Shown here: positions 1 through 64,000 of the stretch, piece after piece | How positions within the stretch are numbered: the first letter of the stretch is position 1 | How the letters are laid out: every line of letters begins with the position of its first letter | DNA from: Naegleria gruberi | Lineage: Eukaryota | Reading direction: 5' to 3' (one strand) | Assembly (NCBI GenBank): GCA_000004985.1 | Contig: GG738862.1 | Length of the DNA: 64,000 bases | The notes under the pieces: generated by a model | Told to the model about the DNA's origin: nothing | The model's database searches: none | The model's input: only the letters and a program-made list of their open reading frames with translations | Translations under genes and position numbers: made by a program

Positions 1-278
1 GCAGATTGATGGGACAATTGGCAAGACAAATGCTCATTAATACTGTTTCTGCAAGAGAAAGAAATCAAATAATAGTAGTGTAAGAATAAAGGTTTCTAAT
101 CTTCATAAATCTATGTGGAGCCACATTTTCACTCTCAAGTGTGGATAGTATGTTCACAGTTTTAGTAGTTTTAGTGGCCTACCAGGTTGGTTAATTGTTG
201 GAATGTAAAGAATACTGCAGTTAGTGTTGAAGCTCCAAAGGTAGATATGACTATTGCACAAATTGTTTAACAATTTAT

Positions 279-920
279 TTAATATTTAGAATAGATTGAA
301 TATTGTTCATCATATTCTTCCATATATTGTTCATACTCATCATCCTCGTCAATAGATGAAACAATTTGTTTGCCTGTTTCTTGATTTCTAACAAATTCCT
401 TCATAATTTTCTTATTCTTCTTATTCTTCTTTTGTGAACAAGATTTTAAAGTTGAGGTTTCTGGAGTTGTTGGTTGTAAAACAGTTGTGAATTCAGCATG
501 TTCTCTAGCAATTCTTTCTTGTTCTTCCTTTTTGAATTTCAAAATCAATTCTCCCAATTGACCATTTGACAACATGTCAATTCTATTATTCTTATCCCAG
601 AATACATATTCATCTCTATACATCAATTGTTGAATTCGGTGTTGTGGAAGTTCTTCAGCCAAATCACTATTTAAGAATTCTTCATATGAAATAAAAGTGT
701 CACCTTCAAATCTGTCTTTGTAAATCATTGACAAGTGAAGATAGGCATCATTTAAATCAGAATCCCACATGATTCTATTAATTGCTTCCTTACAAGTTAG
801 AAAACGTTCCTTTTTCTTTAGCCAAATTGTTTCTTCTTCAGCAATTTGTTCATTCTTAGAAAGGAAATATTTAGTTTGATTGGTGGCAGTATTATTTACA
901 GGGAGGATTTTTACGGTCAT
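279..920 (-). CDS. Conserved hypothetical protein, 213 aa, with a Lys/acidic C-terminal tail. It may carry an MJ1316-like RNA-end recognition fold.
   Basis: Uninterrupted 213-aa ORF. Motifs ...IYKDRFEG... and ...LPQHRIQQL...VFWDKNNR resemble the MJ1316-type domain from memory only. C-terminus is rich in K and D/E. Confidence 0.45.
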   Translation of the reverse strand: MTVKILPVNNTATNQTKYFLSKNEQIAEEETIWLKKKERFLTCKEAINRIMWDSDLNDAYLHLSMIYKDRFEGDTFISYEEFLNSDLAEELPQHRIQQLMYRDEYVFWDKNNRIDMLSNGQLGELILKFKKEEQERIAREHAEFTTVLQPTTPETSTLKSCSQKKNKKNKKIMKEFVRNQETGKQIVSSIDEDDEYEQYMEEYDEQYSIYSKY

Positions 921-1370
921 GATTTTTTACACAGTTAGGTTGATGATCAATGGATCTTTTTTTTGTTTTGGATTTTCTTGAATTTCAGCTTGCAATTTTC
1001 TATTTAAAAGTGTGAAAAAATGTTTCACACCAGAAGTTGAAGAATAAAAATAGACTTCAAGTTCATATTGAACTTTTTTTTGTACAAACTTGAAGTTGAA
1101 TTTATTGAAATACCAGTGTTCTCAATTCCTGTAAGTGAGGGAAAGATTTTGTGTTTTGAAACCTTAGCTTGAATCTCTCTTCAAAGTTGAGGGATATTGA
1201 ATGAGATATGAGAGGTGATGAGGAGGCAAATATGTGAATTATACAAATCCTTAAAAAACATCTCAATCTCCATTAATTTCACAAAGTGCGAGTAACTTTT
1301 GAAAGCATAAAAATCGGACATCTGGAGAATCAGGTTTAAAACGTTAAACGATTATGGATATTATTTAAAA

Positions 1371-1443
1371 TATTACATAGAGGATTCGAACCTCTGACCT
1401 TGGAATTAAGAGTTCCACGCTCTCCCAGCTGAGCTAATATAAC
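1371..1443 (-). tRNA. tRNA-Lys (anticodon CTT)
   Basis: Reverse complement folds as a 73-nt cloverleaf: acceptor GTTATAT/ATGTAAT, D-arm GCTCAGCTGGGAGAGC, anticodon stem TGGAA/TTCCA with loop CTCTTAA (U33, CTT, A37), T-arm AGAGG-TTCGAAT-CCTCT, discriminator A. Confidence 0.85.
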
Positions 1444-1562
1444 ACAGATTCGAATAAAAAAATAATACTCGTATCATCAAAGGTGTTTTGAGGCAAACTA
1501 ACAAGTTCATTGATTGTTAATAATTGTAATCAATGTTTACTGGTATTTAATATTATTTAAAA

Positions 1563-1633
1563 TATTATATAGAGGATTCGAACCTCTGACCTCGGAATAT
1601 GGTTCCACGCTCTCCCAGCTGAGCTAATATAAC
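1563..1633 (-). tRNA. tRNA-Lys-like tandem copy with a damaged anticodon loop. Probably a pseudogene.
   Basis: About 190 bp downstream of the first tRNA-Lys. It shares the acceptor, D-arm, T-arm and about 25 bp of 5' flank, but is 2 nt shorter in the anticodon arm (GTGGAACCATATTCCG). Only a 4-bp stem with loop ACCATAT (C33, CAT) can be drawn, so it is non-canonical. Confidence 0.5.
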
Positions 1634-1767
1634 CCAGTTTCAGATAAAAACAAATAATAGAAACCCCTTGCCAAGTGCTACTAATCAGAGCTTCAATCCT
1701 CTATTGAACGTTTTCTTACTCAAAAAATAGATTATGTTAAGATCAGTTTATTATTAATAATCACAAT

Positions 1768-4221
1768 TTACTGTGAAGGTTTTTCCTTTTTGATCATGTA
1801 AAAATTCAATTCATAATTCTTTGAGTTTTCTGTGAATAAAAATCCAATAGGAATACTAGTGAAAGTACTCTTCTTCTTATTATCCAGCTTTCCTATTACA
1901 GTTTGAGTCTTGTTCTTTTGATTTTGAGTACAAGATAATCTAATTGTAACTGTTTCATTTTCCAACAATTCCAAATTTCCCAAATAAATGCAAATATTCA
2001 ATTGTGTGCTCATGGATTGGATTTGATCCCTTGTCAATGTAATAGTTCTTGTATAAATATCAGCATGTGTTGAAATTTTACGATTCCAATAGAAAAAGTC
2101 TGTCACTGCATTGAATCCTTCAATAATAACTCCAAAGTGTTGGTCAACAACTGTGAATTGTGATTCGGAATTTGGACTCAGCTCTTCATTCTTATTGGGG
2201 AAAACATCAGAGGTGGACATTCTCTTCTTATTTGGCGAAATTAACTCAATTTCATTGGTAGTTGCCTTTTCTTTCATTCTATTTTCAATCTTAATGTTAC
2301 CTTTGTGTGAATCAACTTCAACCAACACGACACATGGCTGGAACTTTGATGAAACAATAAAGTCATCAAGTCTATCTGCATCTATTTGTCTCACATTAGA
2401 ATCATCAATAGCAAACCATGATCCAAGCTTCTTGTTATAAACGAGGCAAATATAATGTCTTCCATAGTAACAAATAATGGAAGAAACGTGTCCCATTACT
2501 TCAATATCACTACCATTACAATTCAATCTAAATATTTCGTGTAGTTTGATTTGTTTGATTTTAAAATAACTCATAAATTCCAAAATATCATCCTCTGATA
2601 TGATGTCTCTATTCCAAGAGAATGAGAATGATGTGACAGCTGGGAAAGCTTGGAAAATGTGCTTTTGTGAATCAGATATTTCTTTGCATGATTCACAAGT
2701 TCTGTGAAAACTCTCAATAGTTGATCTCAAAGCTCCCTCAAAGCTTAAACTTGGATTTTCTCTTTTTTTCTGCACAAATTCACATGATGAAATGCACCAA
2801 TTAGTTGTAGTATAATTATGTGGATCAGAGAATTTGTTACACTTGGAGCAAACATAAAAATCCGTAACATAAAAATCAAAGATCGGTATTTGAGAATACT
2901 CCAAAGAGTTGTTGATATCCTCAATAATTGCTTGCTATTCAATTGTCAATATTGATAAAAACGATGAGAAACTTACAAAAACCTCTGAGGCATCATCCAT
3001 ATGCTTGAGTTGGAATTTAGAATCCTTATTGTGAGCAAATGATAAGCTATTTCTAACCAGGTTTGGATCCAATATCGAATTTTCACTGTATTTAAAGTGT
3101 GTAAATAAATTTTGGAGGGAGCAATAAACACACGATTCAAAACTCTTATGTTTGTGATTTTTAGGATCAATTGATAGGAATAATTCTCTAAATATTTCCA
3201 AATTCCACAAACTCTGAATCACAACATTTAAAAAACAATTATATTCACCCATAGGATTTGATAATCCTTTGAGAGCTGCTTTTGATTTCTGATTTGCAGT
3301 TGATGTCACATTCGAAGTAGATAAAGGTTGATTCTCAGCAGGTAGGTTGACATAGGTTGCTCTTTCATTTGGTGTTAGAATATCAATCACCTTATTAGCA
3401 AGTTTTGTTATTGGACTTGGTGAAGGTGGTGAATTCTTCTTATTGGAATTATTGTGATTCATTGTTGAAATACTTGGTGCTCTCCTTTGATCATAATTTG
3501 ATTCCTGTTGTGAGCTGCTCATTAAATTACTATTAATACTCTGATTGAGTGCAGTTGTGGTTGCAGAGAAGGGAATAGTTTGACTATTTGGTGAAGTATT
3601 ATATCTTGGTGAGGCTGAAGGAATTGTACTGTTATTACTGCTGCTACTATTGCTATTATTATATATTAAATTATTTGCTGATGACGATGATTGAAGATGA
3701 TTATTGTACATGTTAGTTTGTTGTTGATTTTGTTGTTGTTGTTGTTGATTGAAGGAATGAAGATAGTTTTGTTGGGTAGGAACGAGCACTTGTTGTTGAA
3801 GATGATTTGGGTTTTGATAGAGAATTGGAACTTGATCAATCACTAAAGGCTGATGATTATTATTATTTGGAGGAAGAATGACAACTTGTTGGGGAGAATT
3901 TGTTGAATTGTTATTGTTAGTGTTCATCATCATGGTTGGAGGTGAAACTCTTTGGATTGGAACAGTTTGTTGGATCGGATGTGGTTGTGGTTGAAGGTTA
4001 GGAGAGGTTTGTTGGCCATGAATCATTTGTTGTTGTTGTTGTTGATTATTCATCACAATCAGGTTATTATTATTACTATTGGGTGTTAGTGTTCTTGTTG
4101 ATTGATTCGGAAGAGGAGGTAATTGAGTTGTTTGTTGTTGTTGAGGTTGTTGAGGATGAGCGTGAGCATAAATCATCCGAACTGGTTGCTGTTGCTGTTG
4201 TGGTTGTTGTTGGGGATCCAT
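1768..4221 (-). CDS. Ubiquitin carboxyl-terminal hydrolase (USP/UBP family) with an N-terminal poly-Q/poly-N low-complexity region. Two exons, intron about 2935..2975 (41 nt).
   Basis: Cys-box GEYNCFLNVVIQSLW in exon 1. C-terminal USP motifs (YICLVYNKKLGSWFAIDDSNV) in exon 2. Splice GAGGTTTTT|GTAAGT...GAATAG|CAAGCAATT joins the two ORFs in frame (phase 0). (CAA/CAG)n tracts encode Q runs. Confidence 0.8.
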
Positions 4222-4536
4222 AGAACTAAATAACTTGATGAAAAATCACTTGGGCAATTCAACTACAAATGTTGTTGATATTATTAATACTTTTTTTTAG
4301 ATAGTTTAAATTGAAACGTGAGCATGTAATGGATTTGAATTGGAAACAAAAAGATTTTAGAATCGTGATTGGGGAAAGGAATTGTATTAGGATGATTTAA
4401 CCTTTATTAATTGGCTTGATTTATGAATTTGTAAAGAACTTTTTTGTTGTATTATTCTATTGATATTATTTGATGATGATGAAATAATAAATTTATCGGG
4501 TGATGATGAAAAGAAAAATTAATTTCATTTAAAAAA

Positions 4537-4821
4537 ATGTCTTCCAGTGTTGGTAAGAGAGGTCTTTCGGAAAGAGAGCTCCAAAGAAAAGAGGAACAAT
4601 TAGCAAAGACTTATGGCTATGAAACAGATCTCACCCACAATGAAGAGTCTGTAGTACAAAAGGAATCTCCAACCACTCCAAAAACTGGTTCTTTTAAGGA
4701 ATTTCTTGCTAGTATTTCCACTTGTGAAAAGGGTAGAAAGAAGAGAAAGCCTAATGTTGCTTGCCATGCTCCAGCTAAAACTTTAGATACTGTTGAACCA
4801 GTCACTCCAATGACCAAATAA
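4537..4821 (+). CDS. Hypothetical small basic protein (94 aa)
   Basis: ATG-initiated ORF in an otherwise gene-free gap. No recognisable domain. K/R-rich with an NLS-like KGRKKRK. Confidence 0.3.
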   Translation: MSSSVGKRGLSERELQRKEEQLAKTYGYETDLTHNEESVVQKESPTTPKTGSFKEFLASISTCEKGRKKRKPNVACHAPAKTLDTVEPVTPMTK

Positions 4822-5455
4822 TTAAACTATGAATCATTAGAGAACAATTTACCATCAGACAACATACAATTAGACTGAACAACAAACACACGAGAAACAT
4901 CAACCAATAGTAATATATTCTAAATCTCTAGGAAATCCAGTTCATTCAATCCATTGAACAAACCACGGATGAAAGCCTGTAAATAAATAATTTATCTCAT
5001 AAGAAATAATCGGAAAGTTTTTCATACTTTCATACAACAACAATAATCATACAATGATGAATTGGATAGAGGAATAACCCACTTCTCCGCTTCTTCTTGA
5101 AAACACCACCATCAAGAAATTGTATTGAAAATATCGGAAGACGGAAGCACTTACTAATACATTATCTGACCAGCAAACATTTCATCCATCACTATTCGTT
5201 GTTCGTTCATCATGATATTATGATGTAAAGAGACAATGGACGACTCGACTTGAAAAAATTACGACAAACACTCATCATTGGCAAGTCTATTGTCGGCTTG
5301 TGTTGATCATCTATTTGTATTATATATTATTATTGGTTGGAGGATTCTTTTAGATATAATACACTCCCGGAGTTCATCATCTAAATTTCAAGGAGGAGGA
5401 ACAAACACAATTAATTTATTCTAGTTTGAATTTTATAGTAGAATTAAATAATATA

Positions 5456-7054
5456 ATGGGGAATTCATCATCAAATCGTGAAATTACACTAGTAGAGGAA
5501 AAGGATGTTATTAGAGTTGATTTTGAATTTCCAACTCCAATAGTTGGCGTTGATATGTCTCCGATTCTTCATGTCAAGTATCCTGGAACTTGTATTATTG
5601 AATGGTTTCGAGAGACAGAGGAATTAGATGCTCCTAAACGAGCTTCAATGTCTATCAATCAGAATGATCATTCTATAGACGATTCCGATAGTATTTCTCT
5701 ATATAATGGGTTATGTTATGTTCCAACAAATGAGGATTTAACCTATAAACTTCGTTTAAAAATCATCTTATTTGACGATGAATATTACTTACAGACAGGT
5801 AAATGTTTTTGTAAGGAAATAATAACAAAACCTGTCATTCAAATGCCATCATCTGTTCCAAGAAGAACATTAATTATGAACCCAGATGAGAACATTCTCG
5901 ATTATAGAGCTAAAACTAGGTTATTACTCACCTATTACAAACCAGATTTTTCATTTTCTGTTGGAAGTTACACCCTATCATATATTAAGCATGTTCTACA
6001 TCCTGTTACAATACCCGAATTGGATTTTATCAAATACTCTGTGTATAGAAGAAGATTAATTTATAGAGAAATAATACAATCGGATGTGGATGTACTAGCT
6101 TTACAAAATATTTCTTCAGCGGAATATCATGAATGGAATTTGGATTTATCAAAGATTGGTTACTCTAATATCAATCATATTACAGAAATTGAAACAGGAA
6201 ATTGCACCTTTTATAAGCGATCGAAGTTTAGTAGATTCAACGACACTAAAGTAACAGAATTGGAATATGACGATTCTGTATTCAAGACACTTGTCAGTAC
6301 CCTTATGGAGATTGGAAACTTCACTGAGGATCAAATCAATTTGCAACAATTGAAAAGCATTGCTTCCCTCCATTCGGAAAGGATGAAGAGTGGTCTGCCA
6401 TCCATTTGTAGTCTAGTCGAATTTGAGATGAAAGATAATGCAGAAATACTCAAAGTATTCAATCACGAGCTCAATGAAGACAAAAAAAACACCAAACTTA
6501 GGCCAAATATTCTCTTTGACCAAGTCAGCGTTTTATCCATCAATTTTTCTTTGCATTCACTGTATGTTATTGAGCAAGAAAGTCTAGGTGAGGAGGTCAA
6601 TATGAAATTCCTCCTTCTTCAGATAATATCGTTATTCAGGAACATACGTTCATATATTGCATCACGAGTTCAGCAACAACCCAAGTTGCGTCTAGGTATC
6701 ACCTTTTGTGGTAATATTGGTACAAATACCGAAGATACTATCTTACACAAGTATATTGAAAATCAATTTGGTTTCACCGATCCTTACAAGGTTATAACAG
6801 GAGATGAATTTAAATTCTTGTCCAATTTTGATCATACCAAGAAGTATAATAGTAATCATATTTGGTTTTCGAAAGAGCATTTCCAAACCACTTCTATTGT
6901 GTCTGGCACTGTTCAAGTTCCTCAATTATCAATTGTACCTCAAGACGATTCTGAAAATGAGTTGGCATTCCCTAATGAAAATTTTGTGTGTGAGGAACCA
7001 ATGCTAAAATGCGAAATTCAATGGATTGATCCGTATGAAAAACTGGATCAATAA
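5456..7054 (+). CDS. Endonuclease/exonuclease/phosphatase (EEP) family protein, similar to 2',5'-phosphodiesterase 12 and CCR4/nocturnin deadenylases. Predicted N-myristoylation (MGNSSS).
   Basis: LALQNISSAEY...FYKRSKFSRF and ITFCGNIGTNTED resemble EEP motifs of PDE12/CCR4 (recalled alignment). The listed ORF begins at a TTG. The first ATG, at 5456, gives MGNSSSNREI. Confidence 0.55.
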   Translation: MGNSSSNREITLVEEKDVIRVDFEFPTPIVGVDMSPILHVKYPGTCIIEWFRETEELDAPKRASMSINQNDHSIDDSDSISLYNGLCYVPTNEDLTYKLRLKIILFDDEYYLQTGKCFCKEIITKPVIQMPSSVPRRTLIMNPDENILDYRAKTRLLLTYYKPDFSFSVGSYTLSYIKHVLHPVTIPELDFIKYSVYRRRLIYREIIQSDVDVLALQNISSAEYHEWNLDLSKIGYSNINHITEIETGNCTFYKRSKFSRFNDTKVTELEYDDSVFKTLVSTLMEIGNFTEDQINLQQLKSIASLHSERMKSGLPSICSLVEFEMKDNAEILKVFNHELNEDKKNTKLRPNILFDQVSVLSINFSLHSLYVIEQESLGEEVNMKFLLLQIISLFRNIRSYIASRVQQQPKLRLGITFCGNIGTNTEDTILHKYIENQFGFTDPYKVITGDEFKFLSNFDHTKKYNSNHIWFSKEHFQTTSIVSGTVQVPQLSIVPQDDSENELAFPNENFVCEEPMLKCEIQWIDPYEKLDQ

Positions 7055-7161
7055 TGTAATTTGTTATAAATTATTGAAATTATTTAATAATTATAATTGA
7101 GAAACCTAGAGGATTGATTTTATTTACATTAACCTAGTGGAAATATTTAAAATTGATAAAA

Positions 7162-8559
7162 TTACAAATTCTTTCTAATGATTGAGGAGATGAAATGCTC
7201 ACCAAATAAGTGATAATAATCAGTATTTACAATATTTAACTGACTTGATGGCAAGATGCTTGCAATCCAACTTGGAATTGCTTGATAATTCATGAGAGCT
7301 AACTCTTTCACTGATTTTGGAGATTCAAAAAGGCCATTTACCATCATATTCAAATCTGGAGTCATTAGAATTTGAGAAACAAATTTGTATTGGAAATTCG
7401 TTCTCGAATTCAATTCAGCAATAATTTCACTCTTCAATAAATTCATATTTTGCTTATTGGCCCATCTGGTGTCAATTCTCCAACTTGGAAAGAGATTATA
7501 TGCATTTGCATAATTGATTACTGTTGTGGAATGGGAATAATAGAAGAAAACTCTTTGTGGACTACTCAAGATTTGATTAAGAGTAGAATTGGTACTAAAG
7601 TGAGCAGGATTAATCATCAATTCACTTCCTAAAATGGAACGACTCATATTCAAAAATTCCAAATGATCATTCTGAGTTGAAAATCCATACAAATGATTAA
7701 AATCCAAAGTAACAACTTCCTTCTTATTATCATTCAAAAATTGCTTAACTTGTCTCAACACATTAGCAATGGTGACACTTGCCAATCCATGACAAGCAAC
7801 AAATTTCAACTCACTGCTAGAAACTCCACTCATCTTACAAACTCTCAAATCCAAATGTCTAATTCCTTGATTTAACTGTTGATAAATTGTGCATTCTTGA
7901 TTCTTAAACCAAGGAGCAACAAATTGCTTAATTCTCTGCGTGTTCAATCCGTACGATGTGAAAATTTGGATCATTTGAGGAATGAGAGTCATGGATGGAT
8001 CAGATTGTAAGTCAGAACTGTATTCCTGAGAGGACGAAACATTATAGGTGGCAGAGTCGTGAGTTGCTGGAATTTTAAGCTTGGTAATTTGAGTATTTCC
8101 AATTTTGGAAAGTAAATCTTGCATCCATCGATTACTTTTGACAGTTCCAACAAAAGATGAAGTGCTAAACGCAAGATCATAATGTCTTTTGCATAGTAAG
8201 GAACTGTCACTTGGATGGTGATGATGTTCGGCACCAAGGGTTGTCAATTGTCGTTTTAATTGCATGACCTTTTCCATTGTAAATTGTTTAGAAATTGTTT
8301 TAGGGATTTGATGTTGAATAATATCGGATCCGAATGTTTTACTTCTCAACATTGTTCCCACGAATGTATTCTTCAAGTTTCCGATAACTTTAGAGAAACC
8401 AGACGAAAGATTAATAGATTCAACTAGTATAATATGATGTTGGATAACAAGATAGATTATACAAATGAGGATCATCGATCTGAAATGTTGCACAGTAGCT
8501 TTCATTTTGTTTTTTATGTGTTTGTTATTTGAAATCTTGTTCAATAGAGTTTCTCTCAT
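7162..8559 (-). CDS. PI-PLC X-domain-containing protein (PLCXD-like), secreted. The true start is probably the internal Met at about 8508 (MKATVQHF..., signal peptide).
   Basis: Motifs KIPATHDSATY and GIRHLDLRV match the catalytic X-box of bacterial/eukaryotic PI-specific phospholipase C. A hydrophobic N-terminal signal follows the second Met. Confidence 0.7.
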   Translation of the reverse strand: MRETLLNKISNNKHIKNKMKATVQHFRSMILICIIYLVIQHHIILVESINLSSGFSKVIGNLKNTFVGTMLRSKTFGSDIIQHQIPKTISKQFTMEKVMQLKRQLTTLGAEHHHHPSDSSLLCKRHYDLAFSTSSFVGTVKSNRWMQDLLSKIGNTQITKLKIPATHDSATYNVSSSQEYSSDLQSDPSMTLIPQMIQIFTSYGLNTQRIKQFVAPWFKNQECTIYQQLNQGIRHLDLRVCKMSGVSSSELKFVACHGLASVTIANVLRQVKQFLNDNKKEVVTLDFNHLYGFSTQNDHLEFLNMSRSILGSELMINPAHFSTNSTLNQILSSPQRVFFYYSHSTTVINYANAYNLFPSWRIDTRWANKQNMNLLKSEIIAELNSRTNFQYKFVSQILMTPDLNMMVNGLFESPKSVKELALMNYQAIPSWIASILPSSQLNIVNTDYYHLFGEHFISSIIRKNL

Positions 8560-9143
8560 ATTTATTCGAAATCAACATGATAAACATTTCAAATGTCAAT
8601 GATCAGAATTCAAATTGAAATTACCGTAATTAAGGCAGAGCAATCGTTTTTCATAACACTTAAGGATGACAAGAAACATCACTTTCGAATAGAGAAGTAA
8701 AAATTGTGTTAGGAATGTTCAATTACTTGGATTTTTTCTTGAATGATCTGTTGAATGGTGACAGATGGAGTGTTTGCAAAGTATAGTTTTTGATTGTCCG
8801 ATAAGGTAATACAACCTCTGTTTAGATTTTCAAGTTTCTTTCAAAGAGTTTACAATAGATTATTCGAAAGGGACGAATCTGTTTGAAATGATGGAAAATC
8901 ATGTGATTTTGTATTACCATGATTATAATACGATTGTATTGTAGTAATTTTTGGTTATTGTTACCCTAAAATGGTTTTAATTGTTGAAAAATCGTATATT
9001 TTGAATCTATTAGAAAGTTGTAATTGAAAATAAAGATAAAATTTTCAAAGAAATATTTCAATCTTTAGCTGATTAAATATTAATATCTAGAATCTGGATT
9101 GTAACAAATTAATTTTCAGCCAACTAGAAACCGAATCAATAAA

Positions 9144-11235
9144 ATGTCATCTATTCGAAAGTTCAAAAAAATGTTAAAACGTTTCGTCTATCTTTTCCTT
9201 CTGCTAACCATCACCCTCCCCTTCATCACACCTTCTCCCAAACAAAAACTTGATCTTTTACGTGGAGAAATGCAAAAAAATTCAATTTTTGCTTACATTA
9301 TTCCAACGTCGGATTCCCACATGTCCGAATATGTTTCGTCTAGTGATCAGAGAAGAGCTTTTATTAGTGGATTTGATGGGTCGGCTGGAACTGCTCTGGT
9401 AACTATGGATTCGGCCTTGTTGTGGACTGATGGAAGATATTGGAAACAAGCCGAAAATCAATTAGATTCGAATTATTGGAAATTAATGAAAGGTGGAGTG
9501 GATGTTTCGTTAACAAGTTGGTTATCGGAAAATATGAAAGGAAATCAAAGTGTTGGTGTGGATCCTTTTTTATATTCGGTGGGTGAGTTGAAATTTGAAT
9601 TTGAAAATTTATTGTAAAGATGAGTTTAAAAGTTTACAAAAAAGCTCAGTTCCAATCAAGGTTATTTATCAAAATTTGGTTGATTTAATATGGGAGAATA
9701 GACCACCTTCTCCAAATGGAACTATTTTCGAATTGGGAATTGAATTTTCTGGTCAATCAACAAGTGACAAACTTTCGAATATTAGAACAAGTATGAAAAG
9801 TAAGAATGTTAATTGTTATATAGTCACTGCTTTGGACGAAATTGCTTGGATTCTCAATCTTAGAGGTTCTGATATTGAATATAACACTGTATTCTTCAGC
9901 TATTTAATTATTACAATGGAAGAAGTGAGATTTTATGTTGACAAGTCAAAATTCAAAAGTTCTGACATTGAAAAACATTTGGAAAGTAGTGGAATTTCAG
10001 TTAGACTCTACACTTCGTACATTCAAGATCTTTCCCAATTGACACAACAATCAAGTTCAGTATTTATTGATCCAACCTATTGTAATTATGCAACTTATAG
10101 TTCCATAAAAAGTGAAACCATTCAGGAGGGAACTAGTTTCATTCGGTTCGAAAAGGCCATTAAGAATGATGTTGAAAGACAGGGATTTAGAAATTGTCAT
10201 GTGAGGGATGGTCTTGCTGTTGTTCGTTATCTTGCATGGTTGGAGAATGAATTGAAATTAGGACATGTTGTCAATGAATTTGATGGAGCATTGAAATTGG
10301 AATCGTTCAGAGTTGAGGGTTCTCATTTCCTTCGTTCCAGTTTTGAAACAATTAGTGCCTATGGAGAGAATGCTGCCATAATTCACTACTCTCCCACTCG
10401 TGAGAATCATGCAAATATTGGAAATGATAATGTCTATTTATTAGATAGTGGAGGTCAATATCTTGATGGAACAACCGATATTACCAGAACTGTTCATTTT
10501 GGAGAGCCAAGTGAAAAAGTGAAAAGAAGTTTCACACGTGTTTTGCAAGGTCAATTAGCACTAAGCTCTTTAATCTTTCCAAGCGGCTTGGCTGGCGATA
10601 AAATGGAACCTATTGCAAGATTTGCCTTGTGGAAAGAAGGTTTAAATTATAATCATGGTTCTGGACATGGAGTTGGACATTGTTTGGATGTTCATGAAGG
10701 TCCTCATGGAATTGGGGTTCCTGGATTTGGATTTAAGGAACATTATGATGTCACTATAGAGCCAGGTTATTACGAAATTGGAAATTTCGGTATTCGTATT
10801 GAAAATCTCTATCTAGTAAGAAAAAGTCAAACGCCAAATAATTTTGATGGCAAGACATATTTAGAATTTGAACAAATTACATACTGCCCAATTCAGCCAA
10901 CACTTGTAGATCCTGAATTGTTGAGTGATAAGGAGTTACAAGCTGTCAATGGGTATAATCAACAAGTATGGGAGAAATTGAGTCCACTACTTTCGAATGA
11001 TTTATTGGCATTGAATTATTTGAAACGAAACACTCAACCAATTGATCTAAATAATTCAAGCAATTCCATTGTTACCATATTGGCCATTTCGCTAGCAACG
11101 ATTTTGGTAATTTGTGCCTTTTCAATTATTGGAAATGTTTATTTTGCAATTAAAATTAGAAAGGAATCAAAAAGAAATGGAAGTCATCACCATAATGATG
11201 GTGAACTACAAGCATTAAGTGAAGATGGTTATTAA
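9144..11235 (+). CDS. Xaa-Pro aminopeptidase (aminopeptidase P, M24B) with signal peptide and C-terminal TM anchor. Two exons, intron 9583..9619 (37 nt, GTGAGT...AAAG).
   Basis: The two overlapping ORFs join through a phase-1 GT-AG intron. The protein aligns along its length with XPNPEP1 as recalled (…YIIPTSDSHMSEY…, …HGSGHGVGHCLDVHEGP…, …GYYEIGNFGIRIEN…). Extra N-terminal signal and C-terminal hydrophobic segment. Confidence 0.9.
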
Positions 11236-11450
11236 TAAATCTTTTCATTTCACACTTCTTAAAACCTTCTTTCCTTTCTTTGAATTTCTGAAAGCTGTTT
11301 GGCTTTCTCAATCATTCCAATAATCGTTATTACACTGAAATTTGTTTTATCAGAAGATATCAAATTTAGCTGAATTATCAAGCTACTACAGTAGTCATTA
11401 CCATGTTTATTACAAAAGTACTAACTTCAGTAGAGAAGAAAACAATTTAT

Positions 11451-14009
11451 TTAAAGAGAAATCTTCCATTCAGCATTGAATAATGTCTTTTGTTGAGCTG
11501 GGAGAGACCAGGACCACAAAGTTCTTTGATTTCTTTGTTTCCAATGGCAGTCTACAATCCAAAACTTGCAATCTCTCCAAGCATAGTATGCTTCCAAATT
11601 GGCAGACATTGGTTGAGTTTGTAATTGAACATCAACTCCTACAGTACAGAGAGTACCATGGACATAACCTTGAGGAACTAAAGCTGCTTGGAATGAAGCA
11701 TCCAATTCAATACCACCCTTAATAATGAGCAAGTCGATATCAGCTTGACCATCAATAGTAATTTGAGCAGAAGGAATAACTTCAACCATAGCGCTCAATT
11801 GAGCATCACAAATTTGCCATCCCCATTCAGCATCCAAACCAAGAGTAGCACCAGCACTGAAAGTGATTGGAACAATTGAAACCCAAACAGTGTATTCATA
11901 GTTGAATCCATTGCTAGTATGATAAAGTTGATAAGTGTGCAAGTTACAATCAATAAGTTGAGTTGGTAAAGTTTGTTGATAAACAACCTTGTCGAAAACA
12001 CTCAAGAAGATGGTATTGTCTACAGTTTGTGCTCCTTGCTTACCATATGCAGCCTTGGCATCAAAAATACTGGCTTGTTTGGCACCTAAAACATCAACAT
12101 TGGCATAGGCTTCAATTCTTCCATCATAGTTAAAGTTTGGATGATTACAATCAAAGTTGGTTCCAACAAAGAAATCACCGTGCAAATCAACAGAGACAGT
12201 ATCACCACCAAGGTTATAATCTTTGGTAATTGAACGATTGTATGGGTATGGAGAGTCATCGAAAGTGAGCTTACTTGATGGAATGGAATACTTCTTGGCA
12301 AAGGCCTTCATAACCATTCTGAGAGCAGATCTTACTTGTTGATTCTTTTCAGTGGCCAACAATTTAGAAACGACTGGAAGAACATCTTGTGGCTTGAAAA
12401 TGGTTTCAGCATTGTAGATGGCACCGAGAATAGAGACAGCAATTGATGAATCAGATTCCTTTGTAAGAAGAGCAGAACGATCGAGCATTTCGAGCAAGGT
12501 GGAGGCAGCGTCCTTCTTGACTGAAGCTGGAGTAGTTGATCTAGAAACCAAAGAACCAAAGGCTAATAATGCAGCATCTCTGAGAACTGGATTAGAATCA
12601 TAATATTTACCAAACATGGAATAAATCTTACGAATGGATGCAGCAGTTGGTTGCTTCATACCAGTGTTAGCAGACAAGAGAGAGTGGAAGAGCAAATCAT
12701 TGGCGATCTTTGGTTCAATACCATCGAATGATGCTTCAATAAATTCAGAGAAGAATAAATCTTCAAAATTCTTGGCAGAAGTGAGTAAGAAAAAGACCTT
12801 ATCTCTCATTTGCTTATTGTTGGCTTGCTTAAGGTTGGTAATATACTTCATCAAGGTAGTCTTGGCACTGGCCAAAGTTTCAATAACCTTTGGAGCAGAG
12901 CTGTCAAAGAACTTGGCGAGCTTCTTCAAATCCTTGTGATGAGCAATTAATGGCTTTGGTGAGTCCAAAATGGTTGAGATCATTTGAATAGGATCTTCCT
13001 TGAGCATTGGCAATTCATAATTAATTGACTTCAATGAAGCAATGGTACTCTTGGCAACTTCGAACAATGAACCCTTCTTGAATGAGGCATTGTTGATTGG
13101 AGAAACCTTGTTGAAAGCAGTAATAACTTGTTGAGATTGCAAAGCAATATTCAAAGAACCAGCACTTCTCATATTCATATCAAAACCAGTACTATTGGTG
13201 AGTCCCAACTTGGCACCAAGTTGCATGGAAGCAATGTTGGTGATTTGAGAGGTAGTAGTAGAGGCAATATAACCATTTGGATGGACAGCAGTTTGAGCAG
13301 TAGCTTGAATGTCGACATTGTTGGCAGTAACTTGAGCATCACTGAATGATCTAAAGTTTTGTTGAGTGAATTGCTTGTTAATATTCAACATGGCAGCTGG
13401 AGCAGCTTGATAGGCACTAGTGTGGACACCAACACAATCTTGTTCCAAAATTGTGGCAGTACTTTGGGTGACATAGGTCTGGAAGGCACTAATAGCTGAC
13501 AATTTAACATTGACAAAATATGGAGAATCGCCATCTTGATAATAAACTTGAGTAATTTCACCTGTTGGAAGTTGAATAAAGTACATGTCATAACCAAGAG
13601 CAGAACTATCACTAGCACCAAAAGTCAAGGTTGTCTTGGCATTGGCAATCTTGGTATCCTTGTTAATCAAACTGACACGAGAAGCACGAGCGTGTTCACT
13701 AGTTTGACCAACACCAACTTGTGTATTGAACATGTTAGCAACAAAAACAAATGATCCATCCTTTTGAATTTCATTACATCTGTGAACATAGACAGAGTCG
13801 AGAGTAGAAGTGGTTCCATTAGTAAGAGAGTTACTCTTTTGAACATTTCCTCTGGCATCAACAGTACCATGAAGATTAAAAACAAATTCCTGACCGACCT
13901 GGTAGGATAATTGTGAAGGGAGTGCTGAAATGGCTTGAACCATCATGATGATCGCCATCAAGACAACAGCAACACCACCATACAAACCGACGCGATTAAA
14001 GTTCTTCAT
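11451..14009 (-). CDS. Secreted large-lipid-transfer-protein-like protein (vitellogenin-N / MTP-like architecture), 852 aa
   Basis: Signal peptide, then about 300 aa of beta-rich N-sheet, about 300 aa of alpha-helical HEAT-like region (LLTSAKNFEDLFFSEFIEASFDG…AALLAFGSLVS) and a beta-rich C-sheet. Length and order match microsomal triglyceride transfer protein and vitellogenin N-domain. Assigned from motif and architecture memory only. Confidence 0.5.
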   Translation of the reverse strand: MKNFNRVGLYGGVAVVLMAIIMMVQAISALPSQLSYQVGQEFVFNLHGTVDARGNVQKSNSLTNGTTSTLDSVYVHRCNEIQKDGSFVFVANMFNTQVGVGQTSEHARASRVSLINKDTKIANAKTTLTFGASDSSALGYDMYFIQLPTGEITQVYYQDGDSPYFVNVKLSAISAFQTYVTQSTATILEQDCVGVHTSAYQAAPAAMLNINKQFTQQNFRSFSDAQVTANNVDIQATAQTAVHPNGYIASTTTSQITNIASMQLGAKLGLTNSTGFDMNMRSAGSLNIALQSQQVITAFNKVSPINNASFKKGSLFEVAKSTIASLKSINYELPMLKEDPIQMISTILDSPKPLIAHHKDLKKLAKFFDSSAPKVIETLASAKTTLMKYITNLKQANNKQMRDKVFFLLTSAKNFEDLFFSEFIEASFDGIEPKIANDLLFHSLLSANTGMKQPTAASIRKIYSMFGKYYDSNPVLRDAALLAFGSLVSRSTTPASVKKDAASTLLEMLDRSALLTKESDSSIAVSILGAIYNAETIFKPQDVLPVVSKLLATEKNQQVRSALRMVMKAFAKKYSIPSSKLTFDDSPYPYNRSITKDYNLGGDTVSVDLHGDFFVGTNFDCNHPNFNYDGRIEAYANVDVLGAKQASIFDAKAAYGKQGAQTVDNTIFLSVFDKVVYQQTLPTQLIDCNLHTYQLYHTSNGFNYEYTVWVSIVPITFSAGATLGLDAEWGWQICDAQLSAMVEVIPSAQITIDGQADIDLLIIKGGIELDASFQAALVPQGYVHGTLCTVGVDVQLQTQPMSANLEAYYAWRDCKFWIVDCHWKQRNQRTLWSWSLPAQQKTLFNAEWKISL

Positions 14010-14368
14010 ATTTTGAGAGCAGCGCTTGATAAATAGAGCGCAGCGGCAGGTTAGTGATTTTTTTTTCTGATGATTTTTTGTCAGGTCGCACTACCTTGCA
14101 GCGTTGATATTGAGGTGGAAGGTTCGTTATGATATTTAAGAAAAAAGATTTTTTGAAAAATCAATGGCTTTGTTAGGTGGTTGATGGCAATTTACATGAA
14201 ATAATGCATTAAGGCGTTGTTGTTGTGGAATAATTGAATTTGATACGGATGGATATGCTTTTACTGTAATCTTTGGATTAAAAGTTCTTATTTAGAAAAG
14301 CGCGAGGATGATGAATATTCCAAATTCTTAATGTTGTGTAAATTATTCGGTGATGAAGAGAGAAAAAA

Positions 14369-14587
14369 ATGGAAGAACGAGAAAGAAGGATGAAACTCTT
14401 AATGTTCAAACATGAAATTTATTCTTCGTCATCTTTGCGACAATCGGAGTTGAAGAGTCTTATACAACAACGAATTAAAAATTATTTAAAAAGTAGAATT
14501 GAAAGGAAGCAACCTGTTGATTTGGATCATCCAGAGAATAGGGAATTTATTGATGAATTGATGAAGGAATTTTTCAAATTGGATTAA
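14369..14587 (+). CDS. Hypothetical small protein (72 aa)
   Basis: Short ATG ORF in an intergenic gap. Helical and charged, with no confident family. Confidence 0.25.
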   Translation: MEERERRMKLLMFKHEIYSSSSLRQSELKSLIQQRIKNYLKSRIERKQPVDLDHPENREFIDELMKEFFKLD

Positions 14588-14674
14588 TATTAATTTGTAT
14601 AAATCAATAATGGACAAGAATAATAACGAAGGAATTATTTAAATTTATATTGATGACATCATAGTGATGAGAAT

Positions 14675-17600
14675 TTAAAAATCCATTTCATACAAATCAG
14701 TTAACATGTTCATGATAATTTCAAAGGATGGTCTTGCACTTGGTTCGGTGGCCCAACTCATTTTCATAATATTAACATAACCATCGACTGCGGAGAGGAG
14801 TTGATGAGCATTACGAGGATTCATTTCTCGTAGAAACTTTTCACACCATGTGGTCATTTCATTCCAATCAACGAATGGTATGATTGGTCGTTTTTCTTGA
14901 TTAGCTACAAAGAAGAGCAAGTTGAAGGCCTTGATTTTCTTTTGATCCAAACTCACATGATTGAAATAATTAATCTTTTCACATGTATCATTCCAATAAG
15001 GGGTTTCCTCAAAGAAGAGTTCCCACATTATTATTGCATATGCATAGACATCCTAAATTGAACGAATAATATTAATATTTTAGAATAGATTGCTAAAACT
15101 TACAATTTTCTTGGCATTCTCTTTGGAAAGTGCGGATGAGGTCTGTTCATTATCTTCTTCAAGAATTAATTCAGGACACCTTTACAAATATTGAAATAAT
15201 TAAATGGATATTCTAATATTATTACTTACATGTATAATAATGTTCCAATATTTGCAGTTAATGATGTTGTCAAGGTATGATTTGAGACTGTTCTAGATAA
15301 TCCAAAGTCACACACTTTTGGATTATCATTATAGTCTAGAATAATATTAGCAGGTTTTAAATCTCTGTGAATGAGATAGTTAGGTTGTAATCCATGCAAG
15401 TATTTCATCCCATTTGCAATACCAATCAGAATTTTTAGCTTTTCCTTCAAAGTCTTCTTGACAGTTCCTTTCTTCATATTCTTGATAAGTCTCTCCATAC
15501 TTCCATTCTGAGCCAACTCTACAACCATGTAGGATTGAGTTTCAGAAATACAAATTCCATAGAATGAAATAATATTCACATGTCTGAGTTGTATCAGAAC
15601 CATTACTTCCTTCTCGAACATGTCATTACTACCCTCCTTTCGAACAATGGTTTTCACAGCAACATCCATCATATTCCATTTGGCTTGATAGACAGATCCT
15701 GAGGCACCTTCTCCAATTTTCTTTTCAAATTTCAGTTCATTTGCTGGAATTATGTAATTGGCATTCTTTTCAATATCCACAGAATGAAGGGATCCATAAT
15801 CAGAGTACGAGACATCATAGGTAAGTAGTTTTTCTTCGATTTCCTTCTCTGATTTTTCTCGAACATAGACTTTCTTGATCTTTTTGTAAACTCTCCAAAT
15901 TGAAAAGGCAAGGAATGAACAAGTGCATGAGCCAATAACGATACCAATAATCATCACCAATATTGAGGCAACAACAATGACTGGTATGACCTGACTATAG
16001 GGAAAACCAAGTTGACACAGTCCATCCTTAATGATATAATCCACCTTGCAAGGAACCAAGTGAACACGTACAAATTTAGTTGTTGCAAATGGGAGTCTTA
16101 ATTTGAGAAAAAAATAATTATCTTTTTTGAGATCTATGGATTCTTTCTTGAGTGAAATGTGAAATCCAACAATATTCGAAAAATTGGTCTGGTTTACATG
16201 CACATCAAAGTTTGAGCTCGATAAAGTATCGTTGATTTCTATAATGGCACTTTCTAACAATACAGGTACATTATTATTTACACCATCAGTCATTTGAGAA
16301 AAGTAAGCAGATACTACTTGCCCCGGATAGACATAAATTGATTCATAAGTGTCATCTGATTTCAATTCCAATCTATCTAGTGAAAGATTGTATTGCCTTA
16401 TTGAGGTGGCAATATCATTTCCGTATTGATCTGCACTATTATATTGAACATCAGGCATATTTTCAATAAAAGCATACCCTTCAATGAATATTCCTCCTCC
16501 AATAAATGCAGAGTTCTCTTCCATCATAGGAGAGTATATTCCAATATTTTTTCCATTTGTGAAACAGGCACCACCTCTAAGGGCTGAATTGAGTAGAAAT
16601 GTTGATTTCGTCATAAAGCCATGCGTATTGATTAGTGATAGGGCTCCTCCACTTCCCTCAACGAAATGACCAGACTTGAAACGCTGTTCCTCCGCTGGTG
16701 ATAGAACAATTCTATTATTTACAAAACTAGTAAGAAGTAAACTAGCTGCCAAAGTAGTATTTCGAATATAGAGTGCACCACCTGCCAGTGTTGAATTATT
16801 TGAATGAAAAAGTGTCGATTCAATTCTAACTGCATAATTTCCATCCATTAATACGGCTCCTCCATTTCCATTTTTTGCTGTGTTATTGATAAATCGTGAT
16901 CCTAGAATGCATGAAGATGTAGAGACAGAGAGGAGTGAAATGCTACCTCCACTCTTGAATGAAGTATTGTTGAAAAATCTGGAGTTTTTCACAACAACTA
17001 CATCAGAAGAATCAATAAGTATAGCACCTGAATGTTTGGCCTTGTTTTGTTGAAAAAAGCAATCAACCACTTTGACCTCCTGACACAGATAGAGAGAAAC
17101 CACTGATTTTGCATTCATTGAATAATTGTCTATGAATGCAGAACGTACAAAATTGACTGTTCCCACTGAAATCCAATCTATCCATCCATACTCTCTCTTT
17201 CCAGAAAAATTACATTTGGTTATAAATATCCGAAAGACAAGGTTTGCCTTAATAGCTGAAAGTTCGGCTGGGTCGCCGGCATCTTCCTTTGGATTCTTTC
17301 TAATATGATTCCGTAACGGAACATATGTAAAATTGCAATGATTAATATCTGCCTGAACGACAGATCGCAATGTCAACTGTGAATTCTTTGAAAATTCGAA
17401 TTGGCAATACGAAAACTCGACACTTTCTGCATGTGCAACTAATATAGTAGGACCAGCACTATCTACATCCAATTTGGCTGAAAATTTGGTCCTATTAAAC
17501 AATACCCTTTCAGCTCCCATTATCATTATATCTGAATCAGTTACACAATTTTCCATTTCAATATTTCCATAATTCATCTCAATAACCGATCCAATAATTC

Positions 17601-18405
17601 TCGAATTAGAAAGTCTAAATCTATAGTCCATACTACTAAAAATTTTCACCTGATAAAAATCAACATTTGAAGCTTCCATACATGGCGTAACCATATTAAT
17701 TGCCTTCATATTATGAAACCGTATATAGGAAATAACACTTGATGAATCAGTTATAAAACCATCTGTATCATAAAAGCATCTAATGAGTCGAGGTGAAGCA
17801 TTGTCAAAACTCTTCACTAACACATTAACTCGAATAAATTGCCGAATCGATCCATCAATGGGTGGAACTCGAGCAAGACATGCCCTTCCACCACTTCTAT
17901 CCAAATCAGCTAGATCAGTCATTAGAATTATATTAAACAAAATTTCAAAGCATTCACCCTTTCTTCCTTCCCTAGTAGAAATTGAGGATAATGAAACCAT
18001 GGCAGCTGACATGTCCTTACATGCATTCTCAGTGGTTGATCCACAATCAAGAATTGATGTATAATTTTCCAAATTTACATGAATATCAAAACTAATTGGA
18101 ATATAGGAAAAACATGTTTTCACTTTTGTAAAATTTCCATTCGTTCGGTTTAATCCCAAATTAGAATTTGTTTCGTCTAATATTCTATTTAATCTTGTTG
18201 GTTTATAATTTTTAGAGTACCTAGGGGTGTTGTATTTTAGAGAAGATGATCCTTTCAATTTTTTACTTTCTCTAATGGTTTCTATTAGTTTCGTTTTATG
18301 TACAAAATTCGATTTTTCAAATTGTCGTATTTCCAACTCCGAAAAAGTAGAAAAACAATCATCATTTGCAATATTTAAACTACTAAATATTAATAAAAGT
18401 AACAT
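14675..18405 (-). CDS. Receptor-type tyrosine-kinase-like (TKL) Ser/Thr kinase: signal peptide, ectodomain of Pmp-type (GGA[ILV]/FxxN) right-handed beta-helix repeats, one TM, cytoplasmic kinase. Three exons, introns about 15180..15229 (50 nt) and 15053..15103 (51 nt).
   Basis: Kinase motifs GEGASGSVY, VAVK, HRDLKPANIIL, DFGLS, then YM|CPE and DVYAYAIIMWEL recovered only after splicing a 76-nt micro-exon (15104..15179). Ectodomain has about a dozen repeats with FxxN…GGA(I/L/V). TM is VIPVIVVASILVMIIGIVIG. The likely start is the internal Met giving MLLLLIFSSLNIAND. Confidence 0.8.
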
Positions 18406-18715
18406 TATTATCGTTATCCTAAAAAATTGTTCCGAGACTAGTTTCGTCCTTGATGTTCTTTCGTATAAGAAATAGAAAGTTGTGTTTCGGTGATGGTAAC
18501 TTTCTATTTCTTCTCGTCCAAAGAACCTCCAATTCATAGTTTCCTTTCCATAGAGTTGATGTTATTTTTTTAATGTCTGTTGTCGAAAGTGTCTGACGTC
18601 TGTTTTAGGATTTCTTCCAATAAGAAATGCTCACACTCAAAAACAAGAAACAAAGATACAAAGGAAAAAAGATATTTTCCAAAGAATCTTGAACAATCAT
18701 TTAACAAAAAAGGTG

Positions 18716-18786
18716 TAGGAAGACAGGGAATCGAACCCTGATCTTAGGAACCACAATCCCATGTTCTACCACTGAACTATCTCCCT
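18716..18786 (-). tRNA. tRNA-His (anticodon GTG)
   Basis: Reverse complement: acceptor AGGGAGA/TCTTCCT, D-arm GTTCAGTGGTAGAAC, anticodon loop TTGTGGT (GTG), 4-nt variable region, T-arm CAGGG-TTCGATT-CCCTG, discriminator A. No encoded G-1, as in eukaryotes. Confidence 0.85.
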
Positions 18787-18854
18787 TGTTAATTTGGTAA
18801 AGAAGGGTTTTACAACTATTAGACAAATAGATCTTTGTGTTTATTGGGAATTAA

Positions 18855-19957
18855 TCAAGAAATTGAACATGCTGTTTCTGATTCGAATATTTTGGTATCT
18901 TTTTTGACCACCTTAGCTAATAGAATCCTTCTTTCTGAATACTTGGAATGTCCTTCGAAAAAGTATCCCTTTTCAATTGCTCTTTCGACAACTGTTTGAA
19001 TGTTAATATTCTTCTTACAGCTTGTTTCTATAATTTCATAATTGCAACTTCCAAAATTATTCAATAGTTCGATAATTTTCTCCTTAACATGCTCTACATT
19101 TAGCGTGGAATCATATTCCAAACGGTCAATCTTGTTAATGCAAATTGTTAGTGGAATAGATTCGTCATCATGAATATAAATAATTGATCTAAAGATTTTT
19201 TGTAAAATATTGTAATCATCTTCTTGAGAATTCACTGAAAATAGTATAATATATCCTCTAGCTCCTCTCAATTTGGCTATCAATGAAAATCATTGATTCA
19301 TAAACAATTTAGATCATTAAACTTACATTCATGAAACATGTAATAATCATTTCTGAAACCATTTTCCCAAATTTCCAATTTCAATTCTGTTTCATTAAAT
19401 TGAACATTCTTATAAAATACTTCATCCAACGAATAATCATATTGTTCATTGAATTGATCATTTAAATATCGATTGATGAAGGAATGAATACCTGACCCTC
19501 CTGGTCCACTAACACAAAGTTTAAAAACATCTCTTTTCGAATAGGGATCTGAAATTGAAAATTGGTCCTTTCTCCTCCTTTCTGCCTCCTTCAAAATTCC
19601 AAAAATTCTCTTATTCGATTTCATCTTTAATTTCTCCACAATTTCGTCTTTCTTTTTCCAATGATCATGCACATTAATTGAATTCACCACTTCTCGTCCA
19701 TTCTTCACTTCCAATCGGAGATTAATAAATTGAAACAAAATAATCTTCCAATAATTTTCCAATAAATTTTGAAAATTTTCTCCAAATTGTTTAGAAATTA
19801 ATTCCAAGTTACATAAATTTTTGATATTTTTCTCTGATCGGGCGAGGAGTGGATTTGCAATGATGAGAAATTCGAGAATGTGCCGTAAAAGTTCAGGAGG
19901 AAGATCAGTTAGGTGATGTTGTGGAGGCATTTTTTTTTGTAAGTTTCGTATTTTCAA
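18855..19957 (-). CDS. F-box protein fused to a Ras/Rab-like small-GTPase domain with degenerate P-loop and switch II (pseudo-GTPase). Two exons, intron about 19277..19326 (50 nt).
   Basis: N-terminal LTDLPPELLRHILEFL is an F-box. The G-domain reads GPGGSGIHS (Lys/Ser of GxxxxGK[ST] lost) and WENGF (DxxGQ lost), with intact NKID and SCK. A phase-1 GTAAGT…GATAG splice joins …MFHE|SKLRGARGYIILF. Confidence 0.7.
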
Positions 19958-20596
19958 GTTTCGAATGTAATCAAGATGTGTGAAAATAGATGAATTATTG
20001 TTAGTATGTCAATATTTGATAAATTAATCAAGTTTATGCAAAGATAACAAGACATTTGATGTTTTAGTAAAAGGAGCTTGAATCCGAGATATGTCAAAGT
20101 AGTACAACAAGTGAAAGACGTTTTTATCTATCTCTAATTATTACAAGCAACGTTTACTTCAACTAATACCTCCAAACTATTATATTCCCCAAATATTCAA
20201 TGTAGTTCGTTTCGAATAACCCTTCGTATAATCTTTTGGATTAATAGAATTAAACAATAATACATCACCCCTTCAAATGTTTCATCAATTGGTTGATTGA
20301 TGTCATACAGACAAAGAAACAAACTCAAATCCAATTGTGTGTCATTGCCAAATGTAAATATTACAATCATTTCGACATCTTTCGAATAAAATCTTGGTTT
20401 ATTGATGGTAATAACCTACCAGAAAGTAATCAAAAGACCTCAATTGATGGCAAGTTTAGCCATAAACCAACATCTCAATACGCTAGTAGGATACCAAAAT
20501 TGCTAAAGTGCCAAAAAAATATTCGAAACATCTTCATTATCTGAAACTTGTTTATCCTCAAAGAAAAAAAACTCAAAAAAACAAATCAACAACAAC

Positions 20597-22159
20597 ATGA
20601 ACAGCAGCATTCTATCCAATGAGAGTGTCGACTCTCGAACCCACATTGAGCTGTCAACTAGTCCAACAAGTATCTCCTCACCTCGAAATGTCAACCAACA
20701 ACAATCATTCAAAGATAATTCACCACCACAATCTGCAAGTGGCACACACTTTGTAACTCAACCAGAATCTACTGTTTATTCATCGGCAACTGGAAAGAAG
20801 GATTCGAATAATCGTCAGTCAACTAAGAGTGAACAATCTTCGATGAAAACTCCAAGAAATTCATCGGCTACTGGGTTTAGATCTAGGACATTTAGATGGT
20901 ATACATGTTGTGGTGTATTGGAAATGAATTGTTTAAAGTTGACAAGTTTAGTTGCGTTGGTAGTTAGTTTAGTTTCGTTTGTTGCTTTACTCGCCATTAT
21001 TTCAGTTAATTATTCGATTGCAAGGGACTATCAACTCAAGCTTGCAAATTTGAGTACTTCTGGTACTTTTTACAGAGAATTAATGAAGCTGTCATGTAGA
21101 GCAGCTGTCACATCAAGTTACAACAAGACATTGTCATTAGAATTTGCCACAACTTACAATCAATACTTTACAACCTATTATTCTGATTTGGGTAAGCTCG
21201 TTGCTACTGTTCCACCATCCATTCTCTATTGGAATAAGATGAATATTACAATGGAAGAGCTCAAGTCAAGAAAAGCTGTCAGAATGGAACTTGCCATGAT
21301 TGCAAATGTCAAAACTGGAAATTATTCAACAGCTTTGGCAAGTTTGGAATCTGATACATATAAGGGCTATTTAACTGGTTATCAAGAAGAAGTTCAAAGC
21401 TTTATTAATTATGCAGAAGACATGAAAAGTGACAATGAAAAAATGGATTTGACAACCACAACTGTTTCACTAATTGTCATTTGCATCTCACTAGTCATTG
21501 TCATTCCAATTCTCCTAGCATTTATGATATTGAGCTTGAGAAAGGACGATACCAAAGAGAAACAACTCAGACAAGTCAAGAAATACATGATTATGGACAC
21601 AATTAATGATTCTTCATTGGTGGAAAAGTTTAAGGAATTTTGTAAACAAGAACGAAGTGAAGAGAATTTTGTGTTATTGGAAAAGATTAATGAATATAAG
21701 AAGTTGTGTGAAAAGAGTTTTGATATTCAAGTGGTGCTGTATGATACTGGTGATGCTTTGAGTATTTCAGATGTAGTTTCGGATACTACTGCTTCAAGTC
21801 AAGATGAATCGACTAAAAAGAAGAATAAGCATAAGAAGGGATTTACAGAGAAGGATTTGCAAGATATTGAAAAGAAGAAATTCGAAATTGCATTCGAAAT
21901 TTATTCAGAATTTTTAGATATTCAAGGAGATCATGCTGTGAATATTAGTAAGCAATTTGCTGATGTTGTCAAACTTAGTTTAGATTCGTTTGCTAAGGGT
22001 GAGAATGAATACATGCCAGAAACTTTATTCGAAAGTATTGAATACGAAATGTGTTTATTAATGATGGATACTCATCACAGATTTAAACAACATATGGAAG
22101 TTCAATTGAAACAAAAGAAACAAGTCCTTTCAACATTGAAAAGAAAACCAAAAAAGTAA
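20597..22159 (+). CDS. Two-TM membrane protein with cytoplasmic RGS domain: N-terminal Ser/Thr-rich tail, TM1, extracellular domain of about 170 aa, TM2, RGS.
   Basis: RGS signature …FCKQERSEENFVLLEKINEYKK… plus a helical C-terminus. Hydrophobic segments LVALVVSLVSFVALLAIISV and VSLIVICISLVIVIPILLAFMIL bracket a Cys-poor extracellular region. Confidence 0.7.
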   Translation: MNSSILSNESVDSRTHIELSTSPTSISSPRNVNQQQSFKDNSPPQSASGTHFVTQPESTVYSSATGKKDSNNRQSTKSEQSSMKTPRNSSATGFRSRTFRWYTCCGVLEMNCLKLTSLVALVVSLVSFVALLAIISVNYSIARDYQLKLANLSTSGTFYRELMKLSCRAAVTSSYNKTLSLEFATTYNQYFTTYYSDLGKLVATVPPSILYWNKMNITMEELKSRKAVRMELAMIANVKTGNYSTALASLESDTYKGYLTGYQEEVQSFINYAEDMKSDNEKMDLTTTTVSLIVICISLVIVIPILLAFMILSLRKDDTKEKQLRQVKKYMIMDTINDSSLVEKFKEFCKQERSEENFVLLEKINEYKKLCEKSFDIQVVLYDTGDALSISDVVSDTTASSQDESTKKKNKHKKGFTEKDLQDIEKKKFEIAFEIYSEFLDIQGDHAVNISKQFADVVKLSLDSFAKGENEYMPETLFESIEYEMCLLMMDTHHRFKQHMEVQLKQKKQVLSTLKRKPKK

Positions 22160-22186
22160 AAAAAGTAAAAGTTCAAATTCAATATT

Positions 22187-32098: not shown

Positions 32099-33418
32099 TT
32101 ACAAATCAGCTGATTCAACATCAATATGTGGAGTCAATTCATATCTATAGACCTTATTGTTGGAACTTGTTACGAGATATGGGAAACCATAACCACTTGA
32201 AATGCGAGAGGGAGATGTTTTGATGATCTTACCAGTGGAAATATCGTATTGAATATAAATGCTGTTTTCTGCTGAATATTCCATTGATAGAATGGTCTTG
32301 GAGTCAATTTGGGCAATTACGAGGGCAGAAGTGTCAGTTGACCAAATCAAGTTTGGTTCGTTTGGCAATGGCTTTAAGGAATTTTTATCAAATCTGGATT
32401 TGACTGCAATAATCTTTTCTGAGCCTCCAAAACCTGAAGTTATTTCACACTTGACAATTGACGTAATTTCCAAAATATTTCCAGTTTGATTGGCAGTAGC
32501 AATTGGATAAGAACAAGCTGAATTAGAATCAACATGTGGCATATGTCTAGTACTCATCACTTCAAGTCTTGTTTCAATTTGGTTTTCAATATTAAGGAAA
32601 GATACAGAAATAGAAGTATCGTTTGCTAAAGTAACCGAAACCCATCCATTCACACCACTCACATATGCGATATTATCAATATCATGTGGGAATTTGAATG
32701 AAGATATGATCCGACCATCGTTTACACGAATTTTGTGCAAAATGTTGTAATCAGCTGCATAAATGACATCATCCTTGCTATTTGCAGAGTTGACCAAAAT
32801 CATTTCACTTCCAGTAACGTTTGCAGTCCACTTCAATTGGAGAGTAGTGGCATCTAAACCAAGAATGGAAGGAGGAGAAGTTCCAATAATGTAAAAATTT
32901 TGAGTTTCAGCTAAAACTGAAGTATAAATGTTTGTTCTTTCAAAATGCGAAACTTGGCCGATTCTATTGGAAAGGTCAACTCTGACAATTAAGGAATCGT
33001 CACCACTCAAAAGAATGGTAGCGAAATAATTTCCCTTACTATCAAGACGAGCACTTGAAATACCAACAAAACCATCATACTTTTCAAAATTTGGAATTGT
33101 GACATGAATGAAATTGGACTTGCCACTTGTCATGTCAATTTCAAGCAAAGTAAATGGTTTAAAGGAATATTGAGTGTATGATTTTCCACGTACTGTATCA
33201 AAAACTGTTTCTTCAACACCATTAGTGCCATCATTAGGAAATGGCACTTTAATATTCCATGGAGCATGTTGTTTGTTGAATAAGATTCTGCTAGATCTAT
33301 ACGAATCATAACCTCCCTGGACGAATTGACCATTCACATGCACGTTAATACAGAGGAGTACTACCATCAACAAGAAGGCCATTGCCAACTTGTTTAAATT
33401 GTTTCTAACAATTTGCAT
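32099..33418 (-). CDS. Hypothetical secreted beta-rich (propeller-like) protein of about 440 aa
   Basis: Internal Met with signal peptide MQIVRNNLNKLAMAFLLMVVLLCINVHVNG. Rest is beta-strand-like with N-glycosylation sequons. No named domain. Confidence 0.5.
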   Translation of the reverse strand: MQIVRNNLNKLAMAFLLMVVLLCINVHVNGQFVQGGYDSYRSSRILFNKQHAPWNIKVPFPNDGTNGVEETVFDTVRGKSYTQYSFKPFTLLEIDMTSGKSNFIHVTIPNFEKYDGFVGISSARLDSKGNYFATILLSGDDSLIVRVDLSNRIGQVSHFERTNIYTSVLAETQNFYIIGTSPPSILGLDATTLQLKWTANVTGSEMILVNSANSKDDVIYAADYNILHKIRVNDGRIISSFKFPHDIDNIAYVSGVNGWVSVTLANDTSISVSFLNIENQIETRLEVMSTRHMPHVDSNSACSYPIATANQTGNILEITSIVKCEITSGFGGSEKIIAVKSRFDKNSLKPLPNEPNLIWSTDTSALVIAQIDSKTILSMEYSAENSIYIQYDISTGKIIKTSPSRISSGYGFPYLVTSSNNKVYRYELTPHIDVESADL

Positions 33419-33736
33419 TTTTTTTTTTGATTGTGAAATTCGACACAAGATTACGCTTCGATTTAAACTGTGTGGAATATGCAACGGAGATGAAAAAGGC
33501 AATTTATTTGAAATAATCAAATAGCGTTTTGAAATTGTAGAAATTTGTGCGTCCTTTTTTGAGAATAACAGGGAGTTTAAACTCCCTTTGATTTGCATTA
33601 TGTTTACAATTCTCTCCCGTACTAATTGCCCATAAGGAAAGAAGCGAAAGAATCCAAAGCGCACAACTGAAAAACCTTGATGTTGAGTTGTTTTTGAAAA
33701 CTAAATGTTGTGATTGTTATTGTATAATATATTAGT

Positions 33737-35173
33737 TTATTGTTCATCTGAAGAATCGTCATTCTTTTCACCTGAATTCAAAACTACAGCATCGCTTTCT
33801 ACCTTAATATCCTTTTCAGAGACGAATCTGTCAATATCCTCGAATGCAGATTTAATGCCACTGACTTCATCCATTAAGAATCTGCACAAGTGATTGGTAA
33901 TTTCTCTGAGGGAGAGTTTGTGATTGCTTGCCTTTTCAGTGTACAATTCTTGAATGGTTATTTCTTTGGAATTTTCTGGATAAATTGGAGTTTCAAATAA
34001 TTCAAACACTCTCTTCTTGATACTTTCCTTATCATTCAAATTGAAATGCCAAATTCCATTCATTCTACTCAAAAAGGCCTTATTCAACTTGATATCTTCT
34101 GTGTTATTGGCAGAGAAGAATCGAATAACACCATCAGAAGGTTCAACACCATCAATTGAATTCAAAATATTTGACATTTCATTGGCAGTACATGAATCCA
34201 AGTATCTGTCAAAATCTTCAATCAAAACCACATAGTATTGATTTTGTTTTGGATTAACAACTGTTTCACATTCATCATAACATTCCTCATCACAATCAGA
34301 ACATTCAAATTCCTTCTTCTCTTCAGCAGCTTGTTTGAAAATAATCTTGGAAGGTGTCAGAATTGTCTTGACAGCATCAGAATCCTTAATATGTTGACAA
34401 TCTTTCAAATTGGCAGTGTAAATATCCAAATTATACTTGGTTGCAATGGCACGAGCAAATGATGATTTTCCTGTACCTGGAGGACCATGTACGAAATAGT
34501 TCAATGAACAGCTCTTACCAACCTTGTGCAACTTGTCAATTTTTTGATGAATAATATTGAAATCTCTTTCAAACATGTCAAACTTGTCATCAATACCATA
34601 AACATGGGACTGTTCCAATTCAATATATTGATACTTTCTCATCCAATATTCTTCCTTGACATTGTAGGCATATAAATTTCTTCCAGGTTTTGGACTTCTT
34701 GCATTATTGACATACCACTCTACCAAATTTTGAACTCTTCTTGTAGGATAAACAATTAGAATGCTTTCTGGATAGATGGCCCTTGTTGTTGATCCATTTT
34801 CAGCTGGTCTTTCGATTTCTCTACTCGGAACATAATACACAGCAAGTGAATGTTTCACTCCAGCTTTTGGTCGATTGATCTTTGCAAAATTCTCATCAGA
34901 ATAAGATTTACAATCAATAACCATGGATTCATTGAATTCCAATAAAGTTTCCTCACCTTCCTTTGCAACCAAATGTCTACCCTGCTCATCAACCATCAAC
35001 ATTCTTAATTGATTCTGAAAAGTGGTGTAGAATCGTTGTTGGAAACACCAACATTGACTATCATTATCATAGCCGGCAATAACATGAGGAGAAGGATACT
35101 TTTCCAATAGGAATTTATAATCAACAAAGGTAGAATCAATCTTTGTTATGAGAGTGGTCGAAGAAGAGGCCAT
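33737..35173 (-). CDS. AAA+ ATPase of the BCS1-like family
   Basis: Walker A HGPPGTGKSSFARAIA, Walker B region VVLIEDFD, and LNSIDGV resemble BCS1. The N-terminal BCS1-N-like region precedes the AAA core. Confidence 0.75.
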   Translation of the reverse strand: MASSSTTLITKIDSTFVDYKFLLEKYPSPHVIAGYDNDSQCWCFQQRFYTTFQNQLRMLMVDEQGRHLVAKEGEETLLEFNESMVIDCKSYSDENFAKINRPKAGVKHSLAVYYVPSREIERPAENGSTTRAIYPESILIVYPTRRVQNLVEWYVNNARSPKPGRNLYAYNVKEEYWMRKYQYIELEQSHVYGIDDKFDMFERDFNIIHQKIDKLHKVGKSCSLNYFVHGPPGTGKSSFARAIATKYNLDIYTANLKDCQHIKDSDAVKTILTPSKIIFKQAAEEKKEFECSDCDEECYDECETVVNPKQNQYYVVLIEDFDRYLDSCTANEMSNILNSIDGVEPSDGVIRFFSANNTEDIKLNKAFLSRMNGIWHFNLNDKESIKKRVFELFETPIYPENSKEITIQELYTEKASNHKLSLREITNHLCRFLMDEVSGIKSAFEDIDRFVSEKDIKVESDAVVLNSGEKNDDSSDEQ

Positions 35174-35522
35174 TATATGATTGTTTTGTTTTTCTTTTTG
35201 ATGGTATTTCTTGATAATTTACGAGCTATTTATTTTTAGCATTCAGTTCAAAATATTGAATCTTCATAGTAATTGAACCTGACAGTTCCATGTTGAACCA
35301 TATGGTTACAAATTCTTAGAAATCGTTGACTTAAAAAAGAGGGTTATCACTTAACTATTGCATGAATAAAGGACAACAAACACTTTGGAGGTTGAATCTG
35401 ATGATTCAATTGTGAAAAGAAAAGTACAAGATAAGGAAGGAATAACCAGATCTTGCCTTGCGATTCAACACTAAATTTGCCAACCACTCTCAAAATATCG
35501 TACAAAAACAAAAAGAGTAAAA

Positions 35523-35642
35523 GACTACAGCACCACAGGTTCCCAAGTTGTCTCCAACCTCAGTACTGATGTGGCTCGACGATGCTTAACTTCTCAAATC
35601 GGACGGGATGAGGTGCATTCATCGTGATATGGCCGTAGCCAT
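35523..35642 (-). rRNA. 5S ribosomal RNA (eukaryotic type), 120 nt, followed by a TTTT terminator
   Basis: Reverse complement ATGGCTACGGCCATATCACGATGAATGCACC…CCGATTTGAGAAGTTAAGCATCGTCGAGCC…AGTACTGAGGTTGGAGACAACTTGGGAACCTGTGGTGCTGTAGTC matches the 5S consensus block by block (recalled: CTACGGCCATACCAC…GAAGCTAAGCAG…AGTACTTGGATGGGAGACC…GGTGCTGTAG). Helix I pairs GGCTAC with GTAGTC. Confidence 0.85.
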
Positions 35643-36167
35643 CCATAACCTCAAAAATATTCTGATGAACAAGCACTGTGATCCTGAGGTAAGTCCATGA
35701 AAATGTTGCAAGTTTGAATATATAGTTTCTCCTTTCAATCCATTCTGTTGATTACTCCTTAATCAAAATCCTTAATCAAAATCTGTAATTAGCAATCAAC
35801 TCAGTCAATTAGAATCACTTCCGAGCTAAATAAATGGAAGAATCAACCTAGCAAAAAACACAAAAGTGCTCCATTCACTTTCCGACTTGATGAAAAAACG
35901 TCCTCGTCCTTCTTCCGTGAGCGCGTTCTAACGTTTTTCAACAACTTGGTGAGCTGCTACAACTACGCACGTTCTTTTTCGTCATGGTGAAAATCCGAAC
36001 AATAGAAAAAGACCGTTGGAGTTTTATCTTCAACATAAATATTGGTGAGACTGCATGAAGGAACAAAAACACAATCAAAAAAAAAAGACTCAACAACTAA
36101 TTGTTCTATTGAAGAACTAACAACAACAAGATATCTTGATATCAAAAGAAAACATTAGAAAATAAGA

Positions 36168-36428
36168 ATGAACGCTGTTATTATTCCATCAAATACTTCT
36201 GCTACTCATAAGAAGATGCATGCCAAGAAACATTCACCCCTATCAGAGAGAAGAACCTTCTCAAGTGAATTAACTGTCAATTTGACTTCAGATAGAACTG
36301 CAATTGCTAATACTGCCAATCCAAAGAAGATCTATCATATGTCTCAATATTATACCAGAGACGAAATTGAAGAAATTTATTTCGAATGGTTGGCCACTAC
36401 TGAGTATATTAAGCTCTATGAAGATTAA
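36168..36428 (+). CDS. Hypothetical small protein (86 aa)
   Basis: Isolated ATG ORF with no recognisable motif. Confidence 0.2.
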   Translation: MNAVIIPSNTSATHKKMHAKKHSPLSERRTFSSELTVNLTSDRTAIANTANPKKIYHMSQYYTRDEIEEIYFEWLATTEYIKLYED

Positions 36429-36671
36429 TTCCTACAAATGAAGATTATTCGAAATAATCACTTGTCATTTAAGGAATTGAAAAGAATTGGTTGTGTTTGT
36501 TAACATCAAGAAAATGAAACGTATTCAATGCATGAAATTATCAAAAAACACTTGTAAATAGTAAACTGCTAATTTAACTTTAAAAATTGATTCCAATTCT
36601 TGTTACTTTTGCCTAAAATACGTGTAATTTAAAGTATACTTTCCAAATTAAATTATGAGCAAAGCCTCAAT

Positions 36672-38892
36672 TCAAAAGGCTAGGGTTCTAATGACACTAT
36701 CTTTATGTTTTGGAGTGTTCTTCCTCAAAAAGTAGTCCTTATCTTGAAAGTATGTTTTAACAATTTTTGCCTTTTGCTTTAAATGAACAAGCTGTGGAGT
36801 AGCATTATTCTCTGAAGGAATAAATAAAAGATCGAGTAAACTAAAAGCATCCATTCTCTTATCCATAGACTTGACCAGTATCTTTTTTTTGATAATGGAA
36901 AGAATGATACTTTCATCATTTGAAAGGTCCACATCTTCCAAATAACCTTCAACAGTCTCTTCATCTTCTAAAAATTCCAACCTCTCCTCATGAATAATTT
37001 CTAACAGAACCATTCCCAATGAATAAATATCGCTCTTTGGGGAAATTAAATTTTTCTCAACTCTCTCAGGAGATCTGTATCCTGCAACATTAAGGGATGT
37101 GTAAAATAGGTTGAGTAGTTTGTAAACTTACCTTCTGAAAAATTCTTTGATGTCAGTGGATTCAAGTTCTTATCTACACATATTCCATCTTCAAGAGAAA
37201 ATTTCGTTGCTATTTCAAAATCTATCAAAAACCAATGCTTATCATACAACACAATATTTTCTGGTTTGATATCATTATGTGTAATTTGGTGTTTTTGTAA
37301 GAAACAGAGCTGAACAAGCAAATCAATGAAAAAAGCCATAATATTAATCTTCTTTCCCTTATTAAAGAACCTAGTCATACATTTACCAGCTAATGAAAGT
37401 GAAAAATTCCCATCAATCATTGGAGCATACAGAGTTAGGAAGTTATATCTTATAGAATCCTCATTAATGTTAATATTTGGTTGGTATTTAATAAAATACT
37501 CAACGCCATTAATTTTCCCCTTTTTGAGAGTTGAGCGGGTTTGGATTGGGTCAAAATTTTTGTCGTATTCTATCAATTGATTGTCTGCATCTAATTTAGG
37601 AAATGAAATTTCATTCTTTTGGTTGGATGACATCATACTTATTTGGCGTTGTGTAGTTAAATATTCGGTAACCTCTTCATTATTTGGATAAATGAGAGCT
37701 GTCATAATTCTAGCAATGAGATGAATTCGATCCATAACAACTTCGTGCTTATAGGATCCAATGAATGAAAGAGTAAAATTTGAAAGAGTTATGGATTTAC
37801 CATTCAAGCTGATTGATGAGCAGTGCAAAGAATACAAATGAGATGCCTGTCTGTCTGTTGTGATACCTAGAACTAATACTTGATTGTGCCATTCCTCAAT
37901 ATCTTTCTTGATAAGCTGCCTCATGGCATGAGAGAGGGCAATCTTCATCTGAGAAATGAGAGCTATAAAGTCCTTGTGGCTGGTGTGACTTTGATAAATA
38001 TCCGGCGAATCTTCTCTGATAACCCTAATGCATTTGTAACTATTTTTAAAAGTAACAATGGTAATATCGTCAGGTCTAAAGTCGGGAATGCTGGCCTGAA
38101 GATTGCCATCCAAACTGCCAACAAAATCTTGAATGCTAGAATTTCTGAACACCTCGAGATTAGTATTTAAAATCAAGTAACTTACGATCCTCCTGAACAG
38201 CCAGAAAAAATAGAGGTAAATCCCATTATTGGAGCAAAATATAATCTGGTAAGTTCCATTTCACTCTCCTCCATTGAATTACGAAATGGAGGGATTATTG
38301 AGCTGAATATTAAATTGTCTATTGTTTTCAATCGAAGATTATAGGATGACACATTATTGGTTGCATCAATTTGATATTCTATATTTTCGTATTTCTTGTC
38401 CAATTTTAGCCCTTCTTTCCTTAACTCATAAATTAGGGTCGAAATATCAGGATTTTGAAGATATCCAAGCAATAATGCTTGAATATTTTCTATTGTTTTC
38501 TTTTTTTCTTCGAATAAAGGATTAGTTTGACTGTTGTTCAATGTGATACCAAAGCCATACAAGGTATATTTGAATATGTTTGCCAGCTTGCTATTGTTGA
38601 TTGAAAAATGAGCAGGAAATTGAACTTTTTTGATATCCTCCAAGTTTGCAATGTTATGGTTATTTACAATATCGTTAAGTTTCCTTTTGGACGGTCTTTT
38701 CAAAGTCTTTTCGTTAATATTGTAAAATTTGGAAACAATATTAAGGGAGACAGCCATTTGCACATTCTCTATGACTTTTTTCTTACAATATTCTTTTTGT
38801 TTGTTAGACTTTTCTGAAGTTTCATTGGAATGTCGGTCATTGATTTTCTTTCGTTTGTTCTCTGCAATTAAGGTGGAAGCTTTTCTTTTCAT
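36672..38892 (-). CDS. Protein kinase-like protein with variant catalytic motifs (HNDIKPEN, DFE), possibly a pseudokinase. Three exons, introns about 38145..38185 (41 nt) and 37082..37131 (50 nt).
   Basis: HNDIKPENIVL and LIDFEIATKF sit in exon 2. Splice …NFSE|G YRSPERVEKNLISPKSDIYSLGMVLLEI restores subdomains VIII/IX. A K-rich N-terminal exon is joined by a GTAAGT…GTTCAG intron (phase 2). The listed upstream ORF starts at GTG. The first in-frame ATG is at 38892. Confidence 0.65.
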
Positions 38893-40057
38893 TTTTTTTG
38901 AAAATAATGGCGCCAAAAAGGCTGAGTTGCTGTCCACGTTCTTCTTTTCTTCATCATGTAAGGCAAAAGTATCTCGTTCTAAATTTCTAATGTGATCGAT
39001 ATCATCTGTTTGTGGTTGGTTTTTGTTCTTCTTTTTGGTATTCGATTGTTGGGATGATGCAATTAATTGGAAGAATGGACTCTTTCTTAGTTTTGGTTTG
39101 AATTTTTACACTTGGAGGGTAGAAAGCAAGAATTAGAGCATCATCATTTCAAATGACTTCAGCTTGTAAAGATTTAAATTTACCAAATGATGCCTTTCCC
39201 TGCTTCCTCACCATCCTGCAAATATTGGTTTAAGCTTGAATTACTAAGTAACTCATCTAGAAAATCAGCTGAATGTTTTGCATATCATCATTGATGAATA
39301 TTTTGATGAATACTAGATGTGAAGTAATAAGAAGAACAGTGCTGTTAGATAACATCCAGGGGATGTATTCATTATTGTATTGATGAAGATTAACCATGTG
39401 GATGATGAATCGTTATTGTTAGGAAGTATGCAAAAATTCAACTTTCCAATCTCGTAGTTTTAAACAACTCTAAAAACATTAAATTCCCACATCAGGATGG
39501 TACGATAACATACCTTCTCCTGTTGTTGAAATTGAGCAAGTTATAAAGATGTGGTGAAATAATATTCGCACCACATTCTCCAACTCTACTCAAAGGAAAG
39601 TTTTGAGACTTCTTGGATGATGATATTGATCATTTAGAACAAGTATTATAATACATGATGTTCTTGTTGCTCTAGTTGCATCATTAAAGATGAAAATATT
39701 AATATTAATAAATTGATGAAATTATTCTTGAATTAAAACGCTCGGATACACATCATTGGTATATTGATGATTGTTAACATATGATGAAGATTTTAATCCA
39801 TGAATTCAACAAAGGTTTTCATCAGTTAATAATTTGCCTTTTAAAATTCGTAATTCATGATGGAATACAACAAAAACATCTTCCATACATTCCAACTATC
39901 CTATCATGTTGTGTATTAAATGTTTTTTCCCAAAATGAAGACTTGCTTTTGAATGGTGATGAGTAAATTTTTTTAATATTAAATACGTAAAAATATTATT
40001 GTAAAAATTATTAAATATTAAATTAATTTTACAAAATAAAACTATATTAGATTAATT

Positions 40058-41347
40058 TTACTTCTTTTTTTGTCTTCTTAACGCTAAAGTTACTTTAACT
40101 GTTAAAAAAGCATTATCAATTTCCAATGAAATTAATTCAGGTAATTCACCAATTGCAATTGCTCCTTTCATACTCAAATAATTACTCATCAAATTGACAC
40201 TTGTCAATTGTTTCATTCTTTCACTAATTAACAAAACTCCTTCATCATCAATTTCATTAAATTTTGCATCTAAATGAACTAATTGATCTAGTTCACAAAT
40301 CCATTCCACACATTTCGAATTTAGCCTATTAAATCCAATGGAAAGAGAAGTGAGAGTTTTTAAATTACTGATTGATCTGATTCCTGCAACAGTTATATGA
40401 TTTTCAGTGATATCCAAATCAGTTAAATGTTTCATATTCAGACTAATCAATAGAGCTCCTTTGTCACCGATTTGATTGTAATTGAGATTCAATCTGGTCA
40501 ATTTAACCAATTCACAAAGATGTTGAACTCCCTCTTGTCCAATAGAATTTTTTTTGATATTCAATTCTGTCAAATTTTTCAATTTTCCAATTGATCTAGC
40601 TCCATCTGTCGTTATCGAATTATTCTCAACATTTAATCGTGTCAATTGTTGCATTTCACCAATTACTGATGCTCCTATCATTCCAATTTCATTATTTCCA
40701 ATATCTAGAGTATGTAAATGTTTCAATTCCTTAATTGGTAAAATTAATGAAATCATATTTCTTTGAATATACAATTCTTCCAAATTTATCATTTCTCCAA
40801 TAAAGTTAACTGCGTTATATCTGATAGTATTATTCTCAATCTTGAGAAGTTTCAAACGTGGAGCGAGTGGCCTTAATGTATCAAAGAGTAATTCCCCAAA
40901 AATGATATTTTCACTTAAAAAAAGTTTCGTCAAGTTTTTCATCTTTTCAATGGTTCGCCAAAATTCCAATAAAGTGTCGAAAACAATTCGGACACTTCTA
41001 ATAGATTCTAAGAACTGGCTACTGGCAAGTAATTTAACATTTTTTGCACTGATCACCTTTTTAAATTCAATATCAAGTTTCGAATAATTTCGAATGACAT
41101 TAAACCACTGTTTAGAAACCAAAGCACAATGATTCAAAACAAAATATGGACGAAGAAAAGAAAATATTTCATAGCAAATATCATCCAGAAATATTTCTAT
41201 TATTTGGTTTGAACTTTCGTAAACTTTCCAATAGTTAATTTTCATAGCCATACCTTTACGTTCCACAATTTCCGATTCCTTTTCATATTCCACTTGATCT
41301 GCACTATCTAACTGACCAACAACATTTCCTTCCAGATCTCTATGCAT
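40058..41347 (-). CDS. F-box/leucine-rich-repeat protein with RNI-like LRRs
   Basis: F-box CYEIFSFLRPYFVLNHCALVSKQWFNVI. It is followed by about 12 LRRs of the form L(T/N)xLxLxxNxIGxxGaxxI. Confidence 0.75.
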   Translation of the reverse strand: MHRDLEGNVVGQLDSADQVEYEKESEIVERKGMAMKINYWKVYESSNQIIEIFLDDICYEIFSFLRPYFVLNHCALVSKQWFNVIRNYSKLDIEFKKVISAKNVKLLASSQFLESIRSVRIVFDTLLEFWRTIEKMKNLTKLFLSENIIFGELLFDTLRPLAPRLKLLKIENNTIRYNAVNFIGEMINLEELYIQRNMISLILPIKELKHLHTLDIGNNEIGMIGASVIGEMQQLTRLNVENNSITTDGARSIGKLKNLTELNIKKNSIGQEGVQHLCELVKLTRLNLNYNQIGDKGALLISLNMKHLTDLDITENHITVAGIRSISNLKTLTSLSIGFNRLNSKCVEWICELDQLVHLDAKFNEIDDEGVLLISERMKQLTSVNLMSNYLSMKGAIAIGELPELISLEIDNAFLTVKVTLALRRQKKK

Positions 41348-41759
41348 TTTTTAAATCAATTAATTTTAATTATTATTACTAAATTTCAAAATTTTTCTCT
41401 TTCTCATTGTGAATTTTGCAATTCAAAATTTTTTTACAAAGATGCAATATTTAAATATTGTAAAGTGAAAGGAAATTGTATTGGAACAAGACGAGAGCTT
41501 TCTATTGTCTGTAATGGATAGATCGGGTAATGTCTTTCTACATTGCATTTTTAACCATGTTTACTGCCCATCAAATCATAAAATCAATCTTCACGCTATG
41601 ACAACTGACAATCTTCGATTTTCTATCATCAAGAAAAAAAATTGCTCTTCTTCAACAATAACATCTTTGCACCACCCGAATAGCTTTCTACCGGTGATCA
41701 AACTTTCAACTCAACCGATTTACCACTAAATTCTATTCGAAACTTTAAACTATTCGAAA

Positions 41760-44332
41760 ATGGTCAAGGAAGGATATTTATACAAACAAGAAAAAAGTGC
41801 TTTACGTAAAACACCTCACTGGCAAAAGTATTACTGTATATTAACAGCCGATCGTTTGGATCTATACGAAAAGGAAGGAACGAAAGGTGTGAAATTTACC
41901 CTCAAAATTAAAGATAAATATGTTTCGGAAGGATGTGATAATTTTTGTAGAAAAGTAGATACTTTCAAGATTGAAGAATCAACCAGTATGTTGTTCATGT
42001 TGTTTTTCATCATGATTTTAATCAATTTTATTATATTTGTTAATATTACTATTGTAATATTGTTATTTGTGCTTTTTATGGAATATTTAATATATTTAAT
42101 ATATTGTAAAATGTGAAATTAATAGAAAAGGTACATTATTTTAATTGTGGTTCACCTGCAGAATGTAAAGCTTGGATGAATATGTTGGCAATTCATGGAG
42201 CTAATCCAATTCAACCAACCTATCAATCAAAGGAACATTTATTCAGTACTGATTTGAATGATTTATTGGAATTTGATGATTGGTTGAAGGAAGTTAAGAA
42301 GGATTTGCCAAAATCATCTCCTACTATTATTCATTCTGGATTGACATTTATTTATGATAAGAAGGAAAAGCAATTTGTTCCAAGATTATTCCTCTTTTTG
42401 GAAAATGGTATAATTTGCTATTTTAGTAAGGATTCCGTAAGTATCTTGTTGATTTCTAATCTATTAATGTGCATTTTGATTAGAAAAAACAAATAGCTCA
42501 ATTCCCAACTCATGAATCCCAAATGAATATTTTCACACAAGCTCCAAGTGTATTGGGTCAACCAGTTTCAGTTTCTCAAAAATCCGAAACTTCTGCTGAA
42601 GGTCATTTGGATGTTACCTTACTATCACCAATCACATCTATCATTTCTGTAAAACACTTTGAAAAGATGCTTCTTTCTACAACTTATTCTGAAACTGCTT
42701 GTGATGTAATCTCCAAGTATAGATTCAATTTTATTACAAATTGTAAGTGACCTATTCATTATAATGATATTGACCTATTTTAAAGATGATGAAACCATCA
42801 TGATGATGGCTAAGGAAAAGGGAGAAATCTTAAAGTTTATTGAATGTTTCCAAAAGAGTGGCGCCAAAGTTAAAATTACAATCAGACACATCAATGAAGA
42901 TATTGATAAGGGAGATTTCACTCGTGATAGTCCACTCTTAGCTGATGTCAAGGATAGCACCAAAGTTTCATTGGGAAAGGGTAAAATTACTGAATCATTC
43001 AATGCCATGAATAAGATTGAAGTTACTGTTGAACAAGATGAAATTGTTGACATTATTGAAAATCACAAACATTTGGGAATTACCTTGATTAGAAAGACTG
43101 ATAATACTCTTGCTCAAGGTTTGGTTCCTTCTGGAAGTGTAAAGGAATTGAGAAAGAAGGAAATTCCAAAGAATCTCACTGATGGACAAAAGAAAAAGAC
43201 TGCCTCCAATCGTAGACTTCCAGATCGTAATACTAAGAATATTAGTGATAATCTTGCACTTGTTGAAATGCAACACGAATGGAATGAAAGCGTCATTGAT
43301 AGAAAGGGACCAAAATCCAAGCCTCCAGAAATGCCACCTTACGAGCTCACTAAGGAAGACAAGAGTATCTCTATACCTCCATCTCCTCCTCGTCGTTTCA
43401 CTCCAGAAATTGAATCTGCATTCAAGAAGGTTACAACCCCAGAAGTCCCATCTCGCTCAGTACCTTCACAAGATAGCAAGCCATCCTTTGCTTCTAAGCA
43501 ACCACCGCCATCACTCCCTTCAGATAATACTCCATCAAGCACAGGTACTGGACCAAAGCTTCCACCTGGAGCTTTCAATCCATTGGCTGGTAGAGGATTT
43601 GCTCTTCCAGGTTTGAAGACTGGAACTACTCCATCTACACCTCTCTCAGATTCTGGTATTTCACCATCTATTGGTTCCTCTTCAACACCAACATCTTCTC
43701 AGGAAGATAAATCCATTGATAACTTTGAAGGTTTGAGAAAGGAAAATGCTAGCTTGAAGAAACAAATCGAAACTGAAAAGGAAAACTCTGAATATTTGGA
43801 AACTCAATTAGGTCAATTGAGAGGAGAAATCTCAACTCTCAAACAAAGAAATCAAGTTTTGGAAAAGGAAAATAATGAAAATTCCACCAAATTGAAAACC
43901 TTGCAAGGATCGACTCAATCCAACGATCAAGTACAAAAGATCAATTCCCTCCTCGATACCATTAACAAGATGAAAGACGAACACGAAAAACAAATGGAAA
44001 ATCTCAAAAGGGAACACTTGGAGGAATTAGATAGAACTATTAGAAAGACCAAATTAGAAGTTGAAACTGAATCAAAGAAACAAGAATCAGCTCCTGAGGT
44101 TCCAAAGAAACCACCTCGTCCAGGTGCATTCGGAGCAAGTTTGACTCCAGTGAGTCCAGGAGGTTCCTCTTCATCTCTAGATGATCTCAAACGTGAACTC
44201 GAACAAGAACGATCCAAGAGAATGGAAGAAACCAAGGAATTGAAGGAACAATTGAGATCCATGTCTAAGAAATTGGAATTTGAAAGGGAACAACTTCGTC
44301 CACTCATGGAATGGGTTCAAACTAAAAAGTAA
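41760..44332 (+). CDS. Adaptor protein with PH domain, SH3-like domain, proline-rich region and C-terminal coiled coil. Four exons, introns about 41983..42124, 42431..42477 and 42740..42782.
   Basis: The PH domain is split by an intron of about 145 nt (GTATGT…TTAATAG). NAMNKIEVTVEQDEIVDIIE…LAQGLVPSGSVKEL resembles an SH3 fold. PPxP/SP-rich segment. K/E-rich heptad region (…LKKQIETEKENSEYLETQLGQLRGEISTLKQRNQVLEKEN…). All exons were joined in frame through GTAAGT…AG introns. The second intron acceptor is ambiguous. Confidence 0.6.
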
Positions 44333-44423
44333 ATTATTCCTTTCTCCAAAATGTAATAATAATAAATTGAGTTGATTAATTCTACGAATGAATTTAATCT
44401 GTAATCCTTATATAATACTATTG

Positions 44424-45257
44424 CTACCGTATCATATGTTGTCTATTGAGATTATGTCTGCACATTAGAAATAATGCCAACATGATGCAAAGGTCATTCG
44501 ATCGATATTTGATCTTTTTCCTGATAGACCTTTCAGTTATCTTTCCATTTTCAATCAATAAATTCATGTCAATAATTTTCCTTAAATATGAAATCCCCAC
44601 AGCCATCAAAAACGACAATACTGACAATGTCACTGAATACCCAATAAAATAATAGACATTATTCCATTCCTTCCTCCATCCAAAAACATCTTTAAATCTC
44701 GAACTCACATCACACTTATTAGGAAATGGTTCAATTACCCTAATCAGACATGAATTTGATCCACTCACAAAATAAAATCTATTTCTATAACCCAACTCTT
44801 CAAAGCCACTTCTTCCAATTGCCGAATTCGCCAACAATTCACTAACACTATTCAAAACAAATAGAAAAGCCATCAATGAAAATGCAAACACAGCCATCAC
44901 TGTTCCAATCTGTATCAAAATACTAACAATCTCAAACTGTTGATCCGACATGGTGAAGAATATTTTCCTCCTCTCTCTAATTAATTTCCTTTTAAAATTT
45001 GATTCTTTGGGAGGCGTTAGGTGTTGTGAATTATCTTCATCCTCATCATCCTCATCATCCTCATCATTCATCACATTATCATCATCATTTAAATAATATT
45101 TTAATTTCCAAAATTCATCGGAAGATGATTTTGCATGCCAAGCTTTGTTGATCAGTGAAAGAGATAAATTATGAGAAAAATCGTGGAAGTTTACAAATTG
45201 CCACACCACTGACCATTCATCTTGATTCAAAACTCGTTGTTGATTGCTTGTTTCCAT
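44424..45257 (-). CDS. Hypothetical membrane protein with F-box-like N-terminus and acidic (D/E)n tract
   Basis: WSVVWQFVNFHDFSHNLSLSLINKAWHAKSSSDEFW looks F-box-like. It is followed by DEDDEDDEDED and three or four hydrophobic segments. Confidence 0.45.
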   Translation of the reverse strand: METSNQQRVLNQDEWSVVWQFVNFHDFSHNLSLSLINKAWHAKSSSDEFWKLKYYLNDDDNVMNDEDDEDDEDEDNSQHLTPPKESNFKRKLIRERRKIFFTMSDQQFEIVSILIQIGTVMAVFAFSLMAFLFVLNSVSELLANSAIGRSGFEELGYRNRFYFVSGSNSCLIRVIEPFPNKCDVSSRFKDVFGWRKEWNNVYYFIGYSVTLSVLSFLMAVGISYLRKIIDMNLLIENGKITERSIRKKIKYRSNDLCIMLALFLMCRHNLNRQHMIR

Positions 45258-45576
45258 TTTTTTTTAATTATTTAAATAGTAGTTAAATAGTTAAATACTC
45301 AAGTTTACAACAAATATCAAATGATTATTTCCACACATTTTCGGTGGACACACCATGTATATTATGAGGAAAAACACTTTGAAATAACAGTTAAGCATGT
45401 TGCTTCTTTTGCGTACAATATATAACTCCTAGCACAATCCAAAATATCCGCCTCCATTTTCACTCAAATTCCACTCAATGGTTGCGTGCGACTTCCTCGG
45501 TTGCACTTTTAACTATTTTAAATATCTCCCAATCTGTTGCATCTTTGAATTCCACAATATTGAAATAATCAAACAA

Positions 45577-46662
45577 ATGTCTCAACAACAATTACCTGCT
45601 GTTCAAACCGTTGCACTTCTCAATGCTCCAAATCAAGATTTGGTGATTGAAACTCAATTGAAATTGCCACCAATTGGGGAGAATGATGTTTTGGTTAGAA
45701 ATTTGTATGCTGGTGTAAATCCGTTGGATGTTGCCTTTAGAAGAACTGGAATGTATATTTCCTCATATCCTGCAATTCTTGGAGTTGACTGTAAGTTGTA
45801 AACTTTACAATATTTCAATAATTTCAATTTGAATCAATATTGTGCAGTTAGTGGAATTGTTGCTGGTGTTGGATCCAAAGTTACTCAATTTAAAATTGGT
45901 GATTCAGTTAGTGGATGCACTTTTGGTGATTTCAGAGGAACTTATGCTCAATATATTGTTGCACCAGAATCAATGACCTTTCTCAATCCAAGCAAGTTAC
46001 CACACGAGTTGACTGCATCTGTTGGTGTTACCTTCTTGACTGCTTATCAAATTCTTTTGAAATATTTACCAAATGATGTGGAAAATGTTAAAGAACACAA
46101 AGGTTCTTTGAAAGGAAAGAAGATTCTCTTGATTGGTGGAAGTGGAGGTGTTGGTTTGTGTGCAATTCTTCTTGCCAAGCACTATTTCCAAGCTACTGAA
46201 ATTGTTTCCATTTCCTCCAATAGAAATATTGAATTTCTTACCAAATTAGGAGTTGACCGTGTTTTGGATTATAGCAAGGGAAAGGATCATTTAATCAATG
46301 AATTAGAAACTTTGAAAGATCACTTTGATCTCGTTGCTGATCTCATTGGTGGCTATCATGAATACTATCATGTTGAAATTTTAAAGAAAGATCAAGAATC
46401 TCAATTTGTTTCCATCATTCCACACAATGCCAAGCAAAACAGTGGAAAAGTATTTGGATGTGAGAGAACATTCACATTGATTGCGAGTGGTTCTAGAATC
46501 CAATATGAGAATATCTTGAATTTCCTTGCTGAGAATGAAAATGTCTGGAAACAAATTCCACTTCATGTTTTCAAATTGGAAAATGTAATGCAAGCTCATG
46601 ATTTGAGTGAGAGTAAGAGAACTGTTGGAAAGATTATTCTCGAAATTCCTCAAACTTTGTAA
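45577..46662 (+). CDS. Zinc-type/quinone oxidoreductase of the medium-chain dehydrogenase/reductase family (zeta-crystallin-like). Two exons, intron 45791..45847 (57 nt).
   Basis: Splicing GTAAGT…TGTGCAG joins …PAILGVD|FSGIVAGVGSKVTQFKIGDSV (classic MDR substrate-domain motif). Rossmann motif LLIGGSGGVGLCAILLAK. The start was taken at MSQQQLPAV. Confidence 0.85.
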
Positions 46663-46746
46663 ATTATCCAAATTGAGAGAAGTTCAATAACAAATGTCAA
46701 ATATAGTAATAAACGAAACAATTTATTTTTTACAATTTGTAAAGTG

Positions 46747-47883
46747 TTATAATTGTGAATTATCGTGTGTATGAAATATTACATCTGGAAAAGATGAAGA
46801 ATTTTCAAGAGCTTTCTTCAAATTCATATCTGGAAAATGTTTGAAATTTCCAAAATTGAAAATCATTGAAAGATTATAAAAATCATTTCTACAAAAAGCA
46901 AACCATTCTTGCTCCAATTCTTGGATTTCCATTTTCTTTTCGTTTTTCAATACTTTGGAAAGTAATTTTTCTGCAAACTTGATGGAATAGTGAGATGGCC
47001 TTCTATTGTCAATTTCACATTTCATGCCAGCCTTGTAAATTGGTTGTTGAGCTGATGGAATTGAAGAGAAATGATTGGCATTTAGATCATATGGATAAGT
47101 AGCTTTGTAAATAATTTCCCTGTCAAATGTAATTGTCATGACACCACAATTTTCATCCTTATTGAGATATTCAGAATATTCCAAGAAATGACCATCGTAA
47201 TCAAATCTTTGAATGAAATTAGATTTGGTTATATCTAATTGATAAGTTGAATATTGGCCTTCCATTCCATCTAGCTCACTTCTTTCGAATTTAGTTATTC
47301 TATAGGTTGGAATTTCACCATTTCCAACCAGCTCACAAACTCTAAATTTCAACACTTCTCGAAAGAATTCCAAATTATCAGATCCAGGAACTACTGAATA
47401 ATATTGGAAATGACCAGAAATTCCCAAATATTCCATCATTATATCCCAAGAAGCTCTATCACTATACGAAAGCTGGCTAATTCCAACAATTTCATTAATT
47501 TCAGCAATCTTTCTTCTATTTTCTTGAAGAGAATGATATGGACGCCCAAAATTATCACCCAAAAGACTCAACATCAATTCACTTTCATTTTTTTCATTAA
47601 CTTTTTGAATGGTCAACTTGAGTGAATGAATATTTACGGCATGTGGTTGAATATCATCCATTGGCTGATTAGAAATCAATTCAAAGAGACATTTATGCCC
47701 ATCTCTCATATTGGATTCGTAATAATAACGAAAATCGCCTCCTTTGAACTTGTCATAGTTGCCACCACTCATAACTTTCATGCCAACTGCTCCTAAAATA
47801 AAATCACCTCCAAAGATGTGTTTTGGAAAGAGGAGAGGTACTTGGTTGAGTGGTGTAAGTGGTGTGGAATGTTGGTTGCCCAT
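46747..47883 (-). CDS. Hypothetical N-myristoylated (MGNQHS…) cytosolic protein, 378 aa
   Basis: Single-exon ORF with a strong MGxxxS motif. No recognised domain. Confidence 0.5.
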   Translation of the reverse strand: MGNQHSTPLTPLNQVPLLFPKHIFGGDFILGAVGMKVMSGGNYDKFKGGDFRYYYESNMRDGHKCLFELISNQPMDDIQPHAVNIHSLKLTIQKVNEKNESELMLSLLGDNFGRPYHSLQENRRKIAEINEIVGISQLSYSDRASWDIMMEYLGISGHFQYYSVVPGSDNLEFFREVLKFRVCELVGNGEIPTYRITKFERSELDGMEGQYSTYQLDITKSNFIQRFDYDGHFLEYSEYLNKDENCGVMTITFDREIIYKATYPYDLNANHFSSIPSAQQPIYKAGMKCEIDNRRPSHYSIKFAEKLLSKVLKNEKKMEIQELEQEWFAFCRNDFYNLSMIFNFGNFKHFPDMNLKKALENSSSFPDVIFHTHDNSQL

Positions 47884-48041
47884 TTTTATTTTGAAGAGTT
47901 TGTTATTTACCCTATACGAAAGGTTTGGATTTTAGCCGAAACTGTTTCAGGATAATTGGAACCATTCGAAAGTTACATCAGTCAAGAGTAAGCAGTGTCA
48001 AGTAACACTTGTTTTTTACGCGTGTTTATTGATAGTTGTGA

Positions 48042-50941
48042 TTAAGCAATCAATAGTATGGAAAGTAAAATTGCAATCAAAGAAAGTGAAGTTCCAATTC
48101 TATTCGAAACATTTCTTTGATTTCCAGCAATCAACTTATTCATACTACTCACTTCAGAAACCTGATTAATATCCAACGATATTTTCCCAACAGCTCTCAA
48201 AGTATCTGGACGATTCAAATCCTTCATTGAACCCAAATCGAAAATCGAATAAATTGGAATTCCTTTCGAATTTAAACTTCTGCTATCAATATAATCTCCA
48301 TTAATTTCAGAATACAAACTCAATGTAATGGTCAACAGCTTATCATTCAAAAAATCCAAAGTTTGTTTTGGGATGAGTGTGAAATTTGTTGTCATTACTC
48401 CGCACACATCATCCGAACCAATGACAATTTCAGTTGAGTTGAAATAGAGATTGAAAGCTTGAGGTGGAATTCCAGTAAATTGGCACGATTGACCAAAGGT
48501 TGAATCTCTACATTGGCATTGATTGTAATCAACGCATTTTCCATGTCCACCACAAACTCTGTTCAAATCTTTTGAGGAAATTGAGTCACATGTTGTTTCA
48601 GAACAATCGCTTCCTGTCCAATTATTTTGACATTGACAGGTAGAGGACATGGTGCATTTACCATGAGAAGAACAAACATTTGGAGCATTGAATGGAATTC
48701 CATTACAATAAATCATTTCTCCTTCACATCCTGAAAAATCTGAGCTACTGAACTTTCCTTCTGGACATTTGGAGCAATTCTTCCAATCTTCATTGAGAAA
48801 TTCACCTAAATCACATGTGGTTTCTAGTTTTCTTATTTGAGTTGTGAAATGTCCGTTTATCTGATCTAAAAAGTAAATTTCATTATATCCTTTTATGGAA
48901 CCCCGAAGCTCAGGTGTATGGAAATTTGTTAAAGTTCCAACAATGCCACTTGGAGTATATCCAGGATCGAAATCACCATAGACAGTTTGTAAAAGTCCGG
49001 TCTTTTTCGAAACCTTTCGAATTCTATTGTCTTCTGAAAATATAATATCTCCATAAGGAAGAACTACAACTGAAATTGGAGAGATTGCTGCATTGGTTGC
49101 CTTAATTCCATCATGTCCATAATCGGTAGCATCTTTGGAACCTGCAACTATGGTGACTAAACCATTTGAACTAATCTTTTTGATTATACGATTCTTGTAA
49201 TCAGAAACGTAAAAGTCATTTTGTGGACTAATTGTAAATGTTGAACCAGATCCAAGTTGTGTCTGATTGGCAGAGATATTAGATGAGAAAATATCAGAAC
49301 CACCTCCTGCAACCAATCTAATTCGTCCACTTTCGAATGTGAAAATATATGATTGAGCTGAAGCAGACATTAAGAAATAAACTTGACCATTATATGGAGA
49401 AACCATCAGTCCAGATCCCTGACAAACACAAGTTTCCAATTGCAAATCTCCATCCTTAGGAATGCAATGTTGTCCATTTCCAGCGAAAATTGAAATTTCC
49501 TTCGTTTGAGTATTCATTTTGTAAAGCAGTGAATCAGTTGTGAAATAGACAGCTGGTTCAGCATTTGAAGCTGCAAAATTGTAATAATTAATTGCCTTGT
49601 CTCCAGTGAAAAAAGTCTCAACAATTGGAAGAGAATTCACGTCAGCAGATTGAGCAGTTTTTCGGTAGAAATTAATAGAATTGAAATACCATTCATTCGA
49701 ATCAGATTTGTAAACTGCTTTGACAGATCGACTGCTATCAATTTTAGAATAAGCAGCTGGAATACCATCAATGTAATATCCCTTTGATCCAGCAATTGTT
49801 TCAATCTTCCAGTCATTTCTATTAGCAGAGGCCGAGTTTACAATTTTTGCAATTCTTCCTTGTTTTTCTGAGATATACAATTCATTGGTAATTGGAGATA
49901 ATTCAATGTGATAAGGAGAAAGGAACAGCTTGTTAGTGTTCATGCCTTGATCTGGTCGAGGTGATGTATAAATACTTTGAATTCCAGCAGTATTAGAGGT
50001 GATATTACTCATTGCTCTAATATATCCACTTTGGTCAACCTTCATTAGAAAAGTTTGAGAGCCAAAGAAGATTTCCCCAGTCTTGTAATTGATAGTAAAA
50101 GTTCCTAAAGAACCAGATACAGATGTGGCCAGAGCGTTATCTTGTGGAAATCCCTCAAAACCATTTCCCAAGACATTGACCAGTGAGCCATCTTTAATTC
50201 TGAAGAGAGTGTCATGGTAAGCTTCATAGAAATAAATAGTTTCATTATAGACAGAACACGCAGAAATGTCTCTGAATGCAAGGTTTTGTAAATTGGTAAC
50301 AGGTCCCTCAAAATTGAAATATTGTCTTTTATAGAAATTTCCAAAATTAGTATCTAAATATTAAATATAGAAATAACTTACTTGCCACCACCTGCAACAG
50401 TATTAATAATCCTATCTCTAACCCTCTTTATCTTTCTCGATTCTGCAATAATCAAATCACCATTCGCTAGATCAATATCTAAATACCAAGGATTTTCAAG
50501 TTTTGCTTGATTTGCAGGAATATAATTACCATCAAGATAACCACCTCCAGCAAAGAGTGTTTTAGTTTTGGTTGATGCACTGTATTTGTAGACCAAACCT
50601 TGAGAAATATAGTAAATGTCAGATGTCTCTCCATCAACTGTGAAATCCATTGTTTGGAAAATGGATTCGTTTGGAACTGCATCTGTTATTTGACCAGAAG
50701 TTAGATTTAATAGTTTAATGGAGACATAGGTTGTTACAGTTTCGGTTGTAAAGTAAACTAAAGTTTCGTCCTTTGGGTGAAACATAAACTTTTGAGGAAG
50801 GATGACATTATACATGAAAGGAACACTTTCATCAGTTGAGCCAACAATTGTGGAAAGCTTTCGTGTAATACTTGCTGTTGAAATATGCAGAATCAAGAGC
50901 AGTAGGATAATGGTTGTAGATACGAAAGGTTTAGCTTGCAT
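48042..50941 (-). CDS. Type-I membrane protein with NHL-like beta-propeller repeats and a cluster of EGF/tenascin-type Cys-rich modules (teneurin-like module content). Two exons, intron 50326..50381 (56 nt).
   Basis: Exon 1 carries the signal peptide MQAKPFVSTTIILLLLILHIS and NHL-type blades. Phase-2 GTAAGT…AAAAG splice into exon 2. The C-terminal region has C-x-C-x(n)-C patterns (…GKCTMSSTCQCQNNWTGSDCSETTC…GHGKCVDYNQCQCRDSTFGQSCQ) and TM IGTSLSLIAILLSILLIA. Confidence 0.7.
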
Positions 50942-51234
50942 TTTTTTTGAACTGGCTTCGGCATTTCAAAGAGATCTTGCCTTTCTTAAAAGAAAAGTTT
51001 CCAGGTGGTGAATGTTGCGGGATCTATTGGAACGTTTCCTAAACCATCCTGTAAACTAGAATCAGAACTTTTCAGAAGTTAATACTTTACAATCTAAATT
51101 CTTCCCTCCAAAATATTGTACAGAGATGTTGTAACCAAAGAATAGATTGCAAATCAGAATGTCTTATTTGGAAGAACCTTGAGATGATTAAATAATAATT
51201 GTTTTTCGCATTGAAAGCAAAATGAGGACAAAAG

Positions 51235-51270
51235 TGGAGTCATAGGGAATCGAACCCTAGACCTTCTGCA

Positions 51271-51301
<31 letters not shown>

Positions 51302-51307
51302 AACCCC
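51235..51307 (-). tRNA. tRNA-Ala (anticodon TGC) with a G3:U70 identity pair
   Basis: Reverse complement GGGGTTA-TA-GCTCAGTTGGTAGAGC-G-TCTGC-TTTGCAT-GCAGA-AGGTC-TAGGG-TTCGATT-CCCTA-TGACTCC-A. G3 pairs with T70. Confidence 0.85.
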
Positions 51308-51658
51308 TTCTTGTTCTAATATTAAACTTAGACATTGTATCTGTAATTACTGTCGTTAAGGCTTTGGTTTTTGAAAGCAAGAAAAAGAGCTCTAGAATAG
51401 AGAATACTTGTTCTTGCATGACGAAAAAGAGAATAGAAAATCAAAGCATCCATCATTGATCAACGAATCCTCCACAAATCAAAATGTAAATAATCTTTGA
51501 ATAATACAATTTTTATCTCAATCCCAAAGGATATATTGTAATCAACTGTTCTTACATTGTTCTTGTTGTTAAATTTGTTTCTAGTATTGTTTGGTGAAAA
51601 TCTTCTTTTCCTTTGAAAAAGGATGAATGAGCTCTTCTGGGCAATGTTATGAATCAAA

Positions 51659-52786
51659 TCAGATAGTAAAGAATCCATTTTCGCCTTCTTCAATGTTCAA
51701 CTTTTTCTTTTTCTTTCGAAAAACAAACTCTCCATCAAACTTCCAAACCTTTGAATAATCTTTCCATGAATTGAGTGGCATTATCTCACTCAGAATATTA
51801 GAAATGAATTTTTCACAATCCTTTCTAGAGACACGATCAAAGAGAAGCCATCTCTCAAGAAGTTCTGTTGAATTTTTGAGCGAAGTATTCATTCCTTTAA
51901 CAAGAGTCAAGCCATTCTTTCTACTATTGAAATCGTTAAGAGTTTTGTACAAGGTAACGATGCAAGTATATTCAATTGATCTGTCCTCTTCTTCAAATCT
52001 TGAATAGTTGATTTGGAATAGAAACCATTTTGGAGTTCTTTTCGAAAACCAATAGCCACAGTAATTATCAAAAACAGTGTTATTTGCAGGAACTTGCTCA
52101 TCAGTTGTAAAGTAGTCCAGTTTCATACTTGATTTCTTGTTGTAGTCAATAATAAACACTTGATTGACTAGAGATGATCTTTGATAATTCTCCTCTCCTA
52201 AAGTTACAATATTCAAACTATCCAAAGGTGAATAGTCATCATTATCCCAACTACCTCTATCCATTGGAACTAGCTCTCCCTCAATATATCTTACAGGTCC
52301 ACATTTCCTTTGCAAACTCCAAGCTTGCAACTTTTCTCTACCATACAATTCAATAGCTTTGCAATTATTCAGGTCAGTTTTGAAATTAGCACCAATTCCA
52401 TTCAAAATAGGATCCCAGTATTCAAAGTTTGTTCTCAAAGCTTGATTCCAACTTTGACAAACATGATACGGAGGATGAATCAGCAAGTCAATTCCGGTCA
52501 AATATTCACAAATATGTGAAATAAATGGTGCCAATTTCGCACCAAGTTGTTTTGTAAAAGTGGTGGAAAAACTTGTCTGACTATTCTCAAGCAAAACCTG
52601 TATCAGTTGTTCTGCAAGCTCATTGAATTGATTAATACTGTCATCTGTTGATTGTCTTATCAATTCTATAATATTATCAGCTCTAACTATTAATTGTTCA
52701 TCAGAAGATTTTTCGGAATGAGTCTTTCTCTTCTTTGATTCAGTATCTTCATTGAGTGAGTTGTTGTTGTTCCGTTTATTCACCAT
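51659..52786 (-). CDS. Hypothetical protein, 375 aa. Its start overlaps the stop of the upstream gene by 7 nt.
   Basis: The ATG at 52786 lies inside …AAAAAAATGGTGA… where the upstream gene terminates. No Met for about 165 residues downstream. The domain call is uncertain (possibly F-box-associated-like beta-sandwich). Confidence 0.4.
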   Translation of the reverse strand: MVNKRNNNNSLNEDTESKKRKTHSEKSSDEQLIVRADNIIELIRQSTDDSINQFNELAEQLIQVLLENSQTSFSTTFTKQLGAKLAPFISHICEYLTGIDLLIHPPYHVCQSWNQALRTNFEYWDPILNGIGANFKTDLNNCKAIELYGREKLQAWSLQRKCGPVRYIEGELVPMDRGSWDNDDYSPLDSLNIVTLGEENYQRSSLVNQVFIIDYNKKSSMKLDYFTTDEQVPANNTVFDNYCGYWFSKRTPKWFLFQINYSRFEEEDRSIEYTCIVTLYKTLNDFNSRKNGLTLVKGMNTSLKNSTELLERWLLFDRVSRKDCEKFISNILSEIMPLNSWKDYSKVWKFDGEFVFRKKKKKLNIEEGENGFFTI

Positions 52787-55700
52787 TTTTTTGTTAATTT
52801 TCCATTCTTGGGTTTATACTTGAATGCCTCGAAATCAATTTTGGTTCTTGGCATGTTATCTGATAGAGGGACTTGCAGCTTGACTGGAATGTTGGGTACT
52901 TTTTTAGGTACGATATTTGGTTGCTGTTGTCGTGAAGCAAACTCATGATTCGAGGACCTTATTGAATTGTTTGAAGTGTTTGATATGTTGGCATAGTTCA
53001 TTACTGGCATACTTGGTTGAAAGTAAGGTTGTTCTTGATATTGAATTGGTGCATTTCGTGATGTTGTCAGGAATGGCTCAAACTGTTGTTGCTGATGCTG
53101 TGTCCTGTAATTCAAAGGGGGTGCTACATTATTATTTGCAAAGCTATTGAATGGACTATTCATCATAGATTCCACTCTGAAAGCTTGTCTCAGTGGTGTG
53201 AAAGTTTCTCTAGGAGGCTCCTCTTGTATCATTCTCCCCCTTTGACCAAATAATGGAGACGGTGGTATTCTTCTATAAGATTCTTGCACATTTGGAATTT
53301 CATTTACAATCTTTGATTTCTTAAATGGTTGAAAAATTGGTTCTTGGTTAAAATTGTCTTGTTGTGTCAAAGAAAAGAGTCTCTTCTGGTTTATCGACAA
53401 TTCATCAGGAGGCCTCTCAAAAGAGAAAGGGATGGGTTCATTAACGAAAGAATAACTTAGATCTTGTTGTGTAATGAATGAATTAGTAAACGTAGATGGA
53501 TTATCTTGACTAACATCCATCACATTATCTGCCCTATAATGTTCATCCTCTGCTTCCGCTATGTGATTTCTCTCCTCAAATCCATCAAATATTTCGAATA
53601 GAACGTTGTACAATAATTTCTAATATATGTAAATGTTAAATGAGATTATTAAATAACATACCAAGCCAGTCTCTGTGAAATACCTTCCTAGATGTTGTGA
53701 AAATTCTTCATATGATTTCATTTGGCATATTTCCTTGATGGAGTAGTTCTGTACTATTGCTTGTGCCGAAAAGAAATTAACACAAGGGAATTTTGAAAGA
53801 AATGCCTCTTGAGGATTCTCCTTTTCTCTTATCCAAATAATGTCATGATTTAGAGCTTTGGATTGGGCCATTACTTCCACACATATCGAATTGATAATCT
53901 CAGCACTTTGATCCATGTTGTAGCTGTATCTTAAATTCACTTCTATTTGTAAAGATTTAGTAAAGCAGAGGAGAGAGCTAGAAACAAAGGATAAAGAATC
54001 AATAGATATAGTTCCTGCTGAGCTGCTTTCAATAATTACCCAACAGTAGGAAAATTGCAATGCCAGAGAAAGAATTCTATTGAATAAATCAGTAATTTCC
54101 TCTCTGTATGTATCAAGATTGTTGAATTTGTACAGAATGATACAATGCCTTTCATTAATTATTATATCTGCTGGAGAAAACAATGTAGAATTCCTCTCCA
54201 CAACATTAATCGAGAATCGTGATTCAAGCTCAGAAAGTAATTCGTTATTTTGAATACACTTCTCTGTAACAATGATTCTGCTAGATGCTGAGTTTTCTGA
54301 TTTTGATTTAAAACAGTACAGTCTCTCTAGATGGTCCAGTTCTTTGTCTTGTAGTATTGAAAAGCTCTTTTGCTTTTGTAAAATTTGATCAATAATTTTA
54401 GAATTCACAACTAATTCCTTCTCTTTTTTCAGTTTATACTTCAAATTCTTGACCCAAGATTGATTTAGCATGTCCAGTGATGTTTGTGTTTCTTCTCTTT
54501 CTAATCTAGACGATATAGCGAAATATCTCACCATATTTCTGCAAACTAGAGAATATAAAACATCATTATAATCTCCTGGTTCAATTTGGATCAATATATC
54601 TATTCCACTGAAAGCGTTCATATCTGAAATGTTAGCAATGTTGGAAAATGTTGTTAGATAAATATGAGGCTCTGGTTTTAAAACTCCTTCTGATAGTTTC
54701 ATTTCAGTTCCAATATTTAAGCTCTTCAATTTTAGATTATTTTCAACACTGAAGAGAGTAAATATGTTGTGTCCTTCCTCAAAAAAATTGGCAATATCTG
54801 AAAGAACCTTGTTATGCTTGGATAGAATAATTATTTTGGATTTTTCATCATAAAGCTCTTTGGCATGAGCCACTACTGTTTGTGCTTTGGTTTTATCCTC
54901 TATCTCATTGGTTAACTTAACCATTTGGAATGATATTTCTGAAATAGCGCCATCTAAAAGTGTTCGATAGGTGTCTGTTTCTTTAATTTTATCCAAATAA
55001 GCTTTTCCTACAGCAATTCCACCGTCCAAAGTTGCTTCAAAAAGGTACTTGAGTGTATGAAGACAAACAAGCTTTTTAAATGTGGTCCTTGTCTCGATAA
55101 TTCTCTTTGCATCGTTTGAAGATAGAACTACCTTCAAGTTAGTGGCATATTCTTCTACAATCCGTTTTAAGAAGCTGTAATACTATTAGTATTCATTAAT
55201 GTCGAAAGAAACTTACTCTGATTGAATACTCAAGAATTTGATGGACTCAAAACTATATCCCTTCACTCCTGAAATAGAGGACAATGTGAATTCTCCAACT
55301 TTGATAATATTCTCCAAAAACTTTGATGCTTTTCCTGATACAGGCACACTAATCTTTGCAGACAGTTGTGGTGATACATCCATTAGTATTTGCTTTGACA
55401 TTGTCGAGTCAAGCAGATGGGAAAGTTGTTGTATGTCTCTCGAAGGTATGCACGACATGATGATGGTTTGTATATTCTTCTTTGAAATGGAATACATTCC
55501 CTCTACAAATTTTGAAATTGGAATGAATTGATCTTGCTCAATTAAAACATGCTCCTTGTAAACTATTAGGCAACATTTTGAAAGTAATGCCTCCATCCTT
55601 TGAATAAAGCTCTCTGCAATACTTCTAGAAATGAAAAGAACCTTACATTTTTGTGAAATACTTGTAATCTTGGTTGTAAAATTATCCTTTGTTACCATGG

Positions 55701-64000: not shown

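What the first reader, a model, noticed from the sequence alone, without database searches (positions are those of the whole stretch)
11451..14009. MTP/vitellogenin-like large lipid transfer protein, informative about which lineage this is
The 852-aa secreted protein has the N-sheet, helical and C-sheet order and the size of microsomal triglyceride transfer protein. LLTP-superfamily proteins are classically regarded as metazoan. If the organism is a protist, this would be an unusual early-branching LLTP. If it is a small AT-rich metazoan (a bdelloid-like genome with 40-60-nt introns is one possibility), it becomes a taxonomic anchor.
Basis: inference. Interest (0 to 1): 0.5.

Follow-up and report, generated by a model that had tools for sequence, protein, structure and literature searches.

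The report
Naegleria MTP-like large lipid transfer protein
This gene of the free-living amoeboflagellate Naegleria gruberi encodes a secreted-type protein with the same three-part lipid-binding fold as animal MTP, vitellogenin and apoB, and it belongs to a little-studied branch of that family also found in other protists and some bacteria.

Summary

The organism is settled. The protein is 100% identical to XP_002678446.1, "lipid transport family protein [Naegleria gruberi]". The host is therefore a heterolobosean protist, not a small metazoan. The gene was already annotated, so its identity is not new.

An exhaustive profile search found 290 cluster representatives. Those with names come from Heterolobosea, Anaeramoeba, two unclassified eukaryotes (TZLM1-RC, TZLM3-RCL), Amoebozoa, a sponge, a brachiopod and Herpetosiphon, where the gene sits on the bacterial chromosome.

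It is not demonstrably an MTP orthologue:
- it has no MTP_lip_bd profile hit;
- the barrel disulfide shared by MTP, lipovitellin and apoB is absent;
- the helical domain is shorter;
- the C-terminal domain is the most conserved part, with six Cys invariant in protists, and has no Pfam model.

The most likely function is a small-cavity lipid binding or shuttle protein of the secretory or extracellular route. This is inferred, not shown.

The parts
11451..14009 (-). Complete single-exon CDS (852 codons plus stop) of the Naegleria gruberi LLTP-superfamily protein XP_002678446.1 / D2VC80_NAEGR
   Evidence: ORF list. 100% identity and 100% coverage to the 852-aa deposited protein.
13923..14009 (-). 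aa 1-29: predicted signal peptide (hydrophobic core VAVVLMAIIMMV, then AISA|LPSQ)
   Evidence: It is the only Kyte-Doolittle >1.6 segment in the protein. Most protist and bacterial homologues examined also have hydrophobic N-termini. The cleavage site is inferred; no SignalP was run.
13071..13907 (-). aa 35-313: N-sheet beta-barrel with a central helix carrying the LLTP signature NVKLSAISAFQT (aa 167-178)
   Evidence: AlphaFold secondary structure. Pfam Vitellogenin_N starts at aa 145. hhalign pairs the motif with MTP NIKRGLASLFQT. K169, Q177 and T178 are invariant in the six closest relatives, and K169 is conserved in at least 85% of 45 sequences.
12270..13070 (-). aa 314-580: alpha-helical (HEAT-like two-layer) domain of about 14 helices, including the RDAALLAFGSLVSR motif
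   Evidence: AlphaFold helices 315-573, pLDDT mostly 80-94. Aligned to lipovitellin 386-508 and to MTP 350-480. It is the least conserved domain of the family.
11454..12257 (-). aa 585-852: all-beta C-terminal domain, the presumed A/C-sheet lipid-binding sandwich. It has six Cys invariant in the protist branch (621, 688, 734, 788, 814, 821), nine Trp and the conserved junction motif SPYPYN

Best explanation
[quoted passage not shown] A signal peptide sends it into the ER or secretory route. The mature protein folds into the canonical LLTP lipid-binding module. That module has an N-sheet half-barrel around a central helix, a two-layer helical clamp, and a C-terminal pair of beta-sheets stapled by up to three disulfides that enclose a hydrophobic pocket. 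By analogy with MTP, whose A/C-sheet sandwich holds about one lipid, it most likely binds one or a few lipid molecules and shuttles them between membranes or particles in the secretory or endo-lysosomal lumen, or outside the cell. One plausible use is harvesting lipid from ingested bacteria or redistributing membrane lipid. Shown: the ORF, its identity, homology of the N and helical domains to the LLTP N-terminal region, the whole-chain predicted fold match, and the taxonomic spread. Inferred: signal-peptide cleavage, disulfides, the hydrophobic cavity, lipid binding, and the physiological role.
For: - **Pfam:** Vitellogenin_N scores above the gathering threshold. 11 of 25 family members hit it, the best at 4e-24.
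- **Profile against PDB sequences:** lipovitellin 1.5e-14, MTP 1.5e-7 and 3.2e-7.
- **hhalign against MTP:** probability 94.8% over 519 columns, with the signature motif aligned.
- **Model quality:** AlphaFold pLDDT 81, pTM 0.74.
- **Foldseek:** the top 10 hits are all LLTPs. MTP 6I7S scores 2.9e-27 with TM 0.56/0.56 over a full-length alignment, and the next non-LLTP hit is E about 1e-2.
- **Targeting:** N-terminal hydrophobic signal-like segments occur in most protist and bacterial homologues examined. Sequons at N64, N272, N307 and N591 were found in the sequence.
- **Conservation:** the C-terminal domain is the most conserved part. The MTP structure paper reports the same for the MTP lipid-binding domain (PMC6717300).
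Against: - No lipid-binding or expression data exist for this protein or any close homologue. Ten literature searches found nothing.
- The C-terminal domain has no significant sequence-profile link to the MTP lipid-binding domain (hhalign probability 20%, E=1e-3; no PF19444 hit). Its assignment as an A/C-sheet sandwich rests on a predicted structure whose coordinates I could not inspect for a cavity.
- No apoB- or vitellogenin-like acceptor was found in Naegleria, so the MTP-type role of loading another LLTP is unsupported.
- There is no ER-retention motif (C-terminus KISL).
Confidence: 0.7

Rival explanations
1. It is a true orthologue of animal MTP. It would live in the ER, be held there as a heterodimer with protein disulfide isomerase, and load lipid onto a secreted acceptor lipoprotein.
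For: Foldseek ranks MTP 6I7S first. Size and three-domain order match MTP. A conserved aromatic loop (SPYPYN, aa 587-592) sits at the helical/C-sheet junction. MTP inserts Asn604-Tyr605 into the PDI b' pocket at the same junction (PMC6717300).
Against: - The Pfam MTP_lip_bd profile PF19444 is present in every canonical MTP retrieved but is not hit here even at E<=10.
- The barrel disulfide equivalent to MTP C174-C194 is absent, and the helical domain is about three helices shorter.
- Bacterial homologues of the same architecture exist.
- No acceptor LLTP was found in N. gruberi.
Confidence: 0.1
2. It is a secreted pattern-recognition or defence protein. Like the LLTP module of vitellogenin in invertebrate immunity, it would bind microbial surface lipids such as LPS or lipoteichoic acid, for prey recognition or antimicrobial action rather than for lipid trafficking.
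For: The fold match to vitellogenins is as strong as to MTP. The protein has a signal-like N-terminus and no retention signal. Known hosts include bacterivorous amoebae and, from general knowledge, the predatory bacterium Herpetosiphon. LLTPs are reported to have acquired immune functions (PMC12214520).
Against: There is no direct evidence. The vWD and other accessory domains found in vitellogenins are absent. This reading still works by lipid binding in the same module, so it is a variant of the main explanation rather than a distinct mechanism.
Confidence: 0.12
3. It is a storage (yolk-like) lipoprotein laid down for encystment or starvation. It would carry a lipid load as cargo rather than shuttling single lipids.
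Against: At 852 aa it lacks the extra sheets that enlarge the vitellogenin funnel cavity, and its size matches the small-cavity MTP form. There is no phosvitin-like or polyserine region (composition). There is no evidence of high abundance.
Confidence: 0.05

Closest known systems
Microsomal triglyceride transfer protein large subunit (human MTTP; PDB 6I7S, 8EOJ)
   Different: About 12% identity. There is no PF19444 MTP_lip_bd match. The MTP C174-C194 barrel disulfide is absent. The helical domain is shorter (about 14 against 17 helices). The C-domain cysteine pattern differs: six invariant Cys against the single C827-C878 pair of MTP. A PDI partnership is unknown, and no acceptor lipoprotein is known in the organism.
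Lipovitellin / vitellogenin (lamprey 1LSH; honey bee 9ENR)
   Different: Vitellogenins are 1,300-1,800 aa. They carry additional beta-sheets, polyserine and vWD domains and a large funnel cavity for many lipids, all absent here.
Bacterial 'lipid transporter' / Vitellogenin-domain proteins of Herpetosiphon and other Chloroflexota (WP_012190932.1, A9B2X2)
   Same: The same three-domain N-H-C architecture and length (865 aa). The full-length profile match is E about 2.5e-18. The C688/C734 cysteine pair is shared in 9/9 bacterial-like sequences. They have an N-terminal signal-like segment.
   Different: About 18% identity. They lack four of the six C-domain cysteines. They have stronger HEAT and Vitellogenin_N scores. 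They form a separate cluster in a crude NJ tree. They are likewise uncharacterised.

Membership tests
LLTP superfamily (large lipid transfer proteins: MTP, vitellogenin, apoB, apolipophorin) | N-terminal LLT module (beta-barrel plus helical domain) recognised by the Vitellogenin_N / LPD_N profile | tested here: met
   PF01347 gives E=1e-8 and 34.7 bits against a cut-off of 24, over aa 145-567. The family profile hits 1LSH at E=1.5e-14. hhalign against MTP gives probability 94.8%.
LLTP superfamily (large lipid transfer proteins: MTP, vitellogenin, apoB, apolipophorin) | Three-dimensional lipid-binding module: N-sheet barrel, helical clamp, and A/C beta-sheets forming the cavity | tested here: met
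LLTP superfamily (large lipid transfer proteins: MTP, vitellogenin, apoB, apolipophorin) | Barrel disulfide conserved in MTP (C174-C194), lipovitellin (C156-C182) and apoB (C186-C212) | tested here: not met
   hhalign places invariant H196 opposite MTP C174 and no Cys opposite C194. Of the N-domain cysteines, only C78 is conserved, and C192 is present in 3 of 41 homologues. The feature is conserved in the animal members (PMC6717300) but is not part of the Pfam definition.
LLTP superfamily (large lipid transfer proteins: MTP, vitellogenin, apoB, apolipophorin) | Binds or transfers lipid | not testable with these tools
   This needs a biochemical assay. No published data were found.
MTP family proper (MTTP orthologues) | C-terminal MTP lipid-binding domain profile (Pfam PF19444 MTP_lip_bd) | tested here: not met
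   All 120 listed canonical MTPs carry PF19444. The Naegleria protein and its isolated C-domain have no hit at E<=10 and E<=1. C-domain hhalign against the MTP C-domain gives probability 20%.
MTP family proper (MTTP orthologues) | Obligate heterodimer with protein disulfide isomerase, giving ER retention through the KDEL of PDI | not testable with these tools
   The only lead is a conserved aromatic junction loop (SPYPYN) at the position of the MTP N604/Y605 loop. No multimer prediction was available.
MTP family proper (MTTP orthologues) | Arg540 invariant in every MTP examined (helical domain) | tested here: inconclusive
   The reliable part of the hhalign alignment ends near MTP residue 510 (Naegleria about 573). 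The Naegleria helical domain is shorter, so no credible counterpart can be assigned.
Vitellogenin / apoB-type cargo LLTPs | Large size with additional beta-sheets (DUF1943/DUF1081) and vWD or amphipathic extensions that build a large lipid cavity | tested here: not met
   The protein is 852 aa in total. Only Vitellogenin_N was found, with no DUF1943, DUF1081 or VWD hits. The secondary structure ends with a single C-terminal beta domain.

The most novel reading that the evidence does not exclude
The LLTP lipid-binding module did not arise with animal multicellularity. On this reading the Naegleria protein represents an old, compact N-H-C LLTP lineage. It is present in at least three eukaryotic supergroup-level lineages (Discoba, Metamonada-related anaerobes, Amoebozoa), in some early-branching or marine animals, and in Chloroflexota bacteria. 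It would have served as a free-standing secreted lipid shuttle in phagotrophs and predators. Animal MTP, vitellogenin and apoB would be later elaborations of that form, or the module moved between bacteria and eukaryotes by horizontal transfer. I found no open-access paper describing this.
Probability: 0.55. Interest if true: 0.6.

Novelty: new member of a known kind. Interest (0 to 1): 0.45.

Why it matters
Recent literature still describes LLTPs as animal proteins whose emergence is linked to multicellularity (PMC12214520). [quoted passage not shown] A unicellular, culturable and genetically tractable amoeboflagellate has a single compact LLTP, and related proteins occur in other protists and in a cultivable bacterium, Herpetosiphon. 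Together these offer a simple system for asking what the ancestral LLTP module did before lipoproteins existed. They also allow a test of whether the PDI partnership and phospholipid transfer are ancestral. For the scan itself, the gene fixes the window as Naegleria gruberi. The caveat is that the gene has been annotated as a lipid transport family protein for years and the domain distribution is visible in public databases. This is an under-described fact rather than a discovery.

Tried and rejected
- **First AlphaFold run.** The 6-sequence alignment gave an unusable model (pLDDT 50). It was replaced by a 25-sequence alignment built from the exhaustive search.
- **The search for homologous proteins with the 25-sequence alignment.** It returned only the same six proteins, so one capped search was wasted.
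- **The look-up of encoding contigs for the Naegleria protein.** It found no record.
- **afdb50 fold search.** The library was not installed, so taxonomic spread was obtained from cluster look-ups instead.
- **GTDB genome scan with a bacterial alignment.** Bacterial authenticity was shown through the Herpetosiphon aurantiacus chromosome context instead.
- **Linking the C-terminal domain to MTP_lip_bd by sequence.** Pfam at E<=1 and local hhalign (probability 20%) were both non-significant.
- **NCBIfam.** It gave only noise.
- **Ten literature searches for non-metazoan LLTPs or for this accession.** None found anything relevant.
- **Bdelloid or small-metazoan origin.** Rejected: the protein is 100% identical to a Naegleria gruberi protein.
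- **Contamination as the source of the bacterial homologues.** Rejected: the gene sits in a 6.35-Mb complete chromosome among ordinary bacterial genes.
- **HEAT/ARM repeat protein as an alternative identity.** Rejected: the repeat hits cover only the helical domain, and whole-chain fold hits are exclusively LLTPs.

Full report
**1. The observation**

The window carries an ATG-initiated ORF of 852 codons plus stop at 11451..14009 on the minus strand. It is by far the longest ORF in that interval. The whole window is AT-rich (29-40% GC in 2-kb windows), and the gene region is the richest at 39.5%.

The protein has one strongly hydrophobic segment, at the N-terminus (about aa 4-34), followed by AISA|LPSQ. 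It has no other transmembrane-like stretch, no KDEL/HDEL-type C-terminus (it ends KISL), four N-x-S/T sequons and eight cysteines. No second copy exists in the window.

**2. Which organism it is**

The ORF product is 100% identical over 100% of its length to a deposited 852-aa protein. That protein is XP_002678446.1 / EFC45702.1 / UniProt D2VC80_NAEGR, named [quoted passage not shown]. The next relatives are:
- N. fowleri and N. lovaniensis (64% identity; UniProt name "Vitellogenin domain-containing protein");
- Willaertia magna (48%).

The window is therefore Naegleria gruberi, a heterolobosean amoeboflagellate.

Neighbouring ORFs are ordinary eukaryotic genes and give no functional context. 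They include an M24 aminopeptidase P, a split protein kinase, a DUF4116 repeat protein and an NHL-repeat protein.

**3. Is it an LLTP? Sequence evidence**

- **Pfam.** Vitellogenin_N (PF01347) matches aa 145-567 at E=1e-8, 34.7 bits, above the curated cut-off of 24.
- **Single sequence against the PDB.** It finds lamprey lipovitellin weakly (E=0.013). A 6-sequence profile improves this to 1.3e-3.
- **Deeper profile.** A 25-sequence profile built from the exhaustive search reaches 1LSH at E=1.5e-14, spanning barrel and helices. It reaches human MTP (8EOJ, 6I7S) at 1.5e-7 and 3.2e-7. Designed HEAT/ARM proteins also hit the helical part, so the MTP value alone is not decisive.
- **Profile against profile.** I then collected real MTPs with it and ran hhalign locally, using 43 family sequences and 34 mammalian MTPs. 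The result was probability 94.8%, E=5e-8, with 519 aligned columns (Naegleria 13-611 against MTP 1-545).
- **Signature motif.** The barrel-helix motif aligns as Naegleria NVKLSAISAFQT against MTP NIKRGLASLFQT. Bacterial relatives read NLKRGIISALQTQL.

Homology of the N-sheet and helical domains to the LLTP N-terminal region is therefore well supported.

**4. Is it an LLTP? Fold evidence**

The first AlphaFold run on six sequences was poor (pLDDT 50). With 25 diverse homologues the model reached pLDDT 81.1 and pTM 0.74. Its layout is:
- beta strands at 40-313 around a helix at 163-174;
- about 14 helices at 315-573;
- long antiparallel strands at 590-849.

| Search | Hit | Score |
|---|---|---|
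| Foldseek vs PDB | MTP 6I7S_G | E=2.9e-27, TM 0.56/0.56, 958 alignment columns |
| | lipovitellin 1LSH | E=2.2e-25 |
| | honey-bee vitellogenin | E about 1e-21 |
| | MTP 8EOJ | E=6e-19 |
| | apoB-100 structures | E=8e-17 to 5e-5 |
| | first non-LLTP hit | E about 1e-2 |

The N and helical domains contribute at most about 545 residues. The 614-634 aligned residues therefore imply that part of the C-terminal beta domain superposes too; this step is inference.

The two programs disagree on whether MTP or vitellogenin is nearest. The justified statement is "LLTP module of MTP-like size", not "MTP orthologue".

**5. What separates it from MTP**

- **No MTP_lip_bd match.** Every canonical MTP retrieved carries PF19444. 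The Naegleria protein has no hit even at E<=10, and its isolated C-domain has none at E<=1. hhalign of the C-domain alone against the MTP C-domain is not significant (probability 20%).
- **No barrel disulfide.** The disulfide shared by MTP, lipovitellin and apoB (PMC6717300) is absent. Invariant H196 sits opposite MTP C174.
- **Shorter helical domain.** It is about three helices shorter, so the invariant MTP R540 has no assignable counterpart.
- **A distinct C-domain.** It is the most conserved part of the family. Identity to the Naegleria protein across the N, helical and C domains is 47/31/60% in the heterolobosean group and 29/16/40% in other protists. It carries six cysteines invariant in 29 of 29 protist sequences. 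One pair (C688, C734) is also present in all nine bacterial-like sequences.
- **A possible PDI contact.** A conserved aromatic loop (SPYPYN) lies at the helical/C-sheet junction. MTP's N604/Y605 loop plugs into PDI at that position. This is a lead for a PDI interaction, not evidence.

**6. The family**

An exhaustive HMM search of 1.84 billion cluster representatives found 290 proteins at E<=1e-3, with 189 at <=1e-10 and 107 at <=1e-30.

Domain-wise HMMs showed the full N-H-C architecture in 80 of the 205 sequences held at that point: the six first hits, the 150 listed representatives, and their cluster members. Most of the rest are fragments or have a divergent helical part.

Named members:

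| Group | Members |
|---|---|
| Heterolobosea | Naegleria (3 species), Willaertia, Pharyngomonas, and a longer form in Percolomonas |
| Anaeramoeba | A. flamelloides (several copies) |
| Unclassified eukaryotes | "Eukaryota sp." TZLM1-RC and TZLM3-RCL |
| Amoebozoa | Pelomyxa, Protostelium, Planoprotostelium |
| Metazoa | the sponge Ephydatia and the brachiopod Lingula (both unnamed proteins) |
| Bacteria | Herpetosiphon aurantiacus, H. gulosus and Chloroflexota MAGs ("lipid transporter") |

The Herpetosiphon gene lies in the complete 6.35-Mb chromosome CP000875.1 among ordinary bacterial genes, so it is not contamination. The bacterial proteins match Vitellogenin_N more strongly than the Naegleria one does (1e-20 to 4e-24).

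A crude neighbour-joining tree groups the protist sequences roughly by lineage and apart from a bacterial cluster. It has no MTP or vitellogenin outgroup and no support values, so it does not decide between vertical descent and transfer.

**7. Mechanism**

The best-supported reading is a signal-peptide-directed soluble protein. Its C-terminal two-sheet domain is clamped by the helical domain and docked on the N-barrel, and forms a small hydrophobic lipid site as in MTP (about one lipid; PMC6717300). It would work as a lipid-binding or lipid-shuttling protein in the secretory or endo-lysosomal lumen, or outside the cell.

MTP-type loading of an acceptor lipoprotein is unlikely, because no apoB- or vitellogenin-like partner turned up in Naegleria. 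Invertebrate MTP transfers phospholipid only, and that is thought to be the ancestral activity (PMC3337244). Phospholipid is therefore the first substrate to test.

Many of the identified hosts are phagotrophs or predators. This suggests lipid scavenging from prey or recognition of prey lipids, which is speculation on my part. Storage and immune-like roles are listed as rivals.

**8. Novelty and verdict**

The gene's identity as a lipid-transport-family protein is already in GenBank and UniProt. The non-animal distribution of the domain is visible in public databases.

Ten full-text searches found no paper describing non-metazoan LLTPs or this protein. A 2025 structural paper still links LLTP emergence to multicellularity.

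I file it as a new, uncharacterised member of a known kind. It belongs to a distinct protist and bacterial branch whose C-terminal domain has no profile model. Interest is moderate (0.45). The finding is correct, useful for fixing the taxon, and a reasonable entry point for studying the ancestral LLTP function. It is neither mechanistically strange nor previously unseen.

Noticed in passing
window 22187-24835 (-): An 882-aa ORF made almost entirely of DUF4116 repeats: 16 matched stretches, E=3.6e-200. It is a large repeat protein of unknown function.
   Followed up: no
window 26921-30106 (+): A 1061-aa ORF with multiple NHL / teneurin-NHL beta-propeller repeats, E about 1e-84.
   Followed up: no
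window 15226-18537 (-) and 14675-15028 (-): A 1103-aa ORF ends in the N-terminal half of a protein kinase domain (profile positions 3-164 of 263). The downstream 117-aa ORF reads like the kinase C-lobe, although Pfam gave no hit for it. This looks like one gene split by a short intron between about 15029 and 15225.
   Followed up: partly
Unusually, it continues into a hydrophobic stretch and a His-rich tail at its C-terminus.
   Followed up: partly
L001 10062-11219 (Herpetosiphon aurantiacus CP000875.1): An IS605 OrfB / Cas12f-like TnpB gene lies about 1.5 kb downstream of the bacterial LLTP homologue. I did not examine whether the LLTP gene sits in a mobile region.
   Followed up: no
P0142 / P0192 (Percolomonas cosmopolitus and a JGI metagenome contig): These are a longer (1116-1132 aa) heterolobosean LLTP form. 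It has the N and C domains but a divergent middle, and clusters away from the Naegleria-type proteins in the crude tree. It may be a second LLTP paralogue lineage in Heterolobosea.
   Followed up: partly
P0148 / P0194 (Lingula anatina), P0153 / P0195-P0199 (Ephydatia muelleri): These animals carry several unnamed N-H-C proteins of 920-954 aa that match the protist/bacterial family profile (E about 1e-17 to 1e-18). P0148, the one scanned, lacks the MTP_lip_bd Pfam domain. They may be an unrecognised animal LLTP subfamily distinct from MTP.
   Followed up: partly

What the first reader, a model, noticed from the sequence alone, without database searches (positions are those of the whole stretch)
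14675..18405. Receptor kinase with Chlamydia-Pmp-like beta-helix ectodomain, recovered only after splicing a 76-nt micro-exon
A complete receptor-like TKL kinase is present. Its ectodomain is built from FxxN / GGA[ILV] repeats, the signature of polymorphic-membrane-protein (Pmp) right-handed beta-helices. The kinase YMCPE and DVYAYAII motifs are split by two introns of 50-51 nt that flank a 76-nt micro-exon. A bacterial-adhesin-type beta-helix fused to a eukaryotic kinase is an unusual receptor architecture, possibly a carbohydrate or microbe sensor.
Basis: partly seen in the sequence, partly recalled or inferred. Interest (0 to 1): 0.6.

Follow-up and report, generated by a model that had tools for sequence, protein, structure and literature searches.

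The report
Naegleria receptor kinase with Pmp-type beta-helix
This is a real, already annotated Naegleria gruberi gene for a single-pass membrane kinase whose outer part is a beta-helix built from the same repeats as chlamydial surface adhesins; this domain combination is conserved in three Naegleria species but I found no description of it in the literature.

Summary
On the minus strand, 18405..14675, three exons separated by GT-AG introns of 50 and 51 nt give an in-frame 1209-aa protein. The public N. gruberi protein named 'tyrosine kinase' uses exactly these junctions and differs only by a start 44 codons upstream. The 76-nt exon is therefore not a new recovery. Its peptide is conserved in the N. 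fowleri and N. lovaniensis homologues.

The protein has a hydrophobic N-terminus, an ectodomain of about 790 aa, one transmembrane helix and a TKL-like Ser/Thr kinase with all catalytic motifs.

It is not a chlamydial Pmp: it has no middle domain and no autotransporter barrel. It only shares the repeat class.

Cytoplasmic parts are 64-69% identical between species and ectodomains 25-27%. I found no evidence of a large expansion, although the counts are lower bounds.

The ligand is unknown and carbohydrate or microbe sensing is inference. I rate it a new variant of a known kind, of moderate interest.

The parts
14675..18405 (-). Whole coding region of the receptor kinase: 3 exons, 1209 aa, stop TAA at 14677-14675
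   Evidence: Spliced translation is in frame. It is identical to public N. gruberi protein P0001 apart from the N-terminal 44 aa.
18406..18537 (-). Possible 44-codon N-terminal extension used by the public annotation (ATG at 18537); not conserved in homologues
   Evidence: ORF list, P0001 sequence, no conservation in this part of alignment A1.
15230..18405 (-). Exon 1: signal peptide, ectodomain, transmembrane helix, and the kinase up to ...GTLLYM (first two bases of the Met codon)
15180..15229 (-). Intron 1, 50 nt, GTAAGT...AAAG, phase 2. The N. fowleri orthologue has an intron at the same position.
15104..15179 (-). Exon 2, 76 nt, encoding (M)CPELILEEDNEQTSSALSKENAKKI: the APE-equivalent motif plus an acidic insert between subdomains VIII and IX
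   Evidence: the peptide is conserved in homologues
15053..15103 (-). Intron 2, 51 nt, GTAAGT...TTTAG. The N. fowleri orthologue has no intron here.
14675..15052 (-). Exon 3: DVYAYAIIMWE... kinase C-lobe and stop codon
18367..18405 (-). Hydrophobic N-terminus MLLLLIFSSLNIA, a probable signal peptide
   Evidence: Read from the sequence. Homologues have a hydrophobic stretch at the same place. No signal-peptide predictor was available.
16459..17841 (-). Predicted right-handed parallel beta-helix (aa ~189-649)
16456..17136 (-). Core of the Pmp-type repeats: about 9 rungs of ~25-28 aa, each FxxN...GG[A/S/G]hydrophobic (aa 424-650)
   Evidence: Motif counts against shuffles. TIGR01376 above its cutoff. 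Pfam Chlam_PMP just below its cutoff. This is the segment that matches thousands of Chlam_PMP/Beta_helix proteins.
15991..16455 (-). Membrane-proximal ectodomain module (aa 651-805), all-beta, lower confidence, with conserved YPGE and a C...DGxC pair next to the membrane
15895..15990 (-). Single transmembrane helix VIPVIVVASILVMIIGIVIGSCTCSFLAFSIW, followed by the basic stretch RVYKKIKK
   Evidence: Highest hydropathy window in the protein, 3.23 at aa 806. There are 18 N-x-S/T sequons before it and 3 after.
14678..15735 (-). Protein kinase domain (aa 891-1209, interrupted by the two introns): GEGASG 898, VAVK 915, HRDLKPAN 1013, DFG 1033, CPE 1060
   Evidence: Pfam Pkinase 2.5e-45 and PK_Tyr_Ser-Thr 8.7e-44. 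Best PDB relatives are CTR1, TAK1, ZAK, DLK and RAF. Motif positions.

Best explanation
The locus encodes a type I single-pass receptor Ser/Thr kinase of the TKL type in Naegleria gruberi.

Shown: one ORF joins four parts. They are a hydrophobic N-terminus, an ectodomain of about 790 aa rich in N-glycosylation sequons, one transmembrane helix, and a kinase with every catalytic motif intact. The ectodomain core is a right-handed parallel beta-helix of FxxN/GGA (Pmp-type) rungs. The whole architecture is conserved in N. fowleri and N. lovaniensis.

Inferred mechanism: the elongated beta-helix binds an extracellular ligand along its surface. The ligand would be a polysaccharide or surface molecule of prey bacteria or of the substrate, or another copy of the receptor. 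Binding clusters receptors. The kinases then phosphorylate each other on the Ser/Thr-rich activation loop (DFGLSRTVSNHTLTTSLTANIGTLLYMCPE) and signal to cytoplasmic targets, for example those controlling phagocytosis, motility or differentiation.

The ectodomain diverges fast while the kinase is conserved, as expected for a ligand-binding module on a constrained signalling module.
For: - Continuous ORF from ectodomain into kinase.
- In-frame splice model identical to the public protein.
- Pkinase at 2.5e-45.
- TKL relatives CTR1 (1.4e-33), TAK1, ZAK, DLK and RAF.
- Catalytic motifs all present.
- Transmembrane helix and sequon asymmetry of 18 against 3.
- Repeat motifs far above chance.
- TIGR01376 above its cutoff.
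- Homologues pass Pfam Chlam_PMP, and one also passes Beta_helix.
- The ectodomain has 4178 HMMER relatives. The non-Naegleria ones among those scanned are Chlam_PMP/Beta_helix repeat proteins.
- Same architecture in N. fowleri FDP41_010393 and FDP41_004375, and in N. lovaniensis C9374_008982, C9374_006513 and C9374_012121.
- Cytoplasmic identity of 64-69% against ectodomain identity of 25-27% to the N. gruberi protein.
- A flanking gene of the N. fowleri FDP41_010393 locus has a homologue 7.6 kb downstream of the N. gruberi gene, on the same relative strand.
Against: - There is no transcript, protein, localisation or ligand data.
- This protein falls below the Pfam Chlam_PMP gathering score (18.4 against 20.6).
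- The AF2 model rests on a 5-sequence alignment. AF2 is reported to over-predict beta-solenoids for repeat sequences (bioRxiv 10.1101/2024.10.30.621056, seen). This is mitigated by homology to Pfam Beta_helix/Chlam_PMP proteins.
- Signal-peptide cleavage and the true start codon are unresolved.
- Trichomonad Pmp-like proteins were found mainly in ER, Golgi and lysosomes rather than at the surface (PMC6701047), so surface exposure cannot be assumed.
- Many beta-helix proteins are enzymes, so ligand binding without catalysis is an assumption.
Confidence: 0.8

Rival explanations
1. Adhesion or phagocytosis receptor rather than a sensor of soluble ligands. The beta-helix acts like a bacterial adhesin and sticks to prey, substrate or other cells. 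The kinase couples that engagement to the actin and phagocytic machinery, as proposed for some Entamoeba transmembrane kinases.
Against: There are no functional data. This reading is a specialisation of the main explanation rather than an exclusive alternative.
Confidence: 0.3
2. The ectodomain is a membrane-tethered polysaccharide-degrading enzyme (lyase, hydrolase or epimerase), and the kinase reports or regulates that activity.
For: The strongest structural neighbours are capsule depolymerases, GH87 and GH110 glycosidases, PL6 lyases and alginate epimerases.
Against: Sequence identity to these enzymes is only 8-12%. No glycoside hydrolase or lyase Pfam family was hit. Most invariant ectodomain columns are the structural F, N, G, A and C residues of the repeats and disulfides, with no evident catalytic acid cluster. 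Sequence relatives are Chlam_PMP-type repeat proteins, not enzymes.
Confidence: 0.08
3. The model is an annotation artefact that fuses two neighbouring genes, or the gene is a decaying pseudogene, so no such receptor exists.
For: No transcript evidence could be examined here. The exact protein was not on record in the contig index. The start codon is ambiguous.
Against: The ectodomain, transmembrane helix and two thirds of the kinase lie in one uninterrupted 1103-codon ORF. All kinase motifs are intact. The same fusion occurs in at least five genes of two other species, with 64-69% cytoplasmic identity to this protein.
Confidence: 0.03

Closest known systems
Chlamydial polymorphic membrane proteins (Pmps, type V autotransporters)
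   Same: Both have alternating FxxN and GGA[ILV]-type tetrapeptides, each pair forming a rung of a right-handed beta-helix. This is the repeat class of Pfam PF02415 and TIGR01376.
   Different: The Naegleria protein has no Pmp middle domain and no autotransporter beta-barrel. It is anchored by an alpha-helical transmembrane segment and carries a cytoplasmic kinase. It is eukaryotic and interrupted by spliceosomal introns.
Trichomonad Pmp-like surface proteins (PMC6701047)
   Same: Both are eukaryotic proteins with N-terminal FxxN/GGA repeats followed by a single C-terminal transmembrane domain.
   Different: Trichomonad proteins have a short cytoplasmic tail with endocytic NPx[YF] motifs and an ATPITK motif. 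Both motifs are absent here, and the tail is replaced by a juxtamembrane segment plus kinase domain of about 370 aa.
Entamoeba histolytica transmembrane kinases (TMKs)
   Same: Both are single-pass receptor kinases of amoeboid protists, with a lineage-specific ectodomain and a Ser/Thr/Tyr-type kinase.
   Different: Entamoeba ectodomains are rich in CXXC motifs, and none is present here. The Entamoeba family has dozens of members, whereas here only 1-3 per species were detected. Any relationship between the kinase domains was not tested.
Plant receptor-like kinases (RLK/Pelle, e.g. BRI1, CERK1) and other TKL kinases (CTR1, TAK1, MLK, RAF)
   Same: The overall logic is the same: a repeat ectodomain, one transmembrane helix and a TKL-group kinase. 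The kinase domain is most similar to CTR1, TAK1, MLK and RAF.
   Different: The ectodomain is a beta-helix, not LRR, LysM or malectin. The kinase scores better against the cytosolic MAP3K-like TKLs (1e-33 to 1e-29) than against BRI1 or CERK1 (about 1e-23). This points to an independent fusion rather than shared ancestry of the receptor.

Membership tests
Chlamydial Pmp autotransporter family | Repeated FxxN and GGA[ILV] tetrapeptides (PF02415 / TIGR01376) | tested here: met
   There are 9 FxxN and 6 GG[AGS]x motifs at a spacing of ~27 aa, reached by 0 of 5000 shuffles. TIGR01376 scores 18.9 bits against a cutoff of 15. Pfam PF02415 scores 18.4 bits, below its gathering score of 20.6, but homologues score 30.9-41.7 bits.
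Chlamydial Pmp autotransporter family | Repeats form a right-handed beta-helical passenger domain | tested here: met
Chlamydial Pmp autotransporter family | Pmp middle domain and C-terminal autotransporter beta-barrel (PF03797) | tested here: not met
   No such Pfam hit at E<=1. The C-terminus consists of an alpha-helical transmembrane segment plus a kinase.
TKL-group eukaryotic protein kinases | Complete ePK catalytic core (GxGxxG, VAxK, HRD, DFG, APE-like) | tested here: met
   GEGASG 898, VAVK 915, HRDLKPAN 1013, DFG 1033, CPE 1060. Pkinase 155 bits.
TKL-group eukaryotic protein kinases | Closest similarity to TKL families rather than to TK or other groups | tested here: met
   The top PDB sequence hits are CTR1, TAK1, ZAK/MLT, DLK, TNNI3K and RAF. 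The catalytic loop HRDLKPAN is of the Ser/Thr type, so the public name 'tyrosine kinase' is doubtful. No formal kinome phylogeny was made.
Single-pass (type I) receptor kinases | N-terminal signal peptide | tested here: inconclusive
   The hydrophobic stretch MLLLLIFSSLNIA is visible in the sequence, but no predictor was available and the start codon is ambiguous between 18405 and 18537.
Single-pass (type I) receptor kinases | One transmembrane helix between the ectodomain and the kinase, with the ectodomain facing out | tested here: met
   Hydropathy maximum of 3.23 at aa 806-824, followed by the basic stretch RVYKKIKK; 18 sequons before and 3 after. Topology and localisation are inferred.
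Single-pass (type I) receptor kinases | Ligand-dependent kinase activation at the cell surface | not testable with these tools
   This needs experiments.
Trichomonad Pmp-like proteins | Short cytoplasmic tail with NPx[YF] endocytic motif and ATPITK motif | tested here: not met
   Neither motif is present. The tail is a kinase.
Entamoeba TMK family | CXXC-rich ectodomain | tested here: not met
   There is no CxxC among the 18 ectodomain cysteines.

The most novel reading that the evidence does not exclude
An ancestor of Naegleria captured a prokaryotic Pmp-type beta-helix adhesin module by lateral transfer. The closest repeat relatives are bacterial and methanogen proteins. The module was fused to a TKL kinase, creating a Naegleria-restricted, fast-evolving pattern-recognition receptor that senses prey or microbial surface polysaccharides and drives phagocytic signalling. 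This would be an independent invention of the plant RLK or animal PRR logic in Discoba.
Probability: 0.15. Interest if true: 0.65.

Novelty: new variant of a known kind. Interest (0 to 1): 0.4.

Why it matters
Receptor kinases with lineage-specific ectodomains have arisen repeatedly in plants, animals, Entamoeba and oomycetes. A Pmp-type beta-helix as the sensing module has not been described in anything I could search.

If the protein is a functional surface receptor, it would give Heterolobosea, including the pathogen N. fowleri, a defined candidate for sensing prey, host or substrate. It would also show a prokaryote-style adhesin fold used as a eukaryotic signalling input.

Practically, the public name 'tyrosine kinase' looks wrong and the ectodomain is not reflected in the protein names given by the sources.

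Tried and rejected
- Word-indexed protein searches returned only the protein itself, prokaryotic repeat proteins, or distant Naegleria kinases of 31-42% identity. They missed the true homologues. The family came only from the exhaustive HMMER search.
- The ectodomain has no sequence match in the PDB.
- tblastn of the ectodomain and of the kinase against the window found no paralogue in the 64 kb.
- A scan of JGI metagenome contigs with conserved family peptides gave only distant kinases of 22-33% identity.
- The exact-protein contig look-up for P0001 found nothing on record.
- The afdb50 fold library was unavailable, so I could not ask whether other eukaryotes have beta-helix receptor kinases.
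- Literature searches found no description of this protein or architecture. I tried Naegleria with Pmp, with receptor kinase and beta-helix, with transmembrane kinase, PF02415/Pmp-like, and the locus tags. The cross-kingdom TMK survey PMC10463195 mentions neither Naegleria nor Pmp. The N. gruberi genome paper is not held.
- I rejected membership of the chlamydial Pmp family, the Entamoeba TMKs and the trichomonad Pmp-like proteins because defining features are missing.
- I rejected the reading that this is a large immune-type expansion, because only 1-3 genes per species were seen. These counts are lower bounds.
Full report
**What is in the sequence**

The window is AT-rich, with 30-39% GC. 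The region 14675-18537 on the minus strand holds an 1103-codon ORF (15226-18537) that ends in a stop straight after ...GTLLYM. A 117-codon ORF (14675-15028) lies downstream of it.

- exon 1, 18405-15230
- intron 1, 15229-15180 (50 nt, GTAAGT...AAAG)
- exon 2, 15179-15104 (76 nt)
- intron 2, 15103-15053 (51 nt, GTAAGT...TTTAG)
- exon 3, 15052-14675

This gives a 3630-nt in-frame CDS of 1209 aa. The junctions read ...LLYM|CPELILEEDNEQTSSALSKENAKKI|DVYAYAIIMWE....

**Identity of the locus**

A search with the ectodomain returned one protein at 100% identity. It is P0001, 1253 aa, named 'tyrosine kinase [Naegleria gruberi]' in NCBI and UniRef, on a 502-kb contig.

Its sequence contains exactly the same two junctions. 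It differs only in starting at the upstream ATG at 18537, which adds 44 residues. So the window is N. gruberi nuclear DNA, and the exon structure, including the 76-nt exon, is already the public gene model.

The extra 44 residues are not conserved in homologues. Both starts place the same hydrophobic stretch (ITII)MLLLLIFSSLNIA near the N-terminus. I could not decide between them.

**Support for the splice model without transcripts**

The homologues found later carry SPELILEEDSE..L(T/M)RENATKIDVYS(Y/F)AIIM in the same place. In the N. fowleri orthologue the stretch after SP is contiguous with the downstream exon.

That orthologue has an intron at the same position and phase as N. gruberi intron 1, inside the Met codon (AT|G). 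It has none at the position of intron 2. This is comparative evidence only.

**Kinase**

Pfam gives Pkinase at 2.5e-45 and PK_Tyr_Ser-Thr at 8.7e-44.

All catalytic motifs are present: GEGASG 898, VAVK 915, HRDLKPAN 1013, DFG 1033 and CPE 1060.

The best solved relatives are:
- CTR1 (1.4e-33)
- TAK1 (about 1e-29)
- ZAK/MLT, DLK, TNNI3K and RAF
- BRI1 and CERK1, weaker at about 1e-23

This is the TKL group. The HRDLKPAN loop is of the Ser/Thr type, so the database name 'tyrosine kinase' probably just reflects the PF07714 hit.

**Membrane topology**

The strongest hydrophobic window of the protein is at aa 806-824 (Kyte-Doolittle 3.23), within VIPVIVVASILVMIIGIVIGSCTCSFLAFSIW. It is followed by the basic stretch RVYKKIKK.

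There are 18 N-x-S/T sequons before this helix and 3 after it, and 18 cysteines lie in the ectodomain.

The ectodomain, the helix and two thirds of the kinase lie in one uninterrupted ORF. A false fusion of two genes is therefore very unlikely.

**Ectodomain repeats**

Residues 424-650 read as about nine units of 25-28 aa, with some longer. Each starts with FxxN (FIDN, FQQN, FFNN, FINN, FHSN, FVNN, FLLN, MEEN, FIEN). Most also contain GG[A/S/G] followed by a hydrophobic residue.

Observed counts against residue shuffles of the ectodomain:

| Motif | Observed | Shuffle mean | Shuffles reaching the count (of 5000) |
|---|---|---|---|
| FxxN | 9 | 4.3 | 115 |
| GG[AGS][ILVAC] | 6 | 0.18 | 0 |
| GGx...FxxN pairs | 4 | 0.017 | 0 |

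Model-based tests:
- Pfam Chlam_PMP scores 18.4 bits, just under its gathering score of 20.6.
- NCBIfam TIGR01376 POMP_repeat scores 18.9 bits against a cutoff of 15.

**Relatives of the ectodomain**

An exhaustive HMMER search against 1.84 billion cluster representatives gave 4178 hits at E<=1e-3.

Only four representatives align over the whole ectodomain (query aa ~92-791). All are from Naegleria:
- N. fowleri FDP41_010393 (9e-65)
- N. fowleri FDP41_004375
- N. lovaniensis C9374_008982
- N. lovaniensis C9374_006513, with its near-identical copy C9374_012121

With one exception, these proteins carry Pkinase and score above the gathering score for Chlam_PMP (30.9-41.7 bits); one also passes Beta_helix PF13229. 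The exception is the scanned representative of the FDP41_004375 cluster, a 976-aa Logan model. It shows only Chlam_PMP in Pfam and a weak kinase match. The 1152-aa NCBI model of that gene has a strong kinase match.

All other top hits align only to query aa ~370-650, in many repeated stretches. Those I scanned are giant Chlam_PMP/Beta_helix repeat proteins from prokaryotic metagenome contigs. One cluster includes a Methanobacteriaceae MAG protein. The word-indexed profile search added Methanosphaera, Methanobrevibacter, Lentisphaeria and Planctomycetota proteins and a few eukaryotic ones.

Among all 299 proteins fetched, only Naegleria-named proteins and a few unnamed metagenome or Logan fragments have a kinase domain.

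**Structure**

AlphaFold2 on the 711-aa ectodomain, with the 5-sequence family alignment, gave mean pLDDT 77.1 and pTM 0.72. The model is almost all-beta, with pLDDT mostly 80-98 over model residues ~100-480.

The DSSP string shows three short strands per repeat. The F of FxxN sits in a strand with the N at the turn, and a strand begins right after GGA.

- Klebsiella and cyanophage tailspike depolymerases
- GH87 and GH110 glycosidases
- the alginate epimerase AlgE4
- the Vag8 autotransporter passenger

Caveats:
- The alignment is shallow.
- AF2 is reported to over-predict beta-solenoids for repeats (bioRxiv 10.1101/2024.10.30.621056, listed).
- Independent sequence homology to PF13229 and PF02415 proteins argues that the fold call is nevertheless sound.
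- The last ~150 ectodomain residues (aa 651-805) form a lower-confidence beta module, with conserved YPGE and a Cys pair next to the membrane.

**Evolution of the family**

Against the N. gruberi protein, the cytoplasmic part is 64-69% identical and the ectodomain 25-27%. Among the N. fowleri and N. lovaniensis members the figures are 71-80% and 30-35%, leaving out the near-identical pairs.

FDP41_010393 is the best-scoring homologue. One of its flanking genes has a homologue 7.6 kb downstream of the N. gruberi gene, on the same relative strand (window 6490-7043). It is therefore the likely positional orthologue.

The next-nearest Naegleria kinases are only 31-42% identical. The full-length ones among them are 498-530 aa, too short to carry this ectodomain. 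The family is therefore discrete.

I saw no paralogue within the window and no second N. gruberi member among the best 150 representatives. Because that library is clustered at 50% identity, copy numbers are lower bounds. No large expansion is evident.

**How it probably works**

*Shown.* The architecture is hydrophobic N-terminus, beta-helix, stalk, transmembrane helix and intact TKL kinase, and it is conserved in the three Naegleria species examined.

*Inferred.* The beta-helix binds an extracellular ligand. Clustering then brings the kinases together for phosphorylation of the Ser/Thr-rich activation loop and downstream signalling.

Beta-helices of this fold typically bind polysaccharides or act as adhesins, and Pmps are adhesins (PMC10715098, PMC11166332). 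A prey, microbe, substrate or carbohydrate ligand is therefore the most natural guess, but nothing here tests it.

An enzymatic ectodomain is less likely:
- No GH or PL family was hit.
- Identity to the enzyme neighbours is 8-12%.
- The invariant columns are mostly structural.

**Comparison with known systems**

- It shares the repeat class and fold of chlamydial Pmps but lacks their middle domain and autotransporter barrel, so it is not a Pmp.
- Its closest eukaryotic analogue on the outside is the trichomonad Pmp-like family: repeats, a transmembrane domain and a short endocytic tail (PMC6701047). The tail motifs are absent here and a kinase takes their place.
- In logic it resembles Entamoeba TMKs and plant RLKs, but it has no CXXC ectodomain. 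Its kinase sits nearer to CTR1, TAK1 and RAF than to BRI1 or CERK1, which suggests an independent fusion.
- PMC10715098 notes Pmp-type repeats in bacteria, Methanobrevibacter and Trichomonas but contains no occurrence of the word kinase.
- None of my literature searches found this architecture or these locus tags.

**Verdict**

It overstates the splice 'recovery', because the model already exists, and it overstates the kinship with Chlamydia, because only the repeat class is shared. The sensor function is speculative.

I rate it a new variant of a known kind: a protist receptor kinase with a previously undescribed ectodomain type. Interest is moderate.

Noticed in passing
L001 gene coordinates 3073-3086 and 3268-3274 (locus coordinates 6073-6086 and 6268-6274): In the N. 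fowleri orthologue FDP41_010393, the only GT-AG exon chain that reproduces the annotated protein contains a 14-nt exon encoding VCDFG (the DFG motif) and a 7-nt exon encoding SP of the APE-equivalent motif. These are far smaller than the 76-nt exon in N. gruberi, where both stretches are contiguous with their neighbours.
   Followed up: partly
The extension is not conserved in homologues, so the true start and the nature of the signal peptide are unresolved. A tRNA-His gene lies only ~180 nt further upstream (18715-18786, minus strand).
   Followed up: partly
window 14675-18537 (-), public name of P0001: The database name 'tyrosine kinase' is probably a misnomer. The catalytic loop is HRDLKPAN (Ser/Thr type) and the best relatives are the TKL kinases CTR1, TAK1 and RAF.
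   Followed up: yes
window 5426-7054 (+) and L001 8492-9811: A gene with no Pfam hit is conserved near the kinase gene in both N. gruberi and N. fowleri (tblastx up to 154 bits). The genes between them differ: TAP42 in N. fowleri, and a PI-PLC-X protein, an M24 peptidase and a vitellogenin-N-like protein in N. gruberi.
   Followed up: partly
window 30162-30254 (+): A 91-93-nt tRNA gene (Rfam 48 bits) for which ARAGORN could not call a normal anticodon. It may be an intron-containing tRNA.
   Followed up: no
window 35522-35640 (-): A dispersed, full-length 5S rRNA gene (Rfam 105 bits) sits among protein-coding genes.
   Followed up: no
window 22187-24835 (-): An 882-aa ORF made of 18 DUF4116 repeats (648 bits).
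   Followed up: no
window 26921-30106 (+) and 48042-50171 (-): Two large ORFs with teneurin-like NHL repeats; the second also has teneurin-type EGF domains. They may be further surface or secreted repeat proteins in the same neighbourhood.
   Followed up: no
window 11451-14009 (-): The gene immediately downstream of the kinase encodes an 852-aa protein with a hydrophobic N-terminus and a weak Vitellogenin_N (lipoprotein N-terminal) match (34.7 bits).
   Followed up: no
window 14369-14587 (+): A 72-codon ORF in the 660-bp spacer between the kinase gene and the vitellogenin-like gene, with no Pfam hit. Whether it is a gene is unknown.
   Followed up: no

What the first reader, a model, noticed from the sequence alone, without database searches (positions are those of the whole stretch)
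18855..19957. F-box fused to a nucleotide-binding-defective Ras-like domain (pseudo-GTPase)
A canonical F-box (LTDLPPELLRHILEFL) is followed by a small-GTPase fold. The P-loop Lys and Ser are replaced (GPGGSGIHS). Switch II is DxxGQ to WENGF. The guanine-specificity motifs NKID and SCK are intact. This suggests a GTPase-derived substrate-recognition module for an SCF ubiquitin ligase rather than a molecular switch. The GTPase half is recognisable only after joining two ORFs across a 50-nt intron.
Basis: partly seen in the sequence, partly recalled or inferred. Interest (0 to 1): 0.5.

Follow-up and report, generated by a model that had tools for sequence, protein, structure and literature searches.

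The report
Ras-derived pseudo-GTPase with F-box-like head
This is an already annotated Naegleria gruberi gene for a membrane-anchorable Ras-like protein whose nucleotide-binding loop has been disabled yet is kept by selection, fused to a weak F-box-like head; it is an interesting variant of the GTPase/ubiquitin-ligase fusions already reported in Naegleria, not a new kind of system.

Summary
The sequence features are real. The minus-strand gene has exon 1 at 19930-19327, a 50-nt GT-AG intron at 19326-19277 and exon 2 at 19276-18855. It encodes 341 aa identical to RefSeq XP_002678448.1, "ras family small GTPase (RAP-1)", of Naegleria gruberi NEG-M.

The Ras domain is solid (Pfam Ras 62 bits, E 5e-17). 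Its P-loop is GPGGSGIH (Lys16->Ile, Ser17->His).

The "canonical" F-box is only F-box-like. It falls below Pfam thresholds, reaches 92% probability in a profile-profile comparison, and gets no support from fold searches.

- a C-terminal CaaX box (CSIS);
- a heterolobosean family with the same architecture whose members mostly keep intact G motifs;
- two N. gruberi paralogues with the identical dead P-loop, the same intron position, and dN/dS of about 0.2.

NKxD is not conserved in those paralogues, so nucleotide binding is probably lost.

F-box/GTPase fusions in Naegleria were already reported by Herman et al. 2021, where this gene is listed as plain "Ras". The most likely role is a farnesylated, switch-dead Ras mimic acting as an SCF adaptor. 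That function is inferred, not shown.

The parts
18855..19930 (-). Whole gene (CDS with intron): Naegleria gruberi XP_002678448.1 / EFC45704.1 / D2VC82, 341 aa
   Evidence: Spliced translation. An exact-sequence look-up returns the RefSeq protein on a 502-kb N. gruberi NEG-M scaffold.
19327..19930 (-). Exon 1 (aa 1-201 plus the first base of codon 202): F-box-like head, linker, and the first half of the G domain (beta1 to switch II)
   Evidence: Exon 1 alone was called as a protein in a metagenome (P0001) and in a partial RefSeq entry, XP_002668897.1.
19277..19326 (-). 50-nt intron, GTAAGT...TAG, phase 1, inside switch II/helix alpha2
   Evidence: Unspliced read-through hits stop codons. The same position and phase occur in paralogues L001 (68 nt) and L002 (40 nt). 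There are 3/50 substitutions against strain L003, compared with 8/1026 in the exons.
18855..19276 (-). Exon 2 (aa 202-341 plus stop): second half of the G domain, C-terminal helix, CaaX
19727..19912 (-). F-box-like region (aa 7-68): LPPELLRHILEFL helix, a 12-aa insertion, then NLCNLELISKQF and YWKIIL helices
   Evidence: Pfam F-box scores 15-17.5 bits and F-box-like 13-17 bits, both below cutoff. 13 of 21 family N-termini hit PF12937 at E<=0.1, and one passes the cutoff. hhalign against canonical F-boxes gives 92% probability. The AF2 model shows helices 12-24, 33-49 and 51-68 with pLDDT 82-92.
19529..19726 (-). Family-specific linker (aa 69-134): beta-hairpin 71-84 and a long helix carrying the conserved K(K/R)xFxIL motif
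   Evidence: Alignment A2. AF2 secondary structure. No Pfam family matched.
18972..19528 (-). Ras-superfamily G domain (aa 135-303; genomic span includes the intron)
   Evidence: Pfam Ras 62.3 bits, E 5e-17. PDB Rab3C/Rap1 at E about 1e-12. The exon-1 half of the AF2 model superposes on Rab/Ras/Rho structures.
19481..19507 (-). Degenerate P-loop GPGGSGIHS (Ras K16->I, S17->H)
   Evidence: Alignment to Rab3C, Rap1 and HRAS without indels. Invariant in three N. gruberi paralogues.
19421..19441 (-). Switch I YDYSLDE (Ras YDPTIED; T35->S)
19352..19369 (-). Switch II W-ENGFR (Ras L-DTAGQ; D57->E, G60->F, Q61->R)
   Evidence: GFR is invariant in the three paralogues.
19125..19136 (-). G4 NKID, intact here but SQID / TQID in the paralogues
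19014..19022 (-). G5 SCK (Ras SAK); SSK in the paralogues
18858..18869 (-). C-terminal CaaX box CSIS (farnesylation-type X residue), preceded by VVKKDTK
   Evidence: CLLS in the paralogue. CLLQ, CLFM, CMVM, CGLM, CFVQ, CLIA and CYLQ in family members. FTase preference for X = S/M/Q/A comes from established knowledge.

Best explanation
The gene is Naegleria gruberi XP_002678448.1. It is one of three N. gruberi paralogues forming a derived, switch-dead branch of a heterolobosean family of Ras-type GTPases. Members of that family carry an N-terminal F-box-like helical head, a conserved linker and a C-terminal CaaX box.

Shown:
- the gene structure;
- the Ras fold;
- replacement of the residues that hold the beta/gamma-phosphate and Mg2+ (K16I, S17H, T35S) and of the switch II glycine and catalytic glutamine (G60F, Q61R);
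- long-term purifying selection on exactly this degenerate state.

Inferred:
- The domain no longer cycles between GTP and GDP states and most likely binds no nucleotide. It is a pseudo-GTPase held in one conformation.
- The CaaX cysteine is farnesylated, which places the protein on membranes.
- The F-box-like head binds Skp1. The Ras-derived domain would then serve as a constitutive, membrane-anchored substrate or partner-recognition module of an SCF-type ligase, plausibly capturing proteins that normally recognise Ras (GEFs, GAPs or effectors).

Relatives with intact G motifs would do the same in a GTP-dependent way.
For: - Identity and gene model: one search gives an exact match to the RefSeq protein. 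Searches support the intron.
- Ras fold.
- Dead motifs and their conservation.
- Selection: dN/dS is 0.08 between strains and about 0.2 between paralogues, the same in the head and in the G domain.
- Derived state: the three degenerate paralogues are monophyletic (100% bootstrap). They are sister (78%) to N. fowleri and N. lovaniensis proteins that keep GxxGVGKT but have already lost G60. The group is nested among members with all motifs intact.
- NKxD is not conserved among the paralogues, which argues that guanine binding is no longer selected.
- F-box-like head: the LPxE[LI]xxI(F/L)xFL motif is conserved across the family. 13 of 21 members hit PF12937 and one passes the cutoff. hhalign gives 92%. 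The best, though non-significant, PDB sequence hit of the family profile is the FBXL5 F-box.
- CaaX is conserved across the family.
- Precedent: Herman et al. 2021 (PMC8296547, Suppl. Material 4) report F-box fused to Rab, Rho, Ran and Galpha domains in Naegleria and propose GTPase-dependent ubiquitination. Prenylated CaaX F-box proteins FBXL2 and FBXO10 act as membrane SCF receptors (PMC9988375 and PMC11042265, as listed).
Against: - The F-box assignment is weak for this protein. It is below both Pfam cutoffs.
- The family profile scores only E=1.5 against PDB F-box sequences.
- A 12-residue insertion sits between helices 1 and 2.
- Skp1 binding, prenylation, nucleotide binding and substrates are all untested.
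- NKID and SCK are intact in this particular copy, so residual guanine-nucleotide binding cannot be excluded.
Confidence: 0.45

Rival explanations
1. The protein is a scaffold or decoy pseudo-GTPase with no ubiquitin-ligase link. In this view the N-terminal helices are a family-specific extension that only superficially resembles an F-box, for example an intramolecular lid, a dimerisation module or a targeting module. The farnesylated dead-Ras domain would act at the membrane by sequestering or organising Ras regulators or effectors.
Against: The LPxE[LI]xxIxxFL motif is the hallmark of F-box helix 1 and is conserved family-wide. hhalign gives 92%. 13 of 21 members give weak F-box-like hits and one passes the Pfam cutoff. 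F-box/GTPase fusions are frequent in Naegleria.
Confidence: 0.3
2. The protein is an atypical but still nucleotide-binding GTPase. The altered P-loop (Ile-His-Ser), together with the intact NKID and SCK, would still hold GTP or GDP in a non-canonical, possibly Mg-independent way. The protein would then be a constitutively loaded, non-hydrolysing Ras, comparable to Rnd or RhoH.
For: NKID, SCK and D119 are retained in this copy. D119 (xxID) is retained in all three paralogues. A metagenomic relative, P0004, has GMSGSGVKS with a Lys-Ser pair shifted by one position and no length change. This hints at a re-registered P-loop.
Against: The P-loop Lys is essential for phosphate binding in P-loop NTPases (established knowledge). 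S17, T35, G60 and Q61 are all replaced as well. N116 and K117 are lost in both paralogues.
Confidence: 0.12
3. The F-box-like head mainly makes the protein itself short-lived, through auto-ubiquitination or regulated turnover, rather than recruiting other substrates. This was suggested for the trypanosome FYVE/F-box/GTPase protein TbFRP.
For: The TbFRP paper links its F-box to rapid proteolysis of the protein (PMC3593210). F-box proteins are commonly auto-ubiquitinated (established knowledge).
Against: There are no data for this protein. TbFRP has a FYVE domain and a Rab18/Ypt6-like G domain, and no Naegleria orthologue was found by its authors.
Confidence: 0.1
4. The gene is a decaying paralogue in a birth-and-death gene family, with G-motif loss reflecting relaxed constraint.
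For: Naegleria Ras-superfamily expansions contain putative pseudogenes and show birth-and-death dynamics (Herman et al.).
Against: The ORF is intact and its splice sites are conserved. Between strains there are 6 synonymous and 2 conservative changes. dN/dS is about 0.2 across paralogues with dS>1. GPGGSGIH is identical in all three copies. The gene is not flagged as a pseudogene in Table S8.
Confidence: 0.03

Closest known systems
Naegleria F-box/GTPase fusion proteins and N-terminally extended divergent small GTPases (Herman et al. 2021, BMC Biol, PMC8296547, Suppl. Material 4 and Table S8)
   Same: Same organism and same design: an N-terminal extension, recognisable as an F-box in some members, sits upstream of a Ras-superfamily domain. 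One subgroup carries a CaaX box. The authors propose GTPase-dependent ubiquitination. This very gene, XP_002678448.1, and both paralogues are in their Table S8.
   Different: They report F-box with Rab, Rho, Ran and Galpha domains, not with Ras. This gene is listed as plain 'Ras' with no additional domain. Their corrected model of the paralogue XP_002680544.1 starts at an internal Met and so lacks the head. The loss of the P-loop Lys/Ser is not mentioned in the text I read.
TbFRP (FYVE / F-box / Ras-like GTPase of Euglenozoa; PMC3593210)
   Same: An F-box placed N-terminal to a small GTPase domain, in a lineage (Discoba) related to Heterolobosea. Membrane targeting is added by a separate module.
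   Different: TbFRP uses a FYVE domain rather than a CaaX box for membrane binding. Its G domain is Rab18/Ypt6-like. Its authors found no Naegleria orthologue. Pfam finds no FYVE domain in the protein studied here. Homology between the two was not tested here.
Rab40 (GTPase + SOCS box, CRL5) and RhoBTB (atypical Rho domain + BTB, CRL3)
   Same: A small-GTPase fold built into a cullin-RING ligase substrate receptor. The RhoBTB G domain is atypical. (Own knowledge; the reviews PMC4812663 and PMC13236570 were listed but not read. RhoBTB is present in Naegleria.)
   Different: These use different cullin-adaptor motifs (SOCS box, BTB) placed C-terminal to the G domain. Rab40 keeps a working nucleotide pocket.
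PseudoGTPases (for example the p190RhoGAP pG1/pG2 domains, PMC5593906; CENP-M)
   Same: The GTPase fold is retained while the G1 and G3 residues are lost, and the domain is conserved as a protein-interaction module (title and abstract; otherwise own knowledge).
   Different: The known examples are not fused to an F-box and are not prenylated Ras-family proteins. In this copy G4 and G5 are still intact, so the degeneration is partial and evolutionarily recent. Relatives show intermediate states.
Prenylated F-box proteins FBXL2 / FBXO10 (SCF receptors with a CaaX box)
   Same: The same layout: an F-box at the N-terminus, a partner-binding domain in the middle, and a CaaX box that puts the SCF receptor on membranes (PMC9988375 and PMC11042265, abstracts).
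   Different: Their substrate-binding domains are LRR or other repeats, not a GTPase fold. They are geranylgeranylated (X = L), whereas CSIS predicts farnesylation.

Membership tests
Ras-superfamily small GTPase domain (Pfam PF00071) | Profile match above the curated threshold over the whole domain | tested here: met
   62.3 bits against a cutoff of 21.6, E 5.3e-17, profile positions 1-158 of 162. PDB Rab3C and Rap1 at E about 1e-12.
Ras-superfamily small GTPase domain (Pfam PF00071) | G1 P-loop GxxxxGK[S/T] | tested here: not met
   GPGGSGIH: Lys->Ile and Ser/Thr->His, with no indel relative to HRAS, Rap1 or Rab3. No alternative P-loop is encoded nearby.
Ras-superfamily small GTPase domain (Pfam PF00071) | G2 switch I Thr (Ras T35) | tested here: not met
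   YDYSLDE: Thr->Ser. The paralogue L001 has Pro-Ile.
Ras-superfamily small GTPase domain (Pfam PF00071) | G3 DxxG(Q) | tested here: not met
   ENGFR: D57E, G60F, Q61R.
Ras-superfamily small GTPase domain (Pfam PF00071) | G4 [N/T]KxD and G5 SAK | tested here: met
   NKID and SCK in this gene. The paralogues have SQID/SSK and TQID/SSK.
Ras-superfamily small GTPase domain (Pfam PF00071) | Guanine-nucleotide binding and hydrolysis | not testable with these tools
   Needs recombinant protein.
Ras family proper (Ras/Rap/Ral) | Ras-type effector loop YDPTIEDSY and C-terminal CaaX | tested here: inconclusive
   Family relatives carry YDPTIEDSYRK and CaaX. This protein has YDYSLDEVFYK plus CSIS. The best PDB hits mix Rab3 and Rap1. 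NCBI names the paralogues variously 'ras (RAP-1)' and 'rab'.
F-box domain (PF00646 / PF12937) | Profile match above the curated threshold | tested here: not met
   F-box scores 15.0-17.5 bits (cutoff 20.5) and F-box-like 13.4-16.7 bits (cutoff 24.3). Only helix 1 aligns to PF00646.
F-box domain (PF00646 / PF12937) | Helix-1 LPxE[LI]xxI[LF]xxL motif followed by two helices ending in a conserved Trp | tested here: met
   The motif reads DLPPELLRHILEFL ... NLCNLELISKQF ... YWKIIL. W61 is invariant and L65 nearly invariant in 21 family members. The AF2 model has helices 12-24, 33-49 and 51-68. There is a 12-aa insertion between helices 1 and 2.
F-box domain (PF00646 / PF12937) | Homology by profile-profile comparison or transitivity | tested here: met
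13 of 21 family members hit PF12937 at E<=0.1. Willaertia P0045 passes the cutoff at 26.2 bits.
F-box domain (PF00646 / PF12937) | Structural similarity to solved F-box domains | tested here: inconclusive
F-box domain (PF00646 / PF12937) | Binds Skp1 and assembles with Cul1/Rbx1 | not testable with these tools
   No multimer prediction or experiment was available. Presence of Skp1 and Cul1 in N. gruberi was not checked here.
PseudoGTPase | GTPase fold retained, essential G-motif residues lost | tested here: met
PseudoGTPase | The degenerate state is maintained by selection (not a pseudogene) | tested here: met
   dN/dS is 0.08-0.24. GPGGSGIH and GFR are invariant in three paralogues with dS>1.
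PseudoGTPase | No nucleotide binding, or no hydrolysis | not testable with these tools
   Inferred from K16I, S17H, G60F and Q61R. NKID is retained in this copy.
Naegleria F-box/GTPase fusions (Herman et al. 2021) | Naegleria gene with an N-terminal F-box(-like) extension upstream of a Ras-superfamily domain | tested here: met
Naegleria F-box/GTPase fusions (Herman et al. 2021) | Listed by the authors as F-box-containing | tested here: not met
   XP_002678448.1, XP_002668642.1, XP_002680544.1 and XP_002674532.1 appear as 'Ras' with no additional domain.
TbFRP family (Euglenozoa) | N-terminal FYVE domain | tested here: not met
   No FYVE hit in Pfam at E<=1. The TbFRP authors found no Naegleria orthologue.

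The most novel reading that the evidence does not exclude
A nucleotide-free Ras mimic serves as the substrate receptor of a farnesylated SCF ligase. The dead Ras domain, locked in an empty-pocket conformation, would constitutively trap Ras-binding proteins such as Cdc25-type GEFs at the membrane and hand them to Skp1/Cul1 for ubiquitination. This would be a third, independent way of wiring a small-GTPase fold into cullin ligases, after Rab40/CRL5 and RhoBTB/CRL3. It would be the first using an F-box together with a pseudo-GTPase. The family also offers a natural series from switchable members to switch-dead ones.
Probability: 0.2. Interest if true: 0.6.

Novelty: new variant of a known kind. 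Interest (0 to 1): 0.35.

Why it matters
The result adds a Ras-family branch to the F-box/GTPase fusions already noted in Naegleria. It also shows that part of this branch has become a conserved pseudo-GTPase.

The family contains a graded series:
- members with all G motifs intact;
- N. fowleri and N. lovaniensis proteins with G60 lost;
- three N. gruberi paralogues with the P-loop Lys/Ser lost as well, two of which have also lost NKxD.

This makes it a compact natural system for studying how a molecular switch turns into a fixed binding module. If the F-box-like head binds Skp1, it would also show how GTPase signalling can be coupled to ubiquitination at membranes. The practical impact is modest. 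The gene is already annotated, the organism is hard to manipulate, and no function is known.

Tried and rejected
I therefore used exon 1 plus homologues. No full-length model exists, and the packing of the head against the G domain is unknown.
- Word-indexed homologue search: it returned only three metagenomic fragments. With the family profile it again returned only three. It missed the RefSeq entries, and the organism was recovered only through an exact-sequence look-up.
- JGI metagenome scan for relatives: nothing found.
- Family N-terminal profile against PDB sequences: the FBXL5 F-box came top, but at E=1.5, which is not significant.
- Alternative splicing that might restore a P-loop: none possible.
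- Pseudogene hypothesis: rejected on dN/dS and motif invariance.
- Segmental duplication of the RGS / F-box-Ras / TM-kinase neighbourhood between this locus and the L001 paralogue: the neighbours are of the same kinds, but they are only 25-29% identical and differently oriented. This is not supported.
- Large multi-GTPase hits from the profile search (P0005, P0015, P0018 and others): these are tandem Rab/Ras proteins, not family members and not TbFRP.
- Literature searches for the accession numbers, for the metagenome project PRJEB11402, and for 'F-box + pseudoGTPase': no papers found.
Full report
**What is in the sequence.**
The finding lies on the minus strand of an AT-rich (about 33% GC), gene-dense eukaryotic window. 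The first ATG of the upstream ORF is at 19930; position 19957 is only the mechanical TTG start. Exon 1 runs 19930-19327. A 50-nt GTAAGT...TAG intron in phase 1 occupies 19326-19277. Exon 2 runs 19276-18855. Read-through of the intron hits stop codons, and splicing gives a 341-aa protein. An exact-sequence look-up shows this protein is identical to RefSeq XP_002678448.1 / EFC45704.1 / UniProt D2VC82, "ras family small GTPase (RAP-1)", of Naegleria gruberi NEG-M, on a 502-kb scaffold. The neighbouring RGS-domain ORF (20597-22159) is XP_002678354.1.

**Independent support for the gene model.**
A metagenome contig (L003) is 97.2% identical to the window over 2 kb. Exons differ at 8 of 1026 sites (6 synonymous, 2 conservative). 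The intron differs at 3 of 50 sites, and the flanks at 4-10%. Two paralogous loci (L001, L002) have an intron at exactly the same codon position and phase, with lengths of 68 and 40 nt.

**The GTPase half.**
Pfam Ras matches aa 137-303 at 62.3 bits (cutoff 21.6, E 5e-17), covering 158 of 162 profile positions. The best solved relatives are Rab3C, Rap1 and Ral at E about 1e-12 to 1e-11. The AF2 model of the exon-1 product (pLDDT 78) superposes its beta1-alpha1-beta2-beta3 part on Rab, Ras and Rho structures.

Indel-free alignments give the following motif states:

| Motif | Canonical | This protein | Change |
|---|---|---|---|
| G1 (P-loop) | GxxxxGKS | GPGGSGIH | K16I, S17H |
| G2 (switch I) | YDPTIED | YDYSLDE | T35S |
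| G3 (switch II) | DTAGQ | ENGFR | D57E, G60F, Q61R |
| G4 | NKxD | NKID | intact |
| G5 | SAK | SCK | A146C |

No canonical P-loop is encoded in any frame of 18500-20600, and no in-frame GT-AG alternative touches the P-loop.

**The F-box half.**
The string LTDLPPELLRHILEFL is a good F-box helix 1. However, Pfam F-box (15-17.5 bits against 20.5) and F-box-like (13-17 bits against 24.3) are both below threshold.

Using relatives found by an exhaustive profile search, I built a 21-member alignment of the N-terminal regions. LPxE[LI]xxI(F/L)xFL, a second helix ending in xxI(C/S)Kxx, and an invariant Trp (YWK) are conserved. The tests gave these results:
- 13 of 21 members hit PF12937 at E<=0.1, and one (Willaertia P0045) passes the cutoff at 26.2 bits.
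- The family profile's top PDB sequence hit is the FBXL5 F-box, but at E=1.5.

My reading is that this is a divergent F-box-like domain. It is probable but not proven, and it is certainly not 'canonical'.

1. The protein ends in CSIS, a CaaX box. The paralogue ends in CLLS, and family members end in CLLQ, CLFM, CMVM, CGLM, CFVQ, CLIA or CYLQ. By established knowledge, X = S, M, Q or A predicts farnesylation.
2. The gene belongs to a heterolobosean family with the architecture F-box-like head, conserved linker (K(K/R)xFxIL helix), Ras domain and CaaX. Named members come from N. gruberi, N. fowleri, N. lovaniensis and Willaertia magna, plus metagenomes. Most members have fully intact G motifs, including the Ras-type effector loop YDPTIEDSYRK.
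3. N. gruberi has three paralogues with the identical dead P-loop. These are this gene, XP_002680544.1 (98.7% identical over 228 aa to my L001 reconstruction, with the same splice junction) and XP_002668642.1.

**Evolution of the degenerate state.**
In an NJ tree of 180 G-domain columns the three paralogues are monophyletic (100% bootstrap). They are sister (78%) to N. fowleri XP_044567842 and N. lovaniensis XP_044550336. Those two keep GxxGVGKT but have already lost G60 (DDTS, DTAE). The whole group is nested among intact-motif members.

Between paralogues dS exceeds 1 and dN/dS is about 0.2, alike in the head (0.17) and the G domain (0.21). Between strains dN/dS is 0.08. GPGGSGIH and GFR are invariant. 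NKxD, by contrast, is SQID and TQID in the other two copies, and SAK is SSK.

The degenerate state is therefore derived, old and selected. Guanine-base recognition is evidently not what selection is preserving. This makes a nucleotide-free pseudo-GTPase the most likely state, although this particular copy, with NKID and SCK, could retain weak binding.

**Mechanism (inferred).**
The most economical reading is a farnesylated, membrane-anchored protein whose Ras-derived domain is frozen in one conformation and used as a binding module. The F-box-like head would dock it to Skp1/Cul1. Intact-motif relatives would recruit partners in a GTP-dependent way, which is the 'GTPase-dependent ubiquitination' suggested by Herman et al.. 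The dead branch would recruit them constitutively. Because nucleotide-free Ras binds exchange factors tightly (established knowledge), a GEF-trap function is an attractive but untested possibility.

The rival explanations are:
- a scaffold or decoy with a non-F-box head;
- an atypical protein that still binds nucleotide;
- an F-box used for self-turnover, as proposed for TbFRP;
- gene decay, which is essentially excluded.

**Comparison with what is known.**
Herman et al. 2021 (PMC8296547, Suppl. Material 4 and Table S8) re-annotated more than 350 N. gruberi Ras-superfamily genes. They report the F-box as the most frequent extra domain, found with Rab, Rho, Ran and Galpha domains. They also describe divergent Rab-like subgroups with N-terminal extensions and, in one of them, a CaaX box.

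This gene and its paralogues are in their table as plain 'Ras' with no extra domain and no pseudogene flag. Their corrected XP_002680544.1 model starts at an internal Met and omits the head.

TbFRP of Euglenozoa (FYVE / F-box / Rab-like GTPase) is the other published F-box/GTPase protein. It differs in having a FYVE domain, in its G-domain type, and in having no Naegleria orthologue.

Functional analogues are Rab40 (SOCS box, CRL5), RhoBTB (BTB, CRL3), the prenylated F-box proteins FBXL2 and FBXO10, and the pseudoGTPase class such as p190RhoGAP (and own knowledge).

**Verdict.**
The F-box is weaker than claimed, and the SCF role is inference. The gene is already annotated and the general architecture is already published for Naegleria.

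What is new is modest:
- a cryptic F-box-like head on a Ras-family subgroup;
- a conserved CaaX box;
- a selected, stepwise loss of the nucleotide pocket in three N. gruberi paralogues.

I score this as a new variant of a known kind, with interest 0.35.

Noticed in passing
window 18715-18786 (-): A tRNA-His (GTG) gene lies only 69 nt downstream of the stop codon of the F-box-like/Ras gene. It is 100% identical in the 97%-identical strain contig L003, whereas the surrounding 3' flank differs at about 4%.
   Followed up: partly
window 30162-30254 (+): ARAGORN reports a 93-nt tRNA-like gene with an undetermined anticodon ('aa'). It may be an intron-containing or aberrant tRNA.
   Followed up: no
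window 15226-18537 (-): A 1103-aa ORF encodes a receptor-like protein with a large extracellular region, one TM segment and a kinase domain. The kinase domain is cut at Pfam position 164 of 263 at the ORF end, so a further exon probably follows downstream.
   Followed up: no
window 20597-22159 (+); L001 1-657 and 2316-4286: This gene and its paralogue locus L001 are both flanked by an RGS-domain gene upstream and a TM receptor kinase downstream. The neighbours are only 25-29% identical and differently oriented, so a segmental duplication is not supported.
   Followed up: yes
window 22187-24835 (-): An 882-aa protein made of 17 DUF4116 repeats (E 3.6e-200). It has no known function.
   Followed up: no
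window 26921-30106 (+): A 1061-aa protein with NHL / teneurin-type NHL repeats (E about 1e-84).
   Followed up: no
P0004, P0007, P0012 (metagenome proteins, no window coordinates): Metagenomic relatives of the family. Only P0004 extends into the G domain. Its P-loop is GMSGSGVKS, in which a Lys-Ser pair sits one position later than canonical without any length change, and its G3 is RNGSAY. P0007 and P0012 match only in the N-terminal head and have no recognisable P-loop. P0004 may be a re-registered or an independently degenerated P-loop.
   Followed up: partly
RefSeq XP_002680544.1 and XP_002668642.1 (paralogues; L001, L002): Annotation problems in the paralogues. The published corrected model of XP_002680544.1 starts at an internal Met and lacks the F-box-like head that is present in the orthologous contig L001. 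XP_002668642.1 ends in ...NRRLLWRGL without a CaaX box, probably a mis-modelled 3' end. NCBI names the three paralogues inconsistently as 'ras (RAP-1)', 'rab' and 'small GTPase, partial'.
   Followed up: partly
metagenome run ERR1078381 / PRJEB11402 (loci L001-L003): A public metagenome contains contigs 97-99% identical to N. gruberi NEG-M for all three paralogues. This implies a close N. gruberi-like strain in that sample. No paper mentioning the project was found.
   Followed up: partly

What the first reader, a model, noticed from the sequence alone, without database searches (positions are those of the whole stretch)
20597..22159. Two-TM RGS protein and a second two-TM sensor gene at the window edge share a bacterial-chemoreceptor-like topology
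The RGS protein (20597..22159) and the partial sensor gene (62699..64000) have the same layout: short cytosolic N-tail, TM1, extracellular domain of 170-300 aa, TM2, then a cytoplasmic signalling module. For the RGS protein that module is a GAP for G-alpha, which implies a single-pass-pair receptor coupling ligand binding directly to G-protein deactivation, rather than the 7TM-RGS layout of plants. In the second gene the domain after the HAMP-like linker (cyclase, kinase or other) lies outside the window.
Basis: partly seen in the sequence, partly recalled or inferred. Interest (0 to 1): 0.55.

Follow-up and report, generated by a model that had tools for sequence, protein, structure and literature searches.

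The report
Bacterial-type sensor fused to RGS
This Naegleria gruberi gene encodes a two-pass membrane protein whose outside-facing four-helix-bundle domain is homologous to a widespread, unnamed bacterial periplasmic sensor domain and whose inside-facing domain is an intact RGS (G-alpha GTPase-activating) domain, so it looks like a receptor that switches G proteins off, built from a bacterial input and a eukaryotic output.

Summary

The new result concerns the loop. It is a confidently modelled Tar-like four-helix bundle. With the TM segments removed, it is homologous (hhalign 98.5%, E 2e-15) to a periplasmic sensor domain found in bacterial histidine kinases, GGDEF proteins and class III cyclases across many phyla. 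That bacterial domain has no Pfam or NCBIfam model.

The architecture is expanded in Heterolobosea (Naegleria spp. and Willaertia): about 90 cluster representatives, at least 11 of them N. gruberi genes. I found no description of it in the searchable literature.

My best reading is a ligand-regulated receptor-GAP acting on Naegleria's self-activating G-alpha subunits. The regulation is inferred, not shown.

The second gene (62699..) shares only the two-TM topology. Its ectodomain is alpha/beta, weakly Cache-like, and a 75%-identical paralog ends in a divergent cyclase-like domain. Its own 3' end could not be recovered.

The parts
20597..22159 (+). Complete single-exon gene for the 520-aa two-TM RGS protein (Naegleria gruberi predicted protein)
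   Evidence: ORF. 100% identity and 100% coverage to the NCBI N. gruberi protein P0001.
20597..20935 (+). Cytoplasmic N-tail, residues 1-113. It is S/T/N-rich, variable in length across paralogs, and predicted disordered.
   Evidence: pLDDT 30-41 for residues 1-97. Length varies from 49 to 248 aa in the family.
20891..20926 (+). Conserved juxtamembrane element, residues 99-110. It includes the near-invariant T103-C104-C105-G106 motif, a candidate dual palmitoylation site (inference).
   Evidence: G106 is invariant; T103 and E109 are at least 90% conserved. AF2 draws a beta-hairpin at 99-103/106-110.
20936..21007 (+). TM1, residues about 114-137
   Evidence: Hydropathy peak 2.91 at 119-137. It is part of the continuous AF2 helix 112-150.
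21008..21463 (+). Extracellular four-helix-bundle sensor domain, residues 138-289. It is homologous to an unnamed bacterial periplasmic sensor domain.
21464..21532 (+). TM2, residues about 290-312
   Evidence: Hydropathy peak 3.27 at 293-311. Positive-inside flank of +2 to +4 across the family. L292 and P304 are invariant.
21533..21598 (+). Cytoplasmic helical linker, residues 313-334. It continues the TM2 helix directly into the RGS domain. No HAMP domain is present.
   Evidence: AF2 draws a single helix from 253 to 337. D317 is invariant and K322 is at least 90% conserved. Pfam gives no HAMP hit.
21599..22090 (+). RGS domain, residues 335-498
21749..21847 (+). Family-specific insert inside the RGS domain, residues 385-417. 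An acidic S/T-rich stretch is followed by a polybasic run and the conserved GFTEKDL..IEKKK.
   Evidence: Disordered in AF2, residues 385-413 below pLDDT 50. K413 and E418 are invariant. It accounts for 164 residues matching only 106 Pfam profile positions.
62699..64000 (+). 5' part (434 codons) of a second two-TM sensor gene, cut by the window end
   Evidence: Open frame to the window end. In-frame stop 11 codons upstream of the ATG. 75% identical to the N. gruberi paralog P0021.
62867..62929 (+). Gene 2 TM1, residues about 57-77
   Evidence: Hydropathy 2.93 at 57-75, with 4 K/R in the 15 aa before it.
62930..63868 (+). Gene 2 extracellular domain, residues about 78-390. It is alpha/beta and weakly Cache-like.
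   Evidence: Pfam Cache_3-Cache_2 E 0.0076-0.013, below the gathering score. 6 sequons. The AF2 model is unusable (pLDDT 32).
63869..63931 (+). Gene 2 TM2, residues about 391-411
   Evidence: Hydropathy 2.75 at 391-409.
63932..64000 (+). Start of a HAMP-like linker (..NPLRFLENQFMRIKTFDLKSC). Motif-level call only.
   Evidence: Sequence. The continuation in paralog P0021 is seen. There is no Pfam HAMP hit.

Best explanation
The gene encodes a receptor-type GTPase-activating protein for heterotrimeric G-alpha subunits. It is a chimera of a prokaryote-derived input and a eukaryotic output.

Shown:
- The protein has an N-in / C-in two-TM topology.
- Between the two TM helices lies a Tar-like antiparallel four-helix bundle. 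This bundle is homologous to a widespread bacterial periplasmic sensor domain, which in bacteria drives histidine kinases, diguanylate cyclases and class III cyclases.
- The last bundle helix runs without a break through TM2 and a roughly 22-residue cytoplasmic helix into an RGS domain.
- The RGS domain keeps equivalents of all seven checked G-alpha contact residues of RGS4 (six invariant in the family; the E87 position is E or D), including the Asn128 equivalent.

Inferred:
- The protein works as a homodimer, like bacterial four-helix-bundle sensors.
- Binding of an extracellular ligand shifts or rotates TM2 and the rigid linker helix. This changes the orientation, dimer packing or membrane proximity of the RGS domain, and so raises or lowers its GAP activity on membrane-anchored G-alpha-GTP.
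- Some Naegleria G-alpha subunits exchange nucleotide spontaneously, so GTP hydrolysis is the regulated step. Controlling a GAP from outside the cell is therefore sufficient to signal. This is the same logic as plant and Naegleria 7TM-RGS proteins, with a different, bacterial-type sensor in place of the 7TM bundle.
- The sensor was probably acquired from bacteria early in Heterolobosea, fused to RGS, and then amplified and diversified. The bacterial hallmark Asp became Arg in this subfamily.
For: Gene and organism.

Topology: hydropathy, the internal position of TM1, the positive-inside flank and the sequon bias.

Ectodomain homology: a family profile search of 1.84 billion proteins hits the N-terminal sensor modules of bacterial proteins at E 1e-8 to 1e-6. 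Those proteins carry HisKA/HATPase, GGDEF, Guanylate_cyc or PAS outputs and are bacterial, for example Ignavibacteriales. With the TM segments removed, hhalign gives 98.5%, E 2e-15, over 129 columns. Of 33 strongly conserved bacterial positions, 13 are kept in the window protein. The bacterial motif occurs in at least 600 genome stretches across many phyla.

Family size: about 90 cluster representatives at 50% identity share the TM-ECD-TM-RGS layout. All named members are from Naegleria gruberi, N. lovaniensis, N. fowleri or Willaertia magna.

Biological context:
- N. fowleri G-alpha subunits include self-activating ones.
- Isolated RGS domains of Naegleria 7TM-RGS proteins act as GAPs on them.
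- 79 further RGS proteins were left undescribed (PMC9283941).
- N. gruberi has 229 RGS genes and more than 30 G-alpha subunits (PMC3971589; PMC5784254).
Against: - No experiment or computation here shows ligand binding, dimerisation, GAP activity or any coupling between the ectodomain and the RGS domain.
- There is no HAMP or other known transmission module between TM2 and the RGS domain.
- The most conserved bacterial motif (DEVLTMSA, W..RY, TD.AN) is largely replaced in this subfamily. The ancestral ligand site may therefore be altered or lost.
- RGS domains are monomeric GAPs in the known cases, so how a dimeric piston would regulate one is unclear.
- The whole-model pTM is low (0.39), so the relative domain orientation is not reliable.
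- A family profile of the full-length protein found no PDB RGS at E <= 0.01. The RGS-only profile gave only E 7e-4 to RGS10, so the domain is divergent and carries a 33-residue insert.
Confidence: 0.6

Rival explanations
1. Constitutively membrane-anchored RGS. The two TM helices and the glycosylated helical loop only tether and perhaps dimerise the RGS domain at a particular membrane. GAP activity would be regulated, if at all, from the cytoplasmic side, through the S/T-rich tail and insert or through palmitoylation, and not by an extracellular ligand.
For: - The bacterial hallmark residues of the sensor are largely replaced.
- There is no HAMP or other transmission module.
- The cytoplasmic side offers many regulatory handles: a long disordered S/T-rich N-tail, the conserved TCCG motif, and a conserved acidic/polybasic insert in the RGS domain.
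Against: - The ectodomain is as well conserved as the RGS domain across three Naegleria species. Several positions are near-invariant and shared with the bacterial sensors: E231, A246, S252 and Y255.
- About 90 diverged subfamilies keep the same module. This pattern is typical of receptor diversification and is unnecessary for a mere anchor.
- In bacteria the homologous domain always sits at the input position of signalling proteins.
Confidence: 0.22
2. The RGS domain is not a GAP. It would act as a G-alpha-binding effector or scaffold module, as in GRKs, RhoGEF RGS-like domains, axin or sorting nexins. The protein would then be a transmembrane effector or adaptor recruited by activated G-alpha, or by an unrelated partner.
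For: - The sequence profile match to canonical RGS is weak.
- A 33-residue insert interrupts the domain.
- Some RGS domains are known to have lost GAP activity (stated in PMC3971589).
Against: The equivalents of RGS4 S85, N88, N128, D163 and R167 are invariant across the family and the E87 equivalent is E or D; Asn128 contacts the catalytic Gln of G-alpha. Non-GAP RGS-homology domains typically lack them (established knowledge; not tested here). Identity to RGS4 in the structural alignment is 28%.
Confidence: 0.1
3. The resemblance of the ectodomain to bacterial sensors is convergence or an artefact. Simple four-helix bundles and TM helices give spurious matches, or the gene is an assembly chimera or contaminant.
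For: - No Foldseek E-value reached 1e-3.
- The HMMER hits to bacterial proteins included the TM segments.
Against: - With the TM segments removed, profile-profile alignment still gives 98.5%, E 2e-15, over 129 columns with collinear conserved residues.
- Intermediate heterolobosean members have ectodomains much closer to the bacterial consensus, up to 122 bits against the bacterial HMM. Of these, P0122 and P0111 also carry an RGS start after TM2; the best-scoring one, P0109, is a 223-aa fragment that ends before any RGS could follow.
- The fusion is present in single ORFs in four independently sequenced heterolobosean genomes.
- The window has uniform eukaryotic composition at 30-39% GC.
Confidence: 0.03

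Closest known systems
7TM-RGS receptor-GAPs (Arabidopsis AtRGS1; Naegleria fowleri 7TM RGS1-4; Trichomonas 7TM-RGS)
   Same: A membrane receptor-like N-terminal part is fused to a C-terminal cytoplasmic RGS domain. They occur in organisms with self-activating G-alpha subunits, where the GAP step is the one regulated. They are present in the same genus (PMC9283941).
   Different: This protein has two TM helices, not seven. Its sensing part is an extracellular four-helix bundle of bacterial ancestry and not a GPCR-like bundle. Any coupling would run through a single continuous TM2-linker helix.
Bacterial four-helix-bundle chemoreceptor and sensor-kinase ligand-binding domains (Tar/Tsr TarH, 4HB_MCP, Vc1313-LBD, MCP2201, NarQ/NarX, TorS, HK9, QseE)
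   Different: No Pfam 4HB_MCP or TarH profile match was found. There is no HAMP domain, methyl-accepting domain or kinase. The output is a eukaryotic RGS domain, and the loop carries N-glycosylation sequons.
Unnamed bacterial periplasmic sensor domain with the motif Y-x-D-E-V-L-T-M-S-A ... W-E-x-R-Y ... P ... T-D-x-A-N-x-K-L-V-A-M-E ... S-x-E-Y-x-x-Q-K-x-x-Y (e.g. Ignavibacteriales MCX6170343.1)
   Same: Homology is demonstrable. The position between two TM helices and the length are the same. Shared conserved residues, in window numbering, are S166, Y187, P206, E231, A246, S252, Y255 and Y262.
   Different: The bacterial proteins output to HisKA/HATPase, GGDEF, class III cyclase or PAS modules, or are stand-alone proteins of about 230 aa. 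The Naegleria subfamily has replaced the hallmark D with R (95%), W with Y/F, N with S and K with L.
Bacterial-type Cache-HAMP-class III adenylate cyclases, including the single Naegleria Cache adenylate cyclase noted by Upadhyay et al. 2016 (PMC4822843). This comparison is for gene 2.
   Same: The layout is TM, a large alpha/beta ectodomain, TM, then a Pro-containing HAMP-like helix. Paralog P0021 continues into a class III cyclase-like domain.
   Different: The Cache and cyclase matches are both below Pfam gathering scores. There is no HAMP profile hit. By eye, the paralog's first metal-binding Asp position appears substituted (inference). The 3' end of the gene itself lies outside the window.

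Membership tests
RGS domain (Pfam PF00615) | Profile match at or above the curated gathering score | tested here: met
   28.1 bits against the gathering score of 23.9, E 3e-6, residues 335-498. PF00615 is precomputed for most family members.
RGS domain (Pfam PF00615) | All-helical RGS-box fold | tested here: met
RGS domain (Pfam PF00615) | G-alpha switch-contact residues of GAP-active RGS proteins (RGS4 S85, E87, N88, N128, D163, R167) | tested here: met
   S354, E356, N357, N449, D491 and R495 occupy these positions. All are invariant in the family except the E87 position, which is E in 8 and D in 2 of the 10 aligned sequences. Its numbering reproduced N88, N128, D163 and R167.
RGS domain (Pfam PF00615) | GAP activity on a G-alpha subunit | not testable with these tools
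   This needs a single-turnover GTPase assay.
7TM-RGS (AtRGS1 type) | Seven transmembrane helices N-terminal to the RGS domain | tested here: not met
   Only two hydrophobic segments are present. The same holds in about 90 relatives. True 7TM-RGS proteins appear separately, as weak RGS-only hits with 6-7 segments, e.g. P0141, P0154 and P0164.
7TM-RGS (AtRGS1 type) | C-terminal cytoplasmic RGS domain following the last TM helix | tested here: met
   RGS lies at 335-498, after TM2 at 290-312.
4HB_MCP / TarH chemoreceptor ligand-binding domain | Antiparallel four-helix bundle between two TM helices | tested here: met
4HB_MCP / TarH chemoreceptor ligand-binding domain | Sequence-profile membership (PF12729 or PF02203) | tested here: not met
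   Neither family was listed at E <= 1 for the window protein, nor at E <= 10 for the bacterial relatives.
4HB_MCP / TarH chemoreceptor ligand-binding domain | Cytoplasmic HAMP plus methyl-accepting signalling domain | tested here: not met
   The cytoplasmic part is a linker helix plus RGS only.
Unnamed bacterial 'DEVLTMSA' periplasmic sensor domain | Profile-profile homology over the whole domain with TM segments excluded | tested here: met
   hhalign 98.5%, E 2e-15, 129 columns. The bacterial-domain HMM scores the window protein 28 bits at 145-280.
Unnamed bacterial 'DEVLTMSA' periplasmic sensor domain | Hallmark motif residues (D-E-V-L-T-M-S-A, W..R-Y, T-D.A-N, K) | tested here: not met
   Only E161, S166 and Y187 of these are kept. 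D is replaced by R160, W by F183, N by S224 and K by L259. Thirteen of 33 conserved positions are kept overall.
Cache (dCache / Cache_3-Cache_2) ectodomain, for gene 2 | Profile match at the gathering score, or a confident Cache fold | tested here: inconclusive
   Cache_3-Cache_2 scores E 0.0076-0.013, 15-16 bits, against the gathering score of 27.7. The AF2 model has pLDDT 32 and is unusable.
HAMP domain, for gene 2 | Profile match to PF00672 | tested here: not met
   No family was found for the TM2-to-linker segment of paralog P0021 at E <= 10. Only a Pro-containing AS1-like motif is visible by eye.
Class III nucleotidyl cyclase, for the gene 2 output | Guanylate_cyc profile match in the same gene | not testable with these tools
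   The 3' end lies outside the window, and N. gruberi contigs are not retrievable. Paralog P0021 scores Guanylate_cyc E 0.0061, 16.6 bits, below the gathering score of 21.9, and PDB adenylyl cyclase 5x4t at E 0.0022.

The most novel reading that the evidence does not exclude
Heterolobosean amoebae have a previously undescribed receptor class. A horizontally acquired bacterial periplasmic sensor domain, itself an abundant but unnamed family, directly gates a eukaryotic RGS GAP domain through a single continuous transmembrane helix. Extracellular ligands would thereby switch off self-activating G-alpha subunits without any GPCR. The roughly 90 diverged subfamilies would represent a chemosensory repertoire analogous to bacterial chemoreceptors, but wired into heterotrimeric G-protein signalling.
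Probability: 0.4. Interest if true: 0.78.

Novelty: new variant of a known kind. Interest (0 to 1): 0.62.

Why it matters
Receptor-GAPs are the accepted alternative to GPCR-driven G-protein activation in plants and several protists. So far they are known only as 7TM-RGS fusions.

A two-TM version whose sensor is homologous to bacterial two-component and second-messenger sensor modules would show three things:
- The RGS output can be driven by a completely different transmembrane signalling mechanism, of the bacterial piston or scissor type.
- Prokaryotic input modules were grafted onto a core eukaryotic pathway.
- Part of the unexplained expansion of RGS genes in Naegleria (229 in N. gruberi; 79 non-7TM RGS genes in the pathogen N. 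fowleri) has an explanation.

It also points to an abundant bacterial sensor domain that has no Pfam or NCBIfam model. It offers a compact, experimentally tractable system, consisting of an ectodomain, one helix and an RGS domain, for asking how a GAP can be regulated across a membrane.

Tried and rejected
- Signal peptide plus anchor: rejected for the RGS protein, because TM1 starts at about residue 114 and the N-tail is 49-248 aa across the family. For gene 2, internal Met codons at 42, 50 and 54 leave an N-terminal signal-anchor reading formally open.
- Full-length family profile against PDB sequences: no hit at E <= 0.01. An RGS-only profile was needed, and even then the best hit was E 7e-4.
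- Naming the bacterial sensor domain: Pfam at E <= 10, NCBIfam and PDB sequences gave nothing real. The only PDB hit was a repetitive designed protein.
- Recovering the 3' end of gene 2: the look-up of encoding contigs failed for four proteins, including P0001 itself. N. gruberi is therefore not in that index.
- Structure of the gene 2 ectodomain: a two-sequence alignment gave pLDDT 32, so no fold search was attempted.
- An afdb50 survey for the architecture: the library was unavailable.
- Anantharaman et al. 2011 (Gene 475:63, PMC3396428) is the paper most likely to have described TM-RGS architectures. It is not held, so prior description cannot be excluded.
- Genomic context: neighbouring genes (DUF4116 repeats, an F-box/Ras-like fragment, a kinase, NHL-repeat proteins, a PI-PLC-X ORF) give no functional link, as expected for a eukaryote.
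Full report
**What is at the coordinates**

The window is Naegleria gruberi nuclear DNA. It is 30-39% GC throughout. ORF 20597..22159 (+) runs from ATG to stop, encodes 520 aa, and is 100% identical over its full length to an NCBI "predicted protein [Naegleria gruberi]" (P0001). The annotated gene is therefore this single exon.

Kyte-Doolittle scanning finds exactly two strong hydrophobic segments, with 19-residue means of 2.9 at 119-137 and 3.3 at 293-311. Pfam finds an RGS domain at 335-498 (E 3e-6; 28.1 bits, above the gathering score of 23.9). The match spans 164 residues for 106 profile positions, which means there is a large insert.

**Topology**

- TM1 begins after a 113-aa N-tail that AlphaFold2 leaves disordered. 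In 19 relatives this tail is 49-248 aa long.
- Across the family, the 15 residues after TM2 carry a net charge of +2 to +4. The 15 residues before it carry -3 to +1.
- N-x-S/T sequons occur at 2.7 per 100 aa in the inter-TM loop, against 0.9 per 100 aa in the C-terminal module.
- Together with the need for an RGS domain to be cytosolic, this supports N-in / loop-out / C-in.

**The RGS domain**

An AlphaFold2 model was built on a 19-sequence family alignment (A1). It has pLDDT of about 80-90 over the RGS helices.

I aligned rat RGS4 to the family. The alignment maps RGS4 E83, S85, E87, N88, N128, D163, R167 and F168 to E352, S354, E356, N357, N449, D491, R495 and F496. The E87 position is E in 8 and D in 2 of the 10 sequences of the RGS-region alignment (A2); the other seven are invariant in it. 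Of the eight, seven (all but E356) are also among the invariant columns of the 19-sequence alignment. From established knowledge of the RGS4-Gi-alpha1 complex, these are the residues that contact the G-alpha switch regions.

The domain is nonetheless divergent:
- The full-length family profile found no PDB chain at E <= 0.01.
- An RGS-only profile reached only E 7e-4, to RGS10.
- A conserved 33-residue insert (385-417) is disordered in the model. It consists of an acidic S/T-rich stretch, then a polybasic run, then GFTEKDL..IEKKK.

**The extracellular domain (the main new result)**

Fold:
- The loop is modelled with pLDDT mostly 85-96 as an up-down helical bundle. Its first helix is continuous with TM1 (112-150).
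- Its last helix runs unbroken from residue 253 through TM2 to residue 337, where the RGS domain starts.
- Foldseek shows the same set with high probability (Tar 4z9i at 0.99) but non-significant E-values.

Sequence evidence for ancestry:
- The family profile was searched with HMMER against 1.84 billion cluster representatives. It gave 288 hits at E <= 1e-3.
- Besides family members, the list contains proteins matched only over profile positions of about 120-310, which is the TM1-loop-TM2 module, at E 1e-8 to 1e-6.
- Pfam shows these proteins to be histidine kinases (HisKA/HATPase, often with PAS or GAF), GGDEF diguanylate cyclases and a class III cyclase. In each case the N-terminal sensor region has no Pfam assignment.
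- The named ones are bacterial, for example Ignavibacteriales MCX6170343.1.
- I cut out the loops without the TM segments and compared the two alignments. hhalign gives 98.5% probability, E 2e-15, over 129 columns.
- The bacterial domains share a striking motif: Y-x-DEVLTMSA-R-M-A-A ... W-E-x-R-Y ... P ... T-D-x-A-N-x-K-L-V-A-M-E ... A ... L-x-S-x-E-Y-x-x-Q-K-x-x-Y-x-x-G.
- Of 33 positions that are at least 85% conserved in the bacterial set, the window protein keeps 13. The Naegleria family strongly keeps S166, Y187, P206, E231, A246, S252, Y255 and Y262.
- The hallmark Asp is Arg in 95% of the family. The Trp, Asn and Lys positions are also replaced.
- Other heterolobosean or environmental eukaryote-like members have ectodomains much closer to the bacterial consensus: P0109, P0122, P0111 and N. 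lovaniensis P0036 score 66-122 bits against the bacterial HMM. P0122, P0111 and P0036 also carry an RGS domain or RGS start; P0109 is a 223-aa fragment that ends just after TM2. They bridge the two groups.

Status of the bacterial domain:
- It has no Pfam-A model, no NCBIfam model and no PDB sequence relative.
These come from Planctomycetota, Cyanobacteria, Desulfobacterota, Acidobacteriota, Nitrospirota, Verrucomicrobiota, Omnitrophota, Pseudomonadota and others.
- It is often found as stand-alone proteins of about 230 aa, and sometimes as tandem doublets.

**Extent of the family**

I classified the hits locally with three HMMs and a hydropathy scan. About 90 representatives at 50% identity have the layout TM, ectodomain, TM, RGS, with 160-190 residues between the TM starts. 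True 7TM-RGS proteins appear only as weak RGS-only hits.

Every member that carries a source name comes from Naegleria gruberi, N. lovaniensis, N. fowleri or Willaertia magna. At least 11 are N. gruberi genes. One of these is already labelled "RGS and transmembrane domain-containing protein" (XP_002673536.1).

**What the literature says**

- Bosch, Jeck and Siderovski 2022 (PMC9283941) showed that several N. fowleri G-alpha subunits self-activate and that RGS domains of 7TM-RGS proteins act as GAPs on them. [quoted passage not shown]
- de Mendoza et al. 2014 (PMC3971589) counted 229 RGS proteins in N. gruberi. [quoted passage not shown]
- Full-text searches for two-TM RGS receptors found nothing.
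- Anantharaman et al. 2011, the paper most likely to have touched on this, is not held. Priority therefore cannot be settled.

**Mechanism**

The following are shown: the topology, the bacterial ancestry of the sensor, the continuous helix from the bundle through TM2 into the RGS domain, and an RGS domain with an intact G-alpha-binding surface.

The following are inferred:
- The protein forms a homodimer, as bacterial four-helix-bundle sensors do.
- A ligand-induced displacement of TM2 is transmitted through the rigid 22-residue linker. There is no HAMP domain.
- This alters RGS orientation or accessibility, and hence GAP activity on lipid-anchored, self-activating G-alpha.

This is the logic of AtRGS1-type receptor-GAPs with a different input device. 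I put about 0.6 on this reading.

The main rivals are:
- A constitutively anchored RGS regulated from the cytoplasmic side (0.22). Its support comes from the lost hallmark motif, the S/T-rich tail, the TCCG motif and the insert.
- A non-GAP, scaffold-type RGS (0.1). The conserved Asn128 equivalent argues against it.
- Convergence or artefact, which is essentially excluded.

**The second gene**

- From 62699 the frame is open for 434 codons to the window end. A stop lies 11 codons upstream of the ATG.
- The layout is a 56-aa N-tail, TM1 (57-77), a roughly 313-aa loop with 6 sequons, TM2 (391-411), and then ..NPLRFLENQFMRIKTFDL.
- The only relative found is an N. gruberi paralog (P0021, 75% identity, 751 aa). 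Its gene model starts after TM1.
- The loop gives only sub-threshold Cache_3-Cache_2 matches (E 0.008-0.013). A two-sequence AlphaFold model is unusable (pLDDT 32).
- The HAMP call rests on a motif only, with no profile hit.
- In the paralog, the region after the linker matches class III cyclases weakly but over nearly the whole profile: Guanylate_cyc E 0.006 over positions 16-171 of 183, and PDB photoactivated adenylyl cyclase at E 0.002.
- The likely output is therefore a divergent, possibly degenerate cyclase-homology domain. A TM-Cache-TM-cyclase layout has already been noted once for Naegleria (PMC4822843).
- The 3' end of the gene itself could not be fetched.
- The two genes share topology and a bacterial design principle, but not their ectodomains.

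**Verdict**

The item is a new variant of a known kind. Receptor-GAPs are known as 7TM-RGS proteins. Here the input is a two-TM sensor module derived from bacteria, and that module is itself an uncatalogued domain family. Interest is moderate to high. The homology and architecture are solid. The regulatory mechanism and the novelty relative to one unread 2011 paper remain open.

Noticed in passing
Loci L001-L080 (bacterial genomes); proteins P0120-P0165 and P0178-P0296: The bacterial relative of the ectodomain is an abundant periplasmic sensor domain with the motif [YH]xDE[VA]LTMSA. It occurs in at least 600 genome stretches across many phyla. It has no Pfam-A or NCBIfam model and no solved structure by sequence. 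It occurs upstream of HK, GGDEF, class III cyclase and PAS modules, as stand-alone proteins of about 230 aa, and as tandem doublets (P0152, P0158, P0130).
   Followed up: partly
window 20891-20926 (residues 99-110): A near-invariant T-C-C-G motif lies just before TM1 on the cytoplasmic side. AF2 draws it as a small beta-hairpin. It is a candidate dual palmitoylation site, reminiscent of the N-terminal Cys palmitoylation of small RGS proteins (from memory, untested).
   Followed up: no
window 21749-21847 (residues 385-417): A conserved insert sits inside the RGS domain. An acidic S/T-rich stretch is followed by a polybasic run and GFTEKDL..IEKKK, with K413 and E418 invariant. It is disordered in the model. 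It may be a phosphorylation or lipid-binding regulatory loop.
   Followed up: no
window 21074-21076 (R160): The invariant Asp of the bacterial DEVLTMSA motif is Arg in 95% of the Naegleria subfamily. This is a charge reversal at what may be the ancestral ligand site.
   Followed up: partly
window 22187-24835 (-): The immediately downstream convergent gene encodes an 882-aa protein made of about 20 DUF4116 repeats (E 3.6e-200).
   Followed up: no
window 19298-19957 (-): This ORF has a weak F-box match at its N-terminus and the first 69 positions of a Ras/Roc small-GTPase profile at its C-terminus. It is probably one exon of an intron-containing F-box-GTPase gene.
   Followed up: no
window 7162-8559 (-), 15226-18537 (-), 26921-30106 (+), 48042-50171 (-): Other signalling-type genes lie in the window: a PI-PLC X-domain ORF, a 1103-aa protein with a C-terminal kinase domain cut at the ORF end, and two NHL / teneurin-like repeat proteins (one with an EGF domain).
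   Followed up: no
P0021 (N. gruberi paralog of gene 2): The annotated model starts at the Met equivalent to residue 89 of the window gene, which is after TM1. The paralog's N-terminus is therefore probably mis-annotated. By eye, its cyclase-like domain appears to lack the first metal-binding Asp (..VVNVKLFGF..), which hints at a pseudo-cyclase.
   Followed up: partly
N. gruberi contig of 747,259 bp (proteins P0176, P0071, P0100): Three divergent two-TM RGS paralogs lie on the same scaffold with near-consecutive accession numbers: NAEGRDRAFT_58095, 67783 and 67794. This suggests tandem duplication as the mode of expansion.
   Followed up: no
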